The notes under the pieces were generated by a model. The model made no database searches, was not told the DNA's origin, and saw only the letters and a list, made by a program, of their open reading frames with translations. Position numbers and translations under genes: made by a program. Of a stretch of 64,000 nt of DNA, positions 1-64,000 are shown in pieces. Positions within the stretch are counted from its first letter, which is position 1; each line of letters begins with the position of its first letter. Source of the DNA: Candidatus Marinacidobacterium sp. (lineage in GTDB: Bacteria; Acidobacteriota; Vicinamibacteria; Marinacidobacterales; Marinacidobacteraceae); assembly GCA_965204755.1 (NCBI GenBank), contig OZ242011.1:2912001-2976000 (forward strand). The letters are read 5' to 3'.

Positions 1-1191
1 GAGGTCGCCGACCAGCATGCGCACCACCGTGCCGTAACTCTCCGCCCCGTCCGGGACGCGCATGGTGCGGAGGTAGGAGTCGTTCACCCGGCGGGCCGCG
101 CCCCGGACGACTCCCCGGTGGCGCGCCCAGAACTCGTTGAGCGCGTCCAGGTCCCGGCGCGGGCCGGGGCCGAGCGCCGCCCAGGCCCGTTCCCGCGCCG
201 GGGCGTCGGCGTGTCGGGACGCGGCCAGCAAGTGCCGGGAAGCGAAGAACGAAGCCGCGTAGCGCAGGTAGGGATGGCGCCGGCCGCGCGACAGCGCGAG
301 CCAGGCGACGAAACTCGCTTCGCCTTCGTGGGTCACCGCCCGCTGGTGCGCCTTCTCGTGCGCCGCGGTGAAGGCGACCGCCACATCCGGCGGCTGCGTG
401 TTCACCGTCGGCTCCCCGGTGAACGGGACGAAGATCCCGCTGACGCCCATCCGCGACATCAGCGAGGAGAACACCGCCGGCTTGACCGGCGCCGCCGCGC
501 GGGGGGCCGGGTCGCCGGGAAGGCCGAGTTCGTCGTAGGCGGCATCGATCTCCCGGCTCAGCGCGGCGAGGTCGAGCGGGTTCCGGGAGACCCGGTCGGT
601 CGGCAGACGGGCGCGGCGATGGTCGCGGGTGGTCTCCGCGGCCATGCGGCGGGCCAGCCGCGCCACCTCGGCCGGCCCGATCCCGTCGGTCGGGAGTCCG
701 AGCCGGTGCTCCAGCCGGGGGCGGCTGTAGTTGAGGCCCCAGACCAGCAGGAACGCCGCGTAGAGCGTCCCGGTGCCGGCGACGGCCACCGCGGCCAGCC
801 AGCCCAGCCGCCGCCAGGCGCCGCGGGGCCCGGCTCGTCCGGCGGCCTCCGGCGCGGCGGGGTCCCCGACCGCTTCCCGCTGCCGGAACCGGCGAACCAG
901 CCGCCAGACCCGCCGGCCGACGACGAACACCGCCGCCCCTCCGACCAGCAACTCGGCGACCGAGAACGGGACCGCGCCGCTGACCCGGGCGAACGCCCCG
1001 ATGACCCACGGATAGACGCCGCCGGTGTACGCCGCTTCCACCCGCTCCGGCCAAGCCGCGCCGAGCCGGAACACCGCGGCGCCGAGCAGTCCGGCGAGCG
1101 TCCCGAACAGGACGAACCGCCGACGCGCCAGCCGCCGTGCGAAGCGGAGGGCGCCCCGGAAACGGTCGGCTCGCGCGCGCTCGCTGCTCAT
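1..1191 (-). CDS. DUF3810-family membrane-anchored putative zinc peptidase (3' end runs off the window)
   Basis: Not in the ORF track because it has no stop in the window. Manual translation of the minus strand gives AHEKAHQRAVTHEGEASFVAWLA (HEXXH plus downstream E) and NDSYLRTMRVPDGAESYGTVV, typical of DUF3810. ATG at 1191 is in frame and follows a purine-rich stretch. Confidence 0.75.
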   Translation of the reverse strand, partial: MSSERARADRFRGALRFARRLARRRFVLFGTLAGLLGAAVFRLGAAWPERVEAAYTGGVYPWVIGAFARVSGAVPFSVAELLVGGAAVFVVGRRVWRLVRRFRQREAVGDPAAPEAAGRAGPRGAWRRLGWLAAVAVAGTGTLYAAFLLVWGLNYSRPRLEHRLGLPTDGIGPAEVARLARRMAAETTRDHRRARLPTDRVSRNPLDLAALSREIDAAYDELGLPGDPAPRAAAPVKPAVFSSLMSRMGVSGIFVPFTGEPTVNTQPPDVAVAFTAAHEKAHQRAVTHEGEASFVAWLALSRGRRHPYLRYAASFFASRHLLAASRHADAPARERAWAALGPGPRRDLDALNEFWARHRGVVRGAARRVNDSYLRTMRVPDGAESYGTVVRMLVGDL

Positions 1192-1276
1192 CGGCCCCCT
1201 TCCCGATCCCCCCGCGAACTGTAAACGGGAGCGTTCCGGCGCCGGCCCCGCCGCGCCCGGCCGACCGCTCCCGGAG

Positions 1277-1939
1277 TCAGCCGGTCCCCGGCGAACCGGC
1301 GCCGAACGCGGCGAGGCCCCGGTGGAGATACCGCTCCGCGGTCCGGTCGAAGCCGACGCCGGGAGCGACCAGGGCGCGGCGGCTCAGGTTGGCCGCCATC
1401 AGCCCGGTCCGGGTGTGCGGGCAGTCCGGGGCGATGGTGTGGAGGAGTTCGTGGGCGAGCACCCGTCCGAGGGCCGTGCCGAGCCGCGCCGCCCGCCGGC
1501 CGGCGACGGCGTTCGCCTCGCGCGGCGCTCCCCGCCAACCCAGCGCCCGCTTCGCCGCGTCGACGGACAGGAACACCGACCGGCGCTCGCCCGGCGCGCC
1601 GACGGCGACGCCCAGCGCGCGGGGTTCGACCCGCCAGTTCGTCGGGAGTTCCGGGTAGAGGGTCGCCGGGATGACCCGGCGGCCGCCGCGCGTCACGAAC
1701 TCGACGGAGGCGCCGCTGCGACCGAAGGCCTCGGCGGCTTCGGACTGCAGTCGGTTCCTCACCGGCCGCGAGAGCAGGCGGTAGGGGTCGTAGAGCCGCA
1801 CCAGAAGCGCCGGCGCGGGCGCCGGGAACGCCTGCGCCCGGCCGCCGGCGCCGGCGGGGCCGGGCGCCCCCCGGACGAGTCCCGGCCCGGTCGCCGCGAA
1901 CGCGAGCAGGAGGGCCAGAGTGCGTGTCTCGAGCCGCAT
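1277..1939 (-). CDS. Secreted hypothetical protein with HEXXH motif (putative zincin-like)
   Basis: Signal-peptide-like N-terminus; GRVLAHELLHTIAPDCPHTRTGLM; clear paralog at 3322-4233. Confidence 0.75.
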   Translation of the reverse strand: MRLETRTLALLLAFAATGPGLVRGAPGPAGAGGRAQAFPAPAPALLVRLYDPYRLLSRPVRNRLQSEAAEAFGRSGASVEFVTRGGRRVIPATLYPELPTNWRVEPRALGVAVGAPGERRSVFLSVDAAKRALGWRGAPREANAVAGRRAARLGTALGRVLAHELLHTIAPDCPHTRTGLMAANLSRRALVAPGVGFDRTAERYLHRGLAAFGAGSPGTG

Positions 1940-1968
1940 GACCCGCTCGAACGGATCCCGCGCCGCCC

Positions 1969-2037
1969 GGTTCGGAATTCTCCGGAATCCACGGTTTTCG
2001 CCGGTGTTTCGTGAATCGGCGGTTCAGTTCTTCGAAT
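1969..2037 (-). promoter_or_regulatory. Conserved upstream motif of HEXXH paralog 1 (GGTTCGGAATTC plus 11-bp direct repeats 21 bp apart)
   Basis: The same motifs occur at the same distance (30 and 66-67 nt) from the start codon of paralog 2. Confidence 0.55.
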
Positions 2038-2166
2038 TCCCGGAGTTCGGGGCGGTTCCGCTCGCCCGCGGGCGGCCGTGGTTACGATCCCGCCCCCGGC
2101 GGCCCGAGGCGTTTCGGCTCGCCTCCGCCGACCCGGCGGCCCTTCCCGACGAGGAGAAGTCGAGAC

Positions 2167-2631
2167 ATGGCGTCGATCCAGCGCATCCATCCCTTCCTGT
2201 GGTTCGACGGCCGCGCCGAAGAAGCCGCCCGCTTCTATGTGGAAGCGTTCGGCGGGGACTCGGCGGTCACGAATGTGCTGAGGATCCCGGTGGGGCCGGT
2301 GGCCGGGAATGTCCTGGTGGACTTCCGGCTGGACGGGCAGGCGTTCACCGCCGTGGACGGCGGCCCGGTGTTCTCTTTCACCCCGGCGATCTCGCTGGTC
2401 GTCTCCTGCGAGACTCAGGCGGAGATCGACCGCTACTGGGAGCGCCTGTCCGACGGCGGGCGCGGCGACATGTGCGGCTGGGTCCACGACCGCTTCGGCG
2501 TCTCCTGGCAGGTGCTGCCGGCGCGGCTGAACGAGTGGGCCACCGCCGCGCCCGAACCGGTGATGGAGGCGTTCCTGGCGATGATGAAGATCGACCTGGA
2601 ACGCCTCCGCCAACTGTCCGGCGCGGGCTGA
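2167..2631 (+). CDS. VOC/PhnB-family protein (3-demethylubiquinone-9 3-methyltransferase-like)
   Basis: IHPFLWFDGRAEEAARFY, FSFTPAISLVV, CGWVHDRFGVSWQV, MMKIDL; GAGGAG upstream of ATG 2167. Confidence 0.9.
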   Translation: MASIQRIHPFLWFDGRAEEAARFYVEAFGGDSAVTNVLRIPVGPVAGNVLVDFRLDGQAFTAVDGGPVFSFTPAISLVVSCETQAEIDRYWERLSDGGRGDMCGWVHDRFGVSWQVLPARLNEWATAAPEPVMEAFLAMMKIDLERLRQLSGAG

Positions 2632-2693
2632 CCCGGCGGGGGCGGACGCGCTCGCCGGTCGCGGCGCGGGTCGAGGGGCACGGGGATCGATTG

Positions 2694-3026
2694 ATGGCGC
2701 GAGCCACCGAGGCGATCGGGTCGGTGGAAGGGTCGCTCGAAGGTGTGACGATCCGCGGCAAGAAGGCGCTCGTCGTGTGCGACACGATCACCGGTCGGCG
2801 AATCGAGTGTGTTTGCGCCGACCGCGCGATCGCGGAGAGCGCTGGGGATTTCCTGGGAGAAGTCGTGTGCGTCCGGGGCCGGGTGCGCTACGGCCCCGAC
2901 GGGCGCCCCACTTCGGTTGCGGCCGCTTCCTTCCGTCGGTTGGGAGGCGAAGCCCGCGTGCAGCCCGAAGACCTGCGCGGACTCTTCGCCGACGACCCGG
3001 TCAATCTGGAGGAATGGGCCCGCTAT
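2694..3026 (+). pseudogene. Short hypothetical protein or fragment whose 3' end runs into a MITE
   Basis: Protein-like composition from ATG 2694 (GSVEGSLEGVTIRG...VCVRGRVRYGPDGRP) until 3026, after which the frame reads through the MITE and overlaps the convergent gene. Confidence 0.5.
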
Positions 3027-3247
3027 CAGCCCGTGGAAAAAGCGCCCCGCCGTCCATTCCCCGACGCGAGGGCGCCAAGTCCGCGTTCGGTAGTGCGGCG
3101 GGGCGCTCTTCCCACGGGCCGGCGGCGCGAATCGCTGCGCGATTCCCCCCGCCATCTATCGCGGGGAGGGGGCCGCCCCCTCCCCGCACCCCTCCCCGGT
3201 CGGCGCTTCGCGCCGACGGGGGCTCTCCGGACTTTCTCCACGGGCGG
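3027..3247. mobile_element. MITE-like element, 221 bp, copy 1
   Basis: Terminal inverted repeats CAGCCCGTGGAAAAAG / CTTTCTCCACGGGCGG, internal palindromes, same-length homolog at 62439-62659, no transposase. Confidence 0.75.
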
Positions 3248-3321
3248 CGTCAGGCGAAGAACGCCGGCGGGCGGCATCGGGCGGCGAAGCGCAGCGCGCG
3301 CCGCAGCGGCTCGCTCCGCCG

Positions 3322-4233
3322 CTACGGCGCGTCCGGAGCGGTGCGGCCGCCTCCGTAGGCGGCGGCGCCCCGGCGCAGGTAGGCGCGGGCGATCTCGTCG
3401 AAGTCCGCTTCGGGGGAGGTGAGCATCCAGCGGGTCAGCCGGGCGGACATCAGCCCGCTCCCGGTGTGGGGGCAGTCCGGGGCGATGGCGTGGACGAGTT
3501 CGTGGGCCAGCACCCGGCCGAGCGCCCGGCCGAACCGGATGGCCGCCGGCCCCTCTTTCGGGCCCGCCCTCCGCCCCCCGGCGCCGGGCCAGCCGAGAGC
3601 GCGGCCGATGGCGCCGACCGACAGGAAGATGGACCTCGGCCCTTCCGGATCGCCCACCGCCACTCCGAGCGCTCCCCGCGCCACCTTCCAGTTCCGGGGG
3701 ATCTCCGGGTAGAGCGTCGCCGGGACGATGGGCGGGCCGCCGCCGCTCGTGACGAATCGAATCCGGGCGCCGCTTCTCCGGAACGCCGCGGCCGCCTCTT
3801 CCCGCAGCCGGTCGAGGGCTTCGTCGGAGAGCAGGTGCTCCGGGTTGTGCAGCCGCACGAGGATGGAGGGCGGGCCGGCCTCGGGCGCCGCGCCGCCGTC
3901 CGTCCGCGAGTCCGGGGCGGGACGGGCCCACCACGGGAGCCGCCGGATGGCGAGATGCGGAACGCTCGTCGAGGGCGCGCGCCGTCGGCCGGCGGCGGCG
4001 AGTCGCCGGGGCGGGCGGCCCGGCGGCGCGAACGCGGCCCGGCCGTCCGGGGCGTTCGGCGCCCGCGCCGCGTCCGGGTGTTCGACCGCGCCGCGGGGGC
4101 CGGGTTCGGGAAATCCAGCGCCAGCGGCGGATAGGGGAGGTTCGGCGCGCTCGGGGGCCGGGCGCGCCGGGGAGCCGGAGGCGGCGGCCGCGAACAGCAG
4201 CAGGCCGACTCCGGCGTGGAGGGCGAAATGCAT
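3322..4233 (-). CDS. Secreted hypothetical protein with HEXXH motif, paralog of 1277-1939, with a Pro/Ala/Arg-rich linker
   Basis: MHFALHAGVGLLLFAAAA signal; GRVLAHELVHAIAPDCPHTGSGLM. Confidence 0.72.
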   Translation of the reverse strand: MHFALHAGVGLLLFAAAASGSPARPAPERAEPPLSAAGAGFPEPGPRGAVEHPDAARAPNAPDGRAAFAPPGRPPRRLAAAGRRRAPSTSVPHLAIRRLPWWARPAPDSRTDGGAAPEAGPPSILVRLHNPEHLLSDEALDRLREEAAAAFRRSGARIRFVTSGGGPPIVPATLYPEIPRNWKVARGALGVAVGDPEGPRSIFLSVGAIGRALGWPGAGGRRAGPKEGPAAIRFGRALGRVLAHELVHAIAPDCPHTGSGLMSARLTRWMLTSPEADFDEIARAYLRRGAAAYGGGRTAPDAP

Positions 4234-4262
4234 GGCGCCGCTGAACGAGCCGCTTCCGACCG

Positions 4263-4330
4263 GGTTCGGAATTCGTCGAATTTCGGTCGAAAAGCGGCGT
4301 TTTCTGAATTCGGCGTTCCGTTTCCTGAAT
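4263..4330 (-). promoter_or_regulatory. Conserved upstream motif of HEXXH paralog 2
   Basis: GGTTCGGAATTC at 4263-4274; GTTTTCTGAAT (4299-4309) and GTTTCCTGAAT (4320-4330), period 21. Confidence 0.55.
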
Positions 4331-4402
4331 CCGCCCGGCGAATTCGTCCGTCCGCGCCTCCGCCGGCGCCGCGCACGGGTACCATCGGCGGCGCCGGAAC
4401 GG

Positions 4403-5704
4403 ATGGCGGGACGCCCGAAACTGCAACCCTCCGGCCCCGCGCCCGGATCGCTCGGGAACGGCCGGTTCGACGCCGCGGTGGTGGGCGCGGGCATCGTGGG
4501 CCTGGCGGTCGCGCGCGAGTTGCAGCGGGCGGGCGGCGGGACCGGTCCCGGGGGCCGCTCCCGCAACGGCTCCCGGAACCGCTCGCTCAACCGCTCGGTC
4601 GTCGTCTTCGAGAAGGAGGACGGGATCGCCCGGCACCAGACCGGTCGGAACAGCGGCGTCATCCACTCCGGCCTCTACTACCGGCCCGGCTCCCTGCGCG
4701 CGAAGACCTGCCGCCGCGGGGTGGGGCTGCTCACCGGGTTCTGCGACCGCCGCGGCGTCCCCTACTCGCAGTGCGGCAAGGTCATCGTCGCCCGCGGCGC
4801 GGCGGAGCGGGAGCGGCTGGCCGCCCTCCTCCGCCGGGGACAGGAGAACGGCGTCCCCGGCCTGCGGCTCCTCGACCGCGCCGCTCTGCGGGAGATCGAG
4901 CCGCGCGCCGAGGGGGACGCGGCGCTCCACTCGCCGACTTCCGGCGTCGTCCGGTTCAGCGAAGTGGCGGCGGCGATCCGCCGGCGTTTCGAGGCGGCGG
5001 GCGGAACGCTGGTTACCGGGGCGCGCGTCCTCGGCGTCGCCCGGGAGCCGGACGGCGGGCTGCGCGTCCTCACCACCGCCGGGGAGGCGGTTTGCCGGCA
5101 ACTCGTGAACTGCGCCGGGCTCCACGCCGACCGCGTGGCCCGGCTCGCCGGGGACGAACCGGGGTTGGCGGTGCTGCCCTTCCGGGGCGAGTACTACCGG
5201 CTGCGCGCCGACCGGGCGGGATTGGTCCGCGGCCTGATCTACCCGGTCCCCGATCCCCGCTTCCCGTTCCTCGGCGTCCACCTCCACCGGGGGCTCGGCG
5301 GGGAGGTCGGGGCCGGGCCGAACGCCGTCCTCGCCGGGGCGCGGGAGGGGTACCGCCGCCGCGACCTCGACCGGCGCGACCTCCGCGAGATGGCGGGCTA
5401 CGCCGGGCTGCGCCGGCTCGCGCTGCGGGAGTGGCGCGCGGGCTGCGGCGAGATCGCCCGGTCGCTCTCGAAGCGGCTGTTCACTCGTCAACTGCGGCGG
5501 TTGGTCCCGGAGATTTCTGCCGCCGACCTCGAGCCGGCGCCCTCCGGCGTCCGGGCGGTGGCGGTGCTGCCGGACGGGCGGATCGCCGACGACTTCCGGG
5601 TTCTCCGGCGGGAGAACCGCGTCCATGTGCTGAACGCGCCGAGCCCGGCGGCCACCGCTTCGTTCGCCATCGCGGAACGCGTGGTTCGGCTGGCGCTGGA
5701 ATGA
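4403..5704 (+). CDS. lhgO: L-2-hydroxyglutarate oxidase (FAD-dependent)
   Basis: VVGAGIVGLA, HQTGRNSGVIHSGLYY, PFRGEYY, IYPVPDPRFPFLGVH, NAPSPAATAS; start approximate. Confidence 0.9.
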   Translation: MAGRPKLQPSGPAPGSLGNGRFDAAVVGAGIVGLAVARELQRAGGGTGPGGRSRNGSRNRSLNRSVVVFEKEDGIARHQTGRNSGVIHSGLYYRPGSLRAKTCRRGVGLLTGFCDRRGVPYSQCGKVIVARGAAERERLAALLRRGQENGVPGLRLLDRAALREIEPRAEGDAALHSPTSGVVRFSEVAAAIRRRFEAAGGTLVTGARVLGVAREPDGGLRVLTTAGEAVCRQLVNCAGLHADRVARLAGDEPGLAVLPFRGEYYRLRADRAGLVRGLIYPVPDPRFPFLGVHLHRGLGGEVGAGPNAVLAGAREGYRRRDLDRRDLREMAGYAGLRRLALREWRAGCGEIARSLSKRLFTRQLRRLVPEISAADLEPAPSGVRAVAVLPDGRIADDFRVLRRENRVHVLNAPSPAATASFAIAERVVRLALE

Positions 5705-6738
5705 CCGGGGAGCGCATCGCCGCGTCGGCCGGCGCGGCCGGGTCGGCGGCGGGCAGGTCATCGAGCCGCGTCGCCGGGTCGGCGGGCGCGGCCGCGTCGG
5801 CCGGCGCGGCCGGGCCGGGGTCGCGCCGGTTCGCCGTCGCCGCCGGGGTCTTCCTCGCCTACCTGGTCGGCGTCATCCTCTTCGGCGCGTGGGTGCGCAT
5901 CTCCCACTCCGGGGACGGCTGCGGCAGCCACTGGCCGACCTGCGGCGGCGAGATCGTCCCGGTCGCGCCGTCCTCCGCCGCGCTCATCGAATACGCGCAC
6001 CGGGTGACCAGCGGTTTCGCCGGCGTCCTGGCGGCGGCGCTGCTCGCCTGGGCGGTCGTCCGCTTCCGCTGGGGGCTGCCGACCCGGGCCCTCGCCGCCA
6101 CCGTCTTCTTCCTGCTGGTCGAGGCCGGCATCGGCGCCGGGCTGGTGCTCGGCGGGTTGACCGGCAGCGACGACTCGGCGGCGCGCGCCGTCGTCATCGC
6201 GCTCCACCTGGTGAACACGCTGGCGCTCACCGCCGGCGCGGCGCTCGCGGCGTGGTCGGCTGCCGACCCGGCGCGGGTTCTGCGCTTCCGCCGGCCGCGC
6301 GCCTTCGGGCCGGCGGTCGCCTTGGTCATCGTTACGGCGATGACCGGGGCGGTCACCGCGCTCGGCGACACGCTCCTGCCGCGCGAGGCCGCGCTCGGAG
6401 CGGGGCTGTTCGCCTCCGTCGCGGAGGACTTCGGCGCGGGCAACCACTTCCTCGTCCGGCTGCGCGCGGTGCACCCGGCCTTCGCGCTCCTCGCCGCCGG
6501 CTATGTGGTCTGGCTGCTCCGCCCGGAAATGCGCGCCGGCGGGTGGGCGCGGCTCGCGGTCGCGGTCGTGATCGTGGAATGCGCCGTCGGCGCCGTCTCG
6601 GTCGCCCTCGCCGCCCCCGGTTGGATCCAGATCGTCCACCTGCTCGTCGCGCAGGCGTTCTGGATCGCGTTCGCGCTGGCCTGGGTTTCGCCGGCCGGCG
6701 GCGCGGCGGCTATTCGATCCGGAGCGTCTTCCGGATGA
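5701..6738 (+). CDS. ctaA: Heme A synthase, COX15/CtaA family
   Basis: GAWVRISHSGDGCGSHWPTC, IEYAHR, further conserved His in TM helices; ATGA overlap with the lhgO stop. Confidence 0.85.
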   Translation: MTGERIAASAGAAGSAAGRSSSRVAGSAGAAASAGAAGPGSRRFAVAAGVFLAYLVGVILFGAWVRISHSGDGCGSHWPTCGGEIVPVAPSSAALIEYAHRVTSGFAGVLAAALLAWAVVRFRWGLPTRALAATVFFLLVEAGIGAGLVLGGLTGSDDSAARAVVIALHLVNTLALTAGAALAAWSAADPARVLRFRRPRAFGPAVALVIVTAMTGAVTALGDTLLPREAALGAGLFASVAEDFGAGNHFLVRLRAVHPAFALLAAGYVVWLLRPEMRAGGWARLAVAVVIVECAVGAVSVALAAPGWIQIVHLLVAQAFWIAFALAWVSPAGGAAAIRSGASSG

Positions 6739-9031
6739 AGCGCGCCATTCCCTCCCGCAGGTGGAGCGCCTGTTTCTCGTCGCGGATGCCGTGGCGCGAC
6801 TTGGGATAGAGCATCAACTCGAACGGCTTGCCCGCCTGCTGCAGGTCGTAGGCGAACTGCAGCGTGTTCTGCATGTGGACATTGTCGTCCATCGTGCCGT
6901 GTATGAGCAGCAAGTCTCCGTGGAGGTCCGCCGCCGCTTCGCGTACGGAACTCTTCCGGTACCCCTCCGGGTTCTCGTCCGGCGTGCCCATGTACCGCTC
7001 GGTATAGATGGAGTCGTAGTCGCGCCAGTCCACGACGCTGCCGCCGGCGATGCCGGCGCGAAACCGGTCGGAGCGCGTCATCGCGTAGAGCGTCAGGTAG
7101 CCGCCGAAACTCCAACCGTCGATTCCGATGCGCTCCGCGTCCACGAAGTCCCGTTCCCCGAGCCAGTCCACGGCGTCCACCAGGTCGGCGAGTTCCCGTT
7201 CGCCGAAGTTCCCGTACACCGGCCAGGCGGACTCCGCGCCCTTCCCGGAGGAGATGCGGTTGTCCACCACGAAGACGACGATCCCCTGCTGCGCGAGGTA
7301 CTGGAGCCACATCCCGCCCGTCCCGGGCCACGCGTTCCGCACCCGAGGCGCGTGCGGGCCGCCGTACACCTGGACCCACGCCGGATAGACGCGCCCTTCG
7401 TCGAAGTCGGGCGGTTTCACCAGCATCGCTTCGAGTTCCGTTCCGTCCGAGGCTTCGACGGTCAGCAGTTCCGGAGGCGAAGTCCGGAACCGGTCGAGCG
7501 CGGGAACCGCTCCCGGGGCGATTTCGCGAACGACGGCGCCGTCCGCCGCCCGGCGGAGTTCCATGCGCGGCGGCGTATGGAGGTCGGAAGTCACGGCGAT
7601 GAAGTGGGCGATCGGGCCTTCCTCCGGAAACACCGCGCGCTCGGCGCCGCCGGGAGTCCCGAGCGCGACCGCGCCGCTCCCGTCCAGGGGGATGCGGAGC
7701 GTGTCGAGGCCGAGCGACGAGTGGTAGGTGGCTGAGGCGTAGGCCGCGCCGGCGGTTTCGTCCACGGCGTGGAGCGCCCGCACTTCGTACCGTCCTTCAG
7801 TGAGCGGGCCGACGAGTTCGCCTTCGGCGTCGTAGCGGTAGAGGTGTTGGAAACCGGTGCGCTCGCTGAACCAGAGGAAACCGCCGCCGCCCACCTCGGA
7901 GAGGAAGACCGGCGGCCCGAGCGCATTCGCCCAAGGGCCGGCGTCTTCACGCAGCACGCGCCGCGATTCCCCGGTGCGCGGGTCGGCCCGGTGGAGGTCG
8001 AGGAAGGTCTGCGTCCGGTCCTGCACCTGGTACCAGAGTTCCCCCGAAGGAGCGAAGGTGACGCGGACGAGCAGGGTTTCGGCGTTTCCGTAGAGGCCCG
8101 GGTCCACCCAGACGATGCTCCCGCCCGAAGCGGCGGCGATACCCAGCCGCACCCGGGGATTCGGGTCGCCCGCCTTCGGATAGGGATAGACCTCCAGGCC
8201 GGGCCGGTAGGGCAGGTGGTCCACCACGGTGTAACGCGGCACTTCGCTCTCGTCGCTCGAAAGGAAGGCGATCCGGCTGCTGTCGGGGCTCCACCAGTGC
8301 GCGAGGAAGTCGCCGCGTCCGTAGATCTCTTCCTGATAGACCCAGTCCAGTTTCCCGTTCAGCCGGTCGGGGCCGCCGCCGGTGGTGAGCCGCAGTTCCG
8401 ACCCTTCCCGGTCCACGACGAACAGGTCGTTGCCGCGGACGAAGGCGACGCGTTTCCCGTCGGGGGAGAACCGCGCCAACTCTTCCGCTTCCGGCGACCG
8501 GGTCAGCCGCCGCAGCCGGCCCGCCGCCGGTTCTGCGTCGCCGGTTCTCGCGTTGTCGGTTTCCGTGTTGGGGAACTCCCACAGGAAGAGGTCGGACGCC
8601 AGGTCGAGCAGCAGCGCGTCGTTTCCGGGCGAGAGTGAGGGGGCAGCCGGGCGCGCCGCGGTCGCCGCTTCGTCCGCGGTGAGCGAGAGGGATTCGGCGA
8701 GCGCTGCGGCGAGCGCGTCGGCGTCGTAGAGCGGGCTCGCGGCGCCGGTCGCCGCTTCGACGACGCTCCACGAGCGCTCCGCTCCTTTGCCGGTTCCGGA
8801 GAGGAACGCGGCGCCGCCGGAAAGCCAGCGGATTCGCGGCAGGTCGGGCGAGAACTCGAGCGCCTCCGGCCCGTAGAGGTGATGGAGTCGGATGGGTTCC
8901 TTGCCGCCGGAGTCGGCAGAGGGTGTCTGCGCTGTCGCCGGCGCCGCGAGCAGCGCGGCCGCGGCCGCGGCGAGGGCGGTCGGCAATGGCGGGAGCGGGT
9001 TGGTCGGCGGCGGGGGGTGGAGGGTCGTCAT
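6710..9031 (-). CDS. S9B dipeptidyl-peptidase IV family serine peptidase
   Basis: DWVYQEEI, YPKAGDPNP, VYGGP, GWSFGG nucleophile, YTERYMG, HGTMDDNVH, YPKSRHG. Confidence 0.93.
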   Translation of the reverse strand: MTTLHPPPPTNPLPPLPTALAAAAAALLAAPATAQTPSADSGGKEPIRLHHLYGPEALEFSPDLPRIRWLSGGAAFLSGTGKGAERSWSVVEAATGAASPLYDADALAAALAESLSLTADEAATAARPAAPSLSPGNDALLLDLASDLFLWEFPNTETDNARTGDAEPAAGRLRRLTRSPEAEELARFSPDGKRVAFVRGNDLFVVDREGSELRLTTGGGPDRLNGKLDWVYQEEIYGRGDFLAHWWSPDSSRIAFLSSDESEVPRYTVVDHLPYRPGLEVYPYPKAGDPNPRVRLGIAAASGGSIVWVDPGLYGNAETLLVRVTFAPSGELWYQVQDRTQTFLDLHRADPRTGESRRVLREDAGPWANALGPPVFLSEVGGGGFLWFSERTGFQHLYRYDAEGELVGPLTEGRYEVRALHAVDETAGAAYASATYHSSLGLDTLRIPLDGSGAVALGTPGGAERAVFPEEGPIAHFIAVTSDLHTPPRMELRRAADGAVVREIAPGAVPALDRFRTSPPELLTVEASDGTELEAMLVKPPDFDEGRVYPAWVQVYGGPHAPRVRNAWPGTGGMWLQYLAQQGIVVFVVDNRISSGKGAESAWPVYGNFGERELADLVDAVDWLGERDFVDAERIGIDGWSFGGYLTLYAMTRSDRFRAGIAGGSVVDWRDYDSIYTERYMGTPDENPEGYRKSSVREAAADLHGDLLLIHGTMDDNVHMQNTLQFAYDLQQAGKPFELMLYPKSRHGIRDEKQALHLREGMARFIRKTLRIE

Positions 9032-9174
9032 TCGGGGAGGGGTCTTTTCGGGCTCCCGCCTCGTCGAGGGGGATCGCGGCGCGGGAGTCCGGGTCTTCGG
9101 CGGCGCATCCGACCGGCCGAGGCCGCCGGCGGGGTCGGCGTGGACGGGAGGGAGGGTACTGCGCGGGCCGGCGC

Positions 9175-9270
9175 CGCGACTCGTGGGCGCCGCGGCTCGT
9201 GGGCGTCGCGACTCGTGGGCGTCGCGACTCGTGGGCGGCGCGACTCGTAGGCGTCGCGACTCGTGGGCGC
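9175..9270. repeat. Tandem repeat, 6 x 16 bp (CGCGACTCGTGGGCGN)
   Basis: Read directly; intergenic between divergent peptidase and amidohydrolase genes. Confidence 0.9.
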
Positions 9271-9473
9271 TGCGCCGGGGCGGGGGCGCGGCGGGGAGGT
9301 CCCCCCCGGAACGCCCTTCGCCGCCGCTTCGTCGGAGGCGCCTCCGCGACGCGCGGCCGGCGGTCAGGATCCGCCCGGTTGCCGTCGGGCCGGACGGGTT
9401 CCTCCGCGAGGCGCGGCCCGGCGGGCGGTCTCCGGGTACGATCCGACGCCTTTCCCTTCGGAGGATCTGTCCC

Positions 9474-10775
9474 ATGCGTTCGTCGTCCACTCTCTCCGGT
9501 TTCGCCGGTTTCGCCCTCTCGCTGGCCGCCGTTTCCGCCGCCTTCGGCCAGGACTCGGCCACGGTAATCCGCGCCGACCGGCTCATCGTCGGCACCGACG
9601 CCCCGGTCATCTCGAACCCGGTCGTCGTGATCGAGGGGGAGCGCATCACCGCGGTCGGCCCGGACGGCGCGATTCCCGTCCCGTCCGGCGCCCGCGAAAT
9701 CTCGCTTCCCGGCCACACGCTGCTTCCCGGCCTCTTCGACTGCCATGTCCACCTCGGCGGCATTCCCGGCGACGGCGGCGACACCCAGAAGATGCGGGAA
9801 ACCGTCGCCCACGAGGCGATCTACGCCGCCGCCCACGCGAAGATCACGCTCGAACTCGGTTTCACCAGCGTCCGGAACATCGGCGCCGGCAACTACTACG
9901 ACGCCGCGCTCCGCGACATGGTCGAACGCGGCGTCGTCCCCGGCCCCCGCATCCAGGCCGCGACCTGGGGAGTCGGCGCCACCGGCGGCCACGCCGACAT
10001 CAACGGCTGGAACCCGGATGTCCCCACCCCGGGCTACGCCATGATCGCCGACGGCCCGGATGAACTGCGGAAGGCCGTGCGCTACCAGGTGAAGTACGGC
10101 GCCGATGTCATCAAGGTCACGGCCGGCGGCGGCGTCCTGTCCCAGGGCAACTCCATCGACGACCAGGCCTACACCCTCGAGGAGTTGCGCACCATCGTCG
10201 AAACCGCCGGGATGCTCGGCACCCCGGTGGGAGCGCACGCCCACTCCCCGGCGGCGATGAACGCCGCCATCCGCGCCGGAGTCGACAGCATCGAACACGG
10301 CACCCTCATAGACGACGAGGGGATCCGGCTGGCGAAGGAGCACGGCACCTTCGTCGTCCCCACCCTCTACACCCTCGACTACATCATCGACGAGGGCGCG
10401 GAGAACGGCGTCCCCGACTACGCGATCGCCAAAGCGAAGGAGATCGCCTCGATGCAGCGCGAGCGCCTCGGCGCCGCCTTCCACGCCGGAGTCAAGTTCG
10501 CCTACGGCACCGACGCCGCGGTCTTCCCCCACGGCCGGAACGCCCTCGACTTCTCCATCATGGTGGACGAAATGGACATCTCCCCGATGGCCGCCATCCA
10601 GACCGCCACCATCAACGCCGCCGAACTCCTCGGCTGGGAGGAAGACCTCGGCTCCCTCGAACGCGGCAAACTCGCCGACATCATCGCCGTGGAAGGCGAC
10701 CCCCTGGAAAACATCCGCCTCCTGGAAGATGTCCGCTTCGTCATGAAGGGCGGCGAAGTGGTGAAACAGCCGTAA
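9474..10775 (+). CDS. Secreted metal-dependent amidohydrolase (Xaa-Pro dipeptidase-like)
   Basis: LPGLFDCHVH, GADVIKV, AHAH, DSIEHG, GTDAAV, GKLADIIAV; GGAGG upstream. Confidence 0.92.
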   Translation: MRSSSTLSGFAGFALSLAAVSAAFGQDSATVIRADRLIVGTDAPVISNPVVVIEGERITAVGPDGAIPVPSGAREISLPGHTLLPGLFDCHVHLGGIPGDGGDTQKMRETVAHEAIYAAAHAKITLELGFTSVRNIGAGNYYDAALRDMVERGVVPGPRIQAATWGVGATGGHADINGWNPDVPTPGYAMIADGPDELRKAVRYQVKYGADVIKVTAGGGVLSQGNSIDDQAYTLEELRTIVETAGMLGTPVGAHAHSPAAMNAAIRAGVDSIEHGTLIDDEGIRLAKEHGTFVVPTLYTLDYIIDEGAENGVPDYAIAKAKEIASMQRERLGAAFHAGVKFAYGTDAAVFPHGRNALDFSIMVDEMDISPMAAIQTATINAAELLGWEEDLGSLERGKLADIIAVEGDPLENIRLLEDVRFVMKGGEVVKQP

Positions 10776-10852
10776 CCGGTTGGCCCGAACCGCGTGACCT
10801 TCCCGGCCGACTTGGAGCCGCGCCGCCCTGCGGCAGCCGTAGTCGCGAGATC

Positions 10853-11624
10853 ATGAGCGACCGTCCGCGGATCGAGCGCGTCCACATCGAAGGCTTCCGG
10901 TCACTGGCGAATATGACCCTGGAACCGGGCCCCGGCGTAACCGTGCTCAGGGGCCCCAACCGCGCCGGCAAGTACAACTTCTTCCGATTCTTCGAACTCG
11001 TCCAAGCGATGCTGGGCGAGCGCGGCCTCCGTCGCTTTGTCGCCTTGAATGGCGGCGCCGATGACCAATTCTTCGGCGGCGGGAAGCGAACTCGGCAATG
11101 GACGGCGGCCATTTGGATGACTAGTGGCGCCGTGCCGGCCGAGTGCGAGTTCACCTTGGCCCATGAAGAGCCGTACTTCTTCCGGTTCGCCGAGGAGAGA
11201 TTTCGATTGGCCGCGACGGATGCTGGAAGCACCGTGCGCTGGACCGATTGACAAGAGATACGGCGCGCATCTGACCTCAGACGGTTCGCTTTGTTTCTTC
11301 GCGCTGGTGACGCTGATGAAACAGCGGAGCGAGGCGCTACCGGGAGTCTTGTTCTTGGACGAGCCGGAGTTGGGTCTCAACCTCCGCGCGATTGCGATCC
11401 TCAGCGGGTTGCTCCGCTCGCTCGCGACGGATCGACAGATTATCGTCGCCACCCAGTGCTCCCTCTTCGTGGACGAGTTCGATTTGGACCAGATCCAAGT
11501 CTTGGATCTCGAAGACGGGCAGACTCGCGTCCGTGCCCTTGCCTCGGAAGACTATAGCGAGTGGCTCGATGACCACTCGGCGGGCGAGTTGTGGGAGAAG
11601 AACCTCTTGGGCGAGTGGTCGTGA
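10853..11624 (+). pseudogene. Degraded AAA_21-type (ABC-like) ATPase; frameshifted, apparently with an internal deletion
   Basis: N-terminal part (10853-11251) has IEGFRSL and an eroded Walker A GPNRAGKYN; C-terminal part in another frame has TSDGSLCFFAL, LDEPELGL, ELWEKNLLG. Confidence 0.75.
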
Positions 11625-11776
11625 CCCAGATTGCCCCTTCGTGGAAAGACGGCCGAAACGAAAGCTCTCGAAGACGGTACTAGTCTCCCCGCGCGCCCCG
11701 CCCCGATCTTTGACCATTGCCCTGCCGCCGTCGCTCCGCGTAGGGAAACCGCCGTTCTGGCGGAGCATTTGCCCCT

Positions 11777-13873
11777 TCACCGTTGCCAGTGCTGGCCGAT
11801 GTATTCGACGGCGTCCTTGGCTGCCAGTTTCTTGGTAGCATTGCCGATACGGAGATAGAAGACTGTATCACCCCGATACTCGACCCACACCGGCTGCTGA
11901 CTCGGAACAACGGCGACATAACACACCTCGGTGCCTTCGATGTCATGAAAGCTCACCGTTACTCCCGACGCGATGGTGACGCCAAATCCCGTGTCCAGAA
12001 GTTGACGCAACCGCACCTCAAAACCATCGCGGTCACTGCGCGGAAGAGTGGCGTAGTCTTGACTGAGACCCACGGCGCGGCCGTCGTCGCTTACGCCGAT
12101 CAGCAACGTCCCGCCGGAGGCGTTGAGAAGCCCGGCGACGGTCCTGACGACGGCATGCTCAATTTCCTTGTTGACCCTCCTTTCACGAAGATCCCACCGA
12201 AGACTCGACTTGAACTCGACGGTGCTGCTCTCACCTTGTTCGATGAGGTGCGGAATAGTAGGTGCGTTGTCGACTGGGGTCGGCGGAAGCCAACTGTCGA
12301 GAAAGACATTCATTGCAGAGGCGAGTCGTCCGCGACGATCACGGAGAAACCGTTCATAGTTCTCCGGTTTCCAGAGGTCCGGGGCGACCGGCACCGATTG
12401 GGCTTCTAGTGCGCCGGGTTGCCTCGTTTGGACATCGCCAAGATAGTCAGCGGGAGAGGCACTCTTCCACTGCCGCGGCACCTTCTGGGCCAGGAACGCT
12501 CGATTAGCGCATTCATTGATCAGCGTACTGTCGCTGACCCCGGCCTGCACAAGGACGGATCGTGGAAAAATGTAGTGACGCTCGCGACCGGAGGCGCTCT
12601 GCATCACACGGTCGTACAGAGGGTTGCCGGTGAACCAATCGCGGGCGTCATTGAATCTCGCGACCACTTGGCTCAGAAGGGTCACGGCGCTTCCAATTCG
12701 CGCTCCTTCCAGATCGGTGGCCGAAAGGGTGACACGACCGCGCTGCCTCCGGATGGCGTCCTCAAGTTCGAAAGTAGGATCGGCAGAGTCACGCGTGACG
12801 CATGCGACATCCTGCTGCAGAGCTGTCTCGGAGGCACCGGAATATCGTGACCAGAGACAGGCCAAGGAAATCCACCGAAGGAACCGACGCTTGAGTTCAT
12901 CCGTCGGAAAATCACCACCGTGTCGAGCGAGAAATACGGTCGCGACTAGAAGGGGCCGCGTACTCGGGATGTCCTTCGTGTCGGCGACACACAGCTCGGC
13001 CCGAAGCACCGAAACAAGGCGCTCCAGAGAGGGCACGAGACGATTCCAAGCGGATTTCAAATCGTCGGCAGGGGTCTTGAAGAAGGTGCCTTCGAGAAGA
13101 ATTGAGCCGGCGGTCACACCCGCCAAACAACGCACTAGGAAATCGAAATCGAAGTCGAAATCGCGTCGGCGTAGGTCGTCGCGGAAACGCCGCATCTCGG
13201 CGCGTGCCTCGGGCCAGATGCTACAGACATGCGCCAGAGCGAGGTCTGATTTCGTGAGAGTTGTACCGGCCTTGTTGAGACGGTTGAAGACTTCGACTAC
13301 TTCGTTGACGCCGTAATCGTCTCCTGACACTTTGTCGACGGTGTAGGAGTAGGTGCGGATCTGATCGAGGCGACTGAAGCGGGCGAGATTGTTCTGAATG
13401 AGGGTGCGCCGGTCTTCATCGAACTCGTCAAGCCGTCCCAACCACGAATTGAGGGTTTCCTTCAGGAGGTCGGGAACCCTGATCCAAGCGTGATTGTTCG
13501 CCATCTGAGACTTCTGCCAGAACCGAAACTCCTCAGTCTGCACGTTGAAGAAGAGATCGAAATACAGGGATTCGCCCTCATAGAAACGTGGCGGCTGGCC
13601 GCGGAAGAGTACGTAGAGAGTGGTGAGCCGCTGCTGTCCATCCAAGAGCAGGAGAGAGTGGCCGTCGGGGCGTGGCGTGCCGCCGCGAACGGGTGAGGGC
13701 TTGTAGGTACTCCAGACGAGAAGGTGACCGGAGGGCAGGCCGCGATACAGCGATTGAATGAGAGCCCGGACTTGATTGCGATTCCAGACGTAACCGCGCT
13801 GGAACTCTGGAAGGAGAAGTTCGTTGCGATCAACCTCTTCCAAGAGTTCTTGGATAGTCTTCACTTCATGCAA
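11777..13873 (-). CDS. DUF262 (GmrSD-like) protein fused to a C-terminal AlbA_2/Schlafen-like domain
   Basis: LPEFQRGYVW, LLDGQQRLTTL, FNRLNKAG (DUF262); GESSTVEFKSS and LNASGGTLLIGVSDDG (AlbA_2); lower GC than flanks; TTG/GTG start uncertain. Confidence 0.85.
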   Translation of the reverse strand: MHEVKTIQELLEEVDRNELLLPEFQRGYVWNRNQVRALIQSLYRGLPSGHLLVWSTYKPSPVRGGTPRPDGHSLLLLDGQQRLTTLYVLFRGQPPRFYEGESLYFDLFFNVQTEEFRFWQKSQMANNHAWIRVPDLLKETLNSWLGRLDEFDEDRRTLIQNNLARFSRLDQIRTYSYTVDKVSGDDYGVNEVVEVFNRLNKAGTTLTKSDLALAHVCSIWPEARAEMRRFRDDLRRRDFDFDFDFLVRCLAGVTAGSILLEGTFFKTPADDLKSAWNRLVPSLERLVSVLRAELCVADTKDIPSTRPLLVATVFLARHGGDFPTDELKRRFLRWISLACLWSRYSGASETALQQDVACVTRDSADPTFELEDAIRRQRGRVTLSATDLEGARIGSAVTLLSQVVARFNDARDWFTGNPLYDRVMQSASGRERHYIFPRSVLVQAGVSDSTLINECANRAFLAQKVPRQWKSASPADYLGDVQTRQPGALEAQSVPVAPDLWKPENYERFLRDRRGRLASAMNVFLDSWLPPTPVDNAPTIPHLIEQGESSTVEFKSSLRWDLRERRVNKEIEHAVVRTVAGLLNASGGTLLIGVSDDGRAVGLSQDYATLPRSDRDGFEVRLRQLLDTGFGVTIASGVTVSFHDIEGTEVCYVAVVPSQQPVWVEYRGDTVFYLRIGNATKKLAAKDAVEYIGQHWQR

Positions 13874-14030
13874 CTTGGAACCCCTTCATGAACGACATCC
13901 CGAATGAAGAGCAGGCGACCGAAGGGTTGGGGCGGGTGTGGATGTGGGCAGTGTAGAGAGGTGGGGCAACCGAACGGGCTGATGGATGGAGGTGGTCAAC
14001 TATAGCACTGTGTGAGGCTGGGGGGCCGAG

Positions 14031-15485
14031 TCAAGAGGATGGGCAGGACAGGCGTTCCATCATCTCGCGGAGCACGGACAGGAACTCGTCCACATGTTCC
14101 GCGTGGGTGCGGAAGATGCCGATGCACGGGCGGATCCAGAACCGCTCTTCCAGGATCGTCGCGGTGACGAAGATGCGGCCGTCGGCGTGGATCGCGTCCA
14201 GCAGGCGCCGGTTGGCGTCGTCCGCCTCTTCGGGGCTCTTCCCGGCGGGTTCCCAGCGGAAGCACATCGTGGACAACTGCGGGGGGGCGCCCACCGTGAT
14301 CTCCTCCCACGCGGACAACTCGTCCTGGAGGTAGCGGGCGAGCAGGCACTTCTCTTCCAGGGCGGCGGTGAAGGCGTCGGTTCCGTGCAAGAGCAACGGG
14401 AACAGCATCCGCAACCCGCGGAAGTGTTTCGTGAGTTCGATGGAGCGCTCCGACGGCGACGGCTCCGCCTGCGGCGCGTCCACCAGGTACGGCGCGGCGA
14501 AACGCAGGGTCTTCAGGTGCTCGGCGTCCCGCACCACCAACGCGCCGGTGCCGTACGGCAGGAACAGGCTCTTGTGCGGGTCGAGAACCACCGAGTCCGC
14601 CCGCTCGATACCCCGGAACAGCGAACGACGGGACGGGACCAACAGGAAGAACCCGCCGTAGGCGGCGTCGCTGTGGTGCCAGAGACCCTCGGCGCGGGCG
14701 ATGTCGGAGATGGCATCCAGCGGATCCACCGCGCCGGTGTTCGTCGTCCCGGCCCCGGAGGCGACGAGCCAGGGGCGTAGGCCGTCGCGCTTGTCCTTTC
14801 GCACCTGGCGGGCGAGCGCCTCCGGGGCCATACGCCAGGCGGAGTCCACCGGGACGATGCGGCAGGGCGCTTCGCCGACGCCGGCGAGGTGGACCGCCTT
14901 CCGCACCGAGTAGTGCGCCTGGTCGGTGACATAGACCACGGCGCGCGCGAAGTCCGCGCCCTTGAGTCCGTGCGCTTCCCGGGCGGCGATGACCGCGGTG
15001 ACGCCGGCGACGCTGCCGCCGGACGCCAGGTTCCCGCCGGCGGTCGGCGGATATCCGACCAGCGAAGCGAGCCAGTCCACCAGGCGGTTCTCGAGGATCA
15101 CCGCTCCCGGTGACGCGGGGAAGTACCCGGCGAACGCGTTGCCCACCGCGGCGAGGTAGTCGCCGAGCGCGCTCGCGTAGAGCCCGCCGCCCGGCACCCA
15201 GCCGAGGTCGCGCGGCGACGCCGGGTTCAGTCCCTGCCGTTCGACTTCGCGCCGCACCAGGCCGAGCAACTCCTCGACCGGTTTCCCGGTCGCGGGGAGT
15301 TCGAGTCCGGCGATACCCGGCGATCCGGTGGGGGGGATCCAGCCCGGCCCTCGCCGCAGGTCTTCGAGGAACTCTTCGGCGTGCCCGACGACCGCTTCGC
15401 GCAGCGCCCGCCGCTGCCCGGCGTCGGGTTCGAGCGGCGCGGCTCGTTCGCGCAGCCGTTCGGCGCGCTCGCGCAGGTCGCTCAT
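14031..15485 (-). CDS. Group II PLP-dependent decarboxylase (aromatic-L-amino-acid decarboxylase-like)
   Basis: SGGSVA, AHYSV, GTTNTGAVDPL, HSDAAYGG, LDPHKSLF (PLP lysine). Confidence 0.9.
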   Translation of the reverse strand: MSDLRERAERLRERAAPLEPDAGQRRALREAVVGHAEEFLEDLRRGPGWIPPTGSPGIAGLELPATGKPVEELLGLVRREVERQGLNPASPRDLGWVPGGGLYASALGDYLAAVGNAFAGYFPASPGAVILENRLVDWLASLVGYPPTAGGNLASGGSVAGVTAVIAAREAHGLKGADFARAVVYVTDQAHYSVRKAVHLAGVGEAPCRIVPVDSAWRMAPEALARQVRKDKRDGLRPWLVASGAGTTNTGAVDPLDAISDIARAEGLWHHSDAAYGGFFLLVPSRRSLFRGIERADSVVLDPHKSLFLPYGTGALVVRDAEHLKTLRFAAPYLVDAPQAEPSPSERSIELTKHFRGLRMLFPLLLHGTDAFTAALEEKCLLARYLQDELSAWEEITVGAPPQLSTMCFRWEPAGKSPEEADDANRRLLDAIHADGRIFVTATILEERFWIRPCIGIFRTHAEHVDEFLSVLREMMERLSCPSS

Positions 15486-16918
15486 GACGCGGGCGCCGCC
15501 GCGCCTTCGCGGGTCCGGTCGCGACGGGCGCCGAGGAAGTAGCCGGCCGCGCTCGCTGCGGTGAGCCCGACCGCGCCGGGTATGACGACGCCGGCGGGCG
15601 CGAACAGGGGATCGAGGAAGTGGTCCCACCCGAAAGCGAGGTGCAGCGCCCAGAGCCCGGCGCCGACGGCGATCGCGCCGAGCGCCGCCGCCGGGCCTCC
15701 ACGCTTCGAATACAAGCCGAGAGTCAAGGGAATGAACAGTCCTACCAAGGTGAGTTCGTATGCGTCTTCCAAGAGAGCGTAGGCGCTGAGCCCGCCGTAG
15801 GCAAGAAAGAGGCTGCCGGCGCCGACGATCAGCACCGCCAGTCGGCTGAGCCGCAGGCGGTCCGCTCCGGGGAAGGCGTGGCGCAGCAGGTTCTGCCCGA
15901 GCACCGAGCCGGCGGACAGGAGCGCGCTGTCGGCGGTGGAGAGGAGCGCCGAGACGACCACCAGCAGGAGCGCCAGCGCGGCCGGCGGGCTGAACAGGAT
16001 GCGGCCGAGAACGCTCAGGATTTCCCCGCCGCCGTCCGGGGCGAGCAGGCGGGCGGCGAGCCCCAGCCCCACCGGGAGCGCGCCGAGGACGAGATAGGCG
16101 CCGCCGGCGATGAGGCAGGCGCGGCGGGCGACCGTTTCCGTCTTCGAGGCGAACACCCGCTGGAGGACATCCTGGCCGGGGATGTTCCCGAGCGCCCCGG
16201 CGAGGAGCAGTCCGGCCCAGACGGCGAACGCTTCGCCGCCGGAAGGGACGACTTCCAGCAGGTCGGGAGGCGTGTCGCGAACGAGGCGCGAAACGCCGCC
16301 GAGGAGACCGCCGCCGAGTTCCGCCATCGCCGAGACGAACACCGCGGCGAGCCCGACCGCGACGATCGCCGCCTGCGCGGCGTCGGTGAGGGTCACCGAC
16401 CACATTCCCCCGAGCAGCGTGTAGCCGACGGTTACCGCGAACGCCGCCGCCAAGCCGACGGCGGCGGGCAGGCCGAACAGGGTTTCGAGCAGCGAGGCGA
16501 GCACCGTGAACTGCGCGGCGATCCAGCCGAAGAAACTGGCGACCATGATCACCGCCGAGGCGGCTTCGCTCCGGCGGTCGAACCGGGCGGCGAAGAAGTC
16601 GCTGAGCGTGAGCAACCCGGCGCGGCGCAGGCGGGCGGCGTAGAAGAGGCCCACGAGGAGCAGGCAGATCCCCGGCCCGACCGGTTCGAGCGCCGCCGCC
16701 CGGAGACCGGTGTCCCGGACCTCTTCGGCGGAGGCGAGCAGCGTCCCGGCGCCGAACCAGGTGGCGAGCAATCCGGCGGAGGCGAGCCCGACGCCGAGGC
16801 GCCGACCGGCGACCAGGTAGTCCGAGAAGGACTCGATCCGCCGCCGCGCGAACCAGGCGGCGGCGAAGAGCGCGCCGGTGTAGAGCCCCAGCGCGGCGGC
16901 GGCGACGGTCGGGGTCAC
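15482..16918 (-). CDS. Sodium:solute symporter family protein
   Basis: DYLVAGRRL, ATWFGAG, YTLLGGMWSVTLTD, QDVLQRVFASK, STADSALL. Confidence 0.9.
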   Translation of the reverse strand: MTPTVAAAALGLYTGALFAAAWFARRRIESFSDYLVAGRRLGVGLASAGLLATWFGAGTLLASAEEVRDTGLRAAALEPVGPGICLLLVGLFYAARLRRAGLLTLSDFFAARFDRRSEAASAVIMVASFFGWIAAQFTVLASLLETLFGLPAAVGLAAAFAVTVGYTLLGGMWSVTLTDAAQAAIVAVGLAAVFVSAMAELGGGLLGGVSRLVRDTPPDLLEVVPSGGEAFAVWAGLLLAGALGNIPGQDVLQRVFASKTETVARRACLIAGGAYLVLGALPVGLGLAARLLAPDGGGEILSVLGRILFSPPAALALLLVVVSALLSTADSALLSAGSVLGQNLLRHAFPGADRLRLSRLAVLIVGAGSLFLAYGGLSAYALLEDAYELTLVGLFIPLTLGLYSKRGGPAAALGAIAVGAGLWALHLAFGWDHFLDPLFAPAGVVIPGAVGLTAASAAGYFLGARRDRTREGAAAPAS

Positions 16919-16985
16919 GGCGCGGCGGGTCGCGTCGCTGCGAAACGGACGCGGGGAATCGCGCCCGGGGCCGGAGTTCCCCCGG

Positions 16986-18416
16986 TCAGGCGGGGCGGTG
17001 GAGCGCGGCCACCGCTTCCCGGCGCGCCGCCGGGTCGGGGCGTCCGAGTCGGCCGCCGAGCAGCATCGCGGCGAAACTCAGGGGCAGCGCGACGAGGATG
17101 GGGCCGATCCCGATGCCGACCGCCGGGCCGGCGAACAGGAGGAACGAATAACTGAACGCGCCGGTGAGCAGCGCGGCGATCCCGCCGGCCAGGTTCGCCC
17201 GCTTCCACCAGATGCCGAACACCACCGGGACGAACAGGCCGGCGGAGAGCAGGCCCACGCCGGCGGTATAGAACCGGGTCAGGAGTTCCGGCGGTGACCA
17301 GGCCCAGTAGAGCGCCGCGGCGCCGACGATCCAAGTGGCGACCAGCCGCGCCAGGGACTGCGCCCGCGGACTCTTCTTTCCCAGGTAACCGCCGAAGAGG
17401 TCGTGCGCGATGGCGGAACTCACGGCGAGGAGGAACGCGTCGGTGGTGGACATCACCGCGGCGAGGACCGCGGCGACCGCGAGGCCGCGGAGCAGGGGAG
17501 GGAAGTGTTCGCCGACGATCCGCAGGAACACCTGGTCGGGATCGGTCAGGCCGGGGAACTCGAGGACGCCCACCGGCGCGATGACGAAGATCGCCGCCAG
17601 GATCATCACGCCGTAACCGACGGTGGCGAGGTTCAGCGCGACGCGCGCGCCGTGCGCGTCCTTCGCGGTGGCGACCCGCATCACGATGTGGGGGATCACC
17701 GGTATGGCGGCGGCCCAGATCACGAAGTAACTGAGGTAGCCGCCGCCCTGCTCCGGCAACCGGCCGAAGGCGGGAGCGGCGGCGGTCGCCGCTTCGAGCG
17801 CCCCGAGCGGGGAGCCGGCCGCCCAGATGAGCAGCGCTGCGGCGATACCCATGACGAAGAACATGAGCGCGCCCTGCATCACATCGGTGACCGTCACCGC
17901 CACCATGCCGCCGAACGACACATAGAGCACGAACACCACGGTGGCGACCGCGATCGCGGTCCGGTAGTCCACGCCGAGCAGCGCCTCGGCGGTGATGCCG
18001 GCCGCCTTCATCTGGGCGACCATGTACACGGTCAGCGCCACCACGATCAGCGACGGGGTGAGGAGGCGCGCGACCCGGTGCGGGTAGCGGAAGACCAGGA
18101 AGTCCGTGATCGTGAACCGGCCGAGGCGGCGGAGCGGCGCGGCGACCAGGATGGCGGCGAGCGGGAATCCCACCACCGCGCCGGCGAAGAGCGCGAGCGT
18201 CGCCGGGACGCCGTCGCGGTACGCGAGGCCGAGCACGCCGACCAGCGAGCCGCCGCTGGCGAGGCTGGCCATGATGGCGAGGGCGTTGACCCCGGCGCCG
18301 ACGCGCCGCCCGGCGACCCAGTACTCGTCCGCCGACCCGAGCACGCGCCGGGTCGCCAGGGCGCCGACCGCAACGCAGACGGCCAGGTAGGCGAGGACCA
18401 GCCAGCGTTCGATCAT
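16986..18416 (-). CDS. Sodium:solute symporter family protein (ActP/PanF-like)
   Basis: EYWVAGRR, YVSFGGMVAVTVTDVMQG, PHIVMR, AAVMSTTD. Confidence 0.9.
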   Translation of the reverse strand: MIERWLVLAYLAVCVAVGALATRRVLGSADEYWVAGRRVGAGVNALAIMASLASGGSLVGVLGLAYRDGVPATLALFAGAVVGFPLAAILVAAPLRRLGRFTITDFLVFRYPHRVARLLTPSLIVVALTVYMVAQMKAAGITAEALLGVDYRTAIAVATVVFVLYVSFGGMVAVTVTDVMQGALMFFVMGIAAALLIWAAGSPLGALEAATAAAPAFGRLPEQGGGYLSYFVIWAAAIPVIPHIVMRVATAKDAHGARVALNLATVGYGVMILAAIFVIAPVGVLEFPGLTDPDQVFLRIVGEHFPPLLRGLAVAAVLAAVMSTTDAFLLAVSSAIAHDLFGGYLGKKSPRAQSLARLVATWIVGAAALYWAWSPPELLTRFYTAGVGLLSAGLFVPVVFGIWWKRANLAGGIAALLTGAFSYSFLLFAGPAVGIGIGPILVALPLSFAAMLLGGRLGRPDPAARREAVAALHRPA

Positions 18417-18676
18417 GGGGTCGGGCCGGCGCCGGCGGAGTCTTCGCCGGTCTTCTTCGCCGCGCCTTCGGAGTCGTCGGCGGCCGTCTCCGGGCGGAGG
18501 AGGGCGAGCAGCAACAGCGGCGAACCGGCCAGCAGCGCCGCCATGAGCCAGCCGAACAGCGAGACGCCGAACACGGAGACTTCGGCGACCGGCGGGAGGA
18601 AGGCGAACACGGAGAATCCGGCCAGCCCGAAGAGCGCGGTCCGTTCCGCGCGCCGCATCGGGAAGAACTGGTTCAT
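18413..18676 (-). CDS. Small two-TM membrane protein, probable symporter accessory subunit
   Basis: 87 aa, two hydrophobic segments, 4-bp overlap with the symporter start. Confidence 0.65.
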   Translation of the reverse strand: MNQFFPMRRAERTALFGLAGFSVFAFLPPVAEVSVFGVSLFGWLMAALLAGSPLLLLALLRPETAADDSEGAAKKTGEDSAGAGPTP

Positions 18677-18715
18677 CGGGCTTCGGTCGGCGGCGCGGTC
18701 ATCGGCCGGCGCGGC

Positions 18716-20005
18716 CTACGCGGAGCGGGTCTCGCCCGGCGAGGAATCGAGCGGGAGGCCGTAGGAGAGGTCGTCCGGCAGCGCCGCGCGCTCGGCGAGC
18801 GCCGCGCGGAGGGCGCCGTAATCCCGGAACAGGTTGCCGGTGAGCAACTCGGTCACATCGCCGGCGAGTTCCGGACGCTGCCGGACGAGGTCGGACATGC
18901 GGAAACCCTCGTCGTAGAACGCATAGACCAGTTTCCGCATCGCCTCGATGCCCCGGGTCAACTCCCGGCCGTACTCGGCGAATCGGGCGGCTCGGGTGTC
19001 GCCGGCGTCGAGGGCCGCCGCCGCGGCGTCCGCCGCCTTCTCGCCGCTCCACAGCGCGAGGAATACCCCCGAGGAATACACCGGATCGAGGAACGCGAAC
19101 GCGTCGCCGACCAGCGCGAGCCCGTCCGCGGCGCAGTGGCGCGACCGGTAGGAATAGTCCCCGGTGGCGCGCACCGGGGCGGTCTTCTCCGCGGATTCCA
19201 GGTTGTCCCGGATCCACGGATTCACCCGGAGTTCCCGCGAGAAGATCGCTTCGGGGTCGCGGCCTTCGCGGTAGAGGTATTCGGCGTCCGCGGTGACGCC
19301 GACGCTGACTTCGTCGTTCGCCAGCGGGATGTACCAGAACCATCCCTTCCGCGGCAGGAGCGCGATGGTGGTGGCGCCCTCGTCGTACCGGCCCGGGTTT
19401 CGGCGGCCGCCGCGGAAGTAACTCCAGAGCGAGACCTTGCGCAGTTTCGGATCCAGCACCCGCCACCCCAGCAGGCGGGAGGCGAGGGCGTCGCGGCCGG
19501 TGCAGTCGAGCGTGATCGGCGCCGAGACGGTTTCCTCGCCGTCGTCGGTTTGGATCCTCGCGCCTTCGATCGGGCCGTTCCCGTCAGCGCCGCCGCGAAG
19601 GAAACCGCGGGCGGCGCCGCGCAGGACTTCCGCGCCGCGCTCTTTCGCGTTGTCGAGGAGGATGCGGTCGAAGTCGGCGCGCTGCACCTGCCAGGTCTGC
19701 GCCGCTTCGTGGTCCAACTGCTCGAAGAAGTAGAAGGGCCGGGAGACCTTCCCTTCCAGTCCGATGAACTCGACGCTGTACTTGTGGACGAAGGCCGCGC
19801 GGCGCACCGCGGCGAGGGCGCCGGTGCGCTCCAGCGGGAAGAAGCACCAGGGCATCAGAGACTCGCCGACCGAGTATCTCGGGAAGCGCGTCTTCTCCAC
19901 GACCACCGTCCGCTTGCCGGCGGCGGCGAGCACGGCGGCGGCGGTGGTCCCCGCCGGGCCGCCCCCGAGGACCAGCGCGTCGCAGTCGCGGGCGGCGCGG
20001 GTCAT
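18716..20005 (-). CDS. Flavin-dependent halogenase-like FAD oxidoreductase
   Basis: GGGPAG, FPRYSVGESL, FVHKYS (candidate catalytic Lys), GWFWYIPL (WxWxIP), GDAFAFLDPVYSSGV. Confidence 0.85.
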   Translation of the reverse strand: MTRAARDCDALVLGGGPAGTTAAAVLAAAGKRTVVVEKTRFPRYSVGESLMPWCFFPLERTGALAAVRRAAFVHKYSVEFIGLEGKVSRPFYFFEQLDHEAAQTWQVQRADFDRILLDNAKERGAEVLRGAARGFLRGGADGNGPIEGARIQTDDGEETVSAPITLDCTGRDALASRLLGWRVLDPKLRKVSLWSYFRGGRRNPGRYDEGATTIALLPRKGWFWYIPLANDEVSVGVTADAEYLYREGRDPEAIFSRELRVNPWIRDNLESAEKTAPVRATGDYSYRSRHCAADGLALVGDAFAFLDPVYSSGVFLALWSGEKAADAAAAALDAGDTRAARFAEYGRELTRGIEAMRKLVYAFYDEGFRMSDLVRQRPELAGDVTELLTGNLFRDYGALRAALAERAALPDDLSYGLPLDSSPGETRSA

Positions 20006-20014
20006 CGTCGCTCG

Positions 20015-20074
20015 GGCGTCGGACCTGGCGTCGGGGAGGGCGTCGGGTGGGGCGTCGGCTCGGGCGTCGGGTCG
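20015..20074. repeat. Tandem repeat, 5 x 12 bp (GGCGTCGGNNNN)
   Basis: Read directly; intergenic within the operon. Confidence 0.75.
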
Positions 20075-20099
20075 GGCGCCGCGCCTCCGTTCCCGCCGT

Positions 20100-21458
20100 T
20101 CAGAGGTAGGGAGCCTCGCGGTGCTCCGGCAGGAAGAACAGCGGCAGCAGGCGGTCGATCCGCAGGTAACCGTCCTCGGTGAGTTCGGGGCCGGTGTCCG
20201 TGATGCGCGCGTAGCGGCGGCGCTCGAGCAGGTCGAGCGGCTCGCGGAACCGCTCGAGGATGTCCAGGTCGAACTCGCGGCGGAAGAGGTCGCGCCGCAC
20301 GGAACCGAGTTTCAGTTGCAGGACGAACTGCCGGATCATCCGTTCTTCGCCGGAAAGCGGCAGGGCGCGCTGCACCGGCGGCTCGCCGGCGGCGACGCGC
20401 GCCAGGTACCCGGCCATCGCGGGCTCGTTCTGGTAGTGCCACCCGTCGGCGTGACCGAACGAACTCACGCCCAGCGCCGCGAGGTCCGCGCCCCGCCAGA
20501 GCCGGTCCCGGTAGAGGAAGCGGGCGCGGGCCGGGTCGCGCACCGCGGTGTAGGCGCTCGACCGGGTGTAACCGGCGGCGGTCAGCGCGGCGAACGCCTC
20601 CGCCGTCCAGCGGCGCTTGGTCGGCCAGTCGGGGAGTTCGGCGCCGGGGCCCTCGCCGTCGCGGATCTGCCGGGCGAAGGTGGTGTTCCGCGGCGACTCC
20701 ATCTGGTAGATCGTCACCGCGTCCGGCGCCAGGCGGATCGTTTCCTCCACCGCCGCCTGCCAAAGCCGGTCGTCGTCGCCGAGCATCCCGGCGATGAGGT
20801 CCAGGTTGATCTGCGGGAAACCGACCCGCCGGGCTTCGGCGAAGGCGCGCCGGATCTCCGGGGACCGGTGCGCCCGGTTGTTCGCCTCGAGGACCCCGTC
20901 GTCGAAGTGTTCGACGCCCAGACTCAGGCGGGTGACGCCGTGCTCGCGGATCCGGGCGAGTTTGCCCGGCGTCAGCGTTCCCGGCTCGCACTCGAACGCG
21001 AATTCCTCCATACCGCCCAGGTCGAGGGCCTCGGAGAGTCCGGCGAACAACCGGTCGAGTTGCGCGATGGAGAGGTAGGACGGCGTGCCGCCGCCGTAGT
21101 AGAGGAACTCCACCGGGCGCTTCCCGAAGGCGGTTTCGCCGAACCGGCGGGCTTCCGCGATGACCGCGTCGAGGTAGGCGTGGACTTCGTCGGCGTTCTT
21201 GTCGGTATAGACCCGGAAGTAGCAGAAGTGGCACCGCTTCCGGCAGAACGGCAGGTGCAGGTAGATGCCGAGCGGGACGCCGGGCCGGCCCGGCCGCTCG
21301 AACCGCTCGAGCAGCCCGGCGGCGGTCTCGGGAGTCCAGGTGGAGAACGGGGGGTAGTTCGAGACGAAGTAGTTGCCGAGCGCCGAGTCGGCGGCTTCGT
21401 CGTCGAGGAGCCTCGCGGCCTGCGCCGCGAAGTCCGCGGTCTTCCGGGGCGGGGTCAT
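20100..21458 (-). CDS. HemN-like radical SAM protein
   Basis: YLHLPFCRKRCHFC (CxxxCxxC), YGGGTPS, RLSLGV, NLDLIAG; start approximate. Confidence 0.9.
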   Translation of the reverse strand: MTPPRKTADFAAQAARLLDDEAADSALGNYFVSNYPPFSTWTPETAAGLLERFERPGRPGVPLGIYLHLPFCRKRCHFCYFRVYTDKNADEVHAYLDAVIAEARRFGETAFGKRPVEFLYYGGGTPSYLSIAQLDRLFAGLSEALDLGGMEEFAFECEPGTLTPGKLARIREHGVTRLSLGVEHFDDGVLEANNRAHRSPEIRRAFAEARRVGFPQINLDLIAGMLGDDDRLWQAAVEETIRLAPDAVTIYQMESPRNTTFARQIRDGEGPGAELPDWPTKRRWTAEAFAALTAAGYTRSSAYTAVRDPARARFLYRDRLWRGADLAALGVSSFGHADGWHYQNEPAMAGYLARVAAGEPPVQRALPLSGEERMIRQFVLQLKLGSVRRDLFRREFDLDILERFREPLDLLERRRYARITDTGPELTEDGYLRIDRLLPLFFLPEHREAPYL

Positions 21459-21552
21459 GGGTCGAGTCGGGAAGTGTAAGGAGCCGGCGGCGTTCGCGGG
21501 GGCCGGGTCGCTCCCTCCGGCGCCCTCCGCCGCGCCGGTACCATCCGGCCGC

Positions 21553-22344
21553 TTGCGCGTCATCACCTGGAACCTGAACTCGATCCGCACCCGCGGCCGG
21601 CGGCTGCTGAAGTTGCTCGAGCGCCACGAGCCGGATGTCCTCTGCCTCCAGGAGTTGCGCGCCCCGGCGGAGGAGTTCCCCCGGCTGGCGGTCGAGGCCG
21701 CCGGCTACCGGGCGGCGGTGTACGCCCAGGCGGCCCGCAACGGCGTCGCGGTCCTCTCGCGGGAACCGGCGGAGGTGCTGGCCCGGGGCCTCCCGCCCTG
21801 CGCGGCCCGGAAGGAGGCGCGCCTGCTCGATGTAGCCGTCGCCGGCATCCGCGTGATCACCGCCTATGTGCCCAACGGCAAGTCGGCGGCCCACCCGGAC
21901 TGGGCCTACAAGTTGGAGTGGCTCGACGCCCTCCGCGCCCACCTGGAGCGGACCGCGCCGCCGGAGACGCCGCTGGTCCTCGGCGGCGACTTCAATGTGG
22001 CGCCCGCCGACCGGGACGCCGCCGAACCCCGCCCCGACGGCGTCCTCTGCCACCCGGACGCCCGCGCCGCCCTCTCCGGGGTCGTCGGCCGGGGGCTGGC
22101 CGACGCCTACCGCCTCCGCTACGCCGAGGGGGAGGAACCGGAGAAGGGCCTCTACACCTGGTGGGACTACACCCGGCTGTCCTTCGCCCGGAACATCGGC
22201 GCCCGGATAGACCACCTCTACCTCACCGCGCCCCTCGCCGCGGGACTGCGGTCGGTGTTCGTGGACCGGGACGAGCGCCGCCAACGGAAGGGGGAGGACA
22301 TCCCCTCGGACCACGCGCCGCTGGTGTGCGATTTCGACGCCTGA
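21553..22344 (+). CDS. xth: Exodeoxyribonuclease III / AP endonuclease
   Basis: ITWNLNSIR, LCLQE, YVPNG, GDFNVAP, YTWWDY, RIDH, PSDHAP; TTG start assumed. Confidence 0.92.
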   Translation: MRVITWNLNSIRTRGRRLLKLLERHEPDVLCLQELRAPAEEFPRLAVEAAGYRAAVYAQAARNGVAVLSREPAEVLARGLPPCAARKEARLLDVAVAGIRVITAYVPNGKSAAHPDWAYKLEWLDALRAHLERTAPPETPLVLGGDFNVAPADRDAAEPRPDGVLCHPDARAALSGVVGRGLADAYRLRYAEGEEPEKGLYTWWDYTRLSFARNIGARIDHLYLTAPLAAGLRSVFVDRDERRQRKGEDIPSDHAPLVCDFDA

Positions 22345-22478
22345 GCCGGGGCCTCGCCGGCCGCGCGCCGGGCCGGGCTGTCGGCGCTGCGCCGCCGGGC
22401 GGCGCTGGGCCGCGGGAGCCGCTCGATCCGGCGGCCGCCGGCCCCGGCAGAGGGGGTCGGCGGGGGGCCAGGCGCGGG

Positions 22479-22507
22479 TTGCGCCGTTGCCCCGAATCCA
22501 CTACCCT
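22479..22507 (+). promoter_or_regulatory. Putative sigma70 promoter of operon copy 1
   Basis: TTGCGC-17 nt-TACCCT, about 75 nt upstream of ATG 22581; a similar arrangement precedes copy 2. Confidence 0.45.
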
Positions 22508-22580
22508 ACGGAGTTGCTTCGGGCGTGCGCGGCAGGCCTCCGCTCTCCGGCCTCCTCTCCCCGCCGCGCCCGTCGTCACC

Positions 22581-25139
22581 ATGCGTAATCCGCAGTTTTC
22601 TGCCTCCGCCCTCGGACTCGGCGCCCTGCTGCTGGCGCTTCCGCCCGCGGCCTTCGCCGGGCCGCAGGCCGCCGCGCCCGCTCCGTCGGTTTCGCCCGCT
22701 CCGTCGGTTTCGACTGTCGCGGGGGTCCGGGCCTTCGAGCCGAGCAGAGAGCCGGCGGCCGTCGGAGAGGCGCCGGCGGCGGTTTCGGCCGCCGTGGCGG
22801 CGGCGCACAACCGGGTCCTCCGCACCTACTGCATGGTGTGCCACAACGACCGGATGCGGACCGGGAACATGACGCTCTCCGGGTTCGACGCCGGGGACGC
22901 CCCGGGTTCGGCCCCGCTGGCGGAGAAGGTGGTTTCGAAGTTGCGGCTGGGGATGATGCCCCCGCCGGGTGCCCGCCGTCCGGACGACGCGGTTCTCGAA
23001 GAGATCGCGGTTTCGCTGGAGGGTCAGTTGGACACGGTCTGGGCGGCCTCCCCGGAGCCGGGTCGGCGTTCGTTCCAGCGGTTGAACCGGGCGGAGTACA
23101 CGGCGGCGGTGCGCGACCTGTTGTCGCTGCCGATCGACGCTTCGGAGTATCTGCCGCAGGACACGATCAGCGCGAACTTCGACAACATCGCGGACGCGCA
23201 GATGCTTTCGGCGACCCTGATGGACGCGTACCTGCGGGCGGCGAGCGAGATCAGCCGCCTCGCCGTCGGCGACCCCGAGGCCGAGCCGGCGGAAACGAGT
23301 TACTTCGTCTCCCGCTGGGCCTCGCAGCGCCGCCAGGTGGAGGGCGCCCCCTACGGCACCCGGGGCGGACTCGCCGCCGAGCATGTGTTCCCGGCGGACG
23401 GGCACTATGTCTTCCGCGTCTCCCTGCATCACGAGGTATGCGGCCCGATCGTGGGCACCGCCGCCGGCGCGCTGAATTCGGAGAGCAATCCGGAACGGAT
23501 CGAAGTCTCCATAGACGGCGAGCGCGTGGCGCTGCTCTCCATCGATCCCTGGATGCATACCTCGGATCCCGGCGGCGCGACGATGCGCACCGAGCCGATC
23601 TTCGTGAAGGCCGGCCCCCGGAAAGTGGCCGCCGCCTTCCTGCGGCAGTTCGACGGCCCGGTCCAGGACCTGATCTCGCCGCACGACTGGTCGCTCGCCT
23701 CCACCAACATCGCGCTCACCTACGGCATCCACAGCCTCCCCCACCTGCGGGATGTCCTCGTCCGGGGCCCGTTCGATGCGACGGGTGTTTCGGAGACTCC
23801 GAGCCGGCGGGCGATCTTCGAGTGCCGTCCGCTGAGCGAGGCGGAGGCGCGTCCGTGCGCGGAGCGGATCCTGGGGCGTTTGGGCCGGTTGGCGTATCGG
23901 GGCTCGCTGACGGCGGGGAAGTTGGGTTCGCTGCTGGAGTTGTACGACGCGGGAGCGGCGGCGAACGGTTTCGAGGAGGGGATCCGGATGGGGATCGAGG
24001 GGATGCTGGCGAGCCCGAACTTCGTGTTCCGGATCGAGGAGCCGCTGGACCCGCGCGAGGCGGAGTACGGGTATCCGCTTTCGGATGTGGACCTGGCGTC
24101 TCGGCTGTCGTTTTTCCTGTGGGGGACGATCCCGGACGGGGAGTTGCTGGACCTGGCGGAGGCGGGGCAACTGTCGGAGCCTGCGGTGTATGAGGCTCAG
24201 GTTCGGCGGATGCTGGCGGACGGGCGTTCGGATGCGCTTTCGCGGCGCTTTGCGAGCCAGTGGTTCCGGCTGCAGGACCTGGAGAAGATCAACCCGAATG
24301 TCCGTTTGTATCCGGACTTCCACCAGCAGTTGAAGACGGCGATGGTGGAGGAGACGGAGCGCTTCTTCCACCACCTGGTTGCGGAGGACCGGAGCGCGTT
24401 GGAGATGTTCACGGCGGACTACACCTTCGTGAACGAGCGTTTGGCGCACCACTACGGGATCCCGGGGGTTACGGGGCCGGAGCACCGGCTGGTGCGGTAT
24501 CCGGACGAGAGCCGCCGGGGGGTGTTCGGCCACGGGAGCATGTTGACGCTGACTTCGCACCCGTACCGGACTTCGGCGGTGCTGCGGGGGAAGTGGGTGA
24601 TGGAGGTGCTCCTGGGGAGTCCTCCTCCTCCGCCACCGCCGAATGTCTCGGACCTGGACGCGACTCCGGCGACGGCGGACGGCCGGGAGTTGACGGCGCG
24701 GGAGCGGCTGGAGATCCACCGGGACAACCCGGCGTGCCGCTCGTGCCACCGGATGATGGACCCGATCGGGCTGGCCCTGGAGCACTTCGATGTGACGGGC
24801 CGGGTCCGGGTGAAGGACTCGGGGCAGGCGATCGACGCTTCGGGCGAGTTCTACGACGGGACGGCGATCCGGGATGTTTCGGACTTGCGGGAGGCGCTGC
24901 TGCAGCGCCCGATACCGCTGCTTCGGACTTTCACGGAGAACTTGCTGGCGTACGGGTTGGGGCGCCGGGTGGAGTATTTCGACCAGCCGCGGGTACGGGA
25001 GATCGTGCGGGAGGCGGAGGGTTCGGGGTACCGGATGTCGGCGTTCCTGCTGGGGGTGGCGCGGAGCCCGGCGTTCCTGCGCAAGGGCGGTTCGCCGGCG
25101 GAGGAGTCGGCGACGGAGGCGATTTCCGGTCAGCACTGA
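22581..25139 (+). CDS. DUF1592-family (PSD/PSCyt) cytochrome c-domain protein, copy 1
   Basis: Signal peptide, CMVCH and CRSCH heme motifs, [43 protein letters not shown]. Confidence 0.9.
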   Translation: MRNPQFSASALGLGALLLALPPAAFAGPQAAAPAPSVSPAPSVSTVAGVRAFEPSREPAAVGEAPAAVSAAVAAAHNRVLRTYCMVCHNDRMRTGNMTLSGFDAGDAPGSAPLAEKVVSKLRLGMMPPPGARRPDDAVLEEIAVSLEGQLDTVWAASPEPGRRSFQRLNRAEYTAAVRDLLSLPIDASEYLPQDTISANFDNIADAQMLSATLMDAYLRAASEISRLAVGDPEAEPAETSYFVSRWASQRRQVEGAPYGTRGGLAAEHVFPADGHYVFRVSLHHEVCGPIVGTAAGALNSESNPERIEVSIDGERVALLSIDPWMHTSDPGGATMRTEPIFVKAGPRKVAAAFLRQFDGPVQDLISPHDWSLASTNIALTYGIHSLPHLRDVLVRGPFDATGVSETPSRRAIFECRPLSEAEARPCAERILGRLGRLAYRGSLTAGKLGSLLELYDAGAAANGFEEGIRMGIEGMLASPNFVFRIEEPLDPREAEYGYPLSDVDLASRLSFFLWGTIPDGELLDLAEAGQLSEPAVYEAQVRRMLADGRSDALSRRFASQWFRLQDLEKINPNVRLYPDFHQQLKTAMVEETERFFHHLVAEDRSALEMFTADYTFVNERLAHHYGIPGVTGPEHRLVRYPDESRRGVFGHGSMLTLTSHPYRTSAVLRGKWVMEVLLGSPPPPPPPNVSDLDATPATADGRELTARERLEIHRDNPACRSCHRMMDPIGLALEHFDVTGRVRVKDSGQAIDASGEFYDGTAIRDVSDLREALLQRPIPLLRTFTENLLAYGLGRRVEYFDQPRVREIVREAEGSGYRMSAFLLGVARSPAFLRKGGSPAEESATEAISGQH

Positions 25140-27002
25140 CCGGCAGAGCACGGGTTCCGGGGACGGGGCCGAGGAGAGACGGATGCACTACCTGACGGGC
25201 AAGAGCCTTCCGAGGCGGAGTTTCCTGCGGGGCGCGGGGGCGGTGGTGGCGCTGCCGTTCCTGGACGCGATGGTTCCGGCGAGCGCGGCGGCGAAGGTCG
25301 CGGGCTCGGCGGACCGGACGCGCCTGGTTGCGGTGGAGATCGTGCACGGCGCGGCGGGGAGCAACAAGTACGGCCGGGAGAACCACCTGTGGTCCCCGGA
25401 GGCGGAGGGGACGGAGTTCGACCTGTCCCGGGGGGCGCTGGCGCCGCTGGAGCCGGTTCGGGACTATGTGACGGTCGTGAGCGACTGCGATGTGGAGCCG
25501 GCGGAGGCGCGGACGGCGCGGGAGATCGGCGGCGACCACTTCCGTTCGAGCGCGGCGTTCCTGACGCAGTCGTATCCGAAGCAGACGGAGAGTTCCGATG
25601 TGTATGCCGGGACTTCCCTGGACCAGTTGTATGCGCAACGGTTCGGGCAGGAGACTCCGATCCCTTCGATGCAGTTGTGCATCGAGACGGTGGACCAGGC
25701 CGGGGGCTGCGCGTACGGGTATGCGTGCGTGTACACGGACACGATCAGTTGGGCTTCCCCGACGGAGCCGCTCCCGATGACGCGTGACCCCCGGATCGTG
25801 TTCGACCAGTTGTTCGGCGCGGGCGGGACGCCGGAGGGCCGGCTGGCTCGGCAGGAGGCGCGCCGGAGCGTGCTGGACTTCATCTCGGGGGAGGTGCGGG
25901 ACCTGAAGCGCAGTCTGGACTCGGAGGACCTGCGGCGGATGGACCGGTACCTGACGGACATCCGGGAGATGGAGCGCCGGATCGAGCGGATCGTCGCGCG
26001 GAACACGAGCGGGGAGTTGCGTGACCTCCCGGATGCGCCTTCGGGGGTTCCGGACTCGTTCGACGAGCATGTGAAGATCATGTTCGACCTGCAGGCGTTG
26101 GCGTTCCAGTCGGACATGACGCGGGTGTTCAGTTTCAAGTTGGGTCGGGACGCGTCGAGCCGGGTGTATCCGGAGAGCGGGGAGTCGACGGCGTTCCACC
26201 CGGCGTCGCACCACGGCAACGACCCGGAGCGGGTGGAGATCCTGGGTCGGATCAACCGGTACCATGTGGGTTTGATTCCGTACTTCATGGAGAAGTTGCG
26301 GAGCATCGAGGAGGGTGACCGGACGCTCCTGGACAAGACGATGATCGTGTACGGGTCTCCGATGGGTGATCCGAACATCCACAACCACAAGCGGGTCCCG
26401 TTCTTCGTTGCGGGCGGGGCGAACGGGGCGCTGGAGAACAACCTGCACCTGCGTGCGGCGCCGGGGACGCCCTTGGCGAATGTGATGCTGTCGCTGCTGC
26501 GGCGGTTGGGCCTGGAGGACCTGGAGAGTTTCGGGAACAGCACCGGGGAGTTTTCGCTTTCGGCGTAGGCCGGGGGCGTGACCTGGTAGCGGGAGTGAGG
26601 GCCATGGGCGTTCTGACGAGGACACGGGTTCTGGCGCTTTCGGCGCTGGTGAGCGCTGCGGCTCTGGCGGTGGCGGCAGCGCCGTCGTCGGGTCCGGTGT
26701 TGGAGGCGGCGAAGCGGGGCGATGTGGAGTCGGTGCGGGCGGAGTTGCGTTCGGGTGGTGATGTGAACGCGGCGGAGGGGGACGGTTTCACGGCGCTGCA
26801 CTGGGCGGCGAAGCGCGGCGACGCGGAGTTGGCGGGTGTCCTGTTGTCTGCGGGAGCGGACTTCCGTGCGACGACGCGGCTGGGCGCGCACCAGCCGCTG
26901 CATGTGGCGGCGGCTGCGGGTGAGGCGGAGGTGGCGGAGGCGCTTTTGTCTGCGGGAGCGCCGGTCAGCGCGCCCACCGGTACCGGCGCCCGGCCGATCC
27001 AC
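22800..27002 (+). repeat. Long direct repeat unit A (near-identical blocks about 22800-23272 and 23762-27002)
   Basis: Matches 31255-35457 at a constant offset of 8455 bp. Confidence 0.95.
25183..26568 (+). CDS. DUF1552 (HXXSHH) family Tat-exported protein, copy 1
   Basis: LPRRSFLRG Tat motif, LPFLDAM, FHPASHH, TLLDKTM; GAGGAG upstream. Confidence 0.9.
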   Translation: MHYLTGKSLPRRSFLRGAGAVVALPFLDAMVPASAAAKVAGSADRTRLVAVEIVHGAAGSNKYGRENHLWSPEAEGTEFDLSRGALAPLEPVRDYVTVVSDCDVEPAEARTAREIGGDHFRSSAAFLTQSYPKQTESSDVYAGTSLDQLYAQRFGQETPIPSMQLCIETVDQAGGCAYGYACVYTDTISWASPTEPLPMTRDPRIVFDQLFGAGGTPEGRLARQEARRSVLDFISGEVRDLKRSLDSEDLRRMDRYLTDIREMERRIERIVARNTSGELRDLPDAPSGVPDSFDEHVKIMFDLQALAFQSDMTRVFSFKLGRDASSRVYPESGESTAFHPASHHGNDPERVEILGRINRYHVGLIPYFMEKLRSIEEGDRTLLDKTMIVYGSPMGDPNIHNHKRVPFFVAGGANGALENNLHLRAAPGTPLANVMLSLLRRLGLEDLESFGNSTGEFSLSA

Positions 27003-28634
27003 TACGCGGCGGCTTCGGGGAGCGCCGCGATCGTGGAGACGCTCGCCTCCCACGGCGCGGATGTGAACGCCGTCGAACCCGGCTGGGGCCAGACCCCGCT
27101 GATGTTCGCCGCCGGAGTCGGCCGGCCGGAGACGGTGGGCGCCCTCCTCGAAGCCGGCGCCGACCCGGCGGTCACCGCGGCGGTGCTCGATGTGGCGGCG
27201 CGGGGCGAGGCCGACCTGATCGCCCGCCGCGCGCGGCAGGCCCGGGTGGACCGCGAACGCGGCGGCGCCGGGGTCATCTACGACCCGCGGGAACGCGACA
27301 AGCAGCGGCGGGCCGCCCAGCGCCGGGCGCGCGCGGCGGCGGCGAAGGCGGAACGCGAGAAGGGCCGCACCGGGGAAGCGGCGGCCAAGCCGGCGGAGGC
27401 GCCCGCGACGGCGGCGGTCGGCGGAACCGGCGCTGCCGGCGGAACCGGCGCTGCCGGGGACATCCTGAAAAAGGACGGCAAGAGCGCGGAAGAGGCGGCC
27501 GCCGAACAGGCGGAGAAGGACGAACACGCGGAAGCCCACGGGCACCCGGAAGACGAGGCCGCCCGCCTGGCGAAGGAGGAAGAGGCCCGGAAGAAGGCCG
27601 GGGACAAGGAGAAGAATCGCCGGCAGCCGCTCCGCTACTCGGAACTGGTCGGGACCCACGGCGGCCTGACCGCCCTGTTGCTGGCGGTCCGCGACGGCCA
27701 CCGGGAAGCGGCGGTGACCCTCATGGACGGCGGCGCGGACCTGGACCAGCGCGCCGACGGGCACCGCACCACTCCGCTCCTCATGGCGGCGATCAACGGC
27801 CACTACGACATCGGCATGGATCTCCTGCAGCGCGGCGCCGACCCGAACCTCAAGAATGTCTCCGGCGCGGCGCCGCTCTACGCGGCGATCAACGCGCGAT
27901 GGATTTCCCAGCCGTTCCATCCGCAGCCTTCCGACCACCTGCAGCAGGAGACCTCGCACATCGAGTTCATGGAGGCGCTCCTCGACGCCGGTGCCGAGGT
28001 GGACGCCCGCCTGCAGCGGAAGCAGTGGTACAGCACCTACAACACCGACCAGTTGGGCGTGGACCGCGCCGGCGCGACGGCGTTCTGGCGCGCGGCCTAC
28101 GCGCTCGACATACCGGCGATGAAGATGCTGGTGGCGCGGGGCGCCGACCCGCACATCCCGACGATGAAGGTCCCGGAGCGCACGCTGCGGCGGCTCACCT
28201 CGCTCATTGACGAAGACGCCGAGGAAGACCCGTCCGGTCTTCCGGAAGTGCCGTACGGCGGGCCGGGGGTGCACCCGATCCACGCGGCGGCCGGAGTCGG
28301 CTACGGCCTCGGCCTCGCTGCCAACTCCCACCGGCACGCTCCGGAGGCCTGGCTTCCGGCGGTGAAGTACCTGGTCGAAGAACTCGGCGCGGACCCGGAC
28401 GCCCGCGACCACAACGGATACAGCGTGATCCACCACGCCGCCTCCCGCGGGGACAACGAGATGATCGAGTACCTGGTCTCGAAGGGCGCCGACCCGCTGG
28501 CGATCGCCCGCACCGGCCAGACGACCGTGGACCTGGCGAACGGCCCGGTGCAGCGCATCAGCCCGTTCCCGGAGACGATCGCGCTGCTCGAGGGTTTCGG
28601 CGCCAAGAACAACAACCGCTGCGTAGGCTGCTGA
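26604..28634 (+). CDS. Secreted ankyrin-repeat protein, copy 1
   Basis: Repeated GxTALHWAA / GQTPLMFAA / TPLLMA motifs, signal peptide, C-terminal CVGC. Confidence 0.92.
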   Translation: MGVLTRTRVLALSALVSAAALAVAAAPSSGPVLEAAKRGDVESVRAELRSGGDVNAAEGDGFTALHWAAKRGDAELAGVLLSAGADFRATTRLGAHQPLHVAAAAGEAEVAEALLSAGAPVSAPTGTGARPIHYAAASGSAAIVETLASHGADVNAVEPGWGQTPLMFAAGVGRPETVGALLEAGADPAVTAAVLDVAARGEADLIARRARQARVDRERGGAGVIYDPRERDKQRRAAQRRARAAAAKAEREKGRTGEAAAKPAEAPATAAVGGTGAAGGTGAAGDILKKDGKSAEEAAAEQAEKDEHAEAHGHPEDEAARLAKEEEARKKAGDKEKNRRQPLRYSELVGTHGGLTALLLAVRDGHREAAVTLMDGGADLDQRADGHRTTPLLMAAINGHYDIGMDLLQRGADPNLKNVSGAAPLYAAINARWISQPFHPQPSDHLQQETSHIEFMEALLDAGAEVDARLQRKQWYSTYNTDQLGVDRAGATAFWRAAYALDIPAMKMLVARGADPHIPTMKVPERTLRRLTSLIDEDAEEDPSGLPEVPYGGPGVHPIHAAAGVGYGLGLAANSHRHAPEAWLPAVKYLVEELGADPDARDHNGYSVIHHAASRGDNEMIEYLVSKGADPLAIARTGQTTVDLANGPVQRISPFPETIALLEGFGAKNNNRCVGC

Positions 28635-28791
28635 CCTCCGACGGCGCTCGAGCGGCGCCGTTCATCATCAACCGGGCCGGGCGGATTTCCGCCGGCCCGG
28701 TTCCTCCCGCGTAGGGATTTCGCCGCCGGGAAAACCGGGGCGCGCCGGCGCTCCAGGGTCGCGCGCGACCGGCGGCGAGGTCGCCCGGCGG

Positions 28792-30678
28792 CTACGGCGT
28801 TGCGGCCGCCGGTTCCGGAGCCGCGGCGGTGGTTTCGACTCGGGGGAACCGGCGAACGACTTCGAGGAAGGCGTCCCCGTAGCGTTCGAGTTTCGCGGCG
28901 CCGACGCCCTGGATGTCCTCGAACTCGGCGCGGTCGGCCGGGCGCCGCTCGGCCATCTCGACCAGCGAGGAGTCGTGGAATACCACATACGGCGGCACGC
29001 CGTTCTCCCGGGCGAGGGCGAGTCGGAGTTCCCGGAGGGCCTCGAAGAGCGGTTCGGCTTCCGCCGCCAAGTCGTCGCGCCGCCGTTTCGGTGCCCGTTC
29101 CGCATCGGGGGTTCTTCGCCGCGAGCGGGGCCGGGGCGCGAGGTCGCGGCGCAACTCGATGGACCGCTCCTTCCGGAGCACCGGCCACGACGCCGGAGTC
29201 AGTTTCACGGAGCCGTGCCGCTCCATGTCGACCCTGACCAGCCCGCGCGCCGCCAACTGGCGGAACACCGACCGCCACTGCCGGGCGTCGAGGTCGCTCC
29301 CGACCCCGTAAGTCGGCAGGCGGTCGTGTCCGTACGCGCGGATGCGGTCGTCCCCGTCGTCGCCCCGGAGGATCCGGATCAGGTATTCCCGCCCGAAACG
29401 TTGCCCGGTCCGATACACCGCGGACATCGCCTTTTGCGCCGGCACCGTGCCGTCCCAGGACTCCGGCGGCTCGAGACAGTTGTCGCAGTTGCCGCAGTTC
29501 CCGTCCCGCTCCTCGCCGAAGTAGGCGAGCAGCGCCCTCCGTCGGCAGCCGGTCAGTTCGCAGTAGCCGAGGAGCGCTTCCAGTTTGCGCGCGCTCACCC
29601 GCTTGTGCCGCTCGTCGGCGTCCGAAGTGTCCACCAGACTGCGGAGGCGCGCGACATCGGAGGTTCCGTAAGTCATCCAGGCCGTCGCCGGCTCACCGTC
29701 GCGGCCCGCCCGCCCGGTCTCCTGGTAGTAGGCCTCGAGGCTCTTCGGCAGGTCGAGGTGCGCCACGAACCGCACATCCGGTTTGTCGATGCCCATCCCG
29801 AACGCGATCGTCGCCACGATGACCACCCCGTCCCGCTCCATGAACGCCTCCTGCGCCGCCTCGCGTTCCGCCGCGGCCAGTCCGGCGTGGTACGGCCGGG
29901 CGTCGAGCCCGCGTTTCCGCAGCCAGTCGGCGGTTTCTTCCACGCCCCGCCGGGAGAGGCAGTACACGATGCCGGCGTCCCCTTCGTGTTCACCGAGGAG
30001 ACCGCGGACCAACTGCTGCTTCGGGTTGTCCTTGGGCGTCACCCGGTACCGGATGTTCGGGCGGTCGAAACTGGCGATGAACCGCCCGGCGCCGCGCAAC
30101 CCGAGCCGCTCGAGGATCTCGCGGCGGGTGGGCTCGTCGGCGGTCGCGGTGAGCGCCAGCCGGGGCACTCCGGGAAAGCGCTCACCGAGCGCCGCGAGTT
30201 CCAGGTACTCGGGTCGGAAGTCGTGACCCCAGGAGGCGACGCAGTGGGCTTCGTCTATCGCGATCAGGGCCAGGTCCACGCCATCGAGCAGCGAGAGCGC
30301 CCGCTCGCCGAGCAGACGTTCCGGCGCGGCGTAGAGCAGGTCGAGTTCGCCGCGGCGAACCCGGTTCTCGACCTCCAGGACTTCGGGATAGGAGAGCGTG
30401 GAGTTCAGGCTGGCGGCCCGGACGCCCTGCTGCCGGAGCGCGGCCACCTGGTCGTTCATGAGCGAGATGAGCGGCGAGACCACGACGCCCAGCCCCGGGC
30501 GGACGAGCGCCGGGACCTGGTAGCACAGCGACTTCCCGCCCCCGGTGGGCATGAGCACCAAGGCGTCCCGGCCGGCGAGCACCTCCCGGATCACCGCCTC
30601 CTGGTGGCCGAGGAACCGGTCGAATCCGAAGACCCGGCGCAGGACCTCCCCGGCGCTCGCGATTCCGTCGGCTTCCAC
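28792..30678 (-). CDS. recQ: ATP-dependent DNA helicase RecQ
   Basis: [42 protein letters not shown], Zn-binding CGNCDNC, HRDC (PPYVVFHD); GTG start inferred. Confidence 0.95.
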
Positions 30679-30791
30679 CGCCTCGTCCGCCTCGCGGCCT
30701 CCTCCGGCGCCCCGGGGTTCCTCGACCGGCGCTCCCGCCGTGCGCCGGCCCGTTTCTCGCCCCACCTCCGCCGGAAATCCTAGCCCGCGAG

Positions 30792-30977
30792 TTTTCCCGG
30801 AGGACGGTGACGAGTCGACGGGGATCGGCGCCCCGGCAGGCCCGCGAGAGGCCCCTTTCGGCTTGCATCCGGCGGCTTCCCCGATTTTCCCGGAGGACGG
30901 TGACGAGTCGACGGGGACCGGCGCCCCGACAGGCCCGCGAGAGGCCCCTTTCGGCTTGCATCCGGCGGCTTCCCCGA
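30792..30977. repeat. Tandem duplication, 2 x 93 bp, in the divergent recQ/operon promoter region
   Basis: 30792-30884 and 30885-30977 differ at about 2 positions. Confidence 0.92.
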
Positions 30978-30984
30978 CTACTCT
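30956..30984 (+). promoter_or_regulatory. Putative sigma70 promoter of operon copy 2
   Basis: TTGCAT-17 nt-TACTCT, about 60 nt upstream of ATG 31045. Confidence 0.55.
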
Positions 30985-31044
30985 CCGTAGTCGTTCCGTA
31001 CCCTGTCGGCGGGCGTGTATCCGCACTCCGGGCCGAGGTCTGAA

Positions 31045-33594
31045 ATGCCCCGTTTTTCCAGTAGTTATGCCGTAGCCGCCGGGCTCGCCGGTCTGCTCGC
31101 CGCAGCCGCGTCCGAGGCTGCCGCCACCGGCCAGAACGCGCCGGCTCCGTCGGCCGCCGTGGTCGCCGGGGTGCGGGCGTTCGAACCGGGCAGGGAGGCG
31201 CCGGCGACGAGCGGAGGGGCATCGGCCGCGGTCTCGGCTGCGGAAGCGGAAGCGGCGGCGCACAACCGCGTCATCCGCACCTACTGCATGGTGTGCCACA
31301 ACGACCGGATGCGGACCGGGAACATGACGCTCTCCGGGTTCGACGCCGGGGACGCCCCCGGTTCGGCGCCGCTGGCGGAGAAGGTGGTTTCGAAGTTGCG
31401 GCTGGGGATGATGCCCCCGCCGGGCGCCCGCCGGCCGGACGACGCGGTTCTCGAAGAGATCGCGGTTTCGCTGGAGGGGCAGTTGGACACGGTTTGGGCG
31501 GCGTCCCCGGAGCCGGGCCGGCGTTCGTTCCAGCGGTTGAACCGGGCGGAGTACACGGCGGCGGTGCGCGACCTGCTGTCGCTGCCGATCGACGCTTCGG
31601 AGTATCTGCCGCAGGACACGATCAGCGCGAACTTCGACAACATCGCGGACGCGCAGATGCTTTCGGCGACCCTGATGGACGCGTACCTGCGGGCGGCGAG
31701 CGAGATCAGCCGCCTCGCCGTCGGCGACGCCCGCGCGACGCCGGCCGAAGTCGGCTTCCATGTGTCGCGCTGGGCGTCCCAACTGGACACGGTGGAGGGC
31801 GCCCCGTACGGCACCCGGGGCGGGATCTCGGTCGAGCATGTGTTCCCCGCCGACGGCGAATACCGCTTCCGCCTCGCCTTCCACCACGAGACCACCGGCG
31901 CCATCGTCGGCTCCGGTTCCGGCTCCCTCCACACCTTCGGCAAGCCGGAACAGATCGAGATCTCCATAGACGGCGCGCGCGTCGCGCTGCTCGAAGTGGA
32001 TCGGTGGATGCATGTCTCCGATCCCGACGGAGTCAACCTCCGCACCGGGCCGATCTTCGTGAAGGCCGGGCCGCGCCGGATCTCCGCGGCGTTCCTGAAG
32101 CGGTTCGAAGGCCCGGTCCTCGACCTCATCTCGCCCCACGACTGGTCGCTCGCCTCCACGGCGACTTCGCGCGCCTACGGCATCCACAGCATGCCGCACC
32201 TGCGCGACCTGTTCATCCGGGGCCCGTTCGACGCGACGGGTGTTTCGGAGACTCCGAGCCGGCGGGCGATCTTCGAGTGCCGTCCGCTGAGCGAGGCGGA
32301 GGCGCGTCCGTGCGCGGAGCGGATCCTGGGGCGTTTGGGCCGGCTGGCGTATCGGGGCTCGCTGACGGCGGGGAAGTTGGGTTCGCTGCTGGAGTTGTAC
32401 GACGCGGGAGCGGCGGCGAACGGTTTCGAGGAGGGGATCCGGATGGGGATCGAGGGGATGCTGGCGAGCCCGAACTTCGTGTTCCGGATCGAGGAGCCGC
32501 TGGACCCGCGCGAGGCGGAGTACGGGTATCCGCTTTCGGATGTGGACCTGGCGTCTCGGCTGTCGTTTTTCCTGTGGGGGACGATCCCGGACGGGGAGTT
32601 GCTGGACCTGGCGGAGGCGGGGCAACTGTCGGAGCCTGCGGTGTATGAGGCTCAGGTTCGGCGGATGCTGGCGGACGGGCGTTCGGATGCGCTTTCGCGG
32701 CGCTTTGCGAGCCAGTGGTTCCGGCTGCAGGACCTGGAGAAGATCAACCCGAATGTCCGTTTGTATCCGGACTTCCACCAGCAGTTGAAGACGGCGATGG
32801 TGGAGGAGACGGAGCGCTTCTTCCACCACCTGGTTGCGGAGGACCGGAGCGCGTTGGAGATGTTCACGGCGGACTACACCTTCGTGAACGAGCGTTTGGC
32901 GCACCACTACGGGATCCCGGGGGTTACGGGGCCGGAGCACCGGCTGGTGAGGTATCCGGACGAGAGCCGCCGGGGGGTGTTCGGCCACGGGAGCATGTTG
33001 ACGCTGACTTCGCACCCGTACCGGACTTCGGCGGTGCTGCGGGGGAAGTGGGTGATGGAGGTGCTCCTGGGGAGTCCTCCTCCTCCGCCACCGCCGAATG
33101 TTTCGGACCTGGACGCGACTCCGGCGACGGCGGACGGCCGGGAGTTGACGGCGCGGGAGCGGCTGGAGATCCACCGGGACAACCCGGCGTGCCGCTCGTG
33201 CCACCGGATGATGGACCCGATCGGGCTGGCCCTGGAGCACTTCGATGTGACGGGCCGGGTCCGGGTGAAGGACTCGGGGCAGGCGATCGACGCTTCGGGC
33301 GAGTTCTACGACGGGACGGCGATCCGGGATGTTTCGGACTTGCGGGAGGCGCTGCTGCAGCGCCCGATACCGCTGCTTCGGACTTTCACGGAGAACTTGC
33401 TGGCGTACGGGTTGGGGCGCCGGGTGGAGTATTTCGACCAGCCGCGGGTACGGGAGATCGTGCGGGAGGCGGAGGGTTCGGGGTACCGGATGTCGGCGTT
33501 CCTGCTGGGGGTGGCGCGGAGCCCGGCGTTCCTGCGCAAGGGCGGTTCGCCGGCGGAGGAGTCGGCGACGGAGGCGATTTCCGGTCAGCACTGA
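31045..33594 (+). CDS. DUF1592-family cytochrome c-domain protein, copy 2
   Basis: Same motifs as copy 1; different leader and different central block of about 163 aa. Confidence 0.9.
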
Positions 33595-35457
33595 CCGGCA
33601 GAGCACGGGTTCCGGGGACGGGGCCGAGGAGAGACGGATGCACTACCTGACGGGCAAGAGCCTTCCGAGGCGGAGTTTCCTGCGGGGCGCGGGGGCGGTG
33701 GTGGCGCTGCCGTTCCTGGACGCGATGGTTCCGGCGAGCGCGGCGGCGAAGGTCGCGGGCTCGGCGGACCGGACGCGCCTGGTTGCGGTGGAGATCGTGC
33801 ACGGCGCGGCGGGGAGCAACAAGTACGGCCGGGAGAACCACCTGTGGTCCCCGGAGGCGGAGGGGACGGAGTTCGACCTGTCCCGGGGGGCGCTGGCGCC
33901 GCTGGAGCCGGTTCGGGACTATGTGACGGTCGTGAGCGACTGCGATGTGGAGCCGGCGGAGGCGCGGACGGCGCGGGAGATCGGCGGCGACCACTTCCGT
34001 TCGAGCGCGGCGTTCCTGACGCAGTCGTATCCGAAGCAGACGGAGAGTTCCGATGTGTATGCCGGGACTTCCCTGGACCAGTTGTATGCGCAGCGTTTCG
34101 GGCAGGAGACTCCGATCCCTTCGATGCAGTTGTGCATCGAGACGGTGGACCAGGCCGGGGGTTGCGCGTACGGGTATGCGTGCGTGTACACGGACACGAT
34201 CAGTTGGGCTTCCCCGACGGAGCCGCTCCCGATGACGCGCGACCCCCGGATCGTGTTCGACCAGTTGTTCGGCGCGGGCGGGACGCCGGAGGGCCGGCTG
34301 GCTCGGCAGGAGGCGCGCCGGAGCGTGCTGGACTTCATCTCGGGGGAGGTGCGGGACCTGAAGCGCAGTCTGGACTCGGAGGACCTGCGGCGGATGGACC
34401 GGTACCTGACGGACATCCGGGAGATGGAGCGCCGGATCGAGCGGATCGTCGCGCGGAACACGAGCGGGGAGTTGCGTGACCTCCCGGATGCGCCTTCGGG
34501 GGTTCCGGACTCGTTCGACGAGCATGTGAAGATCATGTTCGACCTGCAGGCGTTGGCGTTCCAGTCGGACATGACGCGGGTGTTCAGTTTCAAGTTGGGT
34601 CGGGACGCGTCGAGCCGGGTGTATCCGGAGAGCGGTGAGTCGACGGCGTTCCACCCGGCCTCGCACCACGGGAACGACCCGGAGCGGGTGGAGATCCTGG
34701 GGCGGATCAACCGGTACCATGTGGGTTTGATTCCGTACTTCATGGAGAAGTTGCGGAGCATCGAGGAGGGTGACCGGACGCTCCTGGACAAGACGATGAT
34801 CGTGTACGGGTCTCCGATGGGCGATCCGAACATCCACAACCACAAGCGGGTCCCGTTCTTCGTTGCGGGCGGGGCGAACGGGGCGTTGGAGAACAACCTG
34901 CACTTGCGTGCGGCTCCGGGGACGCCTCTGGCGAATGTGATGCTGTCGCTGCTGCGGCGGTTGGGCCTGGAGGACTTGGAGAGTTTCGGGAACAGCACCG
35001 GGGAGTTCTCGCTTTCGGCGTAGGCCGGGGGCGTGACCTGGTAGCGGGAGTGAGGGCCATGGGCGTTCTGACGAGGACACGGGTTCTGGCGCTTTCGGCG
35101 CTGGTGAGCGCTGCGGCTCTGGCGGTGGCGGCAGCGCCGTCGTCGGGTCCGGTGTTGGAGGCGGCGAAGCGCGGGGATGTGGAGTCGGTTCGGGCGGAGT
35201 TGCGTTCGGGTGGTGATGTGAACGCGGCGGAGGGGGACGGTTTCACGGCGCTTCACTGGGCGGCGAAGCGCGGCGACGCGGAGTTGGCGGGTGTCCTGTT
35301 GTCTGCGGGAGCGGACTTCCGGGCGACGACGCGGCTGGGCGCGCACCAGCCGCTGCATGTGGCGGCGGCTGCGGGAGAGGCGGAGGTGGCGGAGGCGCTG
35401 CTGTCTGCGGGAGCGCCGGTCAGCGCGCCCACGGGAACCGGCGCCCGGCCGATCCAC
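31255..35457 (+). repeat. Long direct repeat unit B
   Basis: Partner of 22800-27002, with only scattered substitutions in the shared blocks (e.g. C24495 vs A32950). Confidence 0.95.
33638..35023 (+). CDS. DUF1552 (HXXSHH) family protein, copy 2
   Basis: Translation appears identical to copy 1. Confidence 0.9.
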
Positions 35458-36909
35458 TTGGCCGCGGCCGCCGGCGACGAGCGAGTCGTCGCCGCCCTGG
35501 TCGCCGCCGGGGCGAATGTGGACGGGCAGGAGTCCGAGTGGGGAATGACCCCGCTCATGTTCGCCGCGGTGAAGGGGAGGTCGGAGGCCGTTACCGCCCT
35601 GTTGGAAGCGGGCGCTGACGCCGAAATCACCGCCAAGGTGCTCGACATCGTCGAGCGCGCCGAGTTCGACTCCGACGAGCGGCGGGCGCGGCAGGCCCGT
35701 TTGGCCGACCGGCGCGGCGGTACCGGCATCCTCTACGCCGAGCGTCCGGAGAACCGGGGAGCGCGCGCCGGCGGCGCGGCCGGCGCGGGCGCAGCCGCGG
35801 CGGGGACCGGAACCGGAGGCGGCGACCTGAATCCGGCCGGCCGCGCGGCCGGCGCGCCGCTCGACCCGCTGAATCCGGAAGTCGAAGAGGAAGATCCGAA
35901 CGAGCCGAAGCCGAAGACCTACGAGGAGCGTGTGGGCACCCACGGCGGCCTGACGGCGCTCCTGCTCGCCGCCCGGGAGGGGAAGATCGAGGCGGCCTCG
36001 GCGATGCTCGACGGCGGCGCCGATGTGAACCGGCGAGCCGCCGGAAGCGGCGCCACCCCGCTCCTGATGGCCACCATCAACGGCCACTTCGACCTGGCGA
36101 TGGAGTTGCTCGCGCGCGGCGCCGACCCGACGCTGGCCGACGCGCAGGGGGCGACGCCGCTCTACGGCGCGATCAACACCCAGTGGATACCCAAGGCGCG
36201 CCACCCGCAGCCGGCGGACTACCTCCAACAGGAGACCTCGCACCTGGAACTGATGCAGGCCCTGTTGGATGCCGGCGCCGATGTGAACGCCCGCATAGAC
36301 AGTTCCCTCTGGTACACGGTGTTCAATGTGGACCAACTGGGAGTGGACCGCAGCGGGGCGACCGCGTTCTGGCGCGCCGCCTATTCGCTGGACCTTCCGG
36401 CGATGAAGTTGCTCGTGGCGAACGGCGCCGACCCGCATATCCCGACGATCCGCGTCCCCGAACGGCGGCGCCTTCCCCGGATCATCCCGGAGGACGCCGA
36501 GGATCCCTCCGGCCTCCCGCCGGCCGAATACGGCGGCCCGGCGGTGTACCCGATCCATGCCGCCGCCGGAGTCGGCTACGGCCTCGGTTTGGCGGCGAAC
36601 TCACACCGTCACGCGCCGGAGGCGTGGTTCTCGGCGGTCGAATACTTGGTCGAAGAGTGCGGCGCGGATGTGACCGTCCGCGACCACAACGGCTACGGGG
36701 TCATCCACCATGCCGCTTCGCGCGGGGACAACGAGATGATCGAGTACCTCGTGGCGAAGGGCGCGGACCCGCTGCTCGTCGCCCGCACCGGCCAGACGAC
36801 GATCGACCTGGCCAACGGGCCGGTGCAGCGCATCAACCCCTTCCCGGAGACCATCGCGCTCCTCGAAAGTTACGGAGCCAAGAACAACCACGCCTGCGTC
36901 GGATGCTGA
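35059..36909 (+). CDS. Secreted ankyrin-repeat protein, copy 2
   Basis: First ~133 aa identical to copy 1, then diverged; ends CVGC. Confidence 0.92.
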   Translation: MGVLTRTRVLALSALVSAAALAVAAAPSSGPVLEAAKRGDVESVRAELRSGGDVNAAEGDGFTALHWAAKRGDAELAGVLLSAGADFRATTRLGAHQPLHVAAAAGEAEVAEALLSAGAPVSAPTGTGARPIHLAAAAGDERVVAALVAAGANVDGQESEWGMTPLMFAAVKGRSEAVTALLEAGADAEITAKVLDIVERAEFDSDERRARQARLADRRGGTGILYAERPENRGARAGGAAGAGAAAAGTGTGGGDLNPAGRAAGAPLDPLNPEVEEEDPNEPKPKTYEERVGTHGGLTALLLAAREGKIEAASAMLDGGADVNRRAAGSGATPLLMATINGHFDLAMELLARGADPTLADAQGATPLYGAINTQWIPKARHPQPADYLQQETSHLELMQALLDAGADVNARIDSSLWYTVFNVDQLGVDRSGATAFWRAAYSLDLPAMKLLVANGADPHIPTIRVPERRRLPRIIPEDAEDPSGLPPAEYGGPAVYPIHAAAGVGYGLGLAANSHRHAPEAWFSAVEYLVEECGADVTVRDHNGYGVIHHAASRGDNEMIEYLVAKGADPLLVARTGQTTIDLANGPVQRINPFPETIALLESYGAKNNHACVGC

Positions 36910-37961
36910 CCAAGCGAACTCTCACTTGGGGGGCTGGCGCGGTTGTCGCCTGCGCGGTCATTGCTGTCGTATGGAGTTCGTCAAGATATCGAAACCGTGT
37001 AGATGCCGCGGTCGGCGCCGAGATCGTGGCCCTTGACGCACGATTCCAAATGCTGCGTGCAATGGATCGGGCGCAGAACGCAGATGCGCTTGGGGCGTGG
37101 TTTTCGCAACGACTGGACGTTGAGGCAGCGGAAGCGTCTTTGCGCGATGCGGAGAATGTGCTCGCCGATGTTGGAGCCGAAATGACGGAACGAATCAAGA
37201 AGTACGAATCTCGGGCTAGTGGTTACGGGAGAATCGAAAGTGAACGACTAGGAGACATGGTGTCCGCCGCGCAACTGGCGAATCGCATGGCTGGCGCACC
37301 GAGAGAGATGCAAGTAGCCGTCGAGAAGGAGATCCAGTTGTCAGGGTTTGAAATAGGTCTGATGAGAAGATGGGCACAAGAGAACGCTTCCAAGGCAGAA
37401 CAGAGCCGTGCGGAAGTGGCACGTGCCGAAGAAGTGGCGTTGAAGGCCCGAGAGCGCTTCGCCGCTACGCGTCAAGCGAGCGCGATCTGGAATTCAGTGA
37501 GCGAAGAGGTAGAGCGTCGAGAGCGCACAGCTACTGGTCGGGCGGAGTCGGCCCGAGACGAAGTCCAAAACGCACTACGCTTGATCAAGGCGGAGGAAGG
37601 CTCTCCGGATGCGAAGGAGAGATCCTATCTCGCAGCATCGGCGACACTCCGAGAAGCGCTTCTCCGGAAGCGTCAGGCCATAGCCCAATTCAAGACGACT
37701 GTCCAGATTGAAGAGGCGCTCGATCACTCCGCAAGCCCGACTTCGTGGACGAACTATTGGACCAAGAAGCGACTGGCGATGTTGTGGATGCCGGATAGTC
37801 TGAGAGCAGTCGTCGAGGCCGCACAGGACGCGTTCTCCCAAGGCGCGCCTGCAGAATTGGCCGAGGATCGCGCGGCGAAGTGGGAGGCTGCCGCACGAGC
37901 GGCAGAGGCGTGGCAGCGTGCGGAACGGACAGCGACGGAGGCGTGGGAGCGGGTCGGCTAA
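36903..37961 (+). CDS. Hypothetical membrane-anchored coiled-coil protein (low-GC island)
   Basis: N-terminal hydrophobic helix, then Ala/Glu/Arg-rich helical sequence; start uncertain. Confidence 0.6.
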   Translation: MLTKRTLTWGAGAVVACAVIAVVWSSSRYRNRVDAAVGAEIVALDARFQMLRAMDRAQNADALGAWFSQRLDVEAAEASLRDAENVLADVGAEMTERIKKYESRASGYGRIESERLGDMVSAAQLANRMAGAPREMQVAVEKEIQLSGFEIGLMRRWAQENASKAEQSRAEVARAEEVALKARERFAATRQASAIWNSVSEEVERRERTATGRAESARDEVQNALRLIKAEEGSPDAKERSYLAASATLREALLRKRQAIAQFKTTVQIEEALDHSASPTSWTNYWTKKRLAMLWMPDSLRAVVEAAQDAFSQGAPAELAEDRAAKWEAAARAAEAWQRAERTATEAWERVG

Positions 37962-39256
37962 GCGCCTCCGTTCCTTGGCTTCTTGATGATGACGCCCTTG
38001 GGGCGTGTGGCAACCGAGGGTCGCAAGGCGTTCATGGATGGCCCGTCCCATTGAGATCGCCGATCGTCGCTGACGAGCGCGGCGGAGAGCCGGCGTCCGA
38101 AAGACGGATTCGCTAGAAAGGACGAGCCAGACACCGTTCGCCGGACCGGCGCAAACCCGTCGAATGCAGATCGCTCATTCGGGCTGGCTCGGCGCCACTG
38201 CTTGGTGAATGGTTGGGGGGAGGCAGAAGGATCGTCGCGACGAGTGACCCAACGCGAGAGCAGGCAGGTGGAGACGTCGTCGATGAGTTTTTCGCTCCGA
38301 AGGAGCAGTCCCTCCAATGTTGCTTTTGCGTCCTCTTGGACAACATAGGTGTCGGCAGAATCGGCGTCGATGAACGCCTCGACATCGGATAGTGATGGAG
38401 ACCGGGGTAGCCGTCGTTGAGATCGAAAGCGAGCAGGGAGATGGCTAGGATTGAGTATAGTTGTGTCCGGTTCGCTATCGTGAAACTGCATTCGAAGGCC
38501 CCGATGAGTCAACATGTTTCGATAGTCCAACATCCAGTGGAGCCAGCCGCCAGCACTGTGACGGAGCACTGTGGCGCGAATCCCGGACAAGGGGTCATGG
38601 CCATCGCGATCCAGGGATTTCGGGAATGTTCGAGAGAAGGAGGCAGTCTTGATCCATTCGGGCAGTGGGTGCACGCCAATGATGAGGGCTGCCAAGCAAT
38701 CCAAGGCGCTGCAGAGGGCGCGGAGCAGCCCGTCGCGATGGATATCCGCAAGAGTGCCTCGCTGCAGGGAATCGAGTGGGCTCCGAACGGGCCCGGTAAG
38801 ACTGTCTCGCGTGGGGAAGAAGCACTCGTTCTCGGAGTGGTCCAAGTATTCGAGCCAGTGGACGCGGGCAGCAACAAGGTGCGTGGAAATACTGCTGGCG
38901 CAGACAAGGAGGTGGTCACCGATGAGGATGCGATGTGGTGTTACTTCCTTACACTGCGGAAGCCACCAGCCGATACCGTACGGCGGTGCGGTGCTAAGGT
39001 CCTCGAATACGGCCTTACGCAGGTGATGGACATGGGGTGTCTCGATGCCCAGTTTTTCCTCAAGTTCGTGCTCTTGGTGTCGCGGATCGCTACTCTGAAA
39101 CGGTTTGGCGAGGAGCGCGAGATGGGCGTCAAGCACGGTGTCGATGGGCGGTATGGTAGTCCCGAGCGAGGGCCGCATGGCCGACGCGGGAGAGAAACCA
39201 TAGCATGGGTTGCCTCGGCTGGTGGTTCGCCGATCTGGCTGCACGGGTGGCGTCAT
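37958..39256 (-). CDS. Hypothetical protein with a HEPN-like RxxxxH motif (Cthe_2314-like)
   Basis: LCSALDCLAALI followed by WMLDYRNMLTHRG; low GC; start uncertain. Confidence 0.6.
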   Translation of the reverse strand: MTPPVQPDRRTTSRGNPCYGFSPASAMRPSLGTTIPPIDTVLDAHLALLAKPFQSSDPRHQEHELEEKLGIETPHVHHLRKAVFEDLSTAPPYGIGWWLPQCKEVTPHRILIGDHLLVCASSISTHLVAARVHWLEYLDHSENECFFPTRDSLTGPVRSPLDSLQRGTLADIHRDGLLRALCSALDCLAALIIGVHPLPEWIKTASFSRTFPKSLDRDGHDPLSGIRATVLRHSAGGWLHWMLDYRNMLTHRGLRMQFHDSEPDTTILNPSHLPARFRSQRRLPRSPSLSDVEAFIDADSADTYVVQEDAKATLEGLLLRSEKLIDDVSTCLLSRWVTRRDDPSASPQPFTKQWRRASPNERSAFDGFAPVRRTVSGSSFLANPSFGRRLSAALVSDDRRSQWDGPSMNALRPSVATRPKGVIIKKPRNGGA

Positions 39257-39316
39257 TCACTCGCGGACTTGCGAGCAGTAGAGAGATCGGTTAAGGTTCT
39301 GTAGAGGTGTTCACCG

Positions 39317-40237
39317 ATGACTGAACGACTTGGATCAGCGATTCTCGTTGTCGCCCTGATTCCCGTTGCGGCGGCAGGGCAGCCGGAGCCGGACTGGGAG
39401 GCGGTGGAGATCACGCGGGAAGAGGTCGGGAGCGGGATCCATGTGCTGTTCGGGCGGGGCGGCAACATCGCCGTCTCGACCGGGGAGGACGGCGCCCTGA
39501 TGGTGGACGACCAGTTCGCGCCGCTCACCGGGAAGATCTTGGCCTCGGTGGCGGAAGTGACCGACGATCCGGTGCGTTTCGTCGTGAACACGCACTGGCA
39601 CGGGGACCACACCGGGGGCAACGAGAACCTCGGCGAGGCCGGCGGGATCATCGTGGCCCACGAGAATGTGCGGCGCCGGATGAACCCGGCGGAGTTCGCC
39701 GATCTGGTGGGGCGAAGCGACCAGGCGCCGAAGGGCGCGCTGCCGGTCGTCACTTTCGACAGCGGCGTGACCCTGCACTGGAACGGACTCACGATCGAAG
39801 CCGTCCATCAGCCGCATGCCCACACCGACGGCGATTCGGCGATCTTCTTCGGCGGGGCGAATGTGGTCCACATGGGCGACTTGTTCTTCAACGGCGGGTT
39901 CCCGTTCATCGATGTGGACTCCGGCGGCGCGCTCGACGGCCTGATCTCGGCCGCCGAGACGGTAATCGCCCGCACCGACGGCGCGACCGTAGTCATCCCC
40001 GGCCATGGCCCGGTGACCGACCGGGCGCGGTTGATGCGCTACGCGGAGGCGCTTCGGGAGGCGCGGGAGCGCCTGACCATGAGGATCTCCGCCGGCGACA
40101 GCGAGGAAGACGCCGTAGCCGCCGTTGCCGAGATCGTCACCGGGATCGCCGAGGAACTGGGCTGGACGGTGGACACGACCGGCTTCGTGAGCGCCGAGCG
40201 CTTCGTCCGGCTGGCCTACCGCAGTCTGGCCGGCTGA
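39317..40237 (+). CDS. Secreted MBL-fold metallo-hydrolase (cyclase-like)
   Basis: VNTHWHGDHTGGN, AHTDGD, HMGDL, IPGHG. Confidence 0.92.
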   Translation: MTERLGSAILVVALIPVAAAGQPEPDWEAVEITREEVGSGIHVLFGRGGNIAVSTGEDGALMVDDQFAPLTGKILASVAEVTDDPVRFVVNTHWHGDHTGGNENLGEAGGIIVAHENVRRRMNPAEFADLVGRSDQAPKGALPVVTFDSGVTLHWNGLTIEAVHQPHAHTDGDSAIFFGGANVVHMGDLFFNGGFPFIDVDSGGALDGLISAAETVIARTDGATVVIPGHGPVTDRARLMRYAEALREARERLTMRISAGDSEEDAVAAVAEIVTGIAEELGWTVDTTGFVSAERFVRLAYRSLAG

Positions 40238-40383
40238 GACTCCGCGCCGGACTCGCCCGCCCGGGCCGGCGTAGGCGCGCGGGAGGCTCGCCGCCGCCGC
40301 CACCCCGCGATAGCGTTCCGGCTCCCGGCGGCGCCCCGAGGGGGACTTCCCTCGACCTCGTCCGCCGCGGAAGGAGAACACCG

Positions 40384-40890
40384 ATGCATCTCGCAACCCG
40401 CCGCTCGGCGGCGCTTTCTCTCGCTTTCCTGTTGATCGGCGCGGCGGTCGGCTCGGCTCAGGACTCCGGCCGATTCCGGTTCGTGTTCGGCGGCGAACGC
40501 GACTACTCGACCGTCGAGCATCCGGACAAGACGGTCACGGTCGGCGAAATCCACGGTCTCTGGGTAGTGACCCAGGGCGACGAGACCGGCCCGTTCGTGG
40601 ACGAGGCGATCCTGCACGGCAGTTGCGCCGTCCGGGTGACCACCTCCGGAGGCGAGAGCGACATCGCCGCCGACTGCGCGCTCGAGGACGAGGAACACGA
40701 CGAGTTGTTTCTCGTCGGCACCCGCCGAAGCGGCGATGTGGCTGTCGGAGGAGGCGGCGACGGCGTCTTCACCCTGAGCGGCGGCACCGGCAAGTTCAGC
40801 GAAATCGGCGGCGTCTGCCCCTACACCGTCCACTACATGGAAGACGAAGACCTGGTCGTCTTCGCCCACTGCGACTGGACGAAGAACTGA
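40384..40890 (+). CDS. Secreted hypothetical beta-rich protein
   Basis: Signal peptide, AAGGAG RBS, GGTGKF motif, host-like codon usage. Confidence 0.75.
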   Translation: MHLATRRSAALSLAFLLIGAAVGSAQDSGRFRFVFGGERDYSTVEHPDKTVTVGEIHGLWVVTQGDETGPFVDEAILHGSCAVRVTTSGGESDIAADCALEDEEHDELFLVGTRRSGDVAVGGGGDGVFTLSGGTGKFSEIGGVCPYTVHYMEDEDLVVFAHCDWTKN

Positions 40891-41023
40891 CCGCGTAGCG
40901 AGCGCTCCCGGTGGTTCGCGCCGCCCCGGCAGATGGGCCGTGGCCGCGCGGGCACTGGATGACCTTCTTTGTCGGTTCGGTGGGGCCCGCCGGTCCTGGC
41001 TGGATGCCTCTCCGTCGACGCGA

Positions 41024-42040
41024 TCACTTCGATTGACGCGGGAAGTCTCGTGAAATCGTGCGGTCCCAGATACTGTCGAATGCTTCGGCGATGCCGTTCG
41101 GGCGAATGCCGCCGTATTCTCCGCTCGTGTGGCATATCGCGCCGCAACCGTCCTCATCGTGGAACAGCGTATGGAACGCTATCCGGTCGTTCCGTTGACG
41201 CCTCAGGTCCAACTCCTTGAGGATCACATAGTCGTGCGTCGCCAGAAACACCTGCACGCCGAGTCGGTGGAGTTTCAGGATCGCTTCAATGACGCCGCCG
41301 AGTAGAGAAGGATTCAGCGATGCCTCCGGGTGATCCCAGAACAACACGGAATCCTTTTTGAGAGTGCCGTTCCGCACCAGGAGCCAGAGCAAGCCCAGCC
41401 GTCGAAGACCGTCGGCTACGAGTGGAAACTCCAGATTGCCACGGTTGCAGTCCAAGTAGAACTCGCCATTCTCCACCCGGACTCTGCCGCCAAGGCGCAG
41501 GCCCTGAAGAACATCCTCGCGAGCGGCGTCCATCGGTACGCCGTGCGTGGTTCGGAGCGCCTGCTCGATCAGGTCCGAATGGAACTCCGGGGAGCGGGTT
41601 TCCGAGGATGATGGCCGGTTTCGAATTCCTGAGGTGCGCGACAACACTTCCTCGACCGGGATAAAGACGGCTTCCAGGGAATCATGGCGCCAAGCAGGAT
41701 CGACGCTCAGTTGCGCCGTGTTCGTCTCGCGCGAGTTCGTGGCGAATTCCAGACGCAGGCGGCGCGTCCCTCGATGCACCTCCACGGAACTGGTTTGGCC
41801 GCCGAGCCGGCGGGTGACGAGTCTCCCGATGAGCCGGTGTCGCGGTTGGAAGACGCCCACCAGTTGGTCTGCGAAGTCCTTGCCGGCGCGAGTGGCGGCG
41901 CCGGCAGCGTAGGCGACCCTCATCAAGTGCGTTTTGCCGGCGCCGTTCTTGCCGAGGAAGACATTGACGCCGGGGGAGAACTCGAGGTCGAGGTCCGTGA
42001 AGGCCGTGAAGTTCCTGAGCCGAACGCGAGTGAGGCTCAC
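41024..42040 (-). CDS. AAA_15/AAA_21-type (ABC-like) ATPase
   Basis: LRNFTAF, Walker A GKNGAGKT, ADGLRRLG, WDHPEASLNP (atypical Walker B), ATHDY. Confidence 0.85.
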   Translation of the reverse strand: MSLTRVRLRNFTAFTDLDLEFSPGVNVFLGKNGAGKTHLMRVAYAAGAATRAGKDFADQLVGVFQPRHRLIGRLVTRRLGGQTSSVEVHRGTRRLRLEFATNSRETNTAQLSVDPAWRHDSLEAVFIPVEEVLSRTSGIRNRPSSSETRSPEFHSDLIEQALRTTHGVPMDAAREDVLQGLRLGGRVRVENGEFYLDCNRGNLEFPLVADGLRRLGLLWLLVRNGTLKKDSVLFWDHPEASLNPSLLGGVIEAILKLHRLGVQVFLATHDYVILKELDLRRQRNDRIAFHTLFHDEDGCGAICHTSGEYGGIRPNGIAEAFDSIWDRTISRDFPRQSK

Positions 42041-42116
42041 GGTCTCGCGTGGGGCGAAATGGCCGCGGGGAAGACGAGGTCGGTCGTTGGCGGCGGAGAA
42101 AGCGATACGCGTTTGG

Positions 42117-43157
42117 TCAGCCGCGGACCTGGCGGCCGGTGGAGTCCACCAGGTTGTAGCGGCGGGCGTCGGCGCGCCAGTCCTCGGAGCGGATGAGGGT
42201 GGTGTAGTCGTCGGTCGGGAGGGCCTGGTCGGCGTAGCCGGGCCAGGTGGGGCCGTCGGCTTCGGCGGCGCCGTCGCGGATGTGTTCGAGGCCCCGGCGC
42301 ATGGCGCCGAGGGCGAGGCGGAGCAACTGGCCGGCGTAGAGGACCAGGGGGACGCCGTTTTCGCGAAGGGTGCTCAGCGGGGTGTCGTGGACGCTGGCGA
42401 TCACCGGGCGGCCGGCCGCTTCGGACACTGCGCCGATGCGTTCCGGGGCGAGGCCGGCGAAGAAGAGGAGGTCGGCGCCGGCTTCGCCGTAGGCGGCGCC
42501 CCGTTCCATGGCTTCCGTCTCTTCGAGTCCGATGGAGACGGCGTCGCAGCGCGCCACCAGCATCAGGCCGCCCGAGCGGGCGTCGGCGGCGGCGCGGATG
42601 CGGTCCTGCATCCGGTCCCGCTCGATGAGGACGCCGCCTTCTCCCAGGTGCTTCGCCTGGACATGGTCTTCGATCATCACCGCGGCCAGGCCGCCGCGCT
42701 CGTAGCCGCGAACCGCGCGCGCCACCGCGAGCGGGCTCCCGCCGCCGTCGTCCGCGTCGGCGAACACCGGGACGGGGACGCTTCCGGCGATGCGGGAGGC
42801 GGTGTCGATGAGTTCGGTGATGGACGCGAGGCCGTAGTCGGGGAGTCCGTAGTTCGCTGCGGAACCGGCGCTGCCGCCGTACAGGACGGCCCCGAACCCC
42901 ATCTCGACGATCAGGCGCGCCGAGAGGACATCGAACGCGCCGGGACAGAGGACCGGCGCCCCGGCGGAGAGGAGGGAACGCAGCCGGCCGCCCATGTCGG
43001 AAGCCTCGGCTCCCTCCTGGCCCGCGCCGGAGCAGGCAGCGCCGGCGGTAGCGGCCAGTCCCCCGCCGGCCGAGCCGAGCACGGCGCCTCCGGCGCCGGC
43101 GGAGAGTCGCGTCATCGCCTCGCGGCGTCCGATTCCCGGTTCCGGAACTGTCTTCAT
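42117..43157 (-). CDS. Isocitrate lyase/PEP mutase family protein with a twin-arginine-like leader
   Basis: PGAFDVLSAR, YGLPDYG, FADADDGGG, MIEDHV, VARCDA, YGEAGADLLF; N-terminal GRREAMTRL. Confidence 0.85.
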   Translation of the reverse strand: MKTVPEPGIGRREAMTRLSAGAGGAVLGSAGGGLAATAGAACSGAGQEGAEASDMGGRLRSLLSAGAPVLCPGAFDVLSARLIVEMGFGAVLYGGSAGSAANYGLPDYGLASITELIDTASRIAGSVPVPVFADADDGGGSPLAVARAVRGYERGGLAAVMIEDHVQAKHLGEGGVLIERDRMQDRIRAAADARSGGLMLVARCDAVSIGLEETEAMERGAAYGEAGADLLFFAGLAPERIGAVSEAAGRPVIASVHDTPLSTLRENGVPLVLYAGQLLRLALGAMRRGLEHIRDGAAEADGPTWPGYADQALPTDDYTTLIRSEDWRADARRYNLVDSTGRQVRG

Positions 43158-43186
43158 CGAGTGTCTCCCGGGGGACTCGCCCCCCG

Positions 43187-44071
43187 TTATCTCGCGCCCG
43201 GTCGGTGATCGAGGGCGCAGCGGAAGCCGATGGTGTGGATCCGCGTGTCGGGACGGGTGAAGTTGCGGTAGAAGACGCTGGCGATCCGTTCGTCGGTATC
43301 GGCCCAACTCCCGCCGCGGAAGACCCGGTAAGGGGCGTCTTCCGGGCCGCGGGGATTCACCGAAGCCGCCACCGCGTACTGGCCGAGGTCGTACCCGTCG
43401 GCGACCCATTCGGCGATGTTGCCCACCATGTCGTGGAGGCCGTAACCGTTCGGGGGGTAGGAGCCGACTGCAGTCGGTCCCCGGGGATGCCGTAGCCTCG
43501 CCGGGGGCGGGCCGCTCTCGCCGGCGCCCTCCCCGGTTCCCGGACGGAAGGTTTCGCCCCAGGGCCACGCCTTCCCAGCGAGACCGCCGCGCGCGGCTTT
43601 CTCCCACTCCGCCTCCGTCGGCAGCCGTTTGCCGCGGAAGTCGCAATACGCAGCCGCTTCGTCCCAAGTCAGGTTGTACGCCGGAAGGTCGGCGCGGTCG
43701 GCCGGGAAACCCTGCCGCCAGTGGAACGGCTCCGCGGCGCCGGTGCTCTCCGCGTACACGAGGTAAGCCCCCTGGGTCACTTCCGTCCGGTCCATCCAGA
43801 AGCCGGGCAGCGTCACGCGGTGCGCCGGGCGGTCGTCCACCCGGTCGCGCGCCTGCCAGCCGATCTCGTCTATGAGCCACAGCCTCGTGCGTCCCATCCA
43901 GAAGTCGCCCGGCGGGATCCAGCAGATGTCCTCCGCGCGGTCGTCGGTGCAATGGGCGGAGACCGCGCCGCCCTCGTCCCCGGCGCCTCCCGATACGGCG
44001 GCGCCGGAGAGCAGCAGGAGCGCCGCGGCCCGGACGCCGACTCTCAGGCGAGCCGGCGGCCGCCTACGCAA
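43187..44071 (-). CDS. Formylglycine-generating-enzyme (SUMF1/FGE-sulfatase) domain protein
   Basis: RLPTEAEWEKAARGG, PNGYGLHDMVGNIAEW, RGGSW, IGFRCA. Confidence 0.9.
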   Translation of the reverse strand: MRRRPPARLRVGVRAAALLLLSGAAVSGGAGDEGGAVSAHCTDDRAEDICWIPPGDFWMGRTRLWLIDEIGWQARDRVDDRPAHRVTLPGFWMDRTEVTQGAYLVYAESTGAAEPFHWRQGFPADRADLPAYNLTWDEAAAYCDFRGKRLPTEAEWEKAARGGLAGKAWPWGETFRPGTGEGAGESGPPPARLRHPRGPTAVGSYPPNGYGLHDMVGNIAEWVADGYDLGQYAVAASVNPRGPEDAPYRVFRGGSWADTDERIASVFYRNFTRPDTRIHTIGFRCALDHRPGAR

Positions 44072-45476
44072 AGATCTCGCCGATCTCGTCGTCGAACATC
44101 ATCTCGGAACCGCCGAGCGATACCGAGTCCACATACAGGTACTCCCGGCCGGACGGAGTGTTCGACACGGACTTCCGCCAATCGATGCCCAGGGCGGAGT
44201 AGATGGTCGCCACCGTGTTGTCCATGAACGGTTGGCCGGCGTGTTTCCAGCCCGGATCCACGACTTCCGAGCCGTCCTCGTTGGTGCGTCCGACGACCCG
44301 GCCGCCCGCAACGCCGGCCCCGGCGAAGAGCGAGGTGTAGGCGAAGCGGTAGTGGTCGCGGCCCATCACCGGGTTCATCTCCGGAGTGCGGCCGAATTCG
44401 CTGGCGACCACGATCAGCGTCTCGTCCAGCAGGGTCTTGCCCGGTTCGCCGCCGGGGCGGGCGGCGAGATCGTCGAGCAGCGAGGTGAAACCCCGATCCA
44501 ACCGGGGGCAGGTGGTGTAGTGGTTCCACTCCCGCGACCGGTCGAAGATGCCGGCGTGGTGATCCCATCGGTCGCCGTCGTAGATGTAGATGAACCGCGT
44601 GCCGGCGTCGGCTTCGATCAGGTTGCGCGCGAGGATGCAGCCGAGGCCGAACTCGTCCTCGCCGTAACGCTCGCGGTCGGCGCCGCTGGCCTGGAACAAC
44701 CGCGGCCAGCGCGGGTCGGTGAGCAGCCCGTACGCCGTCCGGTAGTAGTCGCGGTAGTCGTTCGCCTGCCGCCCGAGCGAGGCCCGTTCCGCGGCCGAAA
44801 CCTCCGCGAGGCGTTCGAGCAGCCGGAAGCGCTCCTCGAGCAGCCGGCGTCCGCCTTCGACATTGCCGCCGAAGGACTCGAACACCGTCGTCGGGTCGAG
44901 ATCGAGGCCGGAGAACCGGGTGGGCAGGAATCCGGCGCCGATGGAGCCGGCGCGCGCCCGCGTGAGATAGGTGCTCACATAGGTCGGGAACCGATCCGTT
45001 TCGCGCCGTTCCCCGTCGAGTTCGGCGGCGATGACGCTGCCGAAGGCGGGGATCTCGCGGGCCAGCGCCACATTCAGCGCCCGTCCGGTCTGGGTGTGGT
45101 ACTGCCCGTTGAAGTGGATGAGTTCCGGGGCGCGCATCGAGCGCACCAGCGCCACGCGGTCCATCCGCGACACCAAGTTCGGGAAGAGCGTTCGGGACAG
45201 CGAGACTTCGTCCCCGAGTTGGACCATGTCGAGGTCCGGCGGGGTCCACCGGGTCTGCTTGAAGTCCCAGGTGTCCATCGGGCTGATGGCGCCGCCCATC
45301 TCGATGAAGATGCAGTAGCGCGCGGCGCCGCGCGGGTTCGCCTTTCCCTCGGCCCGCGCGGCGAGCGGCCACACGGCTTGGCCGGCGAAGGAACCGGCGA
45401 GCGCCAGTCCGCCGTACTTCAGGACTTCGCGCCGCGCCGGCAGCAGGTCGGCGATTCGGGGGTCAGGGCTGCACAT
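44064..45476 (-). CDS. DUF1501-family Tat-exported protein
   Basis: RREVL, GGAISPMDTWD, WDHH, SEFGRTP, GRDH. Confidence 0.9.
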   Translation of the reverse strand: MCSPDPRIADLLPARREVLKYGGLALAGSFAGQAVWPLAARAEGKANPRGAARYCIFIEMGGAISPMDTWDFKQTRWTPPDLDMVQLGDEVSLSRTLFPNLVSRMDRVALVRSMRAPELIHFNGQYHTQTGRALNVALAREIPAFGSVIAAELDGERRETDRFPTYVSTYLTRARAGSIGAGFLPTRFSGLDLDPTTVFESFGGNVEGGRRLLEERFRLLERLAEVSAAERASLGRQANDYRDYYRTAYGLLTDPRWPRLFQASGADRERYGEDEFGLGCILARNLIEADAGTRFIYIYDGDRWDHHAGIFDRSREWNHYTTCPRLDRGFTSLLDDLAARPGGEPGKTLLDETLIVVASEFGRTPEMNPVMGRDHYRFAYTSLFAGAGVAGGRVVGRTNEDGSEVVDPGWKHAGQPFMDNTVATIYSALGIDWRKSVSNTPSGREYLYVDSVSLGGSEMMFDDEIGEIFA

Positions 45477-45479
45477 GGC

Positions 45480-47447
45480 TCAGCGATTCAGCAAGAACTC
45501 CGGGGAGTTCAACAGCGCCCACTGAAGGTCCTCCGCGCCCCGGACGCGGTCGTCCGCGACCCGCTCGGCGCCGAGTTCGGACTCCGCCTCCGAGGGGAAG
45601 CGACCCAGGGTGGCCAGGAAGAGTTCGGTAACGATCTCGTCGGCGCTCGAAGCCGAGGCGGTCAGGTCTTCGACCCGGCCGCCGGCGCCGGCGGAGACGC
45701 GCCGGTTCACCACTCCCGACTGCATCATCAGCAGCGCCTGGAGGATGGAGCCGCGGTTGCCCACCGGCGCGGGCGTCATCCGGTTGCTCTGGAAGAAACT
45801 CTGGAGCAGGGCGTCCACTTCCGTTCCCTCGCCCCGCCCCCGCCGGCCGCCGAGGTCCGAAGGCGTGGTGAGTTCCTTCACCCGCTCCACCGTGATCCCG
45901 GAGAACGCGAACTCGGTCGGGACCGCGGTGGCGCGGGTGAGGGAGTCCACCAGTTCCGGCCCGGTGAGGACGCGCACATAACGGCGCGGGTAGTAACCCG
46001 CCCATTCGTCCCGCCACTCGCCCCCGGAGTGCGGCGACAGTCCGTACGCTTCGGACTTCATGATGGTCTCGACCAAATGCCAGAAACTGAAGCCGCTGTC
46101 GACGAAGTCCCGGGCCAGGGCTTCGAGGAGTTCCGGGTTCACCGGGCGGGAGGGAAGCGGATCCTCTTCGCCGGCCGCGAGCCGGTCGAGCCGCGACGGG
46201 TCGAAGGCGTTGTAAGGCTCGACGAAGGCGACCGTCATGAGTTTGCCCCAGACCAGGTTCACGGTGGCCCGGGCGAACTGCGGGTGTCCGGTGATCATCC
46301 GCGCCAGCGCGTCGCGCGGGTTCTCGCCCGGCGCCGGGGTTTCGCCGGTGAGCAGGAACGCCGGCTCGTAGGCGAGTCCCTCGAGGCGGGGGAACCGGCC
46401 CTCGGACAGCGTGTGGTACGGAGCGTCGTCGCCGGTGTCGTAACCCTTCGCCCGGTCGTCCACCAACAGGTCCACCACCACATTCTTGGAACGGTCGTCC
46501 CAGGTCGTGATGAGCCGGGAGTTGCCGAAGAACGCCGAGTGCCGGTAGAACTCTTCGCGCGTCCGCTCCGAGAGCCAGCGGTTCAGCGGTTCGAGATGGT
46601 TCGCCCCGTCGTGGCAGGAGATGCACGAGGTGTTGATGCCCAGGAAAGCGCGCGAGACATCCACATTGAATTGGTCGATCGCGTCCAGCCGGTTGTGGAT
46701 CGAGTAGTCGTCCGGGCTCATCACGATCCGGCTCTTCGCCTGGTGCGACCGGGCGAGGAAGGCGAGCGAGGGAACGCTGCCGTGCGCCTTGGACACTCCG
46801 GTGAGCAGGTCGCGGACGACTTCGTCGTAGGGCCGGTCGGTGGTCAGCCACTCCTTGATCCAACTCTGGAACGGGTTGCGGACCGGGCCGACCTGGTGCG
46901 CCAGCCGGAACAGGTCGCCGAAGAACCAGGCCCACTGCTCGGCGAACTCCTCGGTACCCACCAGGCGGTCCACCAACCGGTCGCGCTTGTCGGGCGAGCC
47001 GTCGGCGAGGAAGTCGCGGACTTCTTCGGGGGAGGGGATGAGGCCGGTGGCGTCGAGCATCGCCCGGCGGAGGAACTCGGCGTCGGACGCCGGGCCGGCG
47101 TGGGGGATCCCGCGCCGCTCCAACTGGGCCGCGAGCACTTCGTCCACGAGAGTGCGGCGCGGCATCGGCCCCGAAGCGTCCGGGCGCGGTGAGCCGGCCG
47201 CCGGCAGCGTGTCCGCGGCGGCGACCGCCCGGCGGGCCTTCTCCGCGGCGGTTTCGGACTCCGCCGCCGCCCGGTGGGCCGCATCGGCGCGGCGCTCGTC
47301 CTCCTGCCGGGGATCGGCCGTCGGCGCCTGCTCCGCCGGCGCCTGCTCCGCCGGCGGCTGCGCTCCGGCGAACGCCGGCCCGCCGACCGGCAGCGACAGA
47401 ACCAGAACCAGTCCGGCTGCGTAGGAAGGGGCGGGAACTCGCGGCAA
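45480..47447 (-). CDS. DUF1549/DUF1553 (PSCyt2/PSD1) domain protein
   Basis: DAEFLRRAMLDATG, FLGINTSCISCHD (CxxCH), VNLVWGKLM, PELLEALA, DLQWALLNSPEF; start approximate. Confidence 0.88.
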   Translation of the reverse strand: MPRVPAPSYAAGLVLVLSLPVGGPAFAGAQPPAEQAPAEQAPTADPRQEDERRADAAHRAAAESETAAEKARRAVAAADTLPAAGSPRPDASGPMPRRTLVDEVLAAQLERRGIPHAGPASDAEFLRRAMLDATGLIPSPEEVRDFLADGSPDKRDRLVDRLVGTEEFAEQWAWFFGDLFRLAHQVGPVRNPFQSWIKEWLTTDRPYDEVVRDLLTGVSKAHGSVPSLAFLARSHQAKSRIVMSPDDYSIHNRLDAIDQFNVDVSRAFLGINTSCISCHDGANHLEPLNRWLSERTREEFYRHSAFFGNSRLITTWDDRSKNVVVDLLVDDRAKGYDTGDDAPYHTLSEGRFPRLEGLAYEPAFLLTGETPAPGENPRDALARMITGHPQFARATVNLVWGKLMTVAFVEPYNAFDPSRLDRLAAGEEDPLPSRPVNPELLEALARDFVDSGFSFWHLVETIMKSEAYGLSPHSGGEWRDEWAGYYPRRYVRVLTGPELVDSLTRATAVPTEFAFSGITVERVKELTTPSDLGGRRGRGEGTEVDALLQSFFQSNRMTPAPVGNRGSILQALLMMQSGVVNRRVSAGAGGRVEDLTASASSADEIVTELFLATLGRFPSEAESELGAERVADDRVRGAEDLQWALLNSPEFLLNR

Positions 47448-47480
47448 GATCGTTTTCGACTCCGAAGGGCCATAGTAGGG

Positions 47481-50252
47481 ATGCGGGGGAATCCCGGTCA
47501 AGTGCGAGTCGCGGGAGGCGTCCGCTCGCCGAGGGGGGCGCCGGCTGTCGGGCTGGTCGCCGGGTTGGTCTTCGCGGCCGGCGCGATGGGCGCCGCGGCG
47601 GAGGGCGCCGGCGCGCCGCCGCTGAGCGGCCCGCGGGAAGAGCGCCCCGCCTCGAAACCGGACGGGGACTTCGCGCCCTCCGGTCGGGGAGCGGAGGGCG
47701 GGGCGCTTTCTTCGCGGGCTGCCGAGGAGCCGTCGTTCCCGCGCGGGAGCGAAGTGGACCGGTTCATGGAGCGGGTGTTCGAGAACCGCCGGGAGGCCTG
47801 GCGGCGGCTCGGCGACTTCGATGTGACGGAGGTCTTCGCCTGGGAGATGGGGCGGCCCGGCGAGCCTCCGGCGGCCCGCGCCCGGATCGAGTACGAATGG
47901 CGGGTGCGCGGCGGGGTGGCGGTCCGGCGCCCGGTCTCGGTGGACGGCGCGCCCGTGGGCGCCGGCCGCCGGCGAGGCTACGAGCGCGCCTCGCGGCGTC
48001 TCGAAGCCCACCGCCGCCGGGTCCGGGACAGCCGCCCGCGTCCGTCGGGCCGGAAGGAACGGGAAGAGGAGGTTCGAGCGCTCATCGACCGGACTTGGGG
48101 CGGTTCCGTCCGCGCCGGACTGTTGAACGCCGTGGCCGGCGACGCCCTGCTCCTCGGGGACGGAGCCGCCGCGGTGGCGCTGAATGCCGGGCCGATCCTC
48201 GAATCACTGGGCGGCGTCGAGGCCGTCGGGTTCGAGGCTGCGCTCGACCGGACCGGCTCGCTCCTGGAACGGGCCGGCGCCGGGCCGCTGACGGACGGAG
48301 AGGTGGGCCGCGCCCTGCGGCAGCCCCTCGCGGCGCTCGCCGAACGGTTGGACGAGGCAGGCCCGGCCGCGACGGCGCGATACCGGGATCTCGCCGCCCG
48401 GGCGGCGCGGCTGGATCGGTCCGCGCCGGACGACCGGGCTTTCGACCGCGGCCGGGCTTTCGACCCCGACCGGGCCTTCGACCCCCGGGACGGCTTGGCC
48501 GCCGCCCTCGCCGGATCCCTGCTCGACCCCGGCCGCGTGGAGCCGCTCTTCTCGGTGGACCACTACTACTTCAGCGAGTTCACCTTCGAACCCGGCGCCT
48601 TCTACAACGCCGGCCGCGCCGAGGAAGCCGGCCGCCCGGTCCTCGTCATCGAGTACTACCCGGACGCGCCCGCCGCCGACGGCGACGGCCTCCGCGACCT
48701 GCTCTACCGGACGAACCGGCGATCGCGGCACACCTTCCGCGTGGACCCCGACTCGCTCGAGGTCGTCCGCCACACGATGGAGAACCGGGGCGTCCCCGGT
48801 CTCCCGCTGCGCTGGCTCACGCGGATAAAGAGATTCCAGGCGGACCTTTCCCTGGCGCCCGTCCCCGCGCCCGGCGGCGAGGTCTGGATGCCGGCGACCG
48901 TGACTCTCGGCGGGACCGTCGCGACCGCGCTCGGTGACTTCGAAGTGAGTCTCGCCCGCGAGTTCGGGGAGTACCGCCGGCGCCCGGCCCCGGGCGCCGC
49001 CCCGCCGGAAGGAACCGCCCCGGCGACAGCCGCCGCGGGCGGCGCTTCGACCCGCGAGCCGCCGGCGGGCGCCGGGGAGGCCGCCGGCGACGAATCCCGC
49101 CGGCCGGTGGCTTCCGAAGTGCGCGTCCACGGCAACCGGGACCTCTCCGAGGCCGACATCCGCCGGCTCGCCGGGTTGGAGCCGGGAGCGGAACTGCGCC
49201 CCGGGACGGAAGAAGAGGCCGCCGCCCGGCTGCGGGCCACCGGCCGCTTCGAAACCGTGGAGGCGCGCCGGCGCCGCCGGTCGCTCCCGCCCGGCGGCCC
49301 GGAGGAGACGGTGATCCTGCTCGTGGAGGAGCGCGCCCCCGCCGGCGGCGCGACCGGCCTCGCCGCGCTGCCCGTCGTTCGCTACGACGAGGGGTACGGC
49401 GTCACCTACGGCGCCCGGTTGACCCTCCTCGATCCGTTCGGCGAGAACAGCCGGCTCTCCGCGCCCCTCACCCGGGGCGGCGAAGACCGGGCGGCCGTCG
49501 AGTTCGAGGCTCGGCCCCGGACCGGCCCGTTCTCCGCGGTTCGGCTGGCTGCTTCGGCATTTCGCCGGGAGAACCCCCGCTACGGACTGGCCGATCGGCG
49601 TCGAGTGGTGGCCGCGGAAGCCGAGCGCCGGTTCGGCGACCGCTTCCGGCTCTCCGGAGGGGCGGCGTGGAGTCGGGTCCGGTTCGGGGCCGCCGAGGAG
49701 CGCCTCGCCGCCTACCGGGCGGGCCTGGCCCTGGACACCCGCGACAACCCCTCGCTTCCGCGAAACGGGGTGTTCGTCGAGGCCGGCTCGGAGTGGCTGC
49801 GTTGGGGTGGAGGGGCCGGAACGGCCCGCCGACCGTGGGTGGACGCCCGGGGCTTCGTCGGCCTGTTCGGGCCCGCCGTCCTGCGCGCGCGGGCGCAGTA
49901 CCGGGGTTCGGATGCGCCGCTGCCCCGGTTCGCCCGTCCGCTGCTCGGAGGGGCGGGTTCGGTGCGCGGCCACCCGGTCGGCGCCGCCGCCGGAGACCGG
50001 CTCGCGGCCGCGTCCGTCGAGGTCCGCGCCCCGCTCGACGCTCCGTACCACGCGGTGCGCTACGGGGCGCGAATCTTCTTCGAAGCCGGCGCCGTCGCCG
50101 GGGCGGGCGAGCCCTTCCGCGGCGTGGCGATCCACCGGGGTCTCGGCGGCGGTCTGTTCCTCGCCGCCCCGCTGGTGACCGTCGGGCTCGACGCGGCGAG
50201 TGACTTCGAAGGCGGTTTCCGCCTGCACCTCTCGGCGGCGACCCGTTTCTGA
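47481..50252 (+). CDS. BamA/TamA (Omp85)-like outer membrane protein with POTRA domain and a large N-terminal domain
   Basis: EVRVHGNR (POTRA), LDTRDNP, GSVRGH, C-terminal Phe; start approximate. Confidence 0.75.
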   Translation: MRGNPGQVRVAGGVRSPRGAPAVGLVAGLVFAAGAMGAAAEGAGAPPLSGPREERPASKPDGDFAPSGRGAEGGALSSRAAEEPSFPRGSEVDRFMERVFENRREAWRRLGDFDVTEVFAWEMGRPGEPPAARARIEYEWRVRGGVAVRRPVSVDGAPVGAGRRRGYERASRRLEAHRRRVRDSRPRPSGRKEREEEVRALIDRTWGGSVRAGLLNAVAGDALLLGDGAAAVALNAGPILESLGGVEAVGFEAALDRTGSLLERAGAGPLTDGEVGRALRQPLAALAERLDEAGPAATARYRDLAARAARLDRSAPDDRAFDRGRAFDPDRAFDPRDGLAAALAGSLLDPGRVEPLFSVDHYYFSEFTFEPGAFYNAGRAEEAGRPVLVIEYYPDAPAADGDGLRDLLYRTNRRSRHTFRVDPDSLEVVRHTMENRGVPGLPLRWLTRIKRFQADLSLAPVPAPGGEVWMPATVTLGGTVATALGDFEVSLAREFGEYRRRPAPGAAPPEGTAPATAAAGGASTREPPAGAGEAAGDESRRPVASEVRVHGNRDLSEADIRRLAGLEPGAELRPGTEEEAAARLRATGRFETVEARRRRRSLPPGGPEETVILLVEERAPAGGATGLAALPVVRYDEGYGVTYGARLTLLDPFGENSRLSAPLTRGGEDRAAVEFEARPRTGPFSAVRLAASAFRRENPRYGLADRRRVVAAEAERRFGDRFRLSGGAAWSRVRFGAAEERLAAYRAGLALDTRDNPSLPRNGVFVEAGSEWLRWGGGAGTARRPWVDARGFVGLFGPAVLRARAQYRGSDAPLPRFARPLLGGAGSVRGHPVGAAAGDRLAAASVEVRAPLDAPYHAVRYGARIFFEAGAVAGAGEPFRGVAIHRGLGGGLFLAAPLVTVGLDAASDFEGGFRLHLSAATRF
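47627..47721 (-). mobile_element. 95-bp palindromic MITE derivative inside a coding sequence
   Basis: Its reverse complement aligns with the first 95 bp of the MITEs at 3027 and 62439. Confidence 0.75.
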
Positions 50253-50284
50253 ATCGGGGCGGGGGGCTCGCCCCCGTCCCGGAC

Positions 50285-51463
50285 TCAGGCGCGCGCCGAA
50301 GGCGCCGAGGCCGGATTCCCGGAAGCGGCCTCCCCGGAATCGGCGGGCGCCGCCGCGTACTTGCCCAGCCGCAGGCTGCGCCAGGCCCGGGGCAGGAGGG
50401 GGGCGCTGAGCGCGACATTCGCCAGCAGGAAGGTCAGGTGGGCGGCCAGCGCATACGCGAGCAGGCCGGCCTCCCCGCCGGGGGACGCCGACGCAGCCGC
50501 GGAGTGGAAGTAGATCCAGGCGGCCTGGGTGGTGCCGAGGCGGGCGATCCCGATGGGAAGCGCGGCCGCCAGGAAGATGAGGGGCAGGGTGGCGACCAGG
50601 GCGCCGAAGGAGACTTCCACGCCGAAGGCCCGGAGGGCGAAGTGGTGGCCCGCCGCGGCCGCCAGCAGCGCCGGCGCCTTCCACGCGAGCACCGTCAGGT
50701 AGCGCCGGGCGCCCGCCCGCCGGAAGGCGGCCAGGATCCGCCAGCGGGGCGGGCCGACCCGCGCCGCGCCGACGCGGAGCCGCCCCCGGAGGAAGACCGC
50801 GACGAGGCCGAGCCCCGCGGCGGCGATGGCGACGGCCGCCGGCGCCCGTTCCGGAGCGGCGCTGCCGAGCGCCGCGGCGCCCAGGCCGGCCCACAGCAGC
50901 AGGTGGAGCCGCTGGCACAGGTCGAGGAACAGGAGCGTTCCCGCGCATTCCAGATAGCCGGAGTCCGGCCGGCCGCCCGCGGTGAACCGGCGGCCCATCG
51001 CCCCGAGCAGCGCCGCCTGCGACGCGCGCCCGTTCCACAGGCTCACCAGGTAGTCCACCGCCCGCAGCGACAGCACTTCGCGCGCCGGGAGGCGCGGCGG
51101 ATGGAACCAGCCGAGCGTCTGCCGCAGCAGGCCGGTGTCGAGGGCGACATAGACCACGGAAACCGGGAGCACCGCCAGCAGGAACCGGCCGGTGTCCGCC
51201 TCGGCGAACGCCGCCGCCAGGCGCTCCACCGGCACCCGGCGCAGCAGGAGCGCCAGGATGACGGCGGCCCCGACGAACGGCAGCGCCGCGAGGAGGAACC
51301 GCGCCGCTCGCCGGCGCGGGGTCGGGCCGCCGGCCGGCGCCCGGTCGCCGTTCGCGCCGCCGTTCATTCCCCCGTTCGCGCCGCCGTTCATGCCCCCGTT
51401 CGCGCCGCCGTTCACGCCCCCGTTCACGCCGCCGTTCATGCCCCCGTTCATGCCCCGGTTCAT
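50285..51463 (-). CDS. Lysylphosphatidylglycerol-synthase TM (flippase-like) membrane protein
   Basis: Multiple TM helices, LPIGIARLGTTQAAW; exact start ambiguous because of the N-terminal repeat. Confidence 0.7.
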   Translation of the reverse strand: MNRGMNGGMNGGVNGGVNGGANGGMNGGANGGMNGGANGDRAPAGGPTPRRRAARFLLAALPFVGAAVILALLLRRVPVERLAAAFAEADTGRFLLAVLPVSVVYVALDTGLLRQTLGWFHPPRLPAREVLSLRAVDYLVSLWNGRASQAALLGAMGRRFTAGGRPDSGYLECAGTLLFLDLCQRLHLLLWAGLGAAALGSAAPERAPAAVAIAAAGLGLVAVFLRGRLRVGAARVGPPRWRILAAFRRAGARRYLTVLAWKAPALLAAAAGHHFALRAFGVEVSFGALVATLPLIFLAAALPIGIARLGTTQAAWIYFHSAAASASPGGEAGLLAYALAAHLTFLLANVALSAPLLPRAWRSLRLGKYAAAPADSGEAASGNPASAPSARA

Positions 51464-51473
51464 GCCGCCGTTC
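51350..51473. repeat. Tandem repeat, about 10 x 12 bp (GTTCAYGCCSCC-like; encodes [M/V/A]NGG)
   Basis: Read directly. Confidence 0.9.
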
Positions 51474-51505
51474 CGCTCCGTCCGTCCGCCGGCGCCGCCG
51501 GTGCG

Positions 51506-52201
51506 TCAGCGGCCGGGTGTCTCGATGACACCGGTGATCCGCAGCCCCGGATGACGCGCGGTTCCGGCCCGGCCCAGGTCGAGGAGCAGGGCCACGGCGG
51601 CCTCCGCCCGGCGGGCGCCGCCGAGCGGCCCGGCGGGCACGGCGCGGAGACCGGTGATCGCGACCGCGAGCGCCGCCGCCTCCCGGTCCTCGGCCCGGTC
51701 GGCGAAGACGAGCGCGTCCGGCTGCTCCGGCGGGCGCCCGCCGGTTTCGCCGGGGGGCGGCGCCGCGTGGAGGGCGGCGGCGGCGACCGTCTGGAAGGCC
51801 GCCGCGACCCGGGCCTCCGGAACGCCGGCCTCCCGCAGCGCTCGCTCGGCCTCTTCCGCCGCGCTGGTGTCCCGGCCGGCGCCGGGGGGCCAGAGCACGG
51901 CGCAGGAGATCACCAACCGGCCGCGCAGGGTGTCTCCCAGTTCGCGGATCAACGCTTCCTGGGCCGCCGCCGGAACCGCGAGGAAGACCGCGTCCGCGCC
52001 GTCGGCGGCGGCCCGGTTCGCCGCCCCCTCGACCGCGGCGGGCCGCCGTTCGCCCTCGAGGCGTCGGCGGATCTCCCCGGCGGCGGCCTCGGCGCGACCA
52101 GGCGTCCGGGAGCCGATCCGCACCTCGGCGCCGCCGGAGGCCAGCCGGTACGCCAGCCCGCGCCCGAACGGCCCGGCGCCGCCGAGCACCGCAGTCCGCA
52201 C
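51506..52201 (-). CDS. npdG: NADPH-dependent F420 reductase
   Basis: VLGGAGPFGRGLA, IGSR, DAVFLAVP, SAAEEA, VAAAFQTVAA, GLRITG; adjacent to cofE. Confidence 0.8.
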   Translation of the reverse strand: MRTAVLGGAGPFGRGLAYRLASGGAEVRIGSRTPGRAEAAAGEIRRRLEGERRPAAVEGAANRAAADGADAVFLAVPAAAQEALIRELGDTLRGRLVISCAVLWPPGAGRDTSAAEEAERALREAGVPEARVAAAFQTVAAAALHAAPPPGETGGRPPEQPDALVFADRAEDREAAALAVAITGLRAVPAGPLGGARRAEAAVALLLDLGRAGTARHPGLRITGVIETPGR

Positions 52202-52212
52202 CGCCGGACGGG

Positions 52213-53124
52213 CTAGCGGAACAGGTCCTCGCCGGCGTCCCGCAGCAGCGCCGCGGCGCCCGCGCGATCGTCCCCGCGATCGTCCCTGCGATCGTTCCCG
52301 CCATCGCCGTTCGACTCGCCCTCTTCGGTCGTCTCGCCCTCCGTCCCCGACACGGCTTCCGGCAGCCCCCGAACGACCACGGCGGGGATCCGCCGGACCT
52401 TTCCCATCACCAGCCCCGCCGCCGCCGCCACCGCGTCCGGAAGCGCCAGCGCCGACGCCGTGAGTTCCCGTCCCGCCGCATCCGACGCCCCCCGGTGATC
52501 GAGCAGCGCCGGCAGCCCGGCCATGCCGATCGCCACATCCACGGCGCCGAGTCGGAACGGCCGGCCCCAGGTGTCCGTGATGAGAACCGCGATCCGCCGG
52601 CCGGTCGCAGCCCGGATTTCCGCCCGCAGCCGCGCCGCCGAGGCGTCGGGATCCTCCGGCAGCAGGCAGAGGCTGTCCGGCGGAGCGTTCGACAGGTCCA
52701 CCCCGGAGTTGGCGCACACGAAACCGTGGTGGGTCTCCGTGATGAGCACCGACTCCCCGGTGCGCACCATCCGGCGCGCTTCGGCGACCACCGCCTGGAT
52801 CTCCCGCGGGTCGCGGCCGTTGGCCAGCGCCCAGGCGCGCGCGATGCGGCTGGGCTTCAACTCGTCCAGCCGAGCCACGCGTCCTTCCGACTTGGAGACC
52901 ACCTTCTGGCAGATCGCGAGGCAGTCGCCGTCCTCCGGTTCGAGCCCGGCCCGGGCCATGGCCTCGATCACCAGCGGGATCAGGGCGTCTCCTTCGGTGA
53001 TTTCGGGCAGCCCGGTCAGCGGAGAGCACCGCAGCCCGCCGCCCGCGCCGCCGCGCTCCCCGGTGGCGGCGGAGTCGTCGTCGGCCGGCCCGGTCTCGGT
53101 GATCGGCGGCGGGGAGTCGTTCAC
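52213..53124 (-). CDS. cofE: Coenzyme F420-0:L-glutamate ligase
   Basis: GLPEITEGD, QKVVSKSEGR, HGFVCANSGVDLSN, LLPEDPDASA, ITDTWGRPFR. Confidence 0.92.
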   Translation of the reverse strand: MNDSPPPITETGPADDDSAATGERGGAGGGLRCSPLTGLPEITEGDALIPLVIEAMARAGLEPEDGDCLAICQKVVSKSEGRVARLDELKPSRIARAWALANGRDPREIQAVVAEARRMVRTGESVLITETHHGFVCANSGVDLSNAPPDSLCLLPEDPDASAARLRAEIRAATGRRIAVLITDTWGRPFRLGAVDVAIGMAGLPALLDHRGASDAAGRELTASALALPDAVAAAAGLVMGKVRRIPAVVVRGLPEAVSGTEGETTEEGESNGDGGNDRRDDRGDDRAGAAALLRDAGEDLFR

Positions 53125-54158
53125 TGTCGGGAGGCGGTGAGCGTACGAAAGTCGAGGAAGTCGTAGTGCACCCGCCGGCGGATGCGGCGGAAGAAGTACA
53201 CCCGGGCGTTCACCGTGAGGGTGACCCGGTGCGGCAGCCAGATGCGCCCGTCGAAGCCGCTCTCCACATCGGCGCTCGTCCCGGCGTAGAGGCGGCCGAA
53301 GAGACCGGCGACGAAGTTCTCCCCTTCGGTGAGCCGGGCCCGGACCCGCGCCACCTGGAGCGCGGCGGGATCCACCCAGAGTTCGCCTTCGCCCTTGGAC
53401 ACGACGGACATCATCCGGTTCGGCGCGCCGCGGAACCCGGGCCGGGGCCGGAACCGCACGATCCGCATCGTCCGCCCCCGGAGCGGCGGCCCTTCCACCA
53501 GGTCGCCCTCGAACATCTCGAGTTCCATGGCGTCGCGGACGATCTCGTAGAACAGGTCCATCCCGTTCTTCGGGGCCACTTCGTAGTCCGGGTCGCTCCG
53601 CGCCAGCGCTTCCTCGTCCTCCCGCGCCTCCCGGACCGCGTCGCGGACCGCCTTCCGGTAGCGGCGTTCCTCCCGGCGCAGGTCGCGCCCGGAGATCGGC
53701 GTCCCGTCGCGTTCGAGGAGTTTCCAGAGGTGCCGGCCGGCCACCGGCGTGTACTCGTAGAGCGCGTCCGCCGCGCCCACCACCTCGCGCTCGGCGCTGA
53801 GCGACTCGGTGGTGATCAACTGGCGGAAGGTCAGGGCGCCTTCCACCGGGCGGACTTCCGCGCGGCGGTCGAGGACGGAGCGGAGCAGGGATTCCGCCGC
53901 CGCCTGCCCGCCGATCCGCGCCGCCGGGCCGGTCGGGGTGTCCTGCGCCGCGGCGGGCGCGGCGGGGAGAACCGCCGCGGCGGGGAGGAGCGCCGCGGAG
54001 AGGAACGCAGCGGGAAGGATCGGGCGCGGCGCGGGCGGCCGAACGCGGATGCCGGGAGGTTCGCCGGCTTCCGCCTCCCGGTGTCCGGACGCCGGGACGG
54101 TCGGCACGAGCGGTTCGAGCGGTGGGGGAGGCGCCGGCGGGAAGACGGCGGTCGGCAA
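53121..54158 (-). CDS. Secreted hypothetical protein
   Basis: Signal-like segment, FRPRP, GELWVDP, WLPHRV; true start probably downstream of 54158. Confidence 0.7.
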   Translation of the reverse strand: MPTAVFPPAPPPPLEPLVPTVPASGHREAEAGEPPGIRVRPPAPRPILPAAFLSAALLPAAAVLPAAPAAAQDTPTGPAARIGGQAAAESLLRSVLDRRAEVRPVEGALTFRQLITTESLSAEREVVGAADALYEYTPVAGRHLWKLLERDGTPISGRDLRREERRYRKAVRDAVREAREDEEALARSDPDYEVAPKNGMDLFYEIVRDAMELEMFEGDLVEGPPLRGRTMRIVRFRPRPGFRGAPNRMMSVVSKGEGELWVDPAALQVARVRARLTEGENFVAGLFGRLYAGTSADVESGFDGRIWLPHRVTLTVNARVYFFRRIRRRVHYDFLDFRTLTASRQ

Positions 54159-54208
54159 CTCCGGGCGAAGTGTAGGCGCGGGGAGGGGGTCGGCTACGGT
54201 TCCCCGCC

Positions 54209-55969
54209 GTGGCGTTCACCGGACTCGACTGGGCGGTGCTCGCCGCGTACATCGCCGCCGCGGCGGCGATCGGCCTCGGTGCCGCCCGCTCCGCCGGCCG
54301 CGGGACTTCCTCCTTCTTCCTCGGCGGACGGCGGCTCCCCTGGTGGCTGCTCGGCACCTCGATGGTGGCGACCACCTTCTCCACCGACACGCCGAACCTG
54401 GTCGCCGAACTGGTCCGCCAGAACGGCGTCGCCGCGAACTGGACCTGGTGGGCCTTCTGCCTCACCGGGATGCTCACGGTGTTCGTGTTCGCCCCGCTCT
54501 GGCGGCGGAGCGGGCTGGTCACCGACCTCGGCTTCTACGAACTGAGATACGCCGGGCGCCCGGCGGCCTTCCTGCGCGCCTTCCGCGCCGCGTACCTGGG
54601 CATCTTCTTCAACTGCGTGGTCATCGCCACGGTCACCCTCGCCGGCGCGAAGATCGGCGGGGCGCTCTTCGGGCTGGAAAAGGCCACCGCGGTGATCGCC
54701 GCCGGCGTGCTCGCCGCCGGGTACGCGGTGGTCTCCGGGTTCCGGGGAGTGGTGGTCACCGACCTCCTCCAGTTCGCCGTCTCGGTGACCGGCGCGGTCG
54801 TCGCCGCGGTCTGGGCGCTCGGCCATCCCCGGGTAGGAGGGCTCGACGGACTGACCGGGGCGCTCGGCGACCGCCTGGCCTTCGTGCCGCCCACCGGCTC
54901 GGAGGCCTTCGCCGCCCTGTTCCTCGTCCCGGTGGCGCTCCAGTGGTGGAGCGTCTGGTACCCCGGCGCGGAGCCCGGCGGCGGCGGCTACATCGCCCAG
55001 CGGATGCTGGCGGCGCGGAGCGAAGAGGACGCCCGCCGGAGCGCGCTCTGGTTCACCGTCGCGCACTACGCGCTCCGGCCCTGGCCCTGGATCCTGGTGG
55101 CGCTGGCCTCGATCCTCGTCTATCCCGACCTCGCTTCGCTCCGGGCGGCGCTCCCCGGACTCGACCCGGCGCTGGTCGGGGACGACCTCGCCTATCCGGT
55201 CATGCTCCGGCTCCTGCCGCCCGGCCTGCTCGGACTGGCGGCGGCCTCGCTGGTCGGCGCCTACATGTCCACGGTGGACACCCACCTCAACTGGGGCGCG
55301 TCCTACCTGGTCGAGGATCTCTACCGCCGGTTCCTCCGTCCCGGAGCATCCGCGAAGGAGTCGGTGCGGGTGGCCCGCGCCGCCACCGTGCTGCTCATGG
55401 CCGGGGCGGCGCTGCTCACCCTGACCATCGACACCGCCCGCGGCGGGTTCGGCCTGCTGCTGCAGATCGGCGCCGGGACCGGGCCGCTGTTCGTCGCCCG
55501 CTGGCTCTGGTGGCGGATCAACGCCTGGTCGGAGATCCTGGCGATGACCGGCTCGCTGCTGGTGGCGGTTTCGCTGCCGGCGCTCGGGGTCGAGCCGGGT
55601 TCCGCCTCCGGCCTGGCGCTCGGGATCGCCGCGACCACGGCGATCTGGCTTACCGCCACGCTGCTGACCCCGCCGGAGGACCCCGCCGCGCTCGACCGCT
55701 TCGTCGAGAAGATCCGCCCGCCCGCCCCCGGCTGGCGCGCCGCCTACCGGCGCACCGGCGCGCGGCCCGCCCCGTCCGCGCGCGCCTTCGCCGCCTGGCC
55801 GCTGGCCTGCGTGATGGTGTACGCCGCGCTCTTCGGGACGGGGGCGCTGTTGCTCGGCCGCAGCCCGATCGTCGTCGCGGCGTTCGCCGCGCTCCTCGTC
55901 GCGAGCGCCCTCGCGGTCGCCCGCCTCCTCCGCCCCCGCCCCGGAATCGCCGCCTCCCCCGGGAGTTGA
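54209..55969 (+). CDS. Sodium:solute symporter family protein
   Basis: FFLGGRRLPWW, SMVATTFSTDTP, GGGYIAQRM, AYMSTVDTHLNWG. Confidence 0.92.
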   Translation: MAFTGLDWAVLAAYIAAAAAIGLGAARSAGRGTSSFFLGGRRLPWWLLGTSMVATTFSTDTPNLVAELVRQNGVAANWTWWAFCLTGMLTVFVFAPLWRRSGLVTDLGFYELRYAGRPAAFLRAFRAAYLGIFFNCVVIATVTLAGAKIGGALFGLEKATAVIAAGVLAAGYAVVSGFRGVVVTDLLQFAVSVTGAVVAAVWALGHPRVGGLDGLTGALGDRLAFVPPTGSEAFAALFLVPVALQWWSVWYPGAEPGGGGYIAQRMLAARSEEDARRSALWFTVAHYALRPWPWILVALASILVYPDLASLRAALPGLDPALVGDDLAYPVMLRLLPPGLLGLAAASLVGAYMSTVDTHLNWGASYLVEDLYRRFLRPGASAKESVRVARAATVLLMAGAALLTLTIDTARGGFGLLLQIGAGTGPLFVARWLWWRINAWSEILAMTGSLLVAVSLPALGVEPGSASGLALGIAATTAIWLTATLLTPPEDPAALDRFVEKIRPPAPGWRAAYRRTGARPAPSARAFAAWPLACVMVYAALFGTGALLLGRSPIVVAAFAALLVASALAVARLLRPRPGIAASPGS

Positions 55970-56056
55970 CGCCGCCTTCCCGGAACCGACGCCGCCTCCG
56001 CGGGAATCGGCGTCACCCCGGTCAGGCCGGCGCGCCGCGGCCGCTCGCGCCCGTCG

Positions 56057-57640
56057 TCAGGGGTCCTCGGCGCCCGGGCCTTCGAGCGGGATGGCCGGGA
56101 CTGCGGCGGCGGCCGGTTCGCCGTCCTCCGGCGCATCCCCGCAGGGAGCGAGTTCCTCCCGCAGCCGCGCGCTCCGCTGCCGGCGGCGCCGGACGATGCC
56201 CGCCACCGTCTCCATCCGCTGGCGGGGGCCCGCGCTCCGTCGGACGCCTTCGACGGCTCGACCGGCATCGGACGGAGTGAGCCCCGGCAGGACCGCCGAC
56301 GCCTCCAGCGGACGGGCCGGCGCCCCTCGCCCCAGGGCCAGGAAGTCCGCCCGGAGCATCTTCTCCCCGCGCTTGCCGCTGATGCGCCAGAACTCCCGAA
56401 CGCCCAAGTCGGCGTACCGGGCGATCTTGCCCTCGTCGGCGTGGGTGATCTCGACTTCGACCACGAGGTCCGGGCCGTTTTGTTCGAGGAATGCTTGCGC
56501 GGCTTCCTCGCTCTCGGCCTCGGCGCGGAGGTAGGCCTCGGCCCGTTCCCCCACATGGAAGCAACAGTCCGGTTCCGGACCGGTTCCCGGAGGTTCCCCC
56601 TCCCCGCGCAGGCGCACATTCCCGAATTTGGCCGTGGCCCGGCCCAGCGCCTCCGCCGCGCAGTCCACGATGTCGTCGAGGACCACGCCCAGGCGCTCGT
56701 GGAGGCGCGAAGGGCTCATGAGGACGACGACTTCCCGCGCCGGGTCGAGCCATACCCGGCGGAACCGGCTCGTCCAGTCCAGCCCGGCGAGGGCCGCCAC
56801 CGTCGCCGCGTCCGCGCGCAGGCGGTAGATCGTCGAGCCGAGCGGCCCGACGAAACTCGTGCGCTCCGGCGGCGGGACCGCGCCGCCCGCCGGCGGCGGC
56901 GCCCCGTAGGGGGCGCGTTCTTCCCGCACCCGGAAACTCTCGCGTCGGCGCCGCCGGACGATGCGCGCCACCCACTCGATGCCCTCCCGGGGGTCCAGGC
57001 TCAGTTGGACACCCTCGACGGCTTCGCAGACATCCGGCGGAGTGAGCCCCGGCAGGACCGCCGACGCCTCCAGCGGACGCGGCGCCGCGCCCCGGCCGAG
57101 AGCCAGGAAGTCCGCCGAGAGCGTCTCCCCTCCGCGCTTGCCGCGCAGTCTCCAGAACTCCCGGACCCCCAGGTCGGCGTAACGAACGATCTTGCCCTCG
57201 TCCGCGTGGGTGATCTCGACTTCGACGACGAGGTCCGGGCCGTTCTCCGCGAGGAAGGCGTCCGCCGCTTCCTGGCTCCCGGCCAGCGCCTCGACATAGG
57301 CGCGGGCGCGCTCCCCGACATAGAAGGAGCAGTCCGGCTCCATGCCCGTTCCGGGCGGCGCGTCCTTCCCGCGCAGGCGAACGCTCCGGAGTTTGGCGGA
57401 GGCGCGGCCCAGGACGCCGGCCGCCGCCCGCACGATGTCGTCGAAGACCCCGGTCAGGCCTTCGTGGCGGGGTGACGGGGACATGAGGACGACGACCCCC
57501 CCGACCGGGTCCAGCCACACCCGGCGGAAGCGGCTCGTCCAGTCCAGACCGGCGAGCGCGGCCACCGTCGCCGCGTCCGCGCGCAGGCGGTAGATCGTCG
57601 AGCCGAGCGGCCCGACGAAACTCGTGCTCGTCCCGGTCAT
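56057..57640 (-). CDS. Uma2-family (PD-(D/E)XK) endonuclease, tandem two-domain fusion
   Basis: Two copies of MSPSxxHE...EPDCxF...PDLVVEVEIT...KxxxYADLGVREFW. Confidence 0.85.
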   Translation of the reverse strand: MTGTSTSFVGPLGSTIYRLRADAATVAALAGLDWTSRFRRVWLDPVGGVVVLMSPSPRHEGLTGVFDDIVRAAAGVLGRASAKLRSVRLRGKDAPPGTGMEPDCSFYVGERARAYVEALAGSQEAADAFLAENGPDLVVEVEITHADEGKIVRYADLGVREFWRLRGKRGGETLSADFLALGRGAAPRPLEASAVLPGLTPPDVCEAVEGVQLSLDPREGIEWVARIVRRRRRESFRVREERAPYGAPPPAGGAVPPPERTSFVGPLGSTIYRLRADAATVAALAGLDWTSRFRRVWLDPAREVVVLMSPSRLHERLGVVLDDIVDCAAEALGRATAKFGNVRLRGEGEPPGTGPEPDCCFHVGERAEAYLRAEAESEEAAQAFLEQNGPDLVVEVEITHADEGKIARYADLGVREFWRISGKRGEKMLRADFLALGRGAPARPLEASAVLPGLTPSDAGRAVEGVRRSAGPRQRMETVAGIVRRRRQRSARLREELAPCGDAPEDGEPAAAAVPAIPLEGPGAEDP

Positions 57641-57725
57641 CCGGGCTCCTCGGCGCCCGGGCCTTCGGGCGGGACAGCCTCGCCGGCGGCGGCGTCCGGG
57701 CGGGCGCCCGACGGAGCGGGACGGG

Positions 57726-58349
57726 TCACGGCGCGGCCTCCGGGGCGGGCCGGCCGGCGAGCCGCGCGAGAACCCGGCGCGCGACGCCCGATCGCCTCTC
57801 TCCCTGCGCCGCCCAGTCGCCGGCGGCCCACAACTCCTCCAAGTCTTCCCGGTGGACGCCGGGAACGACTTCGGACGCGGGAACCGACTCCGCCTCCGCT
57901 CCCGGCCGGCGGCGGTGGATCGCCGCCCCGCCCGTCGGCGTCCACGCCCAGACCTCGCGCACTCCCGAGTCGAAGTAGTCGCCGCGCTTTTCCGCCGCGC
58001 GCGCCGGCGGGGAACTCCGGTCGATCTCCACGACCAGCGGCGGCGGTCGGTGCCCGCGTTCCGGACAGCACGCCTCGTCGAAGCCGAAACCGAGTTCGAC
58101 TCCGGGGTCGAAGAAGTAGAACGACTCGTCCGGTTCCAGCACCGAGCCGCGCCACTCGATCCGGAGCGCGCCGGCCCCGTACGCCCGGTCGCCGCACACC
58201 GCGCGAACCAGGTCGTACGCCAGCCTCGCGCGGGAGTCGCGGCCGAGCATCGGCTCCGCCACCACCTCCGCCAGTCCGCGGCGAGCGTCGTAGTCCCCCC
58301 GCGGCCAGGCGAAACGGCTCGCCCCGCGGTCGAACTCCGCCCGCGTCAT
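57726..58349 (-). CDS. Divergent Uma2-family endonuclease
   Basis: LEPDESFY, PPLVVEIDRSS, KRGDYFDSGVREVW; GGAGG upstream of ATG 58349. Confidence 0.75.
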   Translation of the reverse strand: MTRAEFDRGASRFAWPRGDYDARRGLAEVVAEPMLGRDSRARLAYDLVRAVCGDRAYGAGALRIEWRGSVLEPDESFYFFDPGVELGFGFDEACCPERGHRPPPLVVEIDRSSPPARAAEKRGDYFDSGVREVWAWTPTGGAAIHRRRPGAEAESVPASEVVPGVHREDLEELWAAGDWAAQGERRSGVARRVLARLAGRPAPEAAP

Positions 58350-58379
58350 CCGCCGACCCTCCACGCCCCGCGCCGACCT

Positions 58380-58535
58380 CGCACTCGCCGGCTCGCCCGC
58401 ACTCGCCGGTTCGCCCGCACTCACCGCCTCAGCCGCTCCTTTCCGCGCTCACGCGAAACGCACCCGTCAGTCTCGGTCTCGGGCTCGATTCCGGGCTCGA
58501 TATCGGGCTCGGTCTCGGGCTCGATCTCCGTCCCG
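58380..58535. repeat. Short tandem repeats (18-bp GCACTCGCCGGYTCGCCC x2.5; 12-bp CGGGCTCGRTNT x4-5)
   Basis: Read directly. Confidence 0.7.
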
Positions 58536-58771
58536 ATCCGGGCGCCGACCGCAGTGTAACCACTTGGTTCGACGGGCGCTTCCGCGCCTCCGGCGCCCCC
58601 GCGGGCTCGCCCCGGCGGCGGCGGAACGGCGTCGGATGACGCCGACTGTCGAGAGACACCAACCCTTGCGCAGTTGGGAGACACCGACTTTTGCGCACCC
58701 GGAAGCGGCGGAGGGGAGGCCGATCCCGAACTACGACCCGTCCACGAAAGCGGGGCGACCTCACCCCGCAG

Positions 58772-59137
58772 CTATACACAATTCCGTCCACCTATACACA
58801 ATTCCGGTCAGCTATACACAATTCGGGGGATCCAGCTATACACAATTCGGCTGAACCCCTTGCGGCCGTAGGCGATACGAGAAACCATCGGGCGGCCCGG
58901 GACGCCCCTCCGGGAGGCGTACGCGGCCCTCGGATGCCCCATGTGCGGCTTCCCGGGCTCCCCGGCGGTCGTCCGGCGAGTCCCGAAGCGGCGTGTTCCG
59001 CCGCCGGCCCGCGCCGCGGCGTCCACCTATACACAATTCGCGTCACCTATACACAATTCCGGGCCGAGCTATACACAATTCGGCCGAGCTATACACAATT
59101 CGACCTATACACAATTCCGCTCACCTATACACAATTC
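58772..59137 (+). repeat. Split array of 10 direct repeats of CTATACACAATTC (4 + 6), iteron/DnaA-box-like
   Basis: Exact 13-mers start at 58772, 58792, 58812, 58836, 59027, 59047, 59069, 59089, 59105, 59125. Confidence 0.95.
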
Positions 59138-59317
59138 GCCCACCGCCCGGCGGGGGCGCGGGACGAGCGGGGGCTCTCCCCGCGGAGCCGTCGGAAGCGG
59201 AGGGCGCCCCGGAGGCCGAGGCGGAGGATCGGGCGAAGGATCGGGGCGGCTTCGCCGCCCGGCGGCGCGTCCGACTTCCCGCCGCCCGGCGGGGGCGCCG
59301 GCCGCTCGCGCCCCTCG

Positions 59318-60133
59318 TTACGGCTCCTCGGTGCTCAGGCCATCGAGCGGGATGGCTCCGACGGCGGCGGCGGCCGGCGCCCCGACCGCCGCCTCCCCGT
59401 AGGGCGCCCGCTCCTCGCGCACGCGCACGCTCTGCTGCCGGCGGCGCCGGACGATGCTCGCCACCGTCTCGATCCGGTCACGGTTGTGCGGGCTCCGCCG
59501 GACGCCCTCGACGGCTCGACAGACATCCGACGGAGTGAGCCCCGACAGGACCTCCGACGCGTCCAGCGGACGCGGCGGCGCCCCTCGCCGGAGGGCCAGG
59601 AAGTCCGCCCGGAGCGTCTTCTCCCCGCGTTTGCCGCGGAGGCGCCAGAACTCCCGCACGCCCAGGTCGGCGTACCGGGCGGTCTTCCCTTCGTCGGCGT
59701 GGGTGACCTCCACCTCGACCACCAGGTCCGGGCCGTTCTGCTCGAGGAACGCCTGCGCGGCTTCCTCGCTCTCGGCCGCGGCGTCCAGATACGCCCGGGC
59801 TCGATCCCCGACATAGAAGGAACAATCCGGTTCCATGCCGGTGCCGGGAGGCTCCCCTCTCCCGCGGAGGCGCACGCTCCCGGACTTGGTCGAGGCGCGG
59901 CCCAGCGCGTCCGCCGCCGCACCCACGATCTCGTCGATGACCCGGGTCAGGAGTTCATGGAGCGGCGACGGAGACATGAGGACCACCACTTCCCGCACCG
60001 GGTCCAGCCACACCCGGCGGAAGCGGCTCGTCAGGTCCAGGCCGGCGAGCGCGGCCACCGTCGCCGCGTCCGCGCGCAGGCGGTAGATCGTCGAGCCGAG
60101 CGGCCCGACGAAACTCGTGCTCGTCTCCGTCAC
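59318..60133 (-). CDS. Uma2-family endonuclease, close paralog of both halves of 56057-57640
   Basis: GTG start with GGAGG; MSPSPLHE, MEPDCSFY, PDLVVEVEVT, YADLGVREFW. Confidence 0.85.
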   Translation of the reverse strand: MTETSTSFVGPLGSTIYRLRADAATVAALAGLDLTSRFRRVWLDPVREVVVLMSPSPLHELLTRVIDEIVGAAADALGRASTKSGSVRLRGRGEPPGTGMEPDCSFYVGDRARAYLDAAAESEEAAQAFLEQNGPDLVVEVEVTHADEGKTARYADLGVREFWRLRGKRGEKTLRADFLALRRGAPPRPLDASEVLSGLTPSDVCRAVEGVRRSPHNRDRIETVASIVRRRRQQSVRVREERAPYGEAAVGAPAAAAVGAIPLDGLSTEEP

Positions 60134-60240
60134 CGATGTTCCTCCGAAGTCCGAAGGGTAACGGCGACGATCGGGCGGCCGCGGGTTTCCGCGGCGGGAC
60201 GGGCCGCCGCGGGTCCGGCCGGCCGCCGGCCGGGAGCGGG

Positions 60241-61353
60241 TCAGCGTCGGCGGAGCGTGTTGCGGTCCACCAGGCGGACGGAGACGGAGCGCTCCCGGCC
60301 GTCTCGCCAGACGGTGAGTTCCACTTCGTCTCCCACCCGGTGGTGCGTCTCCAGCAGCAGCATCAGGTCGCGCCGGGACGCCACCCGGACGCCGTCCACC
60401 GAGAGCAGGTAGTCCCCGCCGTAGCGGATGCGCAGGTTCCCGATCCGCCCCATGCGCTCCGCGCCCCGGAGCCCGGCGCGGGCGGTGGGGCCTCCCCGCG
60501 CGACCGACCGGATCATCAGGCCGCCGCCCTCCGGCGCCGCCACCCCGGAGCGGCGGAACACGCCGGCCAGCCGGGGCGGGACCTCCTGGACCGACATCGC
60601 CAGGTGGGGATGCGGGTACCGCCCGTTCTCGATGAGTTCCGGCGCCACCCGCGCCACCGTGGCCGCCGGGATGGCGTAGCCGATGCCGGCCGAGCCGCCG
60701 GTCGGGCTCACGATGGCGCTGTTCACCCCGACCACCCGGCCGTCCAGGTCGAGCAGCGGCCCCCCGGAGTTGCCCCGGTTGATCGCCGCGTCGGTCTGGA
60801 TGATCTCCCCGATGAAGGCTCGGTCGGGGCTCTCGATGACGCGGCCGAGCCCGCTCACCACCCCGGTGGTCAGGGTCTGCTCCAGCCCGAACGGATGCCC
60901 GATGGCGATCACGAACCGGCCCACTTCCAACTCGTCGGAGTCGCCGAGGGCGAGCGGCTCGCGCCCCTCCGCGCCCGAAGGCGCCCGGATCACCGCCAGG
61001 TCGTTCGTCGGGTCGCTCCCGACCAACCGCGCGGCGCGGACTTCGCCGTCGGCGAAAGTGACTTGCAGTTCGACGGCGCCTTCGACGACATGGAAGTTCG
61101 TCACGATGTGCCCGCGCCGGTCGTAGAGGAACCCGGACCCGGTCCCCTCCTCGGTCGTCGGCCCCCGGAACCAGTCGAACCCCTGCGTCCGGGAAGTGAT
61201 GTTCACCACCGCCGGGGTGGCCGCCCGATAGACCGACGACACCCGCCGCTCCAGTTCGATCTGGGCGGAAGCGCCGGCCGCGGCGCCCGCCGCCAGGACG
61301 GCGGCGAGCCCGAGCGCCGGAACGGCGAACGCAGGCCGGCGGCCGAGGGTCAT
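60241..61353 (-). CDS. HtrA/S1C trypsin-like serine protease with PDZ domain
   Basis: GSGF, VTNFHVV, DLAV, IQTDAAINRGNSGGPL. Confidence 0.93.
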   Translation of the reverse strand: MTLGRRPAFAVPALGLAAVLAAGAAAGASAQIELERRVSSVYRAATPAVVNITSRTQGFDWFRGPTTEEGTGSGFLYDRRGHIVTNFHVVEGAVELQVTFADGEVRAARLVGSDPTNDLAVIRAPSGAEGREPLALGDSDELEVGRFVIAIGHPFGLEQTLTTGVVSGLGRVIESPDRAFIGEIIQTDAAINRGNSGGPLLDLDGRVVGVNSAIVSPTGGSAGIGYAIPAATVARVAPELIENGRYPHPHLAMSVQEVPPRLAGVFRRSGVAAPEGGGLMIRSVARGGPTARAGLRGAERMGRIGNLRIRYGGDYLLSVDGVRVASRRDLMLLLETHHRVGDEVELTVWRDGRERSVSVRLVDRNTLRRR

Positions 61354-61439
61354 GGGCGGCTGGCGGCGGCTCTCGGGGATGGCGATCCCGGTATTTTGCT
61401 TCCGGCTCGGCCGCTTCCCTTTGGTATCGTTCCGGGACT

Positions 61440-62438
61440 ATGAAATCCGTTTTCAAGATCATCGCCGTCGGGGCGGTCGCTGCTCTCGCGGCATGCGGCG
61501 GCGGCGCGCCGGAGACGCTGACCATCTACTGCGGGCGGGGCGAGTCGCTGGTCGGCCCGGTGGTCGAGCGCTTCATGGCGGAGACCGGCATCCCGGTCGA
61601 GGTCCGGTACGGCGGCACCGCCGACCTGGCGGCGCAGATCCTCGAAGAAGGCGAAGTCAGCCCCGCCGATGTCTATTACGGACAGGACGCCGGCGCGCTC
61701 GGCCAACTGGCGGCCGAGGGCCGGCTGCGCGCGCTCTCCGCGGAGATCCTGGCCCGGGTTCCCGAAGGGTTCCGCGACCCCGGCGGCCGCTGGGTGGGAA
61801 CCACCGGCCGGGCGCGGGTCTTCGTTTACAACACGGAACTCCTGGGGCCGGAGGACCTGCCGGACTCCGTCTGGGGCTTCACCGAGCCCGAATGGAAGGA
61901 CCGGATCGGCTGGGCGCCCACGAACGGCTCCTTCCAGGCGTTCGTCACCGCCCTCCGCGTCCTCGAGGGCGAGGAGCGGGCCGAAGAGTGGCTGCGGGGG
62001 ATCCTGGCGAACGAGCCCGAGGCGTACTCCGGCAACACCGCGATCTACCAGGCGGTCGCCGACGGTGAAGTGGAAGTCGGCCTCTCCAACCACTACTACC
62101 TCTTCCGTTTCCTCGAGCAGCAGGGCGACGAGTTTCCGGCCCGAAGCGTGAGTCCGGCCGGCGGCGGCGCGGGCAGCCTGATCAACATCTCCGGCGGCGG
62201 CGTGCTCGACACCGCGCAGAACCCGGAGGGGGCGGAGAGATTCCTCGCCTACCTCCTCTCGGACGCGGTGCAGGCGGACTTCGCCGCCCGGACCTACGAG
62301 TATCCGCTCGTCGCCGGGATCGCCACCGACCCGGCGGTCATCCCGCTCGAAGAGATCCGGCCGCCGGACCTGGAACTCGGCGACCTCGAGGATCTCCGCG
62401 GCACCCTCGACCTCCTCCGGACCGTCGGGGCGCTCTAG
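61440..62438 (+). CDS. Fe3+ ABC transporter substrate-binding lipoprotein (FbpA/AfuA-like)
   Basis: Lipobox LAAC, SPADVY, RARVFVYN, WAPTNGSFQAF, NHYY, EYPL. Confidence 0.9.
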   Translation: MKSVFKIIAVGAVAALAACGGGAPETLTIYCGRGESLVGPVVERFMAETGIPVEVRYGGTADLAAQILEEGEVSPADVYYGQDAGALGQLAAEGRLRALSAEILARVPEGFRDPGGRWVGTTGRARVFVYNTELLGPEDLPDSVWGFTEPEWKDRIGWAPTNGSFQAFVTALRVLEGEERAEEWLRGILANEPEAYSGNTAIYQAVADGEVEVGLSNHYYLFRFLEQQGDEFPARSVSPAGGGAGSLINISGGGVLDTAQNPEGAERFLAYLLSDAVQADFAARTYEYPLVAGIATDPAVIPLEEIRPPDLELGDLEDLRGTLDLLRTVGAL

Positions 62439-62659
62439 CGGCCCGTGGAAGAAGCGCCCCGCCCTCCGCTCTTCGACCGGAGGATGCGAAGTCCCCGTCG
62501 GGTTCGGATGCGGGGCGCTTCTCCCCCGGGCAGGCGGCGCGAATCGCTTCGCGATTCCCCCCGCCGTCTTTCGCGGGGAGGGGGACACCCCCTCCCCGCA
62601 TCCCTCCCCGGTCGGCGCTTCGCGCCGACGGGCGCTCCGTGGACTTTCTCCACGGGCTG
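62439..62659. mobile_element. MITE-like element, 221 bp, copy 2
   Basis: TIRs CGGCCCGTGGAAGAAG / CTTTCTCCACGGGCTG; flanked by CTAG (containing the upstream stop codon) and TTAG. Confidence 0.78.
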
Positions 62660-62779
62660 TTAGGCGTCCCGTCTCCACGCTCCGGGCGGTGACCGCGCCT
62701 CCCCGGCCGGGCGGGCGCCCGCCGGTCGGCGGCGAACTCCACCGGTCGGAGCAGGGGCCGCCGGCGGGACGGACGAACG

Positions 62780-64000
62780 ATGACCATCCACCACACGCGG
62801 CCGGGTTCCGGTCGGCCGGCCGCCGCGCTCCGGCCGGGGCGGCCTCCGTCGCGTTCGGTCGTCGTCGCCGGCGCGCTGGTCGGCGCCTGCTGCCTGCTGC
62901 CGCTCCTCTATCTCGCCGGGCGGGCCGCGTTCTCCGGGGCGCTGGCGGACACCGTGCTCCGCAGCCGGAGTCTCGGCGTCGCCGGGCGCACGGTCCTCCT
63001 CACGGTCACGGTCTCGCTGGCGGCGACCGCGCTGGGGCTCCCGCTCGCCTGGCTGACCGCCCGCACCGACCTGCCGGGCCGCCGGCTGCTCACCGGGCTG
63101 CTCGCGCTGCCGCTGGCCGTGCCGTCCTATGTGGCGGCCTTCACCGCGGTCACGGCGCTCGGCCCGCGGGGGCTGCTCTTCCGCGCGGTCGAGCCGCTGA
63201 CCGGGTGGGAGCGGCTGCCGGAGATCTACGGGTTTCCGGGGGCCTTCCTGGTGCTCACGCTGCTCAACTATCCGTATGCGTACCTGGCGGCGCGGGCGCG
63301 GTTCGCCGGGATGGACGCCTCGCTCCGGGAGGCGGCGCAGGTGCTCGGCGCCGGGAGGTGGCGCCGGTTCCGGCGGGTCACCCTGCCGCTGCTCTCCGGC
63401 GCCTTGCTCTCCGGCGGGCTGCTCTCCGCGCTCTACACGCTGAGCGACTTCGGCGCCGTCTCCCTCCTCCGCTACGAGACCTTCACCTGGGCCATCTACA
63501 ACCACTACCGGGGCTCGCTCGACCGCGAGACCGCCGCCGGGCTGGCGCTCCTGCTGGTCTTCGCGACGCTCCTGGTCCTGGCCGCCGTCCGCTGGATCGA
63601 GTCCCGGACGGCGCCGCCCGCGCCGGGCGCCGTCCGGCCCCGCCGCCCGAAGCCCGCCCCGCTCGGCGCGTTCCGCTGGCCCGCCTTCGCGCTTTGTCTC
63701 GCCGTGCTCGTCCCGGCGCTGCTCCTGCCGACCGCGGTCTGCCTCTACTGGTGGATCCGGGCGCCGGGCGGCGCGGCGGCCGGGCTGCTCCCGGCGCTCG
63801 GACGCACCGGGCTCGCGGCGGCGCTCGCCGCCGGCTGCACGACCGCCGCCGCCTTCCCGGTCGCCTTCCTCGCCGTCCGCTTCCGCTCCCGCGCCACCGC
63901 GGCGCTGCGCTCCGCCTGCCACCTCGGGTTCGGGCTGCCGGGGCTGGTGGTCGGGCTCTCGCTGGTGTGGTTTTCGGTGAACGCCGCCCCGTTCCTCTAC
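62780..64000 (+). CDS. Fe3+ ABC transporter permease (FbpB-like), truncated by the window end
   Basis: Manual translation from ATG 62780: AWLTARTDLPGRR, PLAVPSYV, YPYAY, EAAQVLG (EAA loop), LSDFGAVSLL. Confidence 0.88.
   Translation, partial: MTIHHTRPGSGRPAAALRPGRPPSRSVVVAGALVGACCLLPLLYLAGRAAFSGALADTVLRSRSLGVAGRTVLLTVTVSLAATALGLPLAWLTARTDLPGRRLLTGLLALPLAVPSYVAAFTAVTALGPRGLLFRAVEPLTGWERLPEIYGFPGAFLVLTLLNYPYAYLAARARFAGMDASLREAAQVLGAGRWRRFRRVTLPLLSGALLSGGLLSALYTLSDFGAVSLLRYETFTWAIYNHYRGSLDRETAAGLALLLVFATLLVLAAVRWIESRTAPPAPGAVRPRRPKPAPLGAFRWPAFALCLAVLVPALLLPTAVCLYWWIRAPGGAAAGLLPALGRTGLAAALAAGCTTAAAFPVAFLAVRFRSRATAALRSACHLGFGLPGLVVGLSLVWFSVNAAPFLY

Follow-up and report, generated by a model that had tools for sequence, protein, structure and literature searches.

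Partial homogenisation of a tandem PSCyt/PSD operon pair by probable gene conversion and a coupled coding-strand G skew resembling the GC arm of GRINS

Concerted evolution by gene conversion is familiar from the tuf gene pair and from rRNA operons, which are near-identical within a genome and diverge between species. To our knowledge, no tract-confined synonymous recoding or strand skew has been described in these cases. The process of gBGC, for its part, raises G+C symmetrically on both strands. GRINS are operationally defined, in the accessible part of the source, as duplicated stretches of >500 bp at >80% identity with mean absolute GC and TA skews each >0.15 (PMC8256042), the skews being measured in 150-nt windows with a step of 30. 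In PKS genes the two skews correlate between windows with r about 0.70, and a census of GRINS outside PKS genes already exists in the same accessible text, so that such a location is no novelty in itself; the supplement tables by gene family may already include similar cases (PMC8256042). As far as that text goes, the original authors could not decide if conversion is favoured by skew or is what produces it (PMC8256042). Planctomycete-type PSCyt/PSD proteins, as described in the accessible part of another report, are paired with an adjacent gene whose family is unknown and are predicted to be periplasmic (PMC5615132).

The window analysed here, a stretch of 64,000 nucleotides in all, contains two tandem operons of a PSCyt/PSD protein predicted to bind haem, a DUF1552 protein and an ankyrin protein, the copies lying 8455 bp apart:

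22581..25139, + strand: copy A gene 1, predicted secreted PSCyt/PSD protein, 852 aa (Pfam matches)
25183..26568, + strand: copy A gene 2, DUF1552 (HXXSHH) protein (Pfam E 5.7e-81)
26595..28634, + strand: copy A gene 3, predicted secreted ankyrin-repeat protein, 679 aa (Pfam)
28792..30650 (5' end approximate), - strand: recQ helicase gene in the inter-copy spacer, outside the repeat (Pfam; frame from GC3)
31045..33594, + strand: copy B gene 1, 849 aa, domain set as in copy A gene 1
33638..35023, + strand: copy B DUF1552 gene (Pfam; start inferred from the copy A start plus the 8455-bp offset)
35050..36909, + strand: copy B ankyrin gene, 619 aa (Pfam, translation)

Gene 1 of copy A carries the Pfam domains DUF1587, DUF1595, DUF1592, DUF1588 and DUF1585 behind an N-terminus resembling a signal peptide, and each gene-1 protein has two CxxCH motifs predicted to bind haem. 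The DUF1552 protein of copy A begins with a Tat-type RRSFLRG signal. The PSCyt/PSD and DUF1552 genes are adjacent, with Pfam domains exceeding the gathering score. The PSCyt/PSD product would be a periplasmic haem-c protein, the DUF1552 product would leave through the Tat pathway and the ankyrin protein would be secreted. The recQ gene (RQC, HRDC, RecQ_Zn_bind, Helicase_C and DEAD domains in Pfam) is the sole recQ match across the genome. A genome-wide look for further copies, proposed by the sequence-only reading of this DNA, returned just these two: in a profile search of the genome carrying the locus (G000; other G numbers denote relatives or outgroups in the comparison), PF07586 and PF07631 each occurred only twice, and further paralogs that could serve as internal controls were absent from G000.

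Aligned against each other, the two copies keep a constant, gap-free offset of 8455 bp from ~22796 to 27290 and fall into blocks of very different identity:

22581-22799: leader, identity 98/219
22800-23272, + strand (partner 31255-31727): 5' homogenised block, identity 462/473 (97.7%)
23273-23761, + strand (partner 31728-32216): variable block V, aa 231-393 between DUF1587 and DUF1595, identity 357/489 (73.0%)
23762-27002, + strand (partner 32217-35457): main homogenised G-skewed block, identity 3211/3241 (99.1%)

The main block runs across both boundaries between genes, gene 1 ending with its stop at 25139, DUF1552 extending from 25183 to 26568 and the ankyrin gene beginning at 26595. It takes in the 1.4 kb at the 3' end of gene 1, the two spacers between genes, the whole DUF1552 gene and ~136 codons at the start of the ankyrin gene. 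From 27003 onward the copies are diverged (184/288 identical at 27003-27290), with indels at 27290-27630 in the ankyrin 3' part. In block V the amino-acid identity between copies A and B is 64% and pS between the types is 0.42. The two copies share exact-match runs of 990, 605 and 395 nt; both intergenic spacers are identical, and 40 of the 41 differences in the shared blocks of G000 are synonymous. Since the near-identity extends to synonymous and intergenic sites, protein constraint is not its cause. The earlier description of a constant offset, of near-identical blocks crossing gene boundaries and of a diverged leader, internal block and ankyrin 3' part agrees with these identities, and its three hand base counts were exact on recount.

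An assembly or polishing artefact, by which one copy was duplicated or diverged copies were homogenised through read mis-mapping, would be a natural worry, as 3.2-kb repeats are hard for short reads and several of the relatives are metagenome assemblies. We nevertheless regard it as barely conceivable. The copies differ at the 41 sites mentioned, the same architecture recurs across 4 genera, in 8 genomes that include several single-contig ones, and false identity would create no skew. Contig depth in public short-read runs also argues against an artefact: the shared block reached 420-494 against 241-244 for the V, ankyrin and flank contigs in run X16, 99.9 against 40.7-46.3 in X3 and 34.8 against 19.5-21.1 in X1, hence about twice the flanks in three runs from three studies, and was ambiguous in X15 (59-73 against 29.5-67.3). 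No contig spanned the block and both flanks, and these depths refer to unphased copies. Among the contigs listed, ends fell at or near the block edges in 4/4 runs, with the exception of a 3' contig in X3 that stopped ~300 bp short, at 26677.

The tandem pair was present in all 17 relatives fetched and hence in 18/18 genomes of the family sample. In a tree of block V the sequences formed two clades (support 100 each), with one of each type in 18/18 genomes, and the ankyrin 3' tree split copy 1 from copy 2 across genera with support of 100 on both sides; by these trees and the retained pair, the operon duplication is ancient. In the DUF1552 tree, whose topology shared composition may distort, every genome outside genus g2 (8/8) had its two copies as sisters, and in g2 the copies clustered within the genus. 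The shared blocks thus group by genome and the V and ankyrin 3' parts by type or position, which indicates that the shared blocks evolve in concert, presumably by gene conversion; the block-wise trees disagree with each other just as the proposed conversion mosaic had predicted. The suggestion that the variable modules were left free did not survive, since V comprises two ancient types, both constrained by purifying selection (amino-acid identity within a type 85-88%, dN/dS 0.10-0.13).

Composition changes at the identity edges, as had been noticed from selected lines. The GC skew of 23762-27002 was +0.213 (TA skew +0.095), against -0.10 and -0.12 in the two variable blocks; the ankyrin 3' part had +0.02 and the 5' identical block +0.07. 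In 3-kb windows of the genome the skew has an sd of 0.058, with 99th and 99.9th percentiles of its absolute value at 0.179 and 0.226, so that the main block, lying above the 99th percentile, is a genome outlier. Its GC3 skew ranged from +0.19 to +0.79 per 180-nt window and lay 3 sd above the genome mean, and in 24 such windows of G000 identity correlated with third-position GC skew (Spearman 0.62, p 0.0012). G+C amounted to 68.6% in the block and 71.7% in the genome. Codon usage was altered profoundly: GCC made up 4% in the block vs 49% in the genome, CTC 4% vs 52%, ACC 8% vs 62%, GAA 0/78 vs 35% and TTG 27% vs 6%, with the two-fold C/T-ending families remaining C-ending. The skew is a synonymous recoding to G-ending codons. 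A search for canonical G4 motifs (loops of 1-7 between four runs of G3+) gave none in the two copies, on whichever strand, and 1252 genome-wide, so a G-quadruplex model was dropped; GGG runs were more frequent in the block (33 vs 20 per kb) because of the skew itself.

Measured by the GRINS definition, the main block (3241 bp at 99.1%) lies well within the duplication range and the 5' block (473 bp at 97.7%) just under 500 bp. Mean absolute GC skew was 0.216 for 23762-27002 and its partner, and 0.112/0.118 for the 5' block, whose third positions were weakly skewed (G3 0.56-0.57 vs C3 0.35-0.36); skewed shared blocks, as the sequence-only reading had them, are thus confirmed for the main block and only faintly visible in the 5' one. 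Mean absolute TA skew in the main block was 0.135/0.136, below the threshold of 0.15, with the median tile of the genome already at 0.149, and across the 8 converted genomes the DUF1552 gene gave 0.066-0.096. The GC and TA skews correlated over the block with r = 0.43/0.41 (genome median -0.09), and with -0.21 in the DUF1552 gene alone. Calling the locus GRINS-like holds for the GC skew, the third-position recoding and the conversion, and does not extend to TA skew: of the two GRINS skews, the locus has the GC arm alone.

Across 18 genomes, the link between skew and conversion was examined in 422 cells, each 150 nt long. Identity correlated with GC skew overall (Spearman 0.58), at codon position 3 (0.62) and hardly at positions 1 (-0.01) and 2 (0.17). 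A GC3 skew of at least 0.3 was found in 83/111 cells at >=97% identity and in 10/239 below 90%, bearing out the claim that skew tracks identity. The converted genomes numbered 8 (G000 plus 7 relatives, in 9 rows, two of them G006), and in every one of them GC3 skew was +0.29 to +0.56 in high-identity and -0.21 to +0.03 in low-identity cells. In G013 and G015 the DUF1552 gene was 100% identical and skewed, gene 1 unconverted and unskewed; edges of skew and identity coincided in three different boundary configurations. Third-position TA skew also rose with identity (0.33 to 0.69). All outgroup orthologs (8/8, GC3 skew -0.05 to -0.22) and all single-copy paralogs from the same family of genomes (8/8, -0.07 to -0.21) were unskewed, so the concern that single-copy orthologs might share the skew was not borne out and the skewed state is derived. 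All 10 unconverted genomes belong to g2, so conversion state is confounded with genus and the independent events are few, perhaps 3-4 boundary configurations.

Codon adaptation of the gene family or locality (expression level, tRNA pool, amino-acid composition) that merely coincides with the blocks is hardly credible on these grounds, to which the unskewed orthologous columns of the 10 g2 genomes, the normal codon usage of block V in the same gene, the 3-sd excess in GC3 skew and the indifference of codon positions 1 and 2 to identity can be added. The conserved proteins and the location on the inferred leading strand, whose genes run slightly higher in GC3 skew (-0.086 vs -0.150), speak for it. 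The coding strand of the operon was the inferred leading strand in 5/5 genomes with a dnaA position, which makes transcription and replication inseparable as the source of the sign.

We consider it highly likely that an ancient tandem duplication of the operon was followed by partial homogenisation through gene conversion and, where this was sustained, by synonymous recoding to G-endings. The copies would have been kept distinct at the leader, at a 163-aa module of gene 1 with two conserved types and at the C-terminal part of the ankyrin protein, while the 0.47-kb and 3.2-kb stretches would have been homogenised repeatedly via non-reciprocal recombination. In lineages with sustained homogenisation, C- and A-ending codons of the tract would have given way to G-ending and, less so, T-ending ones, with coding-strand G>C skew, the GC arm of GRINS, as the outcome. 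A strand-asymmetric substitution or fixation bias, active only while the tract converts, may build the skew and could be an exaggerated form of the ordinary leading- or coding-strand asymmetry. The mosaic, the concerted evolution, the skew-tract coupling, its third-position location and its derived state are directly supported by the comparisons above. Position-3 substitution spectra (parsimony-polarised, at possibly saturated sites, with 46-136 changes per converted-block comparison) gave C>T:G>A rate ratios of 4-12 in converted vs 1.7-2.0 in unconverted blocks, and C>G:G>C ratios of 1.1-4.3 vs 0.56-1.2. Pyrimidine-pyrimidine mismatches escaping repair after one-strand transfer were set aside by reasoning only, as they predict purine or pyrimidine enrichment and G plus T was observed.

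A foreign, already skewed allele acquired horizontally and then copied into both operons, the skew being donor codon usage, might explain why the DUF1552 tree unites all non-g2 genera (support 100), possibly by a shared skewed allele rather than by species history. We hold this to be very improbable: the blocks cluster by genus and genome, stem lengths being 0.04-0.13 substitutions per site, their boundaries differ among genera, protein identity to unskewed orthologs is 85-93%, and asymmetric substitution persisted past the G000/G001 split. Furthermore, the near absence of C-ending four-fold codons with C-ending two-fold codons kept matches no genome examined.

Identical tracts also occurred unskewed. 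The orthologous columns of genus g2 included 10 cells at >=98% identity with a mean skew of -0.04, a tandem 3261-bp block in G034, from a different family, was 99.97% identical and unskewed, and dispersed DUF1552 copies in G036, 99.2-99.7% identical, had a GC3 skew of just -0.03. As the g2 and G034 tracts show, identity alone is insufficient; of the claim that the same process as in GRINS is at work, the coupling to conversion stands, and conversion alone would not account for the skew. Genome-wide in G000, repeat identity correlated weakly with absolute GC skew (Spearman 0.13, 254 pairs), although repeats made up 26/40 ORFs with the top GC3 skew vs 106/1276 overall. Some other repeated genes of G000 were strongly C-skewed on the coding strand (-0.41 to -0.53), and a simple model of an exposed coding strand therefore fails to generalise.

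The order of events might also be the reverse, a G/T-rich, less complex block recombining more so that skew drives sustained conversion, as the GRINS authors hypothesise in the accessible text (PMC8256042). Single-copy skewed regions of G000 (87/127 skewed 1-kb windows) and g2 cells (G014, G021, G024, G018) with a GC3 skew of 0.32-0.48 at 79-89% identity favour such an order, but the latter can equally be read as decay once conversion had stopped. With recent identical tracts lacking skew, an unskewed ancestral state and the coinciding edges in three configurations, we find it rather unlikely. That sustained intragenomic conversion itself imposes a strand-asymmetric bias towards G and less so T, a strand-polar counterpart of gBGC, is the idea we put forward tentatively. 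If it were true, the size of the skew would record the duration of a tract's concerted evolution, GRINS as a class would be traces left by long-running conversion instead of a genetic element of their own, and the converted, formerly converted and never-converted columns of this family would be the first natural series for measuring the bias.

The locus offers a natural test bed for the link between repeats and strand skew. The same orthologous columns are found in three states: skewed under continuous conversion, unskewed after recent conversion, and unskewed without conversion. Never-converted modules of the same genes act as controls, so that the question of which comes first, skew or conversion, becomes approachable by branch-wise substitution models and population data. 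Bacterial operons can, as this locus shows, combine a common core with two fixed, specialised modules through the whole history of a family. Extreme recoding (GCC as above) is possible without a change of host or expression class, which affects inference of horizontal transfer or expression level from codon usage.

Compared with the tuf and rRNA cases, the locus shares within-genome near-identity and conversion tracts with defined edges, and differs in two internal modules stably spared conversion across the whole family. With gBGC it would share a fixation bias in recombination tracts that alters synonymous composition; here, however, G+C was not raised and the change was strand-asymmetric, G going up and C down. 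Like the planctomycete PSCyt/PSD systems, as far as the accessible text describes them, it has the DUF1587/1595/1592/1588/1585 set, a conserved neighbour pairing and a periplasmic prediction, to which an ankyrin gene and a conserved tandem pair of two specialised variants are added (PMC5615132). With GRINS, in the accessible part of their description, it has in common the duplicated tract, the intense GC skew concentrated at third positions, the recoding relative to homologs, the tie to gene conversion and tracts crossing domain and gene boundaries (PMC8256042). It differs from that description in lying outside biosynthetic clusters and in a phylum, taken as Gemmatimonadota, outside the five surveyed, in a single skew sign where PKS GRINS switch abruptly, in an enrichment mainly of G and mildly of T, and in the existence of orthologous on/off contrasts between genera (PMC8256042).

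The genome under study (G000; its contig is G000:C1) is a single contig of 3.98 Mb with 71.7% G+C, of which the window spans 2,912,001-2,976,000. Within 22581-36909 of the window it carries a three-gene operon twice, both copies in the same orientation. Gene 1 (852 aa in copy A, 849 aa in copy B) contains the Pfam domains PSD3/DUF1587, PSD5/DUF1595, PSD4/DUF1592, PSCyt3/DUF1588 and PSD2/DUF1585, and its translation shows two CxxCH motifs and an N-terminus resembling a signal peptide. Gene 2 encodes a DUF1552 (HXXSHH) protein with the Tat-type leader RRSFLRG, gene 3 an ankyrin-repeat protein predicted to be secreted; all three products look exported. Homologs of the DUF1552 protein at about 71% identity bear the source names Gemmatimonadota, Gemmatimonadales or Candidatus Palauibacter. 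According to a passage of PMC5615132, the neighbour of PSCyt3 genes is usually a gene of unknown family, and they have no known function. A genome-wide check for further copies, as proposed with the sequence-only reading, found PF07586 and PF07631 twice each, both at the operon pair.

Operon copies and spacer
22581-28634, operon copy A
28792-30650, - strand, recQ helicase gene (RQC, HRDC, RecQ_Zn_bind)
30792-30977, 93-bp unit in two tandem copies, 98% identical
31045-36909, operon copy B

The recQ gene lies in the spacer on the strand opposite to the operons and is the sole recQ match in the genome; recombination between the direct repeats, deleting the spacer, would cost G000 its only recQ. 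A recQ gene occupies the spacer in same-genus G001 as well and is missing from the locus in each of the other 16 relatives. Past the recQ 5' end comes the 93-bp repeat, and after it copy B.

Aligned at an offset of 8455, the copies show no gap between about 22796 and 27290; beyond 27290 indels set in, followed by 69-87% identity up to the ankyrin stop.

Identity between the operon copies (copy A coordinates)
22581-22799, leader: 98/219
22800-23272, 5' shared block: 462/473
23273-23761, variable block V: 357/489
23762-27002, long shared block: 3211/3241
27003-27290, start of the diverged ankyrin part: 184/288

With block identities and skews recomputed, the mosaic described earlier at this constant offset proved real and beyond chance, and the three base counts made by hand were exact. 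The same reading had raised the possibility that the identity results from assembly collapse. However, 40 of the 41 sites that differ between the copies in the shared blocks are synonymous. Furthermore, Logan contigs from four public runs were aligned to copy A; the runs come from three studies and three samples, X15 and X16 sharing one sample that may be the source. Contigs ended at or near the block edges: all four runs have an end at about 23761-23807, and three have one at 26948-26977; the shared-block contig of X3 stopped at 26677.

Contig depth per run (shared block; V, ankyrin 3' and flanks)
X16: 420-494; 241-244
X3: 99.9; 40.7-46.3
X1: 34.8; 19.5-21.1
X15: 59-73 (ambiguous); 29.5-67.3

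Per-contig depth of the shared block was thus roughly twice that of contigs from V, the ankyrin 3' part and the flanks, ambiguously so in X15. Contig depth is a coarse measure that does not phase the copies, and its doubling agrees with two real copies as a hint, not as proof. Together with the synonymous differences it argues against collapse, and an assembly artefact is an unlikely source of the identity.

DUF1552 matches were found in 33 of the 40 relatives searched, including 23 of the 24 genomes within the same family, and tandem pair loci were collected from 17 relatives (18 genomes with G000), where the spacing is usually about 6.2 kb. In G004 (locus L015) an insertion of about 6.3 kb separates gene 1 from DUF1552 in the second copy, and in G005 (locus L018) the ankyrin gene was not detected after the second copy. 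Two trees separate the copies by type, at 100* for each side or clade: the ankyrin 3' tree splits copy 1 from copy 2 in all genera, and the V tree forms two clades, of which every genome (18/18) has one member each. In G000, G001 and G005 the V types stand in reversed order relative to the ankyrin types when compared with the other 15 genomes, which would imply a reciprocal exchange of the V module, or of everything from V to ankyrin, in these lineages. In the DUF1552 tree, each of the eight genomes of genera g1, g4, g5 and g6 has its two copies as sisters, and the copies from the 10 genomes of genus g2 cluster first with others of that genus and next according to position. The 3' part of gene 1 shows within-genome sister grouping in g1, g4 and g5 and grouping by position in g6. 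Outside g2, DUF1552 groups by genome, as does the 3' part of gene 1 except in g6; V and ankyrin 3' group by type. This discordance is what conversion predicts, as the sequence-only reading had anticipated, and it rules out a simple re-duplication of the operon, which would homogenise the whole unit. From these trees, the duplication is old and the shared blocks evolve in concert. The suggestion that the variable modules are left free did not hold: V is constrained, with 85-88% amino-acid identity between genomes within a type and a dN/dS of 0.10-0.13, while the two types, kept in all 18 genomes, share 65%.

The long block has a GC skew of +0.213 and a TA skew of +0.095, as against GC skews of -0.10 and -0.12 in the V blocks and +0.02 in the 3' part of the ankyrin gene; genome-wide, 3-kb windows show a standard deviation of 0.058 in GC skew and reach 0.179 in |skew| at the 99th percentile. 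Composition was claimed to switch at the block edges, and this stands, with only a weak skew in the 5' shared block of this genome (+0.07 overall, mean |GC| 0.112). At gene level, both DUF1552 genes have a skew at codon position 3 (GC3 skew) of 0.32 and rank 10 and 11 among 1276 ORFs called from the GC3 pattern (mean -0.112, sd 0.146, 99th percentile 0.296).

Codon usage in the long block and in the rest of the genome
GCC: 4%, 49%
CTC: 4%, 52%
CCC: 5%, 31%
ACC: 8%, 62%
TCC: 8%, 37%
GTC: 14%, 48%
GAA: 0/78, 35%
AAA: 0/18, 14%
TTG: 27%, 6%

Silent changes in the block run toward G and less so toward T, its G+C (68.6%) shows no rise, and two-fold families ending in C or T retain the C-ending codon (GAC 84%, TTC 93%). 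The V blocks within gene 1 have ordinary codon usage.

Across the 18 genomes, gene 1 and DUF1552 alignments were divided into 150-nt windows, giving 422 cells. That skew tracks identity was borne out: copy identity and GC skew correlate with a Spearman coefficient of 0.58 (0.61 with each window centred), and by codon position the coefficient is 0.62 at position 3, -0.01 at position 1 and 0.17 at position 2. Cells of at least 98% identity average +0.385 in GC3 skew and +0.69 in TA3 skew, those below 80% -0.04 and +0.33. A GC3 skew of at least 0.3 occurs in 83 of 111 cells with at least 97% identity versus 10 of 239 below 90%. Each of the eight converted genomes repeats the pattern, with mean GC3 skews of +0.29 to +0.56 in high-identity and -0.21 to +0.03 in low-identity cells. 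Conversion covers both blocks in g1 and g5, DUF1552 and part of gene 1 in g4 and DUF1552 only in g6, and the edges of skew coincide with each lineage's conversion edges. In G013 and G015, gene 1 is 71-94% identical and unskewed, the adjoining DUF1552 100% identical and skewed. Single-copy orthologs with equal skew would have spoken against this coupling; DUF1552 orthologs of the sister family, however, range from -0.05 to -0.22 in GC3 skew (8/8), and eight family genomes, six with skewed tandem pairs, have a third, single-copy paralog at -0.07 to -0.21. The skew of the converted tracts is thus derived and specific.

Third-position composition and substitution rate ratios (converted; unconverted)
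C3: 0.12-0.36; 0.31-0.63
G3: 0.55-0.71; 0.32-0.55
T3: 0.04-0.22; 0.02-0.14
C>T : G>A: 4-12; 1.7-2.0
G>T : C>A: 1.9 up to 15:0; 1.7-2.7
C>G : G>C: 1.1-4.3; 0.56-1.2

A3 is low in converted and unconverted copies alike. The rate ratios concern position-3 substitutions since species-pair splits, polarised by parsimony against g2, with unconverted blocks as controls; they are suggestive of a more strand-asymmetric substitution in converted blocks, at 46-136 changes per converted-block comparison and with parsimony biased at fast sites.

Identity is near-necessary for skew at these loci, yet insufficient. The ten skewed low-identity cells comprise three that straddle a boundary and seven in g2 (six in the subclade G014/G021/G024, one in G018). 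The unconverted genomes all belong to one genus, so that independent events are few. A g2 tract at 26040-26490 (G002, G016, G020) is recent, identical and unskewed, and ten g2 cells of at least 98% identity average -0.04. A tandem DUF1552-containing pair in G034 of the sister family (locus L051, G034:C11:1166000-1182500) has a block of 3261 bp in common, 99.97% identical and without skew; the block has sharp edges, and its flanks are unrelated at that offset. Four dispersed DUF1552 copies sampled from G036 are 99.2-99.7% identical with a GC3 skew of only -0.03. This 9.2-Mb genome has 34 DUF1552 matches, many dispersed with near-equal scores, suggesting that the gene or its carrier element was amplified recently. 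Such unskewed identical tracts speak against conversion simply making skew and leave three options: skew builds up under sustained conversion only, some factor specific to the lineage plays a part, or conversion is favoured by skew.

The data show tract-limited homogenisation across gene boundaries, two stably excluded modules and a derived recoding of synonymous sites that is limited to the tracts. With moderate confidence we infer that a strand-asymmetric substitution or fixation bias, acting during tract conversion, yields the skew. Speculatively, the bias might arise because one strand is repeatedly single-stranded in recombination or fork-restart intermediates between the direct repeats; biased heteroduplex repair would be an equally speculative source. 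The operon's coding strand is the inferred leading strand in all five genomes with a dnaA position, so that the polarity is not assignable to transcription or replication. A G-quadruplex route was dropped as no motif was found, and escape of pyrimidine-pyrimidine mismatches because, by reasoning, it predicts the wrong bases.

Skewed sequence in G000 is enriched in repeats, making the phenomenon wider than this operon: repeats, at 6.2% of the genome, contain 40 of the 127 1-kb windows whose |skew| exceeds 0.2, and 26 of the 40 ORFs of highest GC3 skew versus 106 of 1276 overall. Some other repeated genes carry a strong C skew on their coding strand, against a simple account in which conversion produces the skew.

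Other repeats in G000
G000:C1 1257064-1258988, 2340534-2342447, 3341158-3343072 and 3934805-3936720, 1.9-kb element in four copies, 99.9-100% identical (partial copy at 1588497), ORF GC3 skew +0.46
G000:C1 210-219 kb and 3.527-3.545 Mb, long tandem arrays, period about 693 bp, 80-93% identity, sizeable GC skew and strongly negative TA skew (-0.25 to -0.34)
G000:C1 1879940-1881428 and 1884817-1886824, neighbouring ORFs with a common 1.1-kb stretch at 95.9% identity, putative TonB-dependent receptors (translation judged by eye); coding-strand GC3 skew of -0.3 to -0.75, opposite in sign to the operon and reaching past the repeat

As defined in a section of PMC8256042, GRINS (genetic repeats showing intense nucleotide skews) exceed 500 bp and 80% identity, with mean |GC| and |TA| skews >0.15 in 150-nt windows at a step of 30. 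There, the skews are described as peaking at third codon positions, with a GC-TA correlation of r 0.70, and as tied to gene conversion; the census reports GRINS in 53-90% of genomes in five phyla, often in transposases. In the literature searched, the phrase 'intense nucleotide skew(s)' occurs in five papers, all of them on PKS or NRPS. Like GRINS, our long block passes in length, identity and GC skew (0.216), and to this extent the earlier identification stands. Unlike GRINS, its |TA| skew of 0.135 falls below 0.15, when the median tile of G000 already reaches 0.149, and in the DUF1552 gene of the eight converted genomes |TA| is 0.066-0.096. Over the block, GC and TA skews correlate at 0.43, versus a genome median of -0.09, but within DUF1552 alone the correlation is negative. 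We file the operon mosaic as GRINS-like in its GC arm only: it behaves like GRINS, not as a strict member. All in all, the locus is a real, well-delimited conversion mosaic with GRINS-like recoding tied to its tracts, and its chief value for the unsolved question of how GRINS originate lies in its being a natural on/off series.

Follow-up and report, generated by a model that had tools for sequence, protein, structure and literature searches.

The window, the whole 64-kb stretch of DNA that we analyzed, has a GC content of 57-81% (mostly 70-78%) and encodes proteins with PSD1, PSCyt2, DUF1501, DUF1552, and DUF1585-1595 domains, which we take to be typical of Planctomycetota. The host chromosome is of a high-GC, planctomycete type. 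Between two members of a tandem Uma2 (PF05685) gene family on the minus strand is an 890-bp intergenic region (58425-59317), which contains an array of ten short direct repeats, here called boxes. Pfam annotation places Uma2 genes on both sides of the array, as originally predicted; along the minus strand the order is UmaC, the array, a divergent paralog (Uma2#2), and then the fused UmaA and UmaB.

UmaC (59318..60133, minus strand) is assigned by Pfam to the PD-(D/E)XK-like Uma2 family. Its stop codon is 180 bp from box 10, and we infer a GTG start with GGAGG upstream. Uma2#2 (57726..58424, minus strand) shares 31% identity with UmaC over 125 amino acids, and the array occupies the interval 348-715 bp upstream of the gene's start. 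A C-terminal tail of the family type runs on from Uma2#2 in another frame to 57637, with an ATGA overlap with the UmaA start, and a frameshift near the 3′ end of the gene is probable. UmaA and UmaB are two Uma2 units fused in frame within one 527-amino acid ORF (56057..57640, minus strand); in a three-way DNA alignment of UmaA, UmaB, and UmaC, mean column identity is 79%. Uma2#2, UmaA, and UmaB probably form an operon downstream of the array. The array lies within a fast-evolving cluster of tandem paralogs, at a locus prone to duplication.

UmaC and the UmaA-UmaB ORF have weak, partial matches to the PADLOC defense candidate PDC-S17 (E values of 1e-9 to 3e-16), as does Uma2#2 (3.9e-4). UmaC has no tblastn match in plasmids and no sequence relative in the PDB, and no title or abstract opening among the papers searched describes a defined function for the Uma2 family. 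Other neighbors encode an HtrA-type protease, an ABC transporter, and a sodium:solute symporter.

Pfam scans covered 54 of the 56 ORFs with 50 or more amino acids in the 54-64 kb interval and 56 larger ORFs elsewhere (110 ORFs across the window), and none of these was a dnaA, rep, par, integrase, or transposase gene. The original prediction that no dnaA, rep, par, or transposase gene is nearby therefore holds for the 54 of 56 ORFs scanned at 54-64 kb. A tRNA search found none. Between 58400 and 59330 there is no convincing ORF, and the ORFs there have no Pfam match. We considered the array as coding sequence and rejected this, as the repeat spacings disrupt any frame and one minus-strand frame has a TAG in every box. 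We likewise rejected a mobile-element origin of the locus for lack of relevant plasmid or phage similarity: megablast of 56000-61500 against plasmids matched only a 126-bp stretch of the protease gene, and the array itself gave one irrelevant 42-bp match among 72,556 plasmids and no match among 50,697 phages.

The intergenic region of the array also contains tandem repeats of 18 bp (2.8 copies, 58380-58430), 12 bp (~5 copies, 58470-58532), and 25 bp (two copies, 58648-58697), the last with units ending in TTGCGCA. A repeat with a 20-bp period downstream of UmaB (55931-56009) has no similarity to the boxes. Elsewhere in the window, we observed a direct segmental duplication (~22.8-28.6 kb and ~31.2-36.8 kb, offset 8455 bp, 79-93% identity in sampled 300-nt blocks) that contains DUF1592/DUF1588-type, DUF1552, and ankyrin-repeat genes. 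Between its copies lie a RecQ helicase gene and a 93-bp tandem repeat of two copies (30792-30977). A further 12-bp (24-bp) tandem repeat of ~10.7 copies (51346-51473) falls within or at the 5′ end of an ORF (50285-51463) with a weak LPG_synthase_TM match. Cumulative GC skew rises from 0 to 51 kb and then falls, and its maximum at ~48-51 kb is terminus-like in polarity, although 64 kb of sequence does not suffice for a firm assignment; for a dif-like pattern, the window has only a chance-level match.

Organization of the box array

A search of the window recovered ten exact copies of the 13-mer CTATACACAATTC, all on the plus strand and in groups of four and six. The cores start at 58772, 58792, 58812, and 58836 in group 1 and at 59027, 59047, 59069, 59089, 59105, and 59125 in group 2. 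Allowing up to two mismatches returned 11 matches, compared to a mean of 0.03 in 100 dinucleotide-preserving shuffles, none of which reached 11. Besides the ten exact copies, this search picked up one site with two mismatches, at 38448 on the minus strand, inside a low-GC island. Core start-to-start spacings are 20, 20, and 24 bp in group 1 and 20, 22, 20, 16, and 20 bp in group 2. The copy number, orientation, grouping, and spacings all agree with the original prediction. Its description of the boxes as helically phased, on the other hand, overstates spacings that range from 16 to 24 bp: with six of the eight counted as 20 bp, the phasing is only loose.

Core search and unit alignment define boxes 1 (58770..58784), 3 (58810..58824), and 8 (59087..59101) as AGCTATACACAATTC and boxes 2 (58790..58804), 5 (59025..59039), 6 (59045..59059), and 10 (59123..59137) as ACCTATACACAATTC, all on the plus strand. 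The remaining three, on the same strand, have individual features. Box 4 (AGCTATACACAATTC, 58834..58848) has flanks able to pair in a ~10-bp stem around the core. Box 7 (AGCTATACACAATTC, 59067..59081) has an upstream linker, GGCCG, in common with box 8, which suggests a recent duplication of a unit. Box 9 (ACCTATACACAATTC, 59103..59117) lies just 16 bp past box 8. The 5′ edge is AGCT in five boxes and ACCT in the other five, as had been noted before, with position −1 being G in five and C in five.

The gap between the groups measures 178 bp (58849-59026), in line with the ~180 bp of GC-rich DNA originally described. This GC-rich spacer (about 58849..59024) has no convincing ORF, promoter, or Rfam match; on its minus strand is a terminator-like hairpin with a U-rich tail (58907-58890). 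Abutting box 1 is a GC hairpin, GCGGGG-N8-CCCCGC (58750..58769), followed on the minus strand by TTTCG, and this combination looks like a terminator with a short U tract. A second hairpin, GCGGGG-N5-CCCCGC (59167..59183), is found 30 bp past box 10. The pattern GCGGGGN{3,10}CCCCGC has only two matches in 64 kb, one on either side of the array. This total is at chance level (1.7 expected), and what is notable is that both lie within ~430 bp of each other.

Box cores are invariant and linkers have diverged

Alignment of the ten 24-nt units revealed 14 invariant columns, which comprise the 13-mer and an A at position −2; the other ten columns are all below 90%. Put differently, 14 of the 15 positions of the A-S-core unit do not vary across the ten boxes. 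We gauged linker divergence from repeat identity figures (67-88% over 24 nt) and from the unit alignment. By our own arithmetic from these 67-88% identities, agreement with the reference unit is roughly 50% over the 11 non-core positions, and the upstream linkers retain a faint common form, CGTCCAS. This pattern fits an ancestral 20-bp unit whose linkers would have diverged by substitution as 140 core positions stayed unchanged.

Invariant cores with variable flanks argue for selection on the cores, or for a sequence-specific process, rather than for a drifting minisatellite. Moreover, 14 positions held invariant in ten copies, with no flank column at 90%, imply a sequence-specific reader. Judged from its sequence, the array is real, selected, and protein-site-like, and the earlier proposal that invariant cores amid drifting linkers point to selected protein-binding sites is thus supported by the 14 invariant columns and the flank columns below 90%. 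Cores that mutate as fast as the linkers, one part of the outcome named as countering that proposal, are not what the alignment shows: 14 columns are invariant, and the other ten are below 90%.

We nevertheless weighed the idea that the array is a young or neutral minisatellite without function. Tandem repeats abound in the window (121 TRF rows), the array's own intergenic region has 12-, 18-, and 25-bp repeats, and boxes 7 and 8 have a linker in common. The array is also absent from all 185,579 species-representative genomes that we scanned (see below), and the presence of AGCT in it may mark recently arrived DNA. Slippage, however, copies whole units, yet the linkers differ by substitutions and the 140 core positions do not change; all other tandem repeats in the window are GC-rich and imperfect. 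We therefore regard a functionless minisatellite as quite unlikely.

The positions of the hairpins raise another alternative, in which the array acts as RNA: one or two minus-strand transcripts with repeated GAAUUGUGUAUAG units would serve as a sponge or as a source of processed units. On the minus strand, each box group is indeed followed by a GC hairpin and a short U-containing tail (58907-58890 and 58769-58750). Against this, the sequence folds no better than its shuffled versions (z = 0.08 for the minus strand and −1.41 for the plus strand), the cores are not consistently displayed in stem-loops, and 57600-59500 contains no sigma-70-type promoter. Rfam 15 returned no match at gathering score or at E ≤ 1, save one chance-level 21-nt match outside the array. 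A role as RNA is, in our estimation, highly improbable.

AGCT is purged from native DNA and retained at box edges

The original prediction held that AGCT, the 5′ edge of half of the boxes, is apparently otherwise absent from host DNA. This is very nearly correct. There are five more AGCT sites in the window, all of them in low-GC islands, and the depletion is real: we found 10 AGCT sites where 133 ± 12 were expected. Five are in low-GC islands (11663, 11950, 12821, and 12993 in an island section spanning 11663-12996, and 37529), and five are in the array (58770-59090). Four palindromic control tetramers are not depleted (found/expected: TGCA, 89/94; GATC, 376/355; CATG, 123/107; GTAC, 123/77). 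Native DNA has thus been strongly purged of AGCT, which among regions of native composition persists only in the array, which suggests strong AGCT-specific restriction pressure in this lineage.

Position −1 of the boxes appears free to vary (five G, five C), which indicates that AGCT is not being removed there. Its retention at box edges fits sites shielded by a bound protein and would equally fit a young array. Gating of the array by AGCT methylation, as was originally suggested, is speculation.

The low-GC islands (10.7-14 kb and 37-42 kb, 57-65% GC) carry defense-type genes. These include a GmrSD/HEC-05-like gene (11777-13873), an AAA_21 fragment (11124-11624), and a HEC-02A ATPase (41024-42040, E = 3.8e-96).

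Boxes resemble DnaA boxes and recur in DnaA-box clusters

The core 9-mer of the boxes, CTATACACA, is the DnaA-box consensus TTATNCACA (as given in PMC4447404) with the first T changed to C, plus fixed flanks, and the earlier observation of a single mismatch between the two is accurate. Sites with at most one mismatch to TTATNCACA number 10 in 64 kb, all of them array cores, compared to 2.8 expected, and 0 of 100 shuffles reached 10. The density of DnaA-box-type sites is thus 10 in 370 bp, and these are the only such sites in the window.

The original prediction called for a search of other genomes for the motif. We scanned 185,579 species-representative genomes for two copies of TATACACAATT within 3-25 nt of each other and obtained 24 loci with one match each. 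The source genome of the window lies outside this set, and the scan did not return the window's own array. None of the 24 loci has an array of comparable size, and no planctomycete among the 185,579 representatives has even two copies of TATACACAATT together, which indicates that the array is not conserved in exact form. The search thus yielded paired motifs in 24 loci, but no second array and no planctomycete match.

We counted box patterns in all 24 loci and read the sequence of 11. In six (L013, L015, L016, L017, L020, and L021), the pair belongs to a DnaA-box cluster, with further DnaA-box 9-mers beside it. In L017, from a Chloroflexales MAG, two exact copies of the 13-mer, 22 bp apart, lie within a 1.7-kb non-coding region that holds five perfect copies of TTATCCACA plus variants and that appears origin-like. 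L015, on a Poribacteria chromosome, has 10 copies of TTWTNCACA in ~245 bp, adjoining TAGTAGTAGTAGTAG (a TAG-repeat run) and an AT-rich stretch; we take this to be the origin layout of the DnaA-trio literature. In the two Bacillaceae loci, the pair is upstream of a Sua5/YwlC-type gene (L021, Cytobacillus) or between TsaD(Gcp)-type and ABC-F genes (L016, Fictibacillus). In Bacillus subtilis, DnaA binds clusters in the gcp-ydiF and ywlC-ywlB intergenic regions (PMC3245932), and the kinds of genes flanking L016 and L021 are those found at these positions. In L013 and L020, the pair stands beside other box-like 9-mers.

Other loci have different settings. L024 is a triple 11-bp tandem, and L007, L008, and L009 are short tandem duplications. 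In L007 (2000-2042, Methylococcaceae MAG), CTTATACACAATTCCGTCATT occurs twice in tandem and matches box 1 plus its linker (CTATACACAATTCCGTC) at 16 of 17 positions. In L023 (1880-2050, Lentibacillus), TGTRTAC-rich repeats surround the exact 13-mer, an Alp7A-like actin gene follows directly, and the region looks like a partition centromere or operator.

With six of the 24 pair loci being DnaA-box clusters, the recurrent natural setting of the paired motif is a DnaA-box cluster. The pair flanks in the 24 loci were set by the search pattern, so they provide no evidence that ATT belongs to DnaA recognition. The part of the original prediction that connected the array to the initiator thus gains independent support from the same 11- to 13-mer being paired in DnaA-box clusters of unrelated bacteria, but its suggestion of an actual origin does not.

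The array as a candidate non-origin DnaA-box cluster

Our preferred reading, which we put forward tentatively as possible and somewhat short of probable, is that the ten DnaA-box-type sites make up a dense cluster outside the origin, of the datA or B. subtilis type, upstream of the Uma2 operon. Each box would bind one DnaA DNA-binding domain, with DnaA as the presumed binder, and ten boxes in 370 bp would allow stable, cooperative occupancy, as at the non-origin clusters of B. subtilis and at Escherichia coli datA. Occupancy could hold or inactivate part of the initiator pool, control the downstream Uma2#2-UmaA-UmaB operon, or both.

Several published observations bear on this scheme. How stably DnaA binds depends on the affinity of the boxes and on their local density, and some clusters are lineage-specific (PMC2533591); boxes with up to three mismatches can bind (PMC4447404). 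Non-origin DnaA-box clusters restrain initiation (PMC3245932), and DnaA at such clusters regulates neighboring genes, such as sda, ywlC, and yydA (PMC3245932; PMC2533591). Regulation of adjacent genes by cluster-bound DnaA would fit the array's position upstream of an operon.

Several features count against a DnaA-box cluster. All ten boxes start with C rather than the canonical T, and the high-affinity 9-mer boxes in Table 1 of PMC4285127 are all T-initial. Five further positions beyond the 9-mer are invariant (A at −2 and ATTC at +10 to +13) and are not explained by a 9-bp reader. The boxes are identical and unidirectional, whereas L015-L017 and L021 have mixed boxes and orientations. Finally, the array lies within a fast-evolving tandem paralog cluster and is not conserved in exact form in any of the species representatives scanned.

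Some of these features would be expected if the array instead consisted of iteron-, centromere-, or excisionase-type sites for a dedicated sequence-specific protein encoded elsewhere, with the likeness to DnaA boxes being coincidental. We consider this, the main rival to our preferred reading, rather unlikely, though a possibility to be taken seriously. In its favor, 14 of 15 positions are invariant, and the boxes run in one direction with a period of ~20 bp and variable linkers. Such an invariant, same-direction pattern is to be expected of long asymmetric sites that a single protein reads. The region that holds the 13-mer of L023, which precedes an Alp7A-like actin gene, is centromere-like and full of repeats, and the two-group layout of the array recalls R1 parC, with its two separate sets of 5-fold repeated iterons (PMC2241845). 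Against it, Pfam found no rep, par, alp, tub, ribbon-helix-helix, integrase, or transposase gene in 54 of the 56 ORFs at 54-64 kb, and none of the 72,556 plasmids or 50,697 phages gave a relevant match. In addition, we estimate, rather than compute, that an unrelated 15-mer would match TTATNCACA this well ~1% of the time.

Iteron origins have direct repeats of ~17-22 bp with conserved cores, which the array has, and an adjacent rep gene and plasmid or mobile context, which it does not. Type II/III centromeres (parC, tubC, and alp7C) are direct-repeat groups that directly precede an operon encoding a centromere-binding protein and a motor; the array has the repeats, but its neighbors are Uma2 genes and an HtrA-type protease gene. 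The geometry suits the partition site that was originally entertained, but the neighborhood contains no par, alp, or tub gene, and the locus shows no similarity to plasmids or phages.

The array is probably not a chromosomal origin, and we view its being one, or being half of a bipartite origin, as very unlikely. Ten initiator-type boxes in two groups would suit an origin, and some bacterial origins have all boxes in one orientation, for example that of Helicobacter pylori (PMC4285127); no title or abstract opening among the papers searched describes an experimentally mapped planctomycete origin. However, the array has no AT-rich unwinding element, in agreement with the original prediction, as the lowest 400-bp GC content around it is 65.5% in a segment that includes the boxes themselves. 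There is no TAG/CTA trinucleotide (DnaA-trio) run beside either group, unlike in L015. GC skew is negative on both sides, with its sole inflection being a maximum near 48-51 kb, although 64 kb is too short for a firm call. Pfam detected no dnaA, dnaN, gyrB, or parAB among the 110 ORFs scanned, and the site is within a duplicating Uma2 paralog cluster. The origin option of the original prediction is thus disfavored by the lack of an unwinding element, of a DnaA-trio run, and of origin-linked genes among the ORFs scanned, with no skew minimum seen over this short stretch.

The array might also be a recognition, target, or decoy site of the flanking Uma2-family nucleases. It is bracketed by four Uma2 units, and these have the weak, partial matches to PDC-S17 described above. 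On the other side, we know of no sequence-specific binding in the Uma2 family, and with more than 1,500 homologues but no second array in 185,579 genomes, a pairing of Uma2 with such arrays is not general. Such genomes contain very many Uma2 genes, which makes adjacency to the array weak evidence. A target or decoy role is speculation, with very little likelihood in our judgment.

Implications of the array

A compact array of ten identical sites offers an easy experimental handle. If DnaA binds it, Planctomycetota would gain its first locus of the initiator-titration type, one of unusual regularity; among the titles and abstract openings searched, none gives an experimental description of replication control, an origin, or a DnaA-box cluster in this phylum. 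If another protein binds it, the array would mark a chromosomal system of site-specific DNA binding that is new. Native DNA is almost devoid of AGCT except at the box edges, and this is a separate lead on restriction pressure in this lineage.

A bolder proposal, which we think unlikely, combines these elements. The array would be a self-contained, permanently occupied initiator-loading module of a planctomycete, with ten identical extended boxes between two matching hairpins, and would serve as a locus of replication control, be it a datA-like sink or an unconventional origin without a DNA unwinding element (DUE), and its AGCT boxes would be shielded or epigenetically marked and so escape a genome-wide purge. 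If true, this would link a restriction-type constraint to initiator control.

Comparison to known systems

Theta-plasmid iteron origins (RK2, F, and P1) contain separate groups of direct repeats of 17-22 bp, in which the cores are conserved and the spacers vary. The array shares these direct repeats with conserved cores, variable spacers, and separate groups but differs from such origins in having no rep gene, AT-rich region, or plasmid context. Plasmid R1 parC (ParMRC) resembles the array in having ten direct repeats in two groups with unbound DNA between them (PMC2241845). The array differs in being chromosomal, in its 4 + 6 grouping, ~20-bp period, and 178-bp gap, and in having no parR/parM-like gene nearby and no plasmid similarity.

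Bacterial oriC arrays, as represented by L015 and L017, are likewise DnaA-box clusters, and L017 contains the exact 13-mer twice. The array differs from these in that it lacks an AT-rich unwinding element, a trinucleotide run (present in L015), and mixed box types, and the window, too short for a firm reading of skew, shows no skew minimum.

The array differs from the DnaA-box clusters of B. subtilis and from E. coli datA in having boxes that are all identical, unidirectional, and C-initial, with five extra invariant flanking positions, and in belonging to a different phylum. Its likeness to them lies in dense TTATNCACA-type 9-mers that are intergenic and away from dnaA, as in the six B. subtilis clusters (gcp-ydiF, ywlC-ywlB, yydA-yycS, and others) and datA. 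The likeness to the B. subtilis clusters extends to the TATACACAATT pair, which is also found in Bacillaceae loci whose neighbors are a Sua5/YwlC-type gene or TsaD(Gcp)-type and ABC-F genes.
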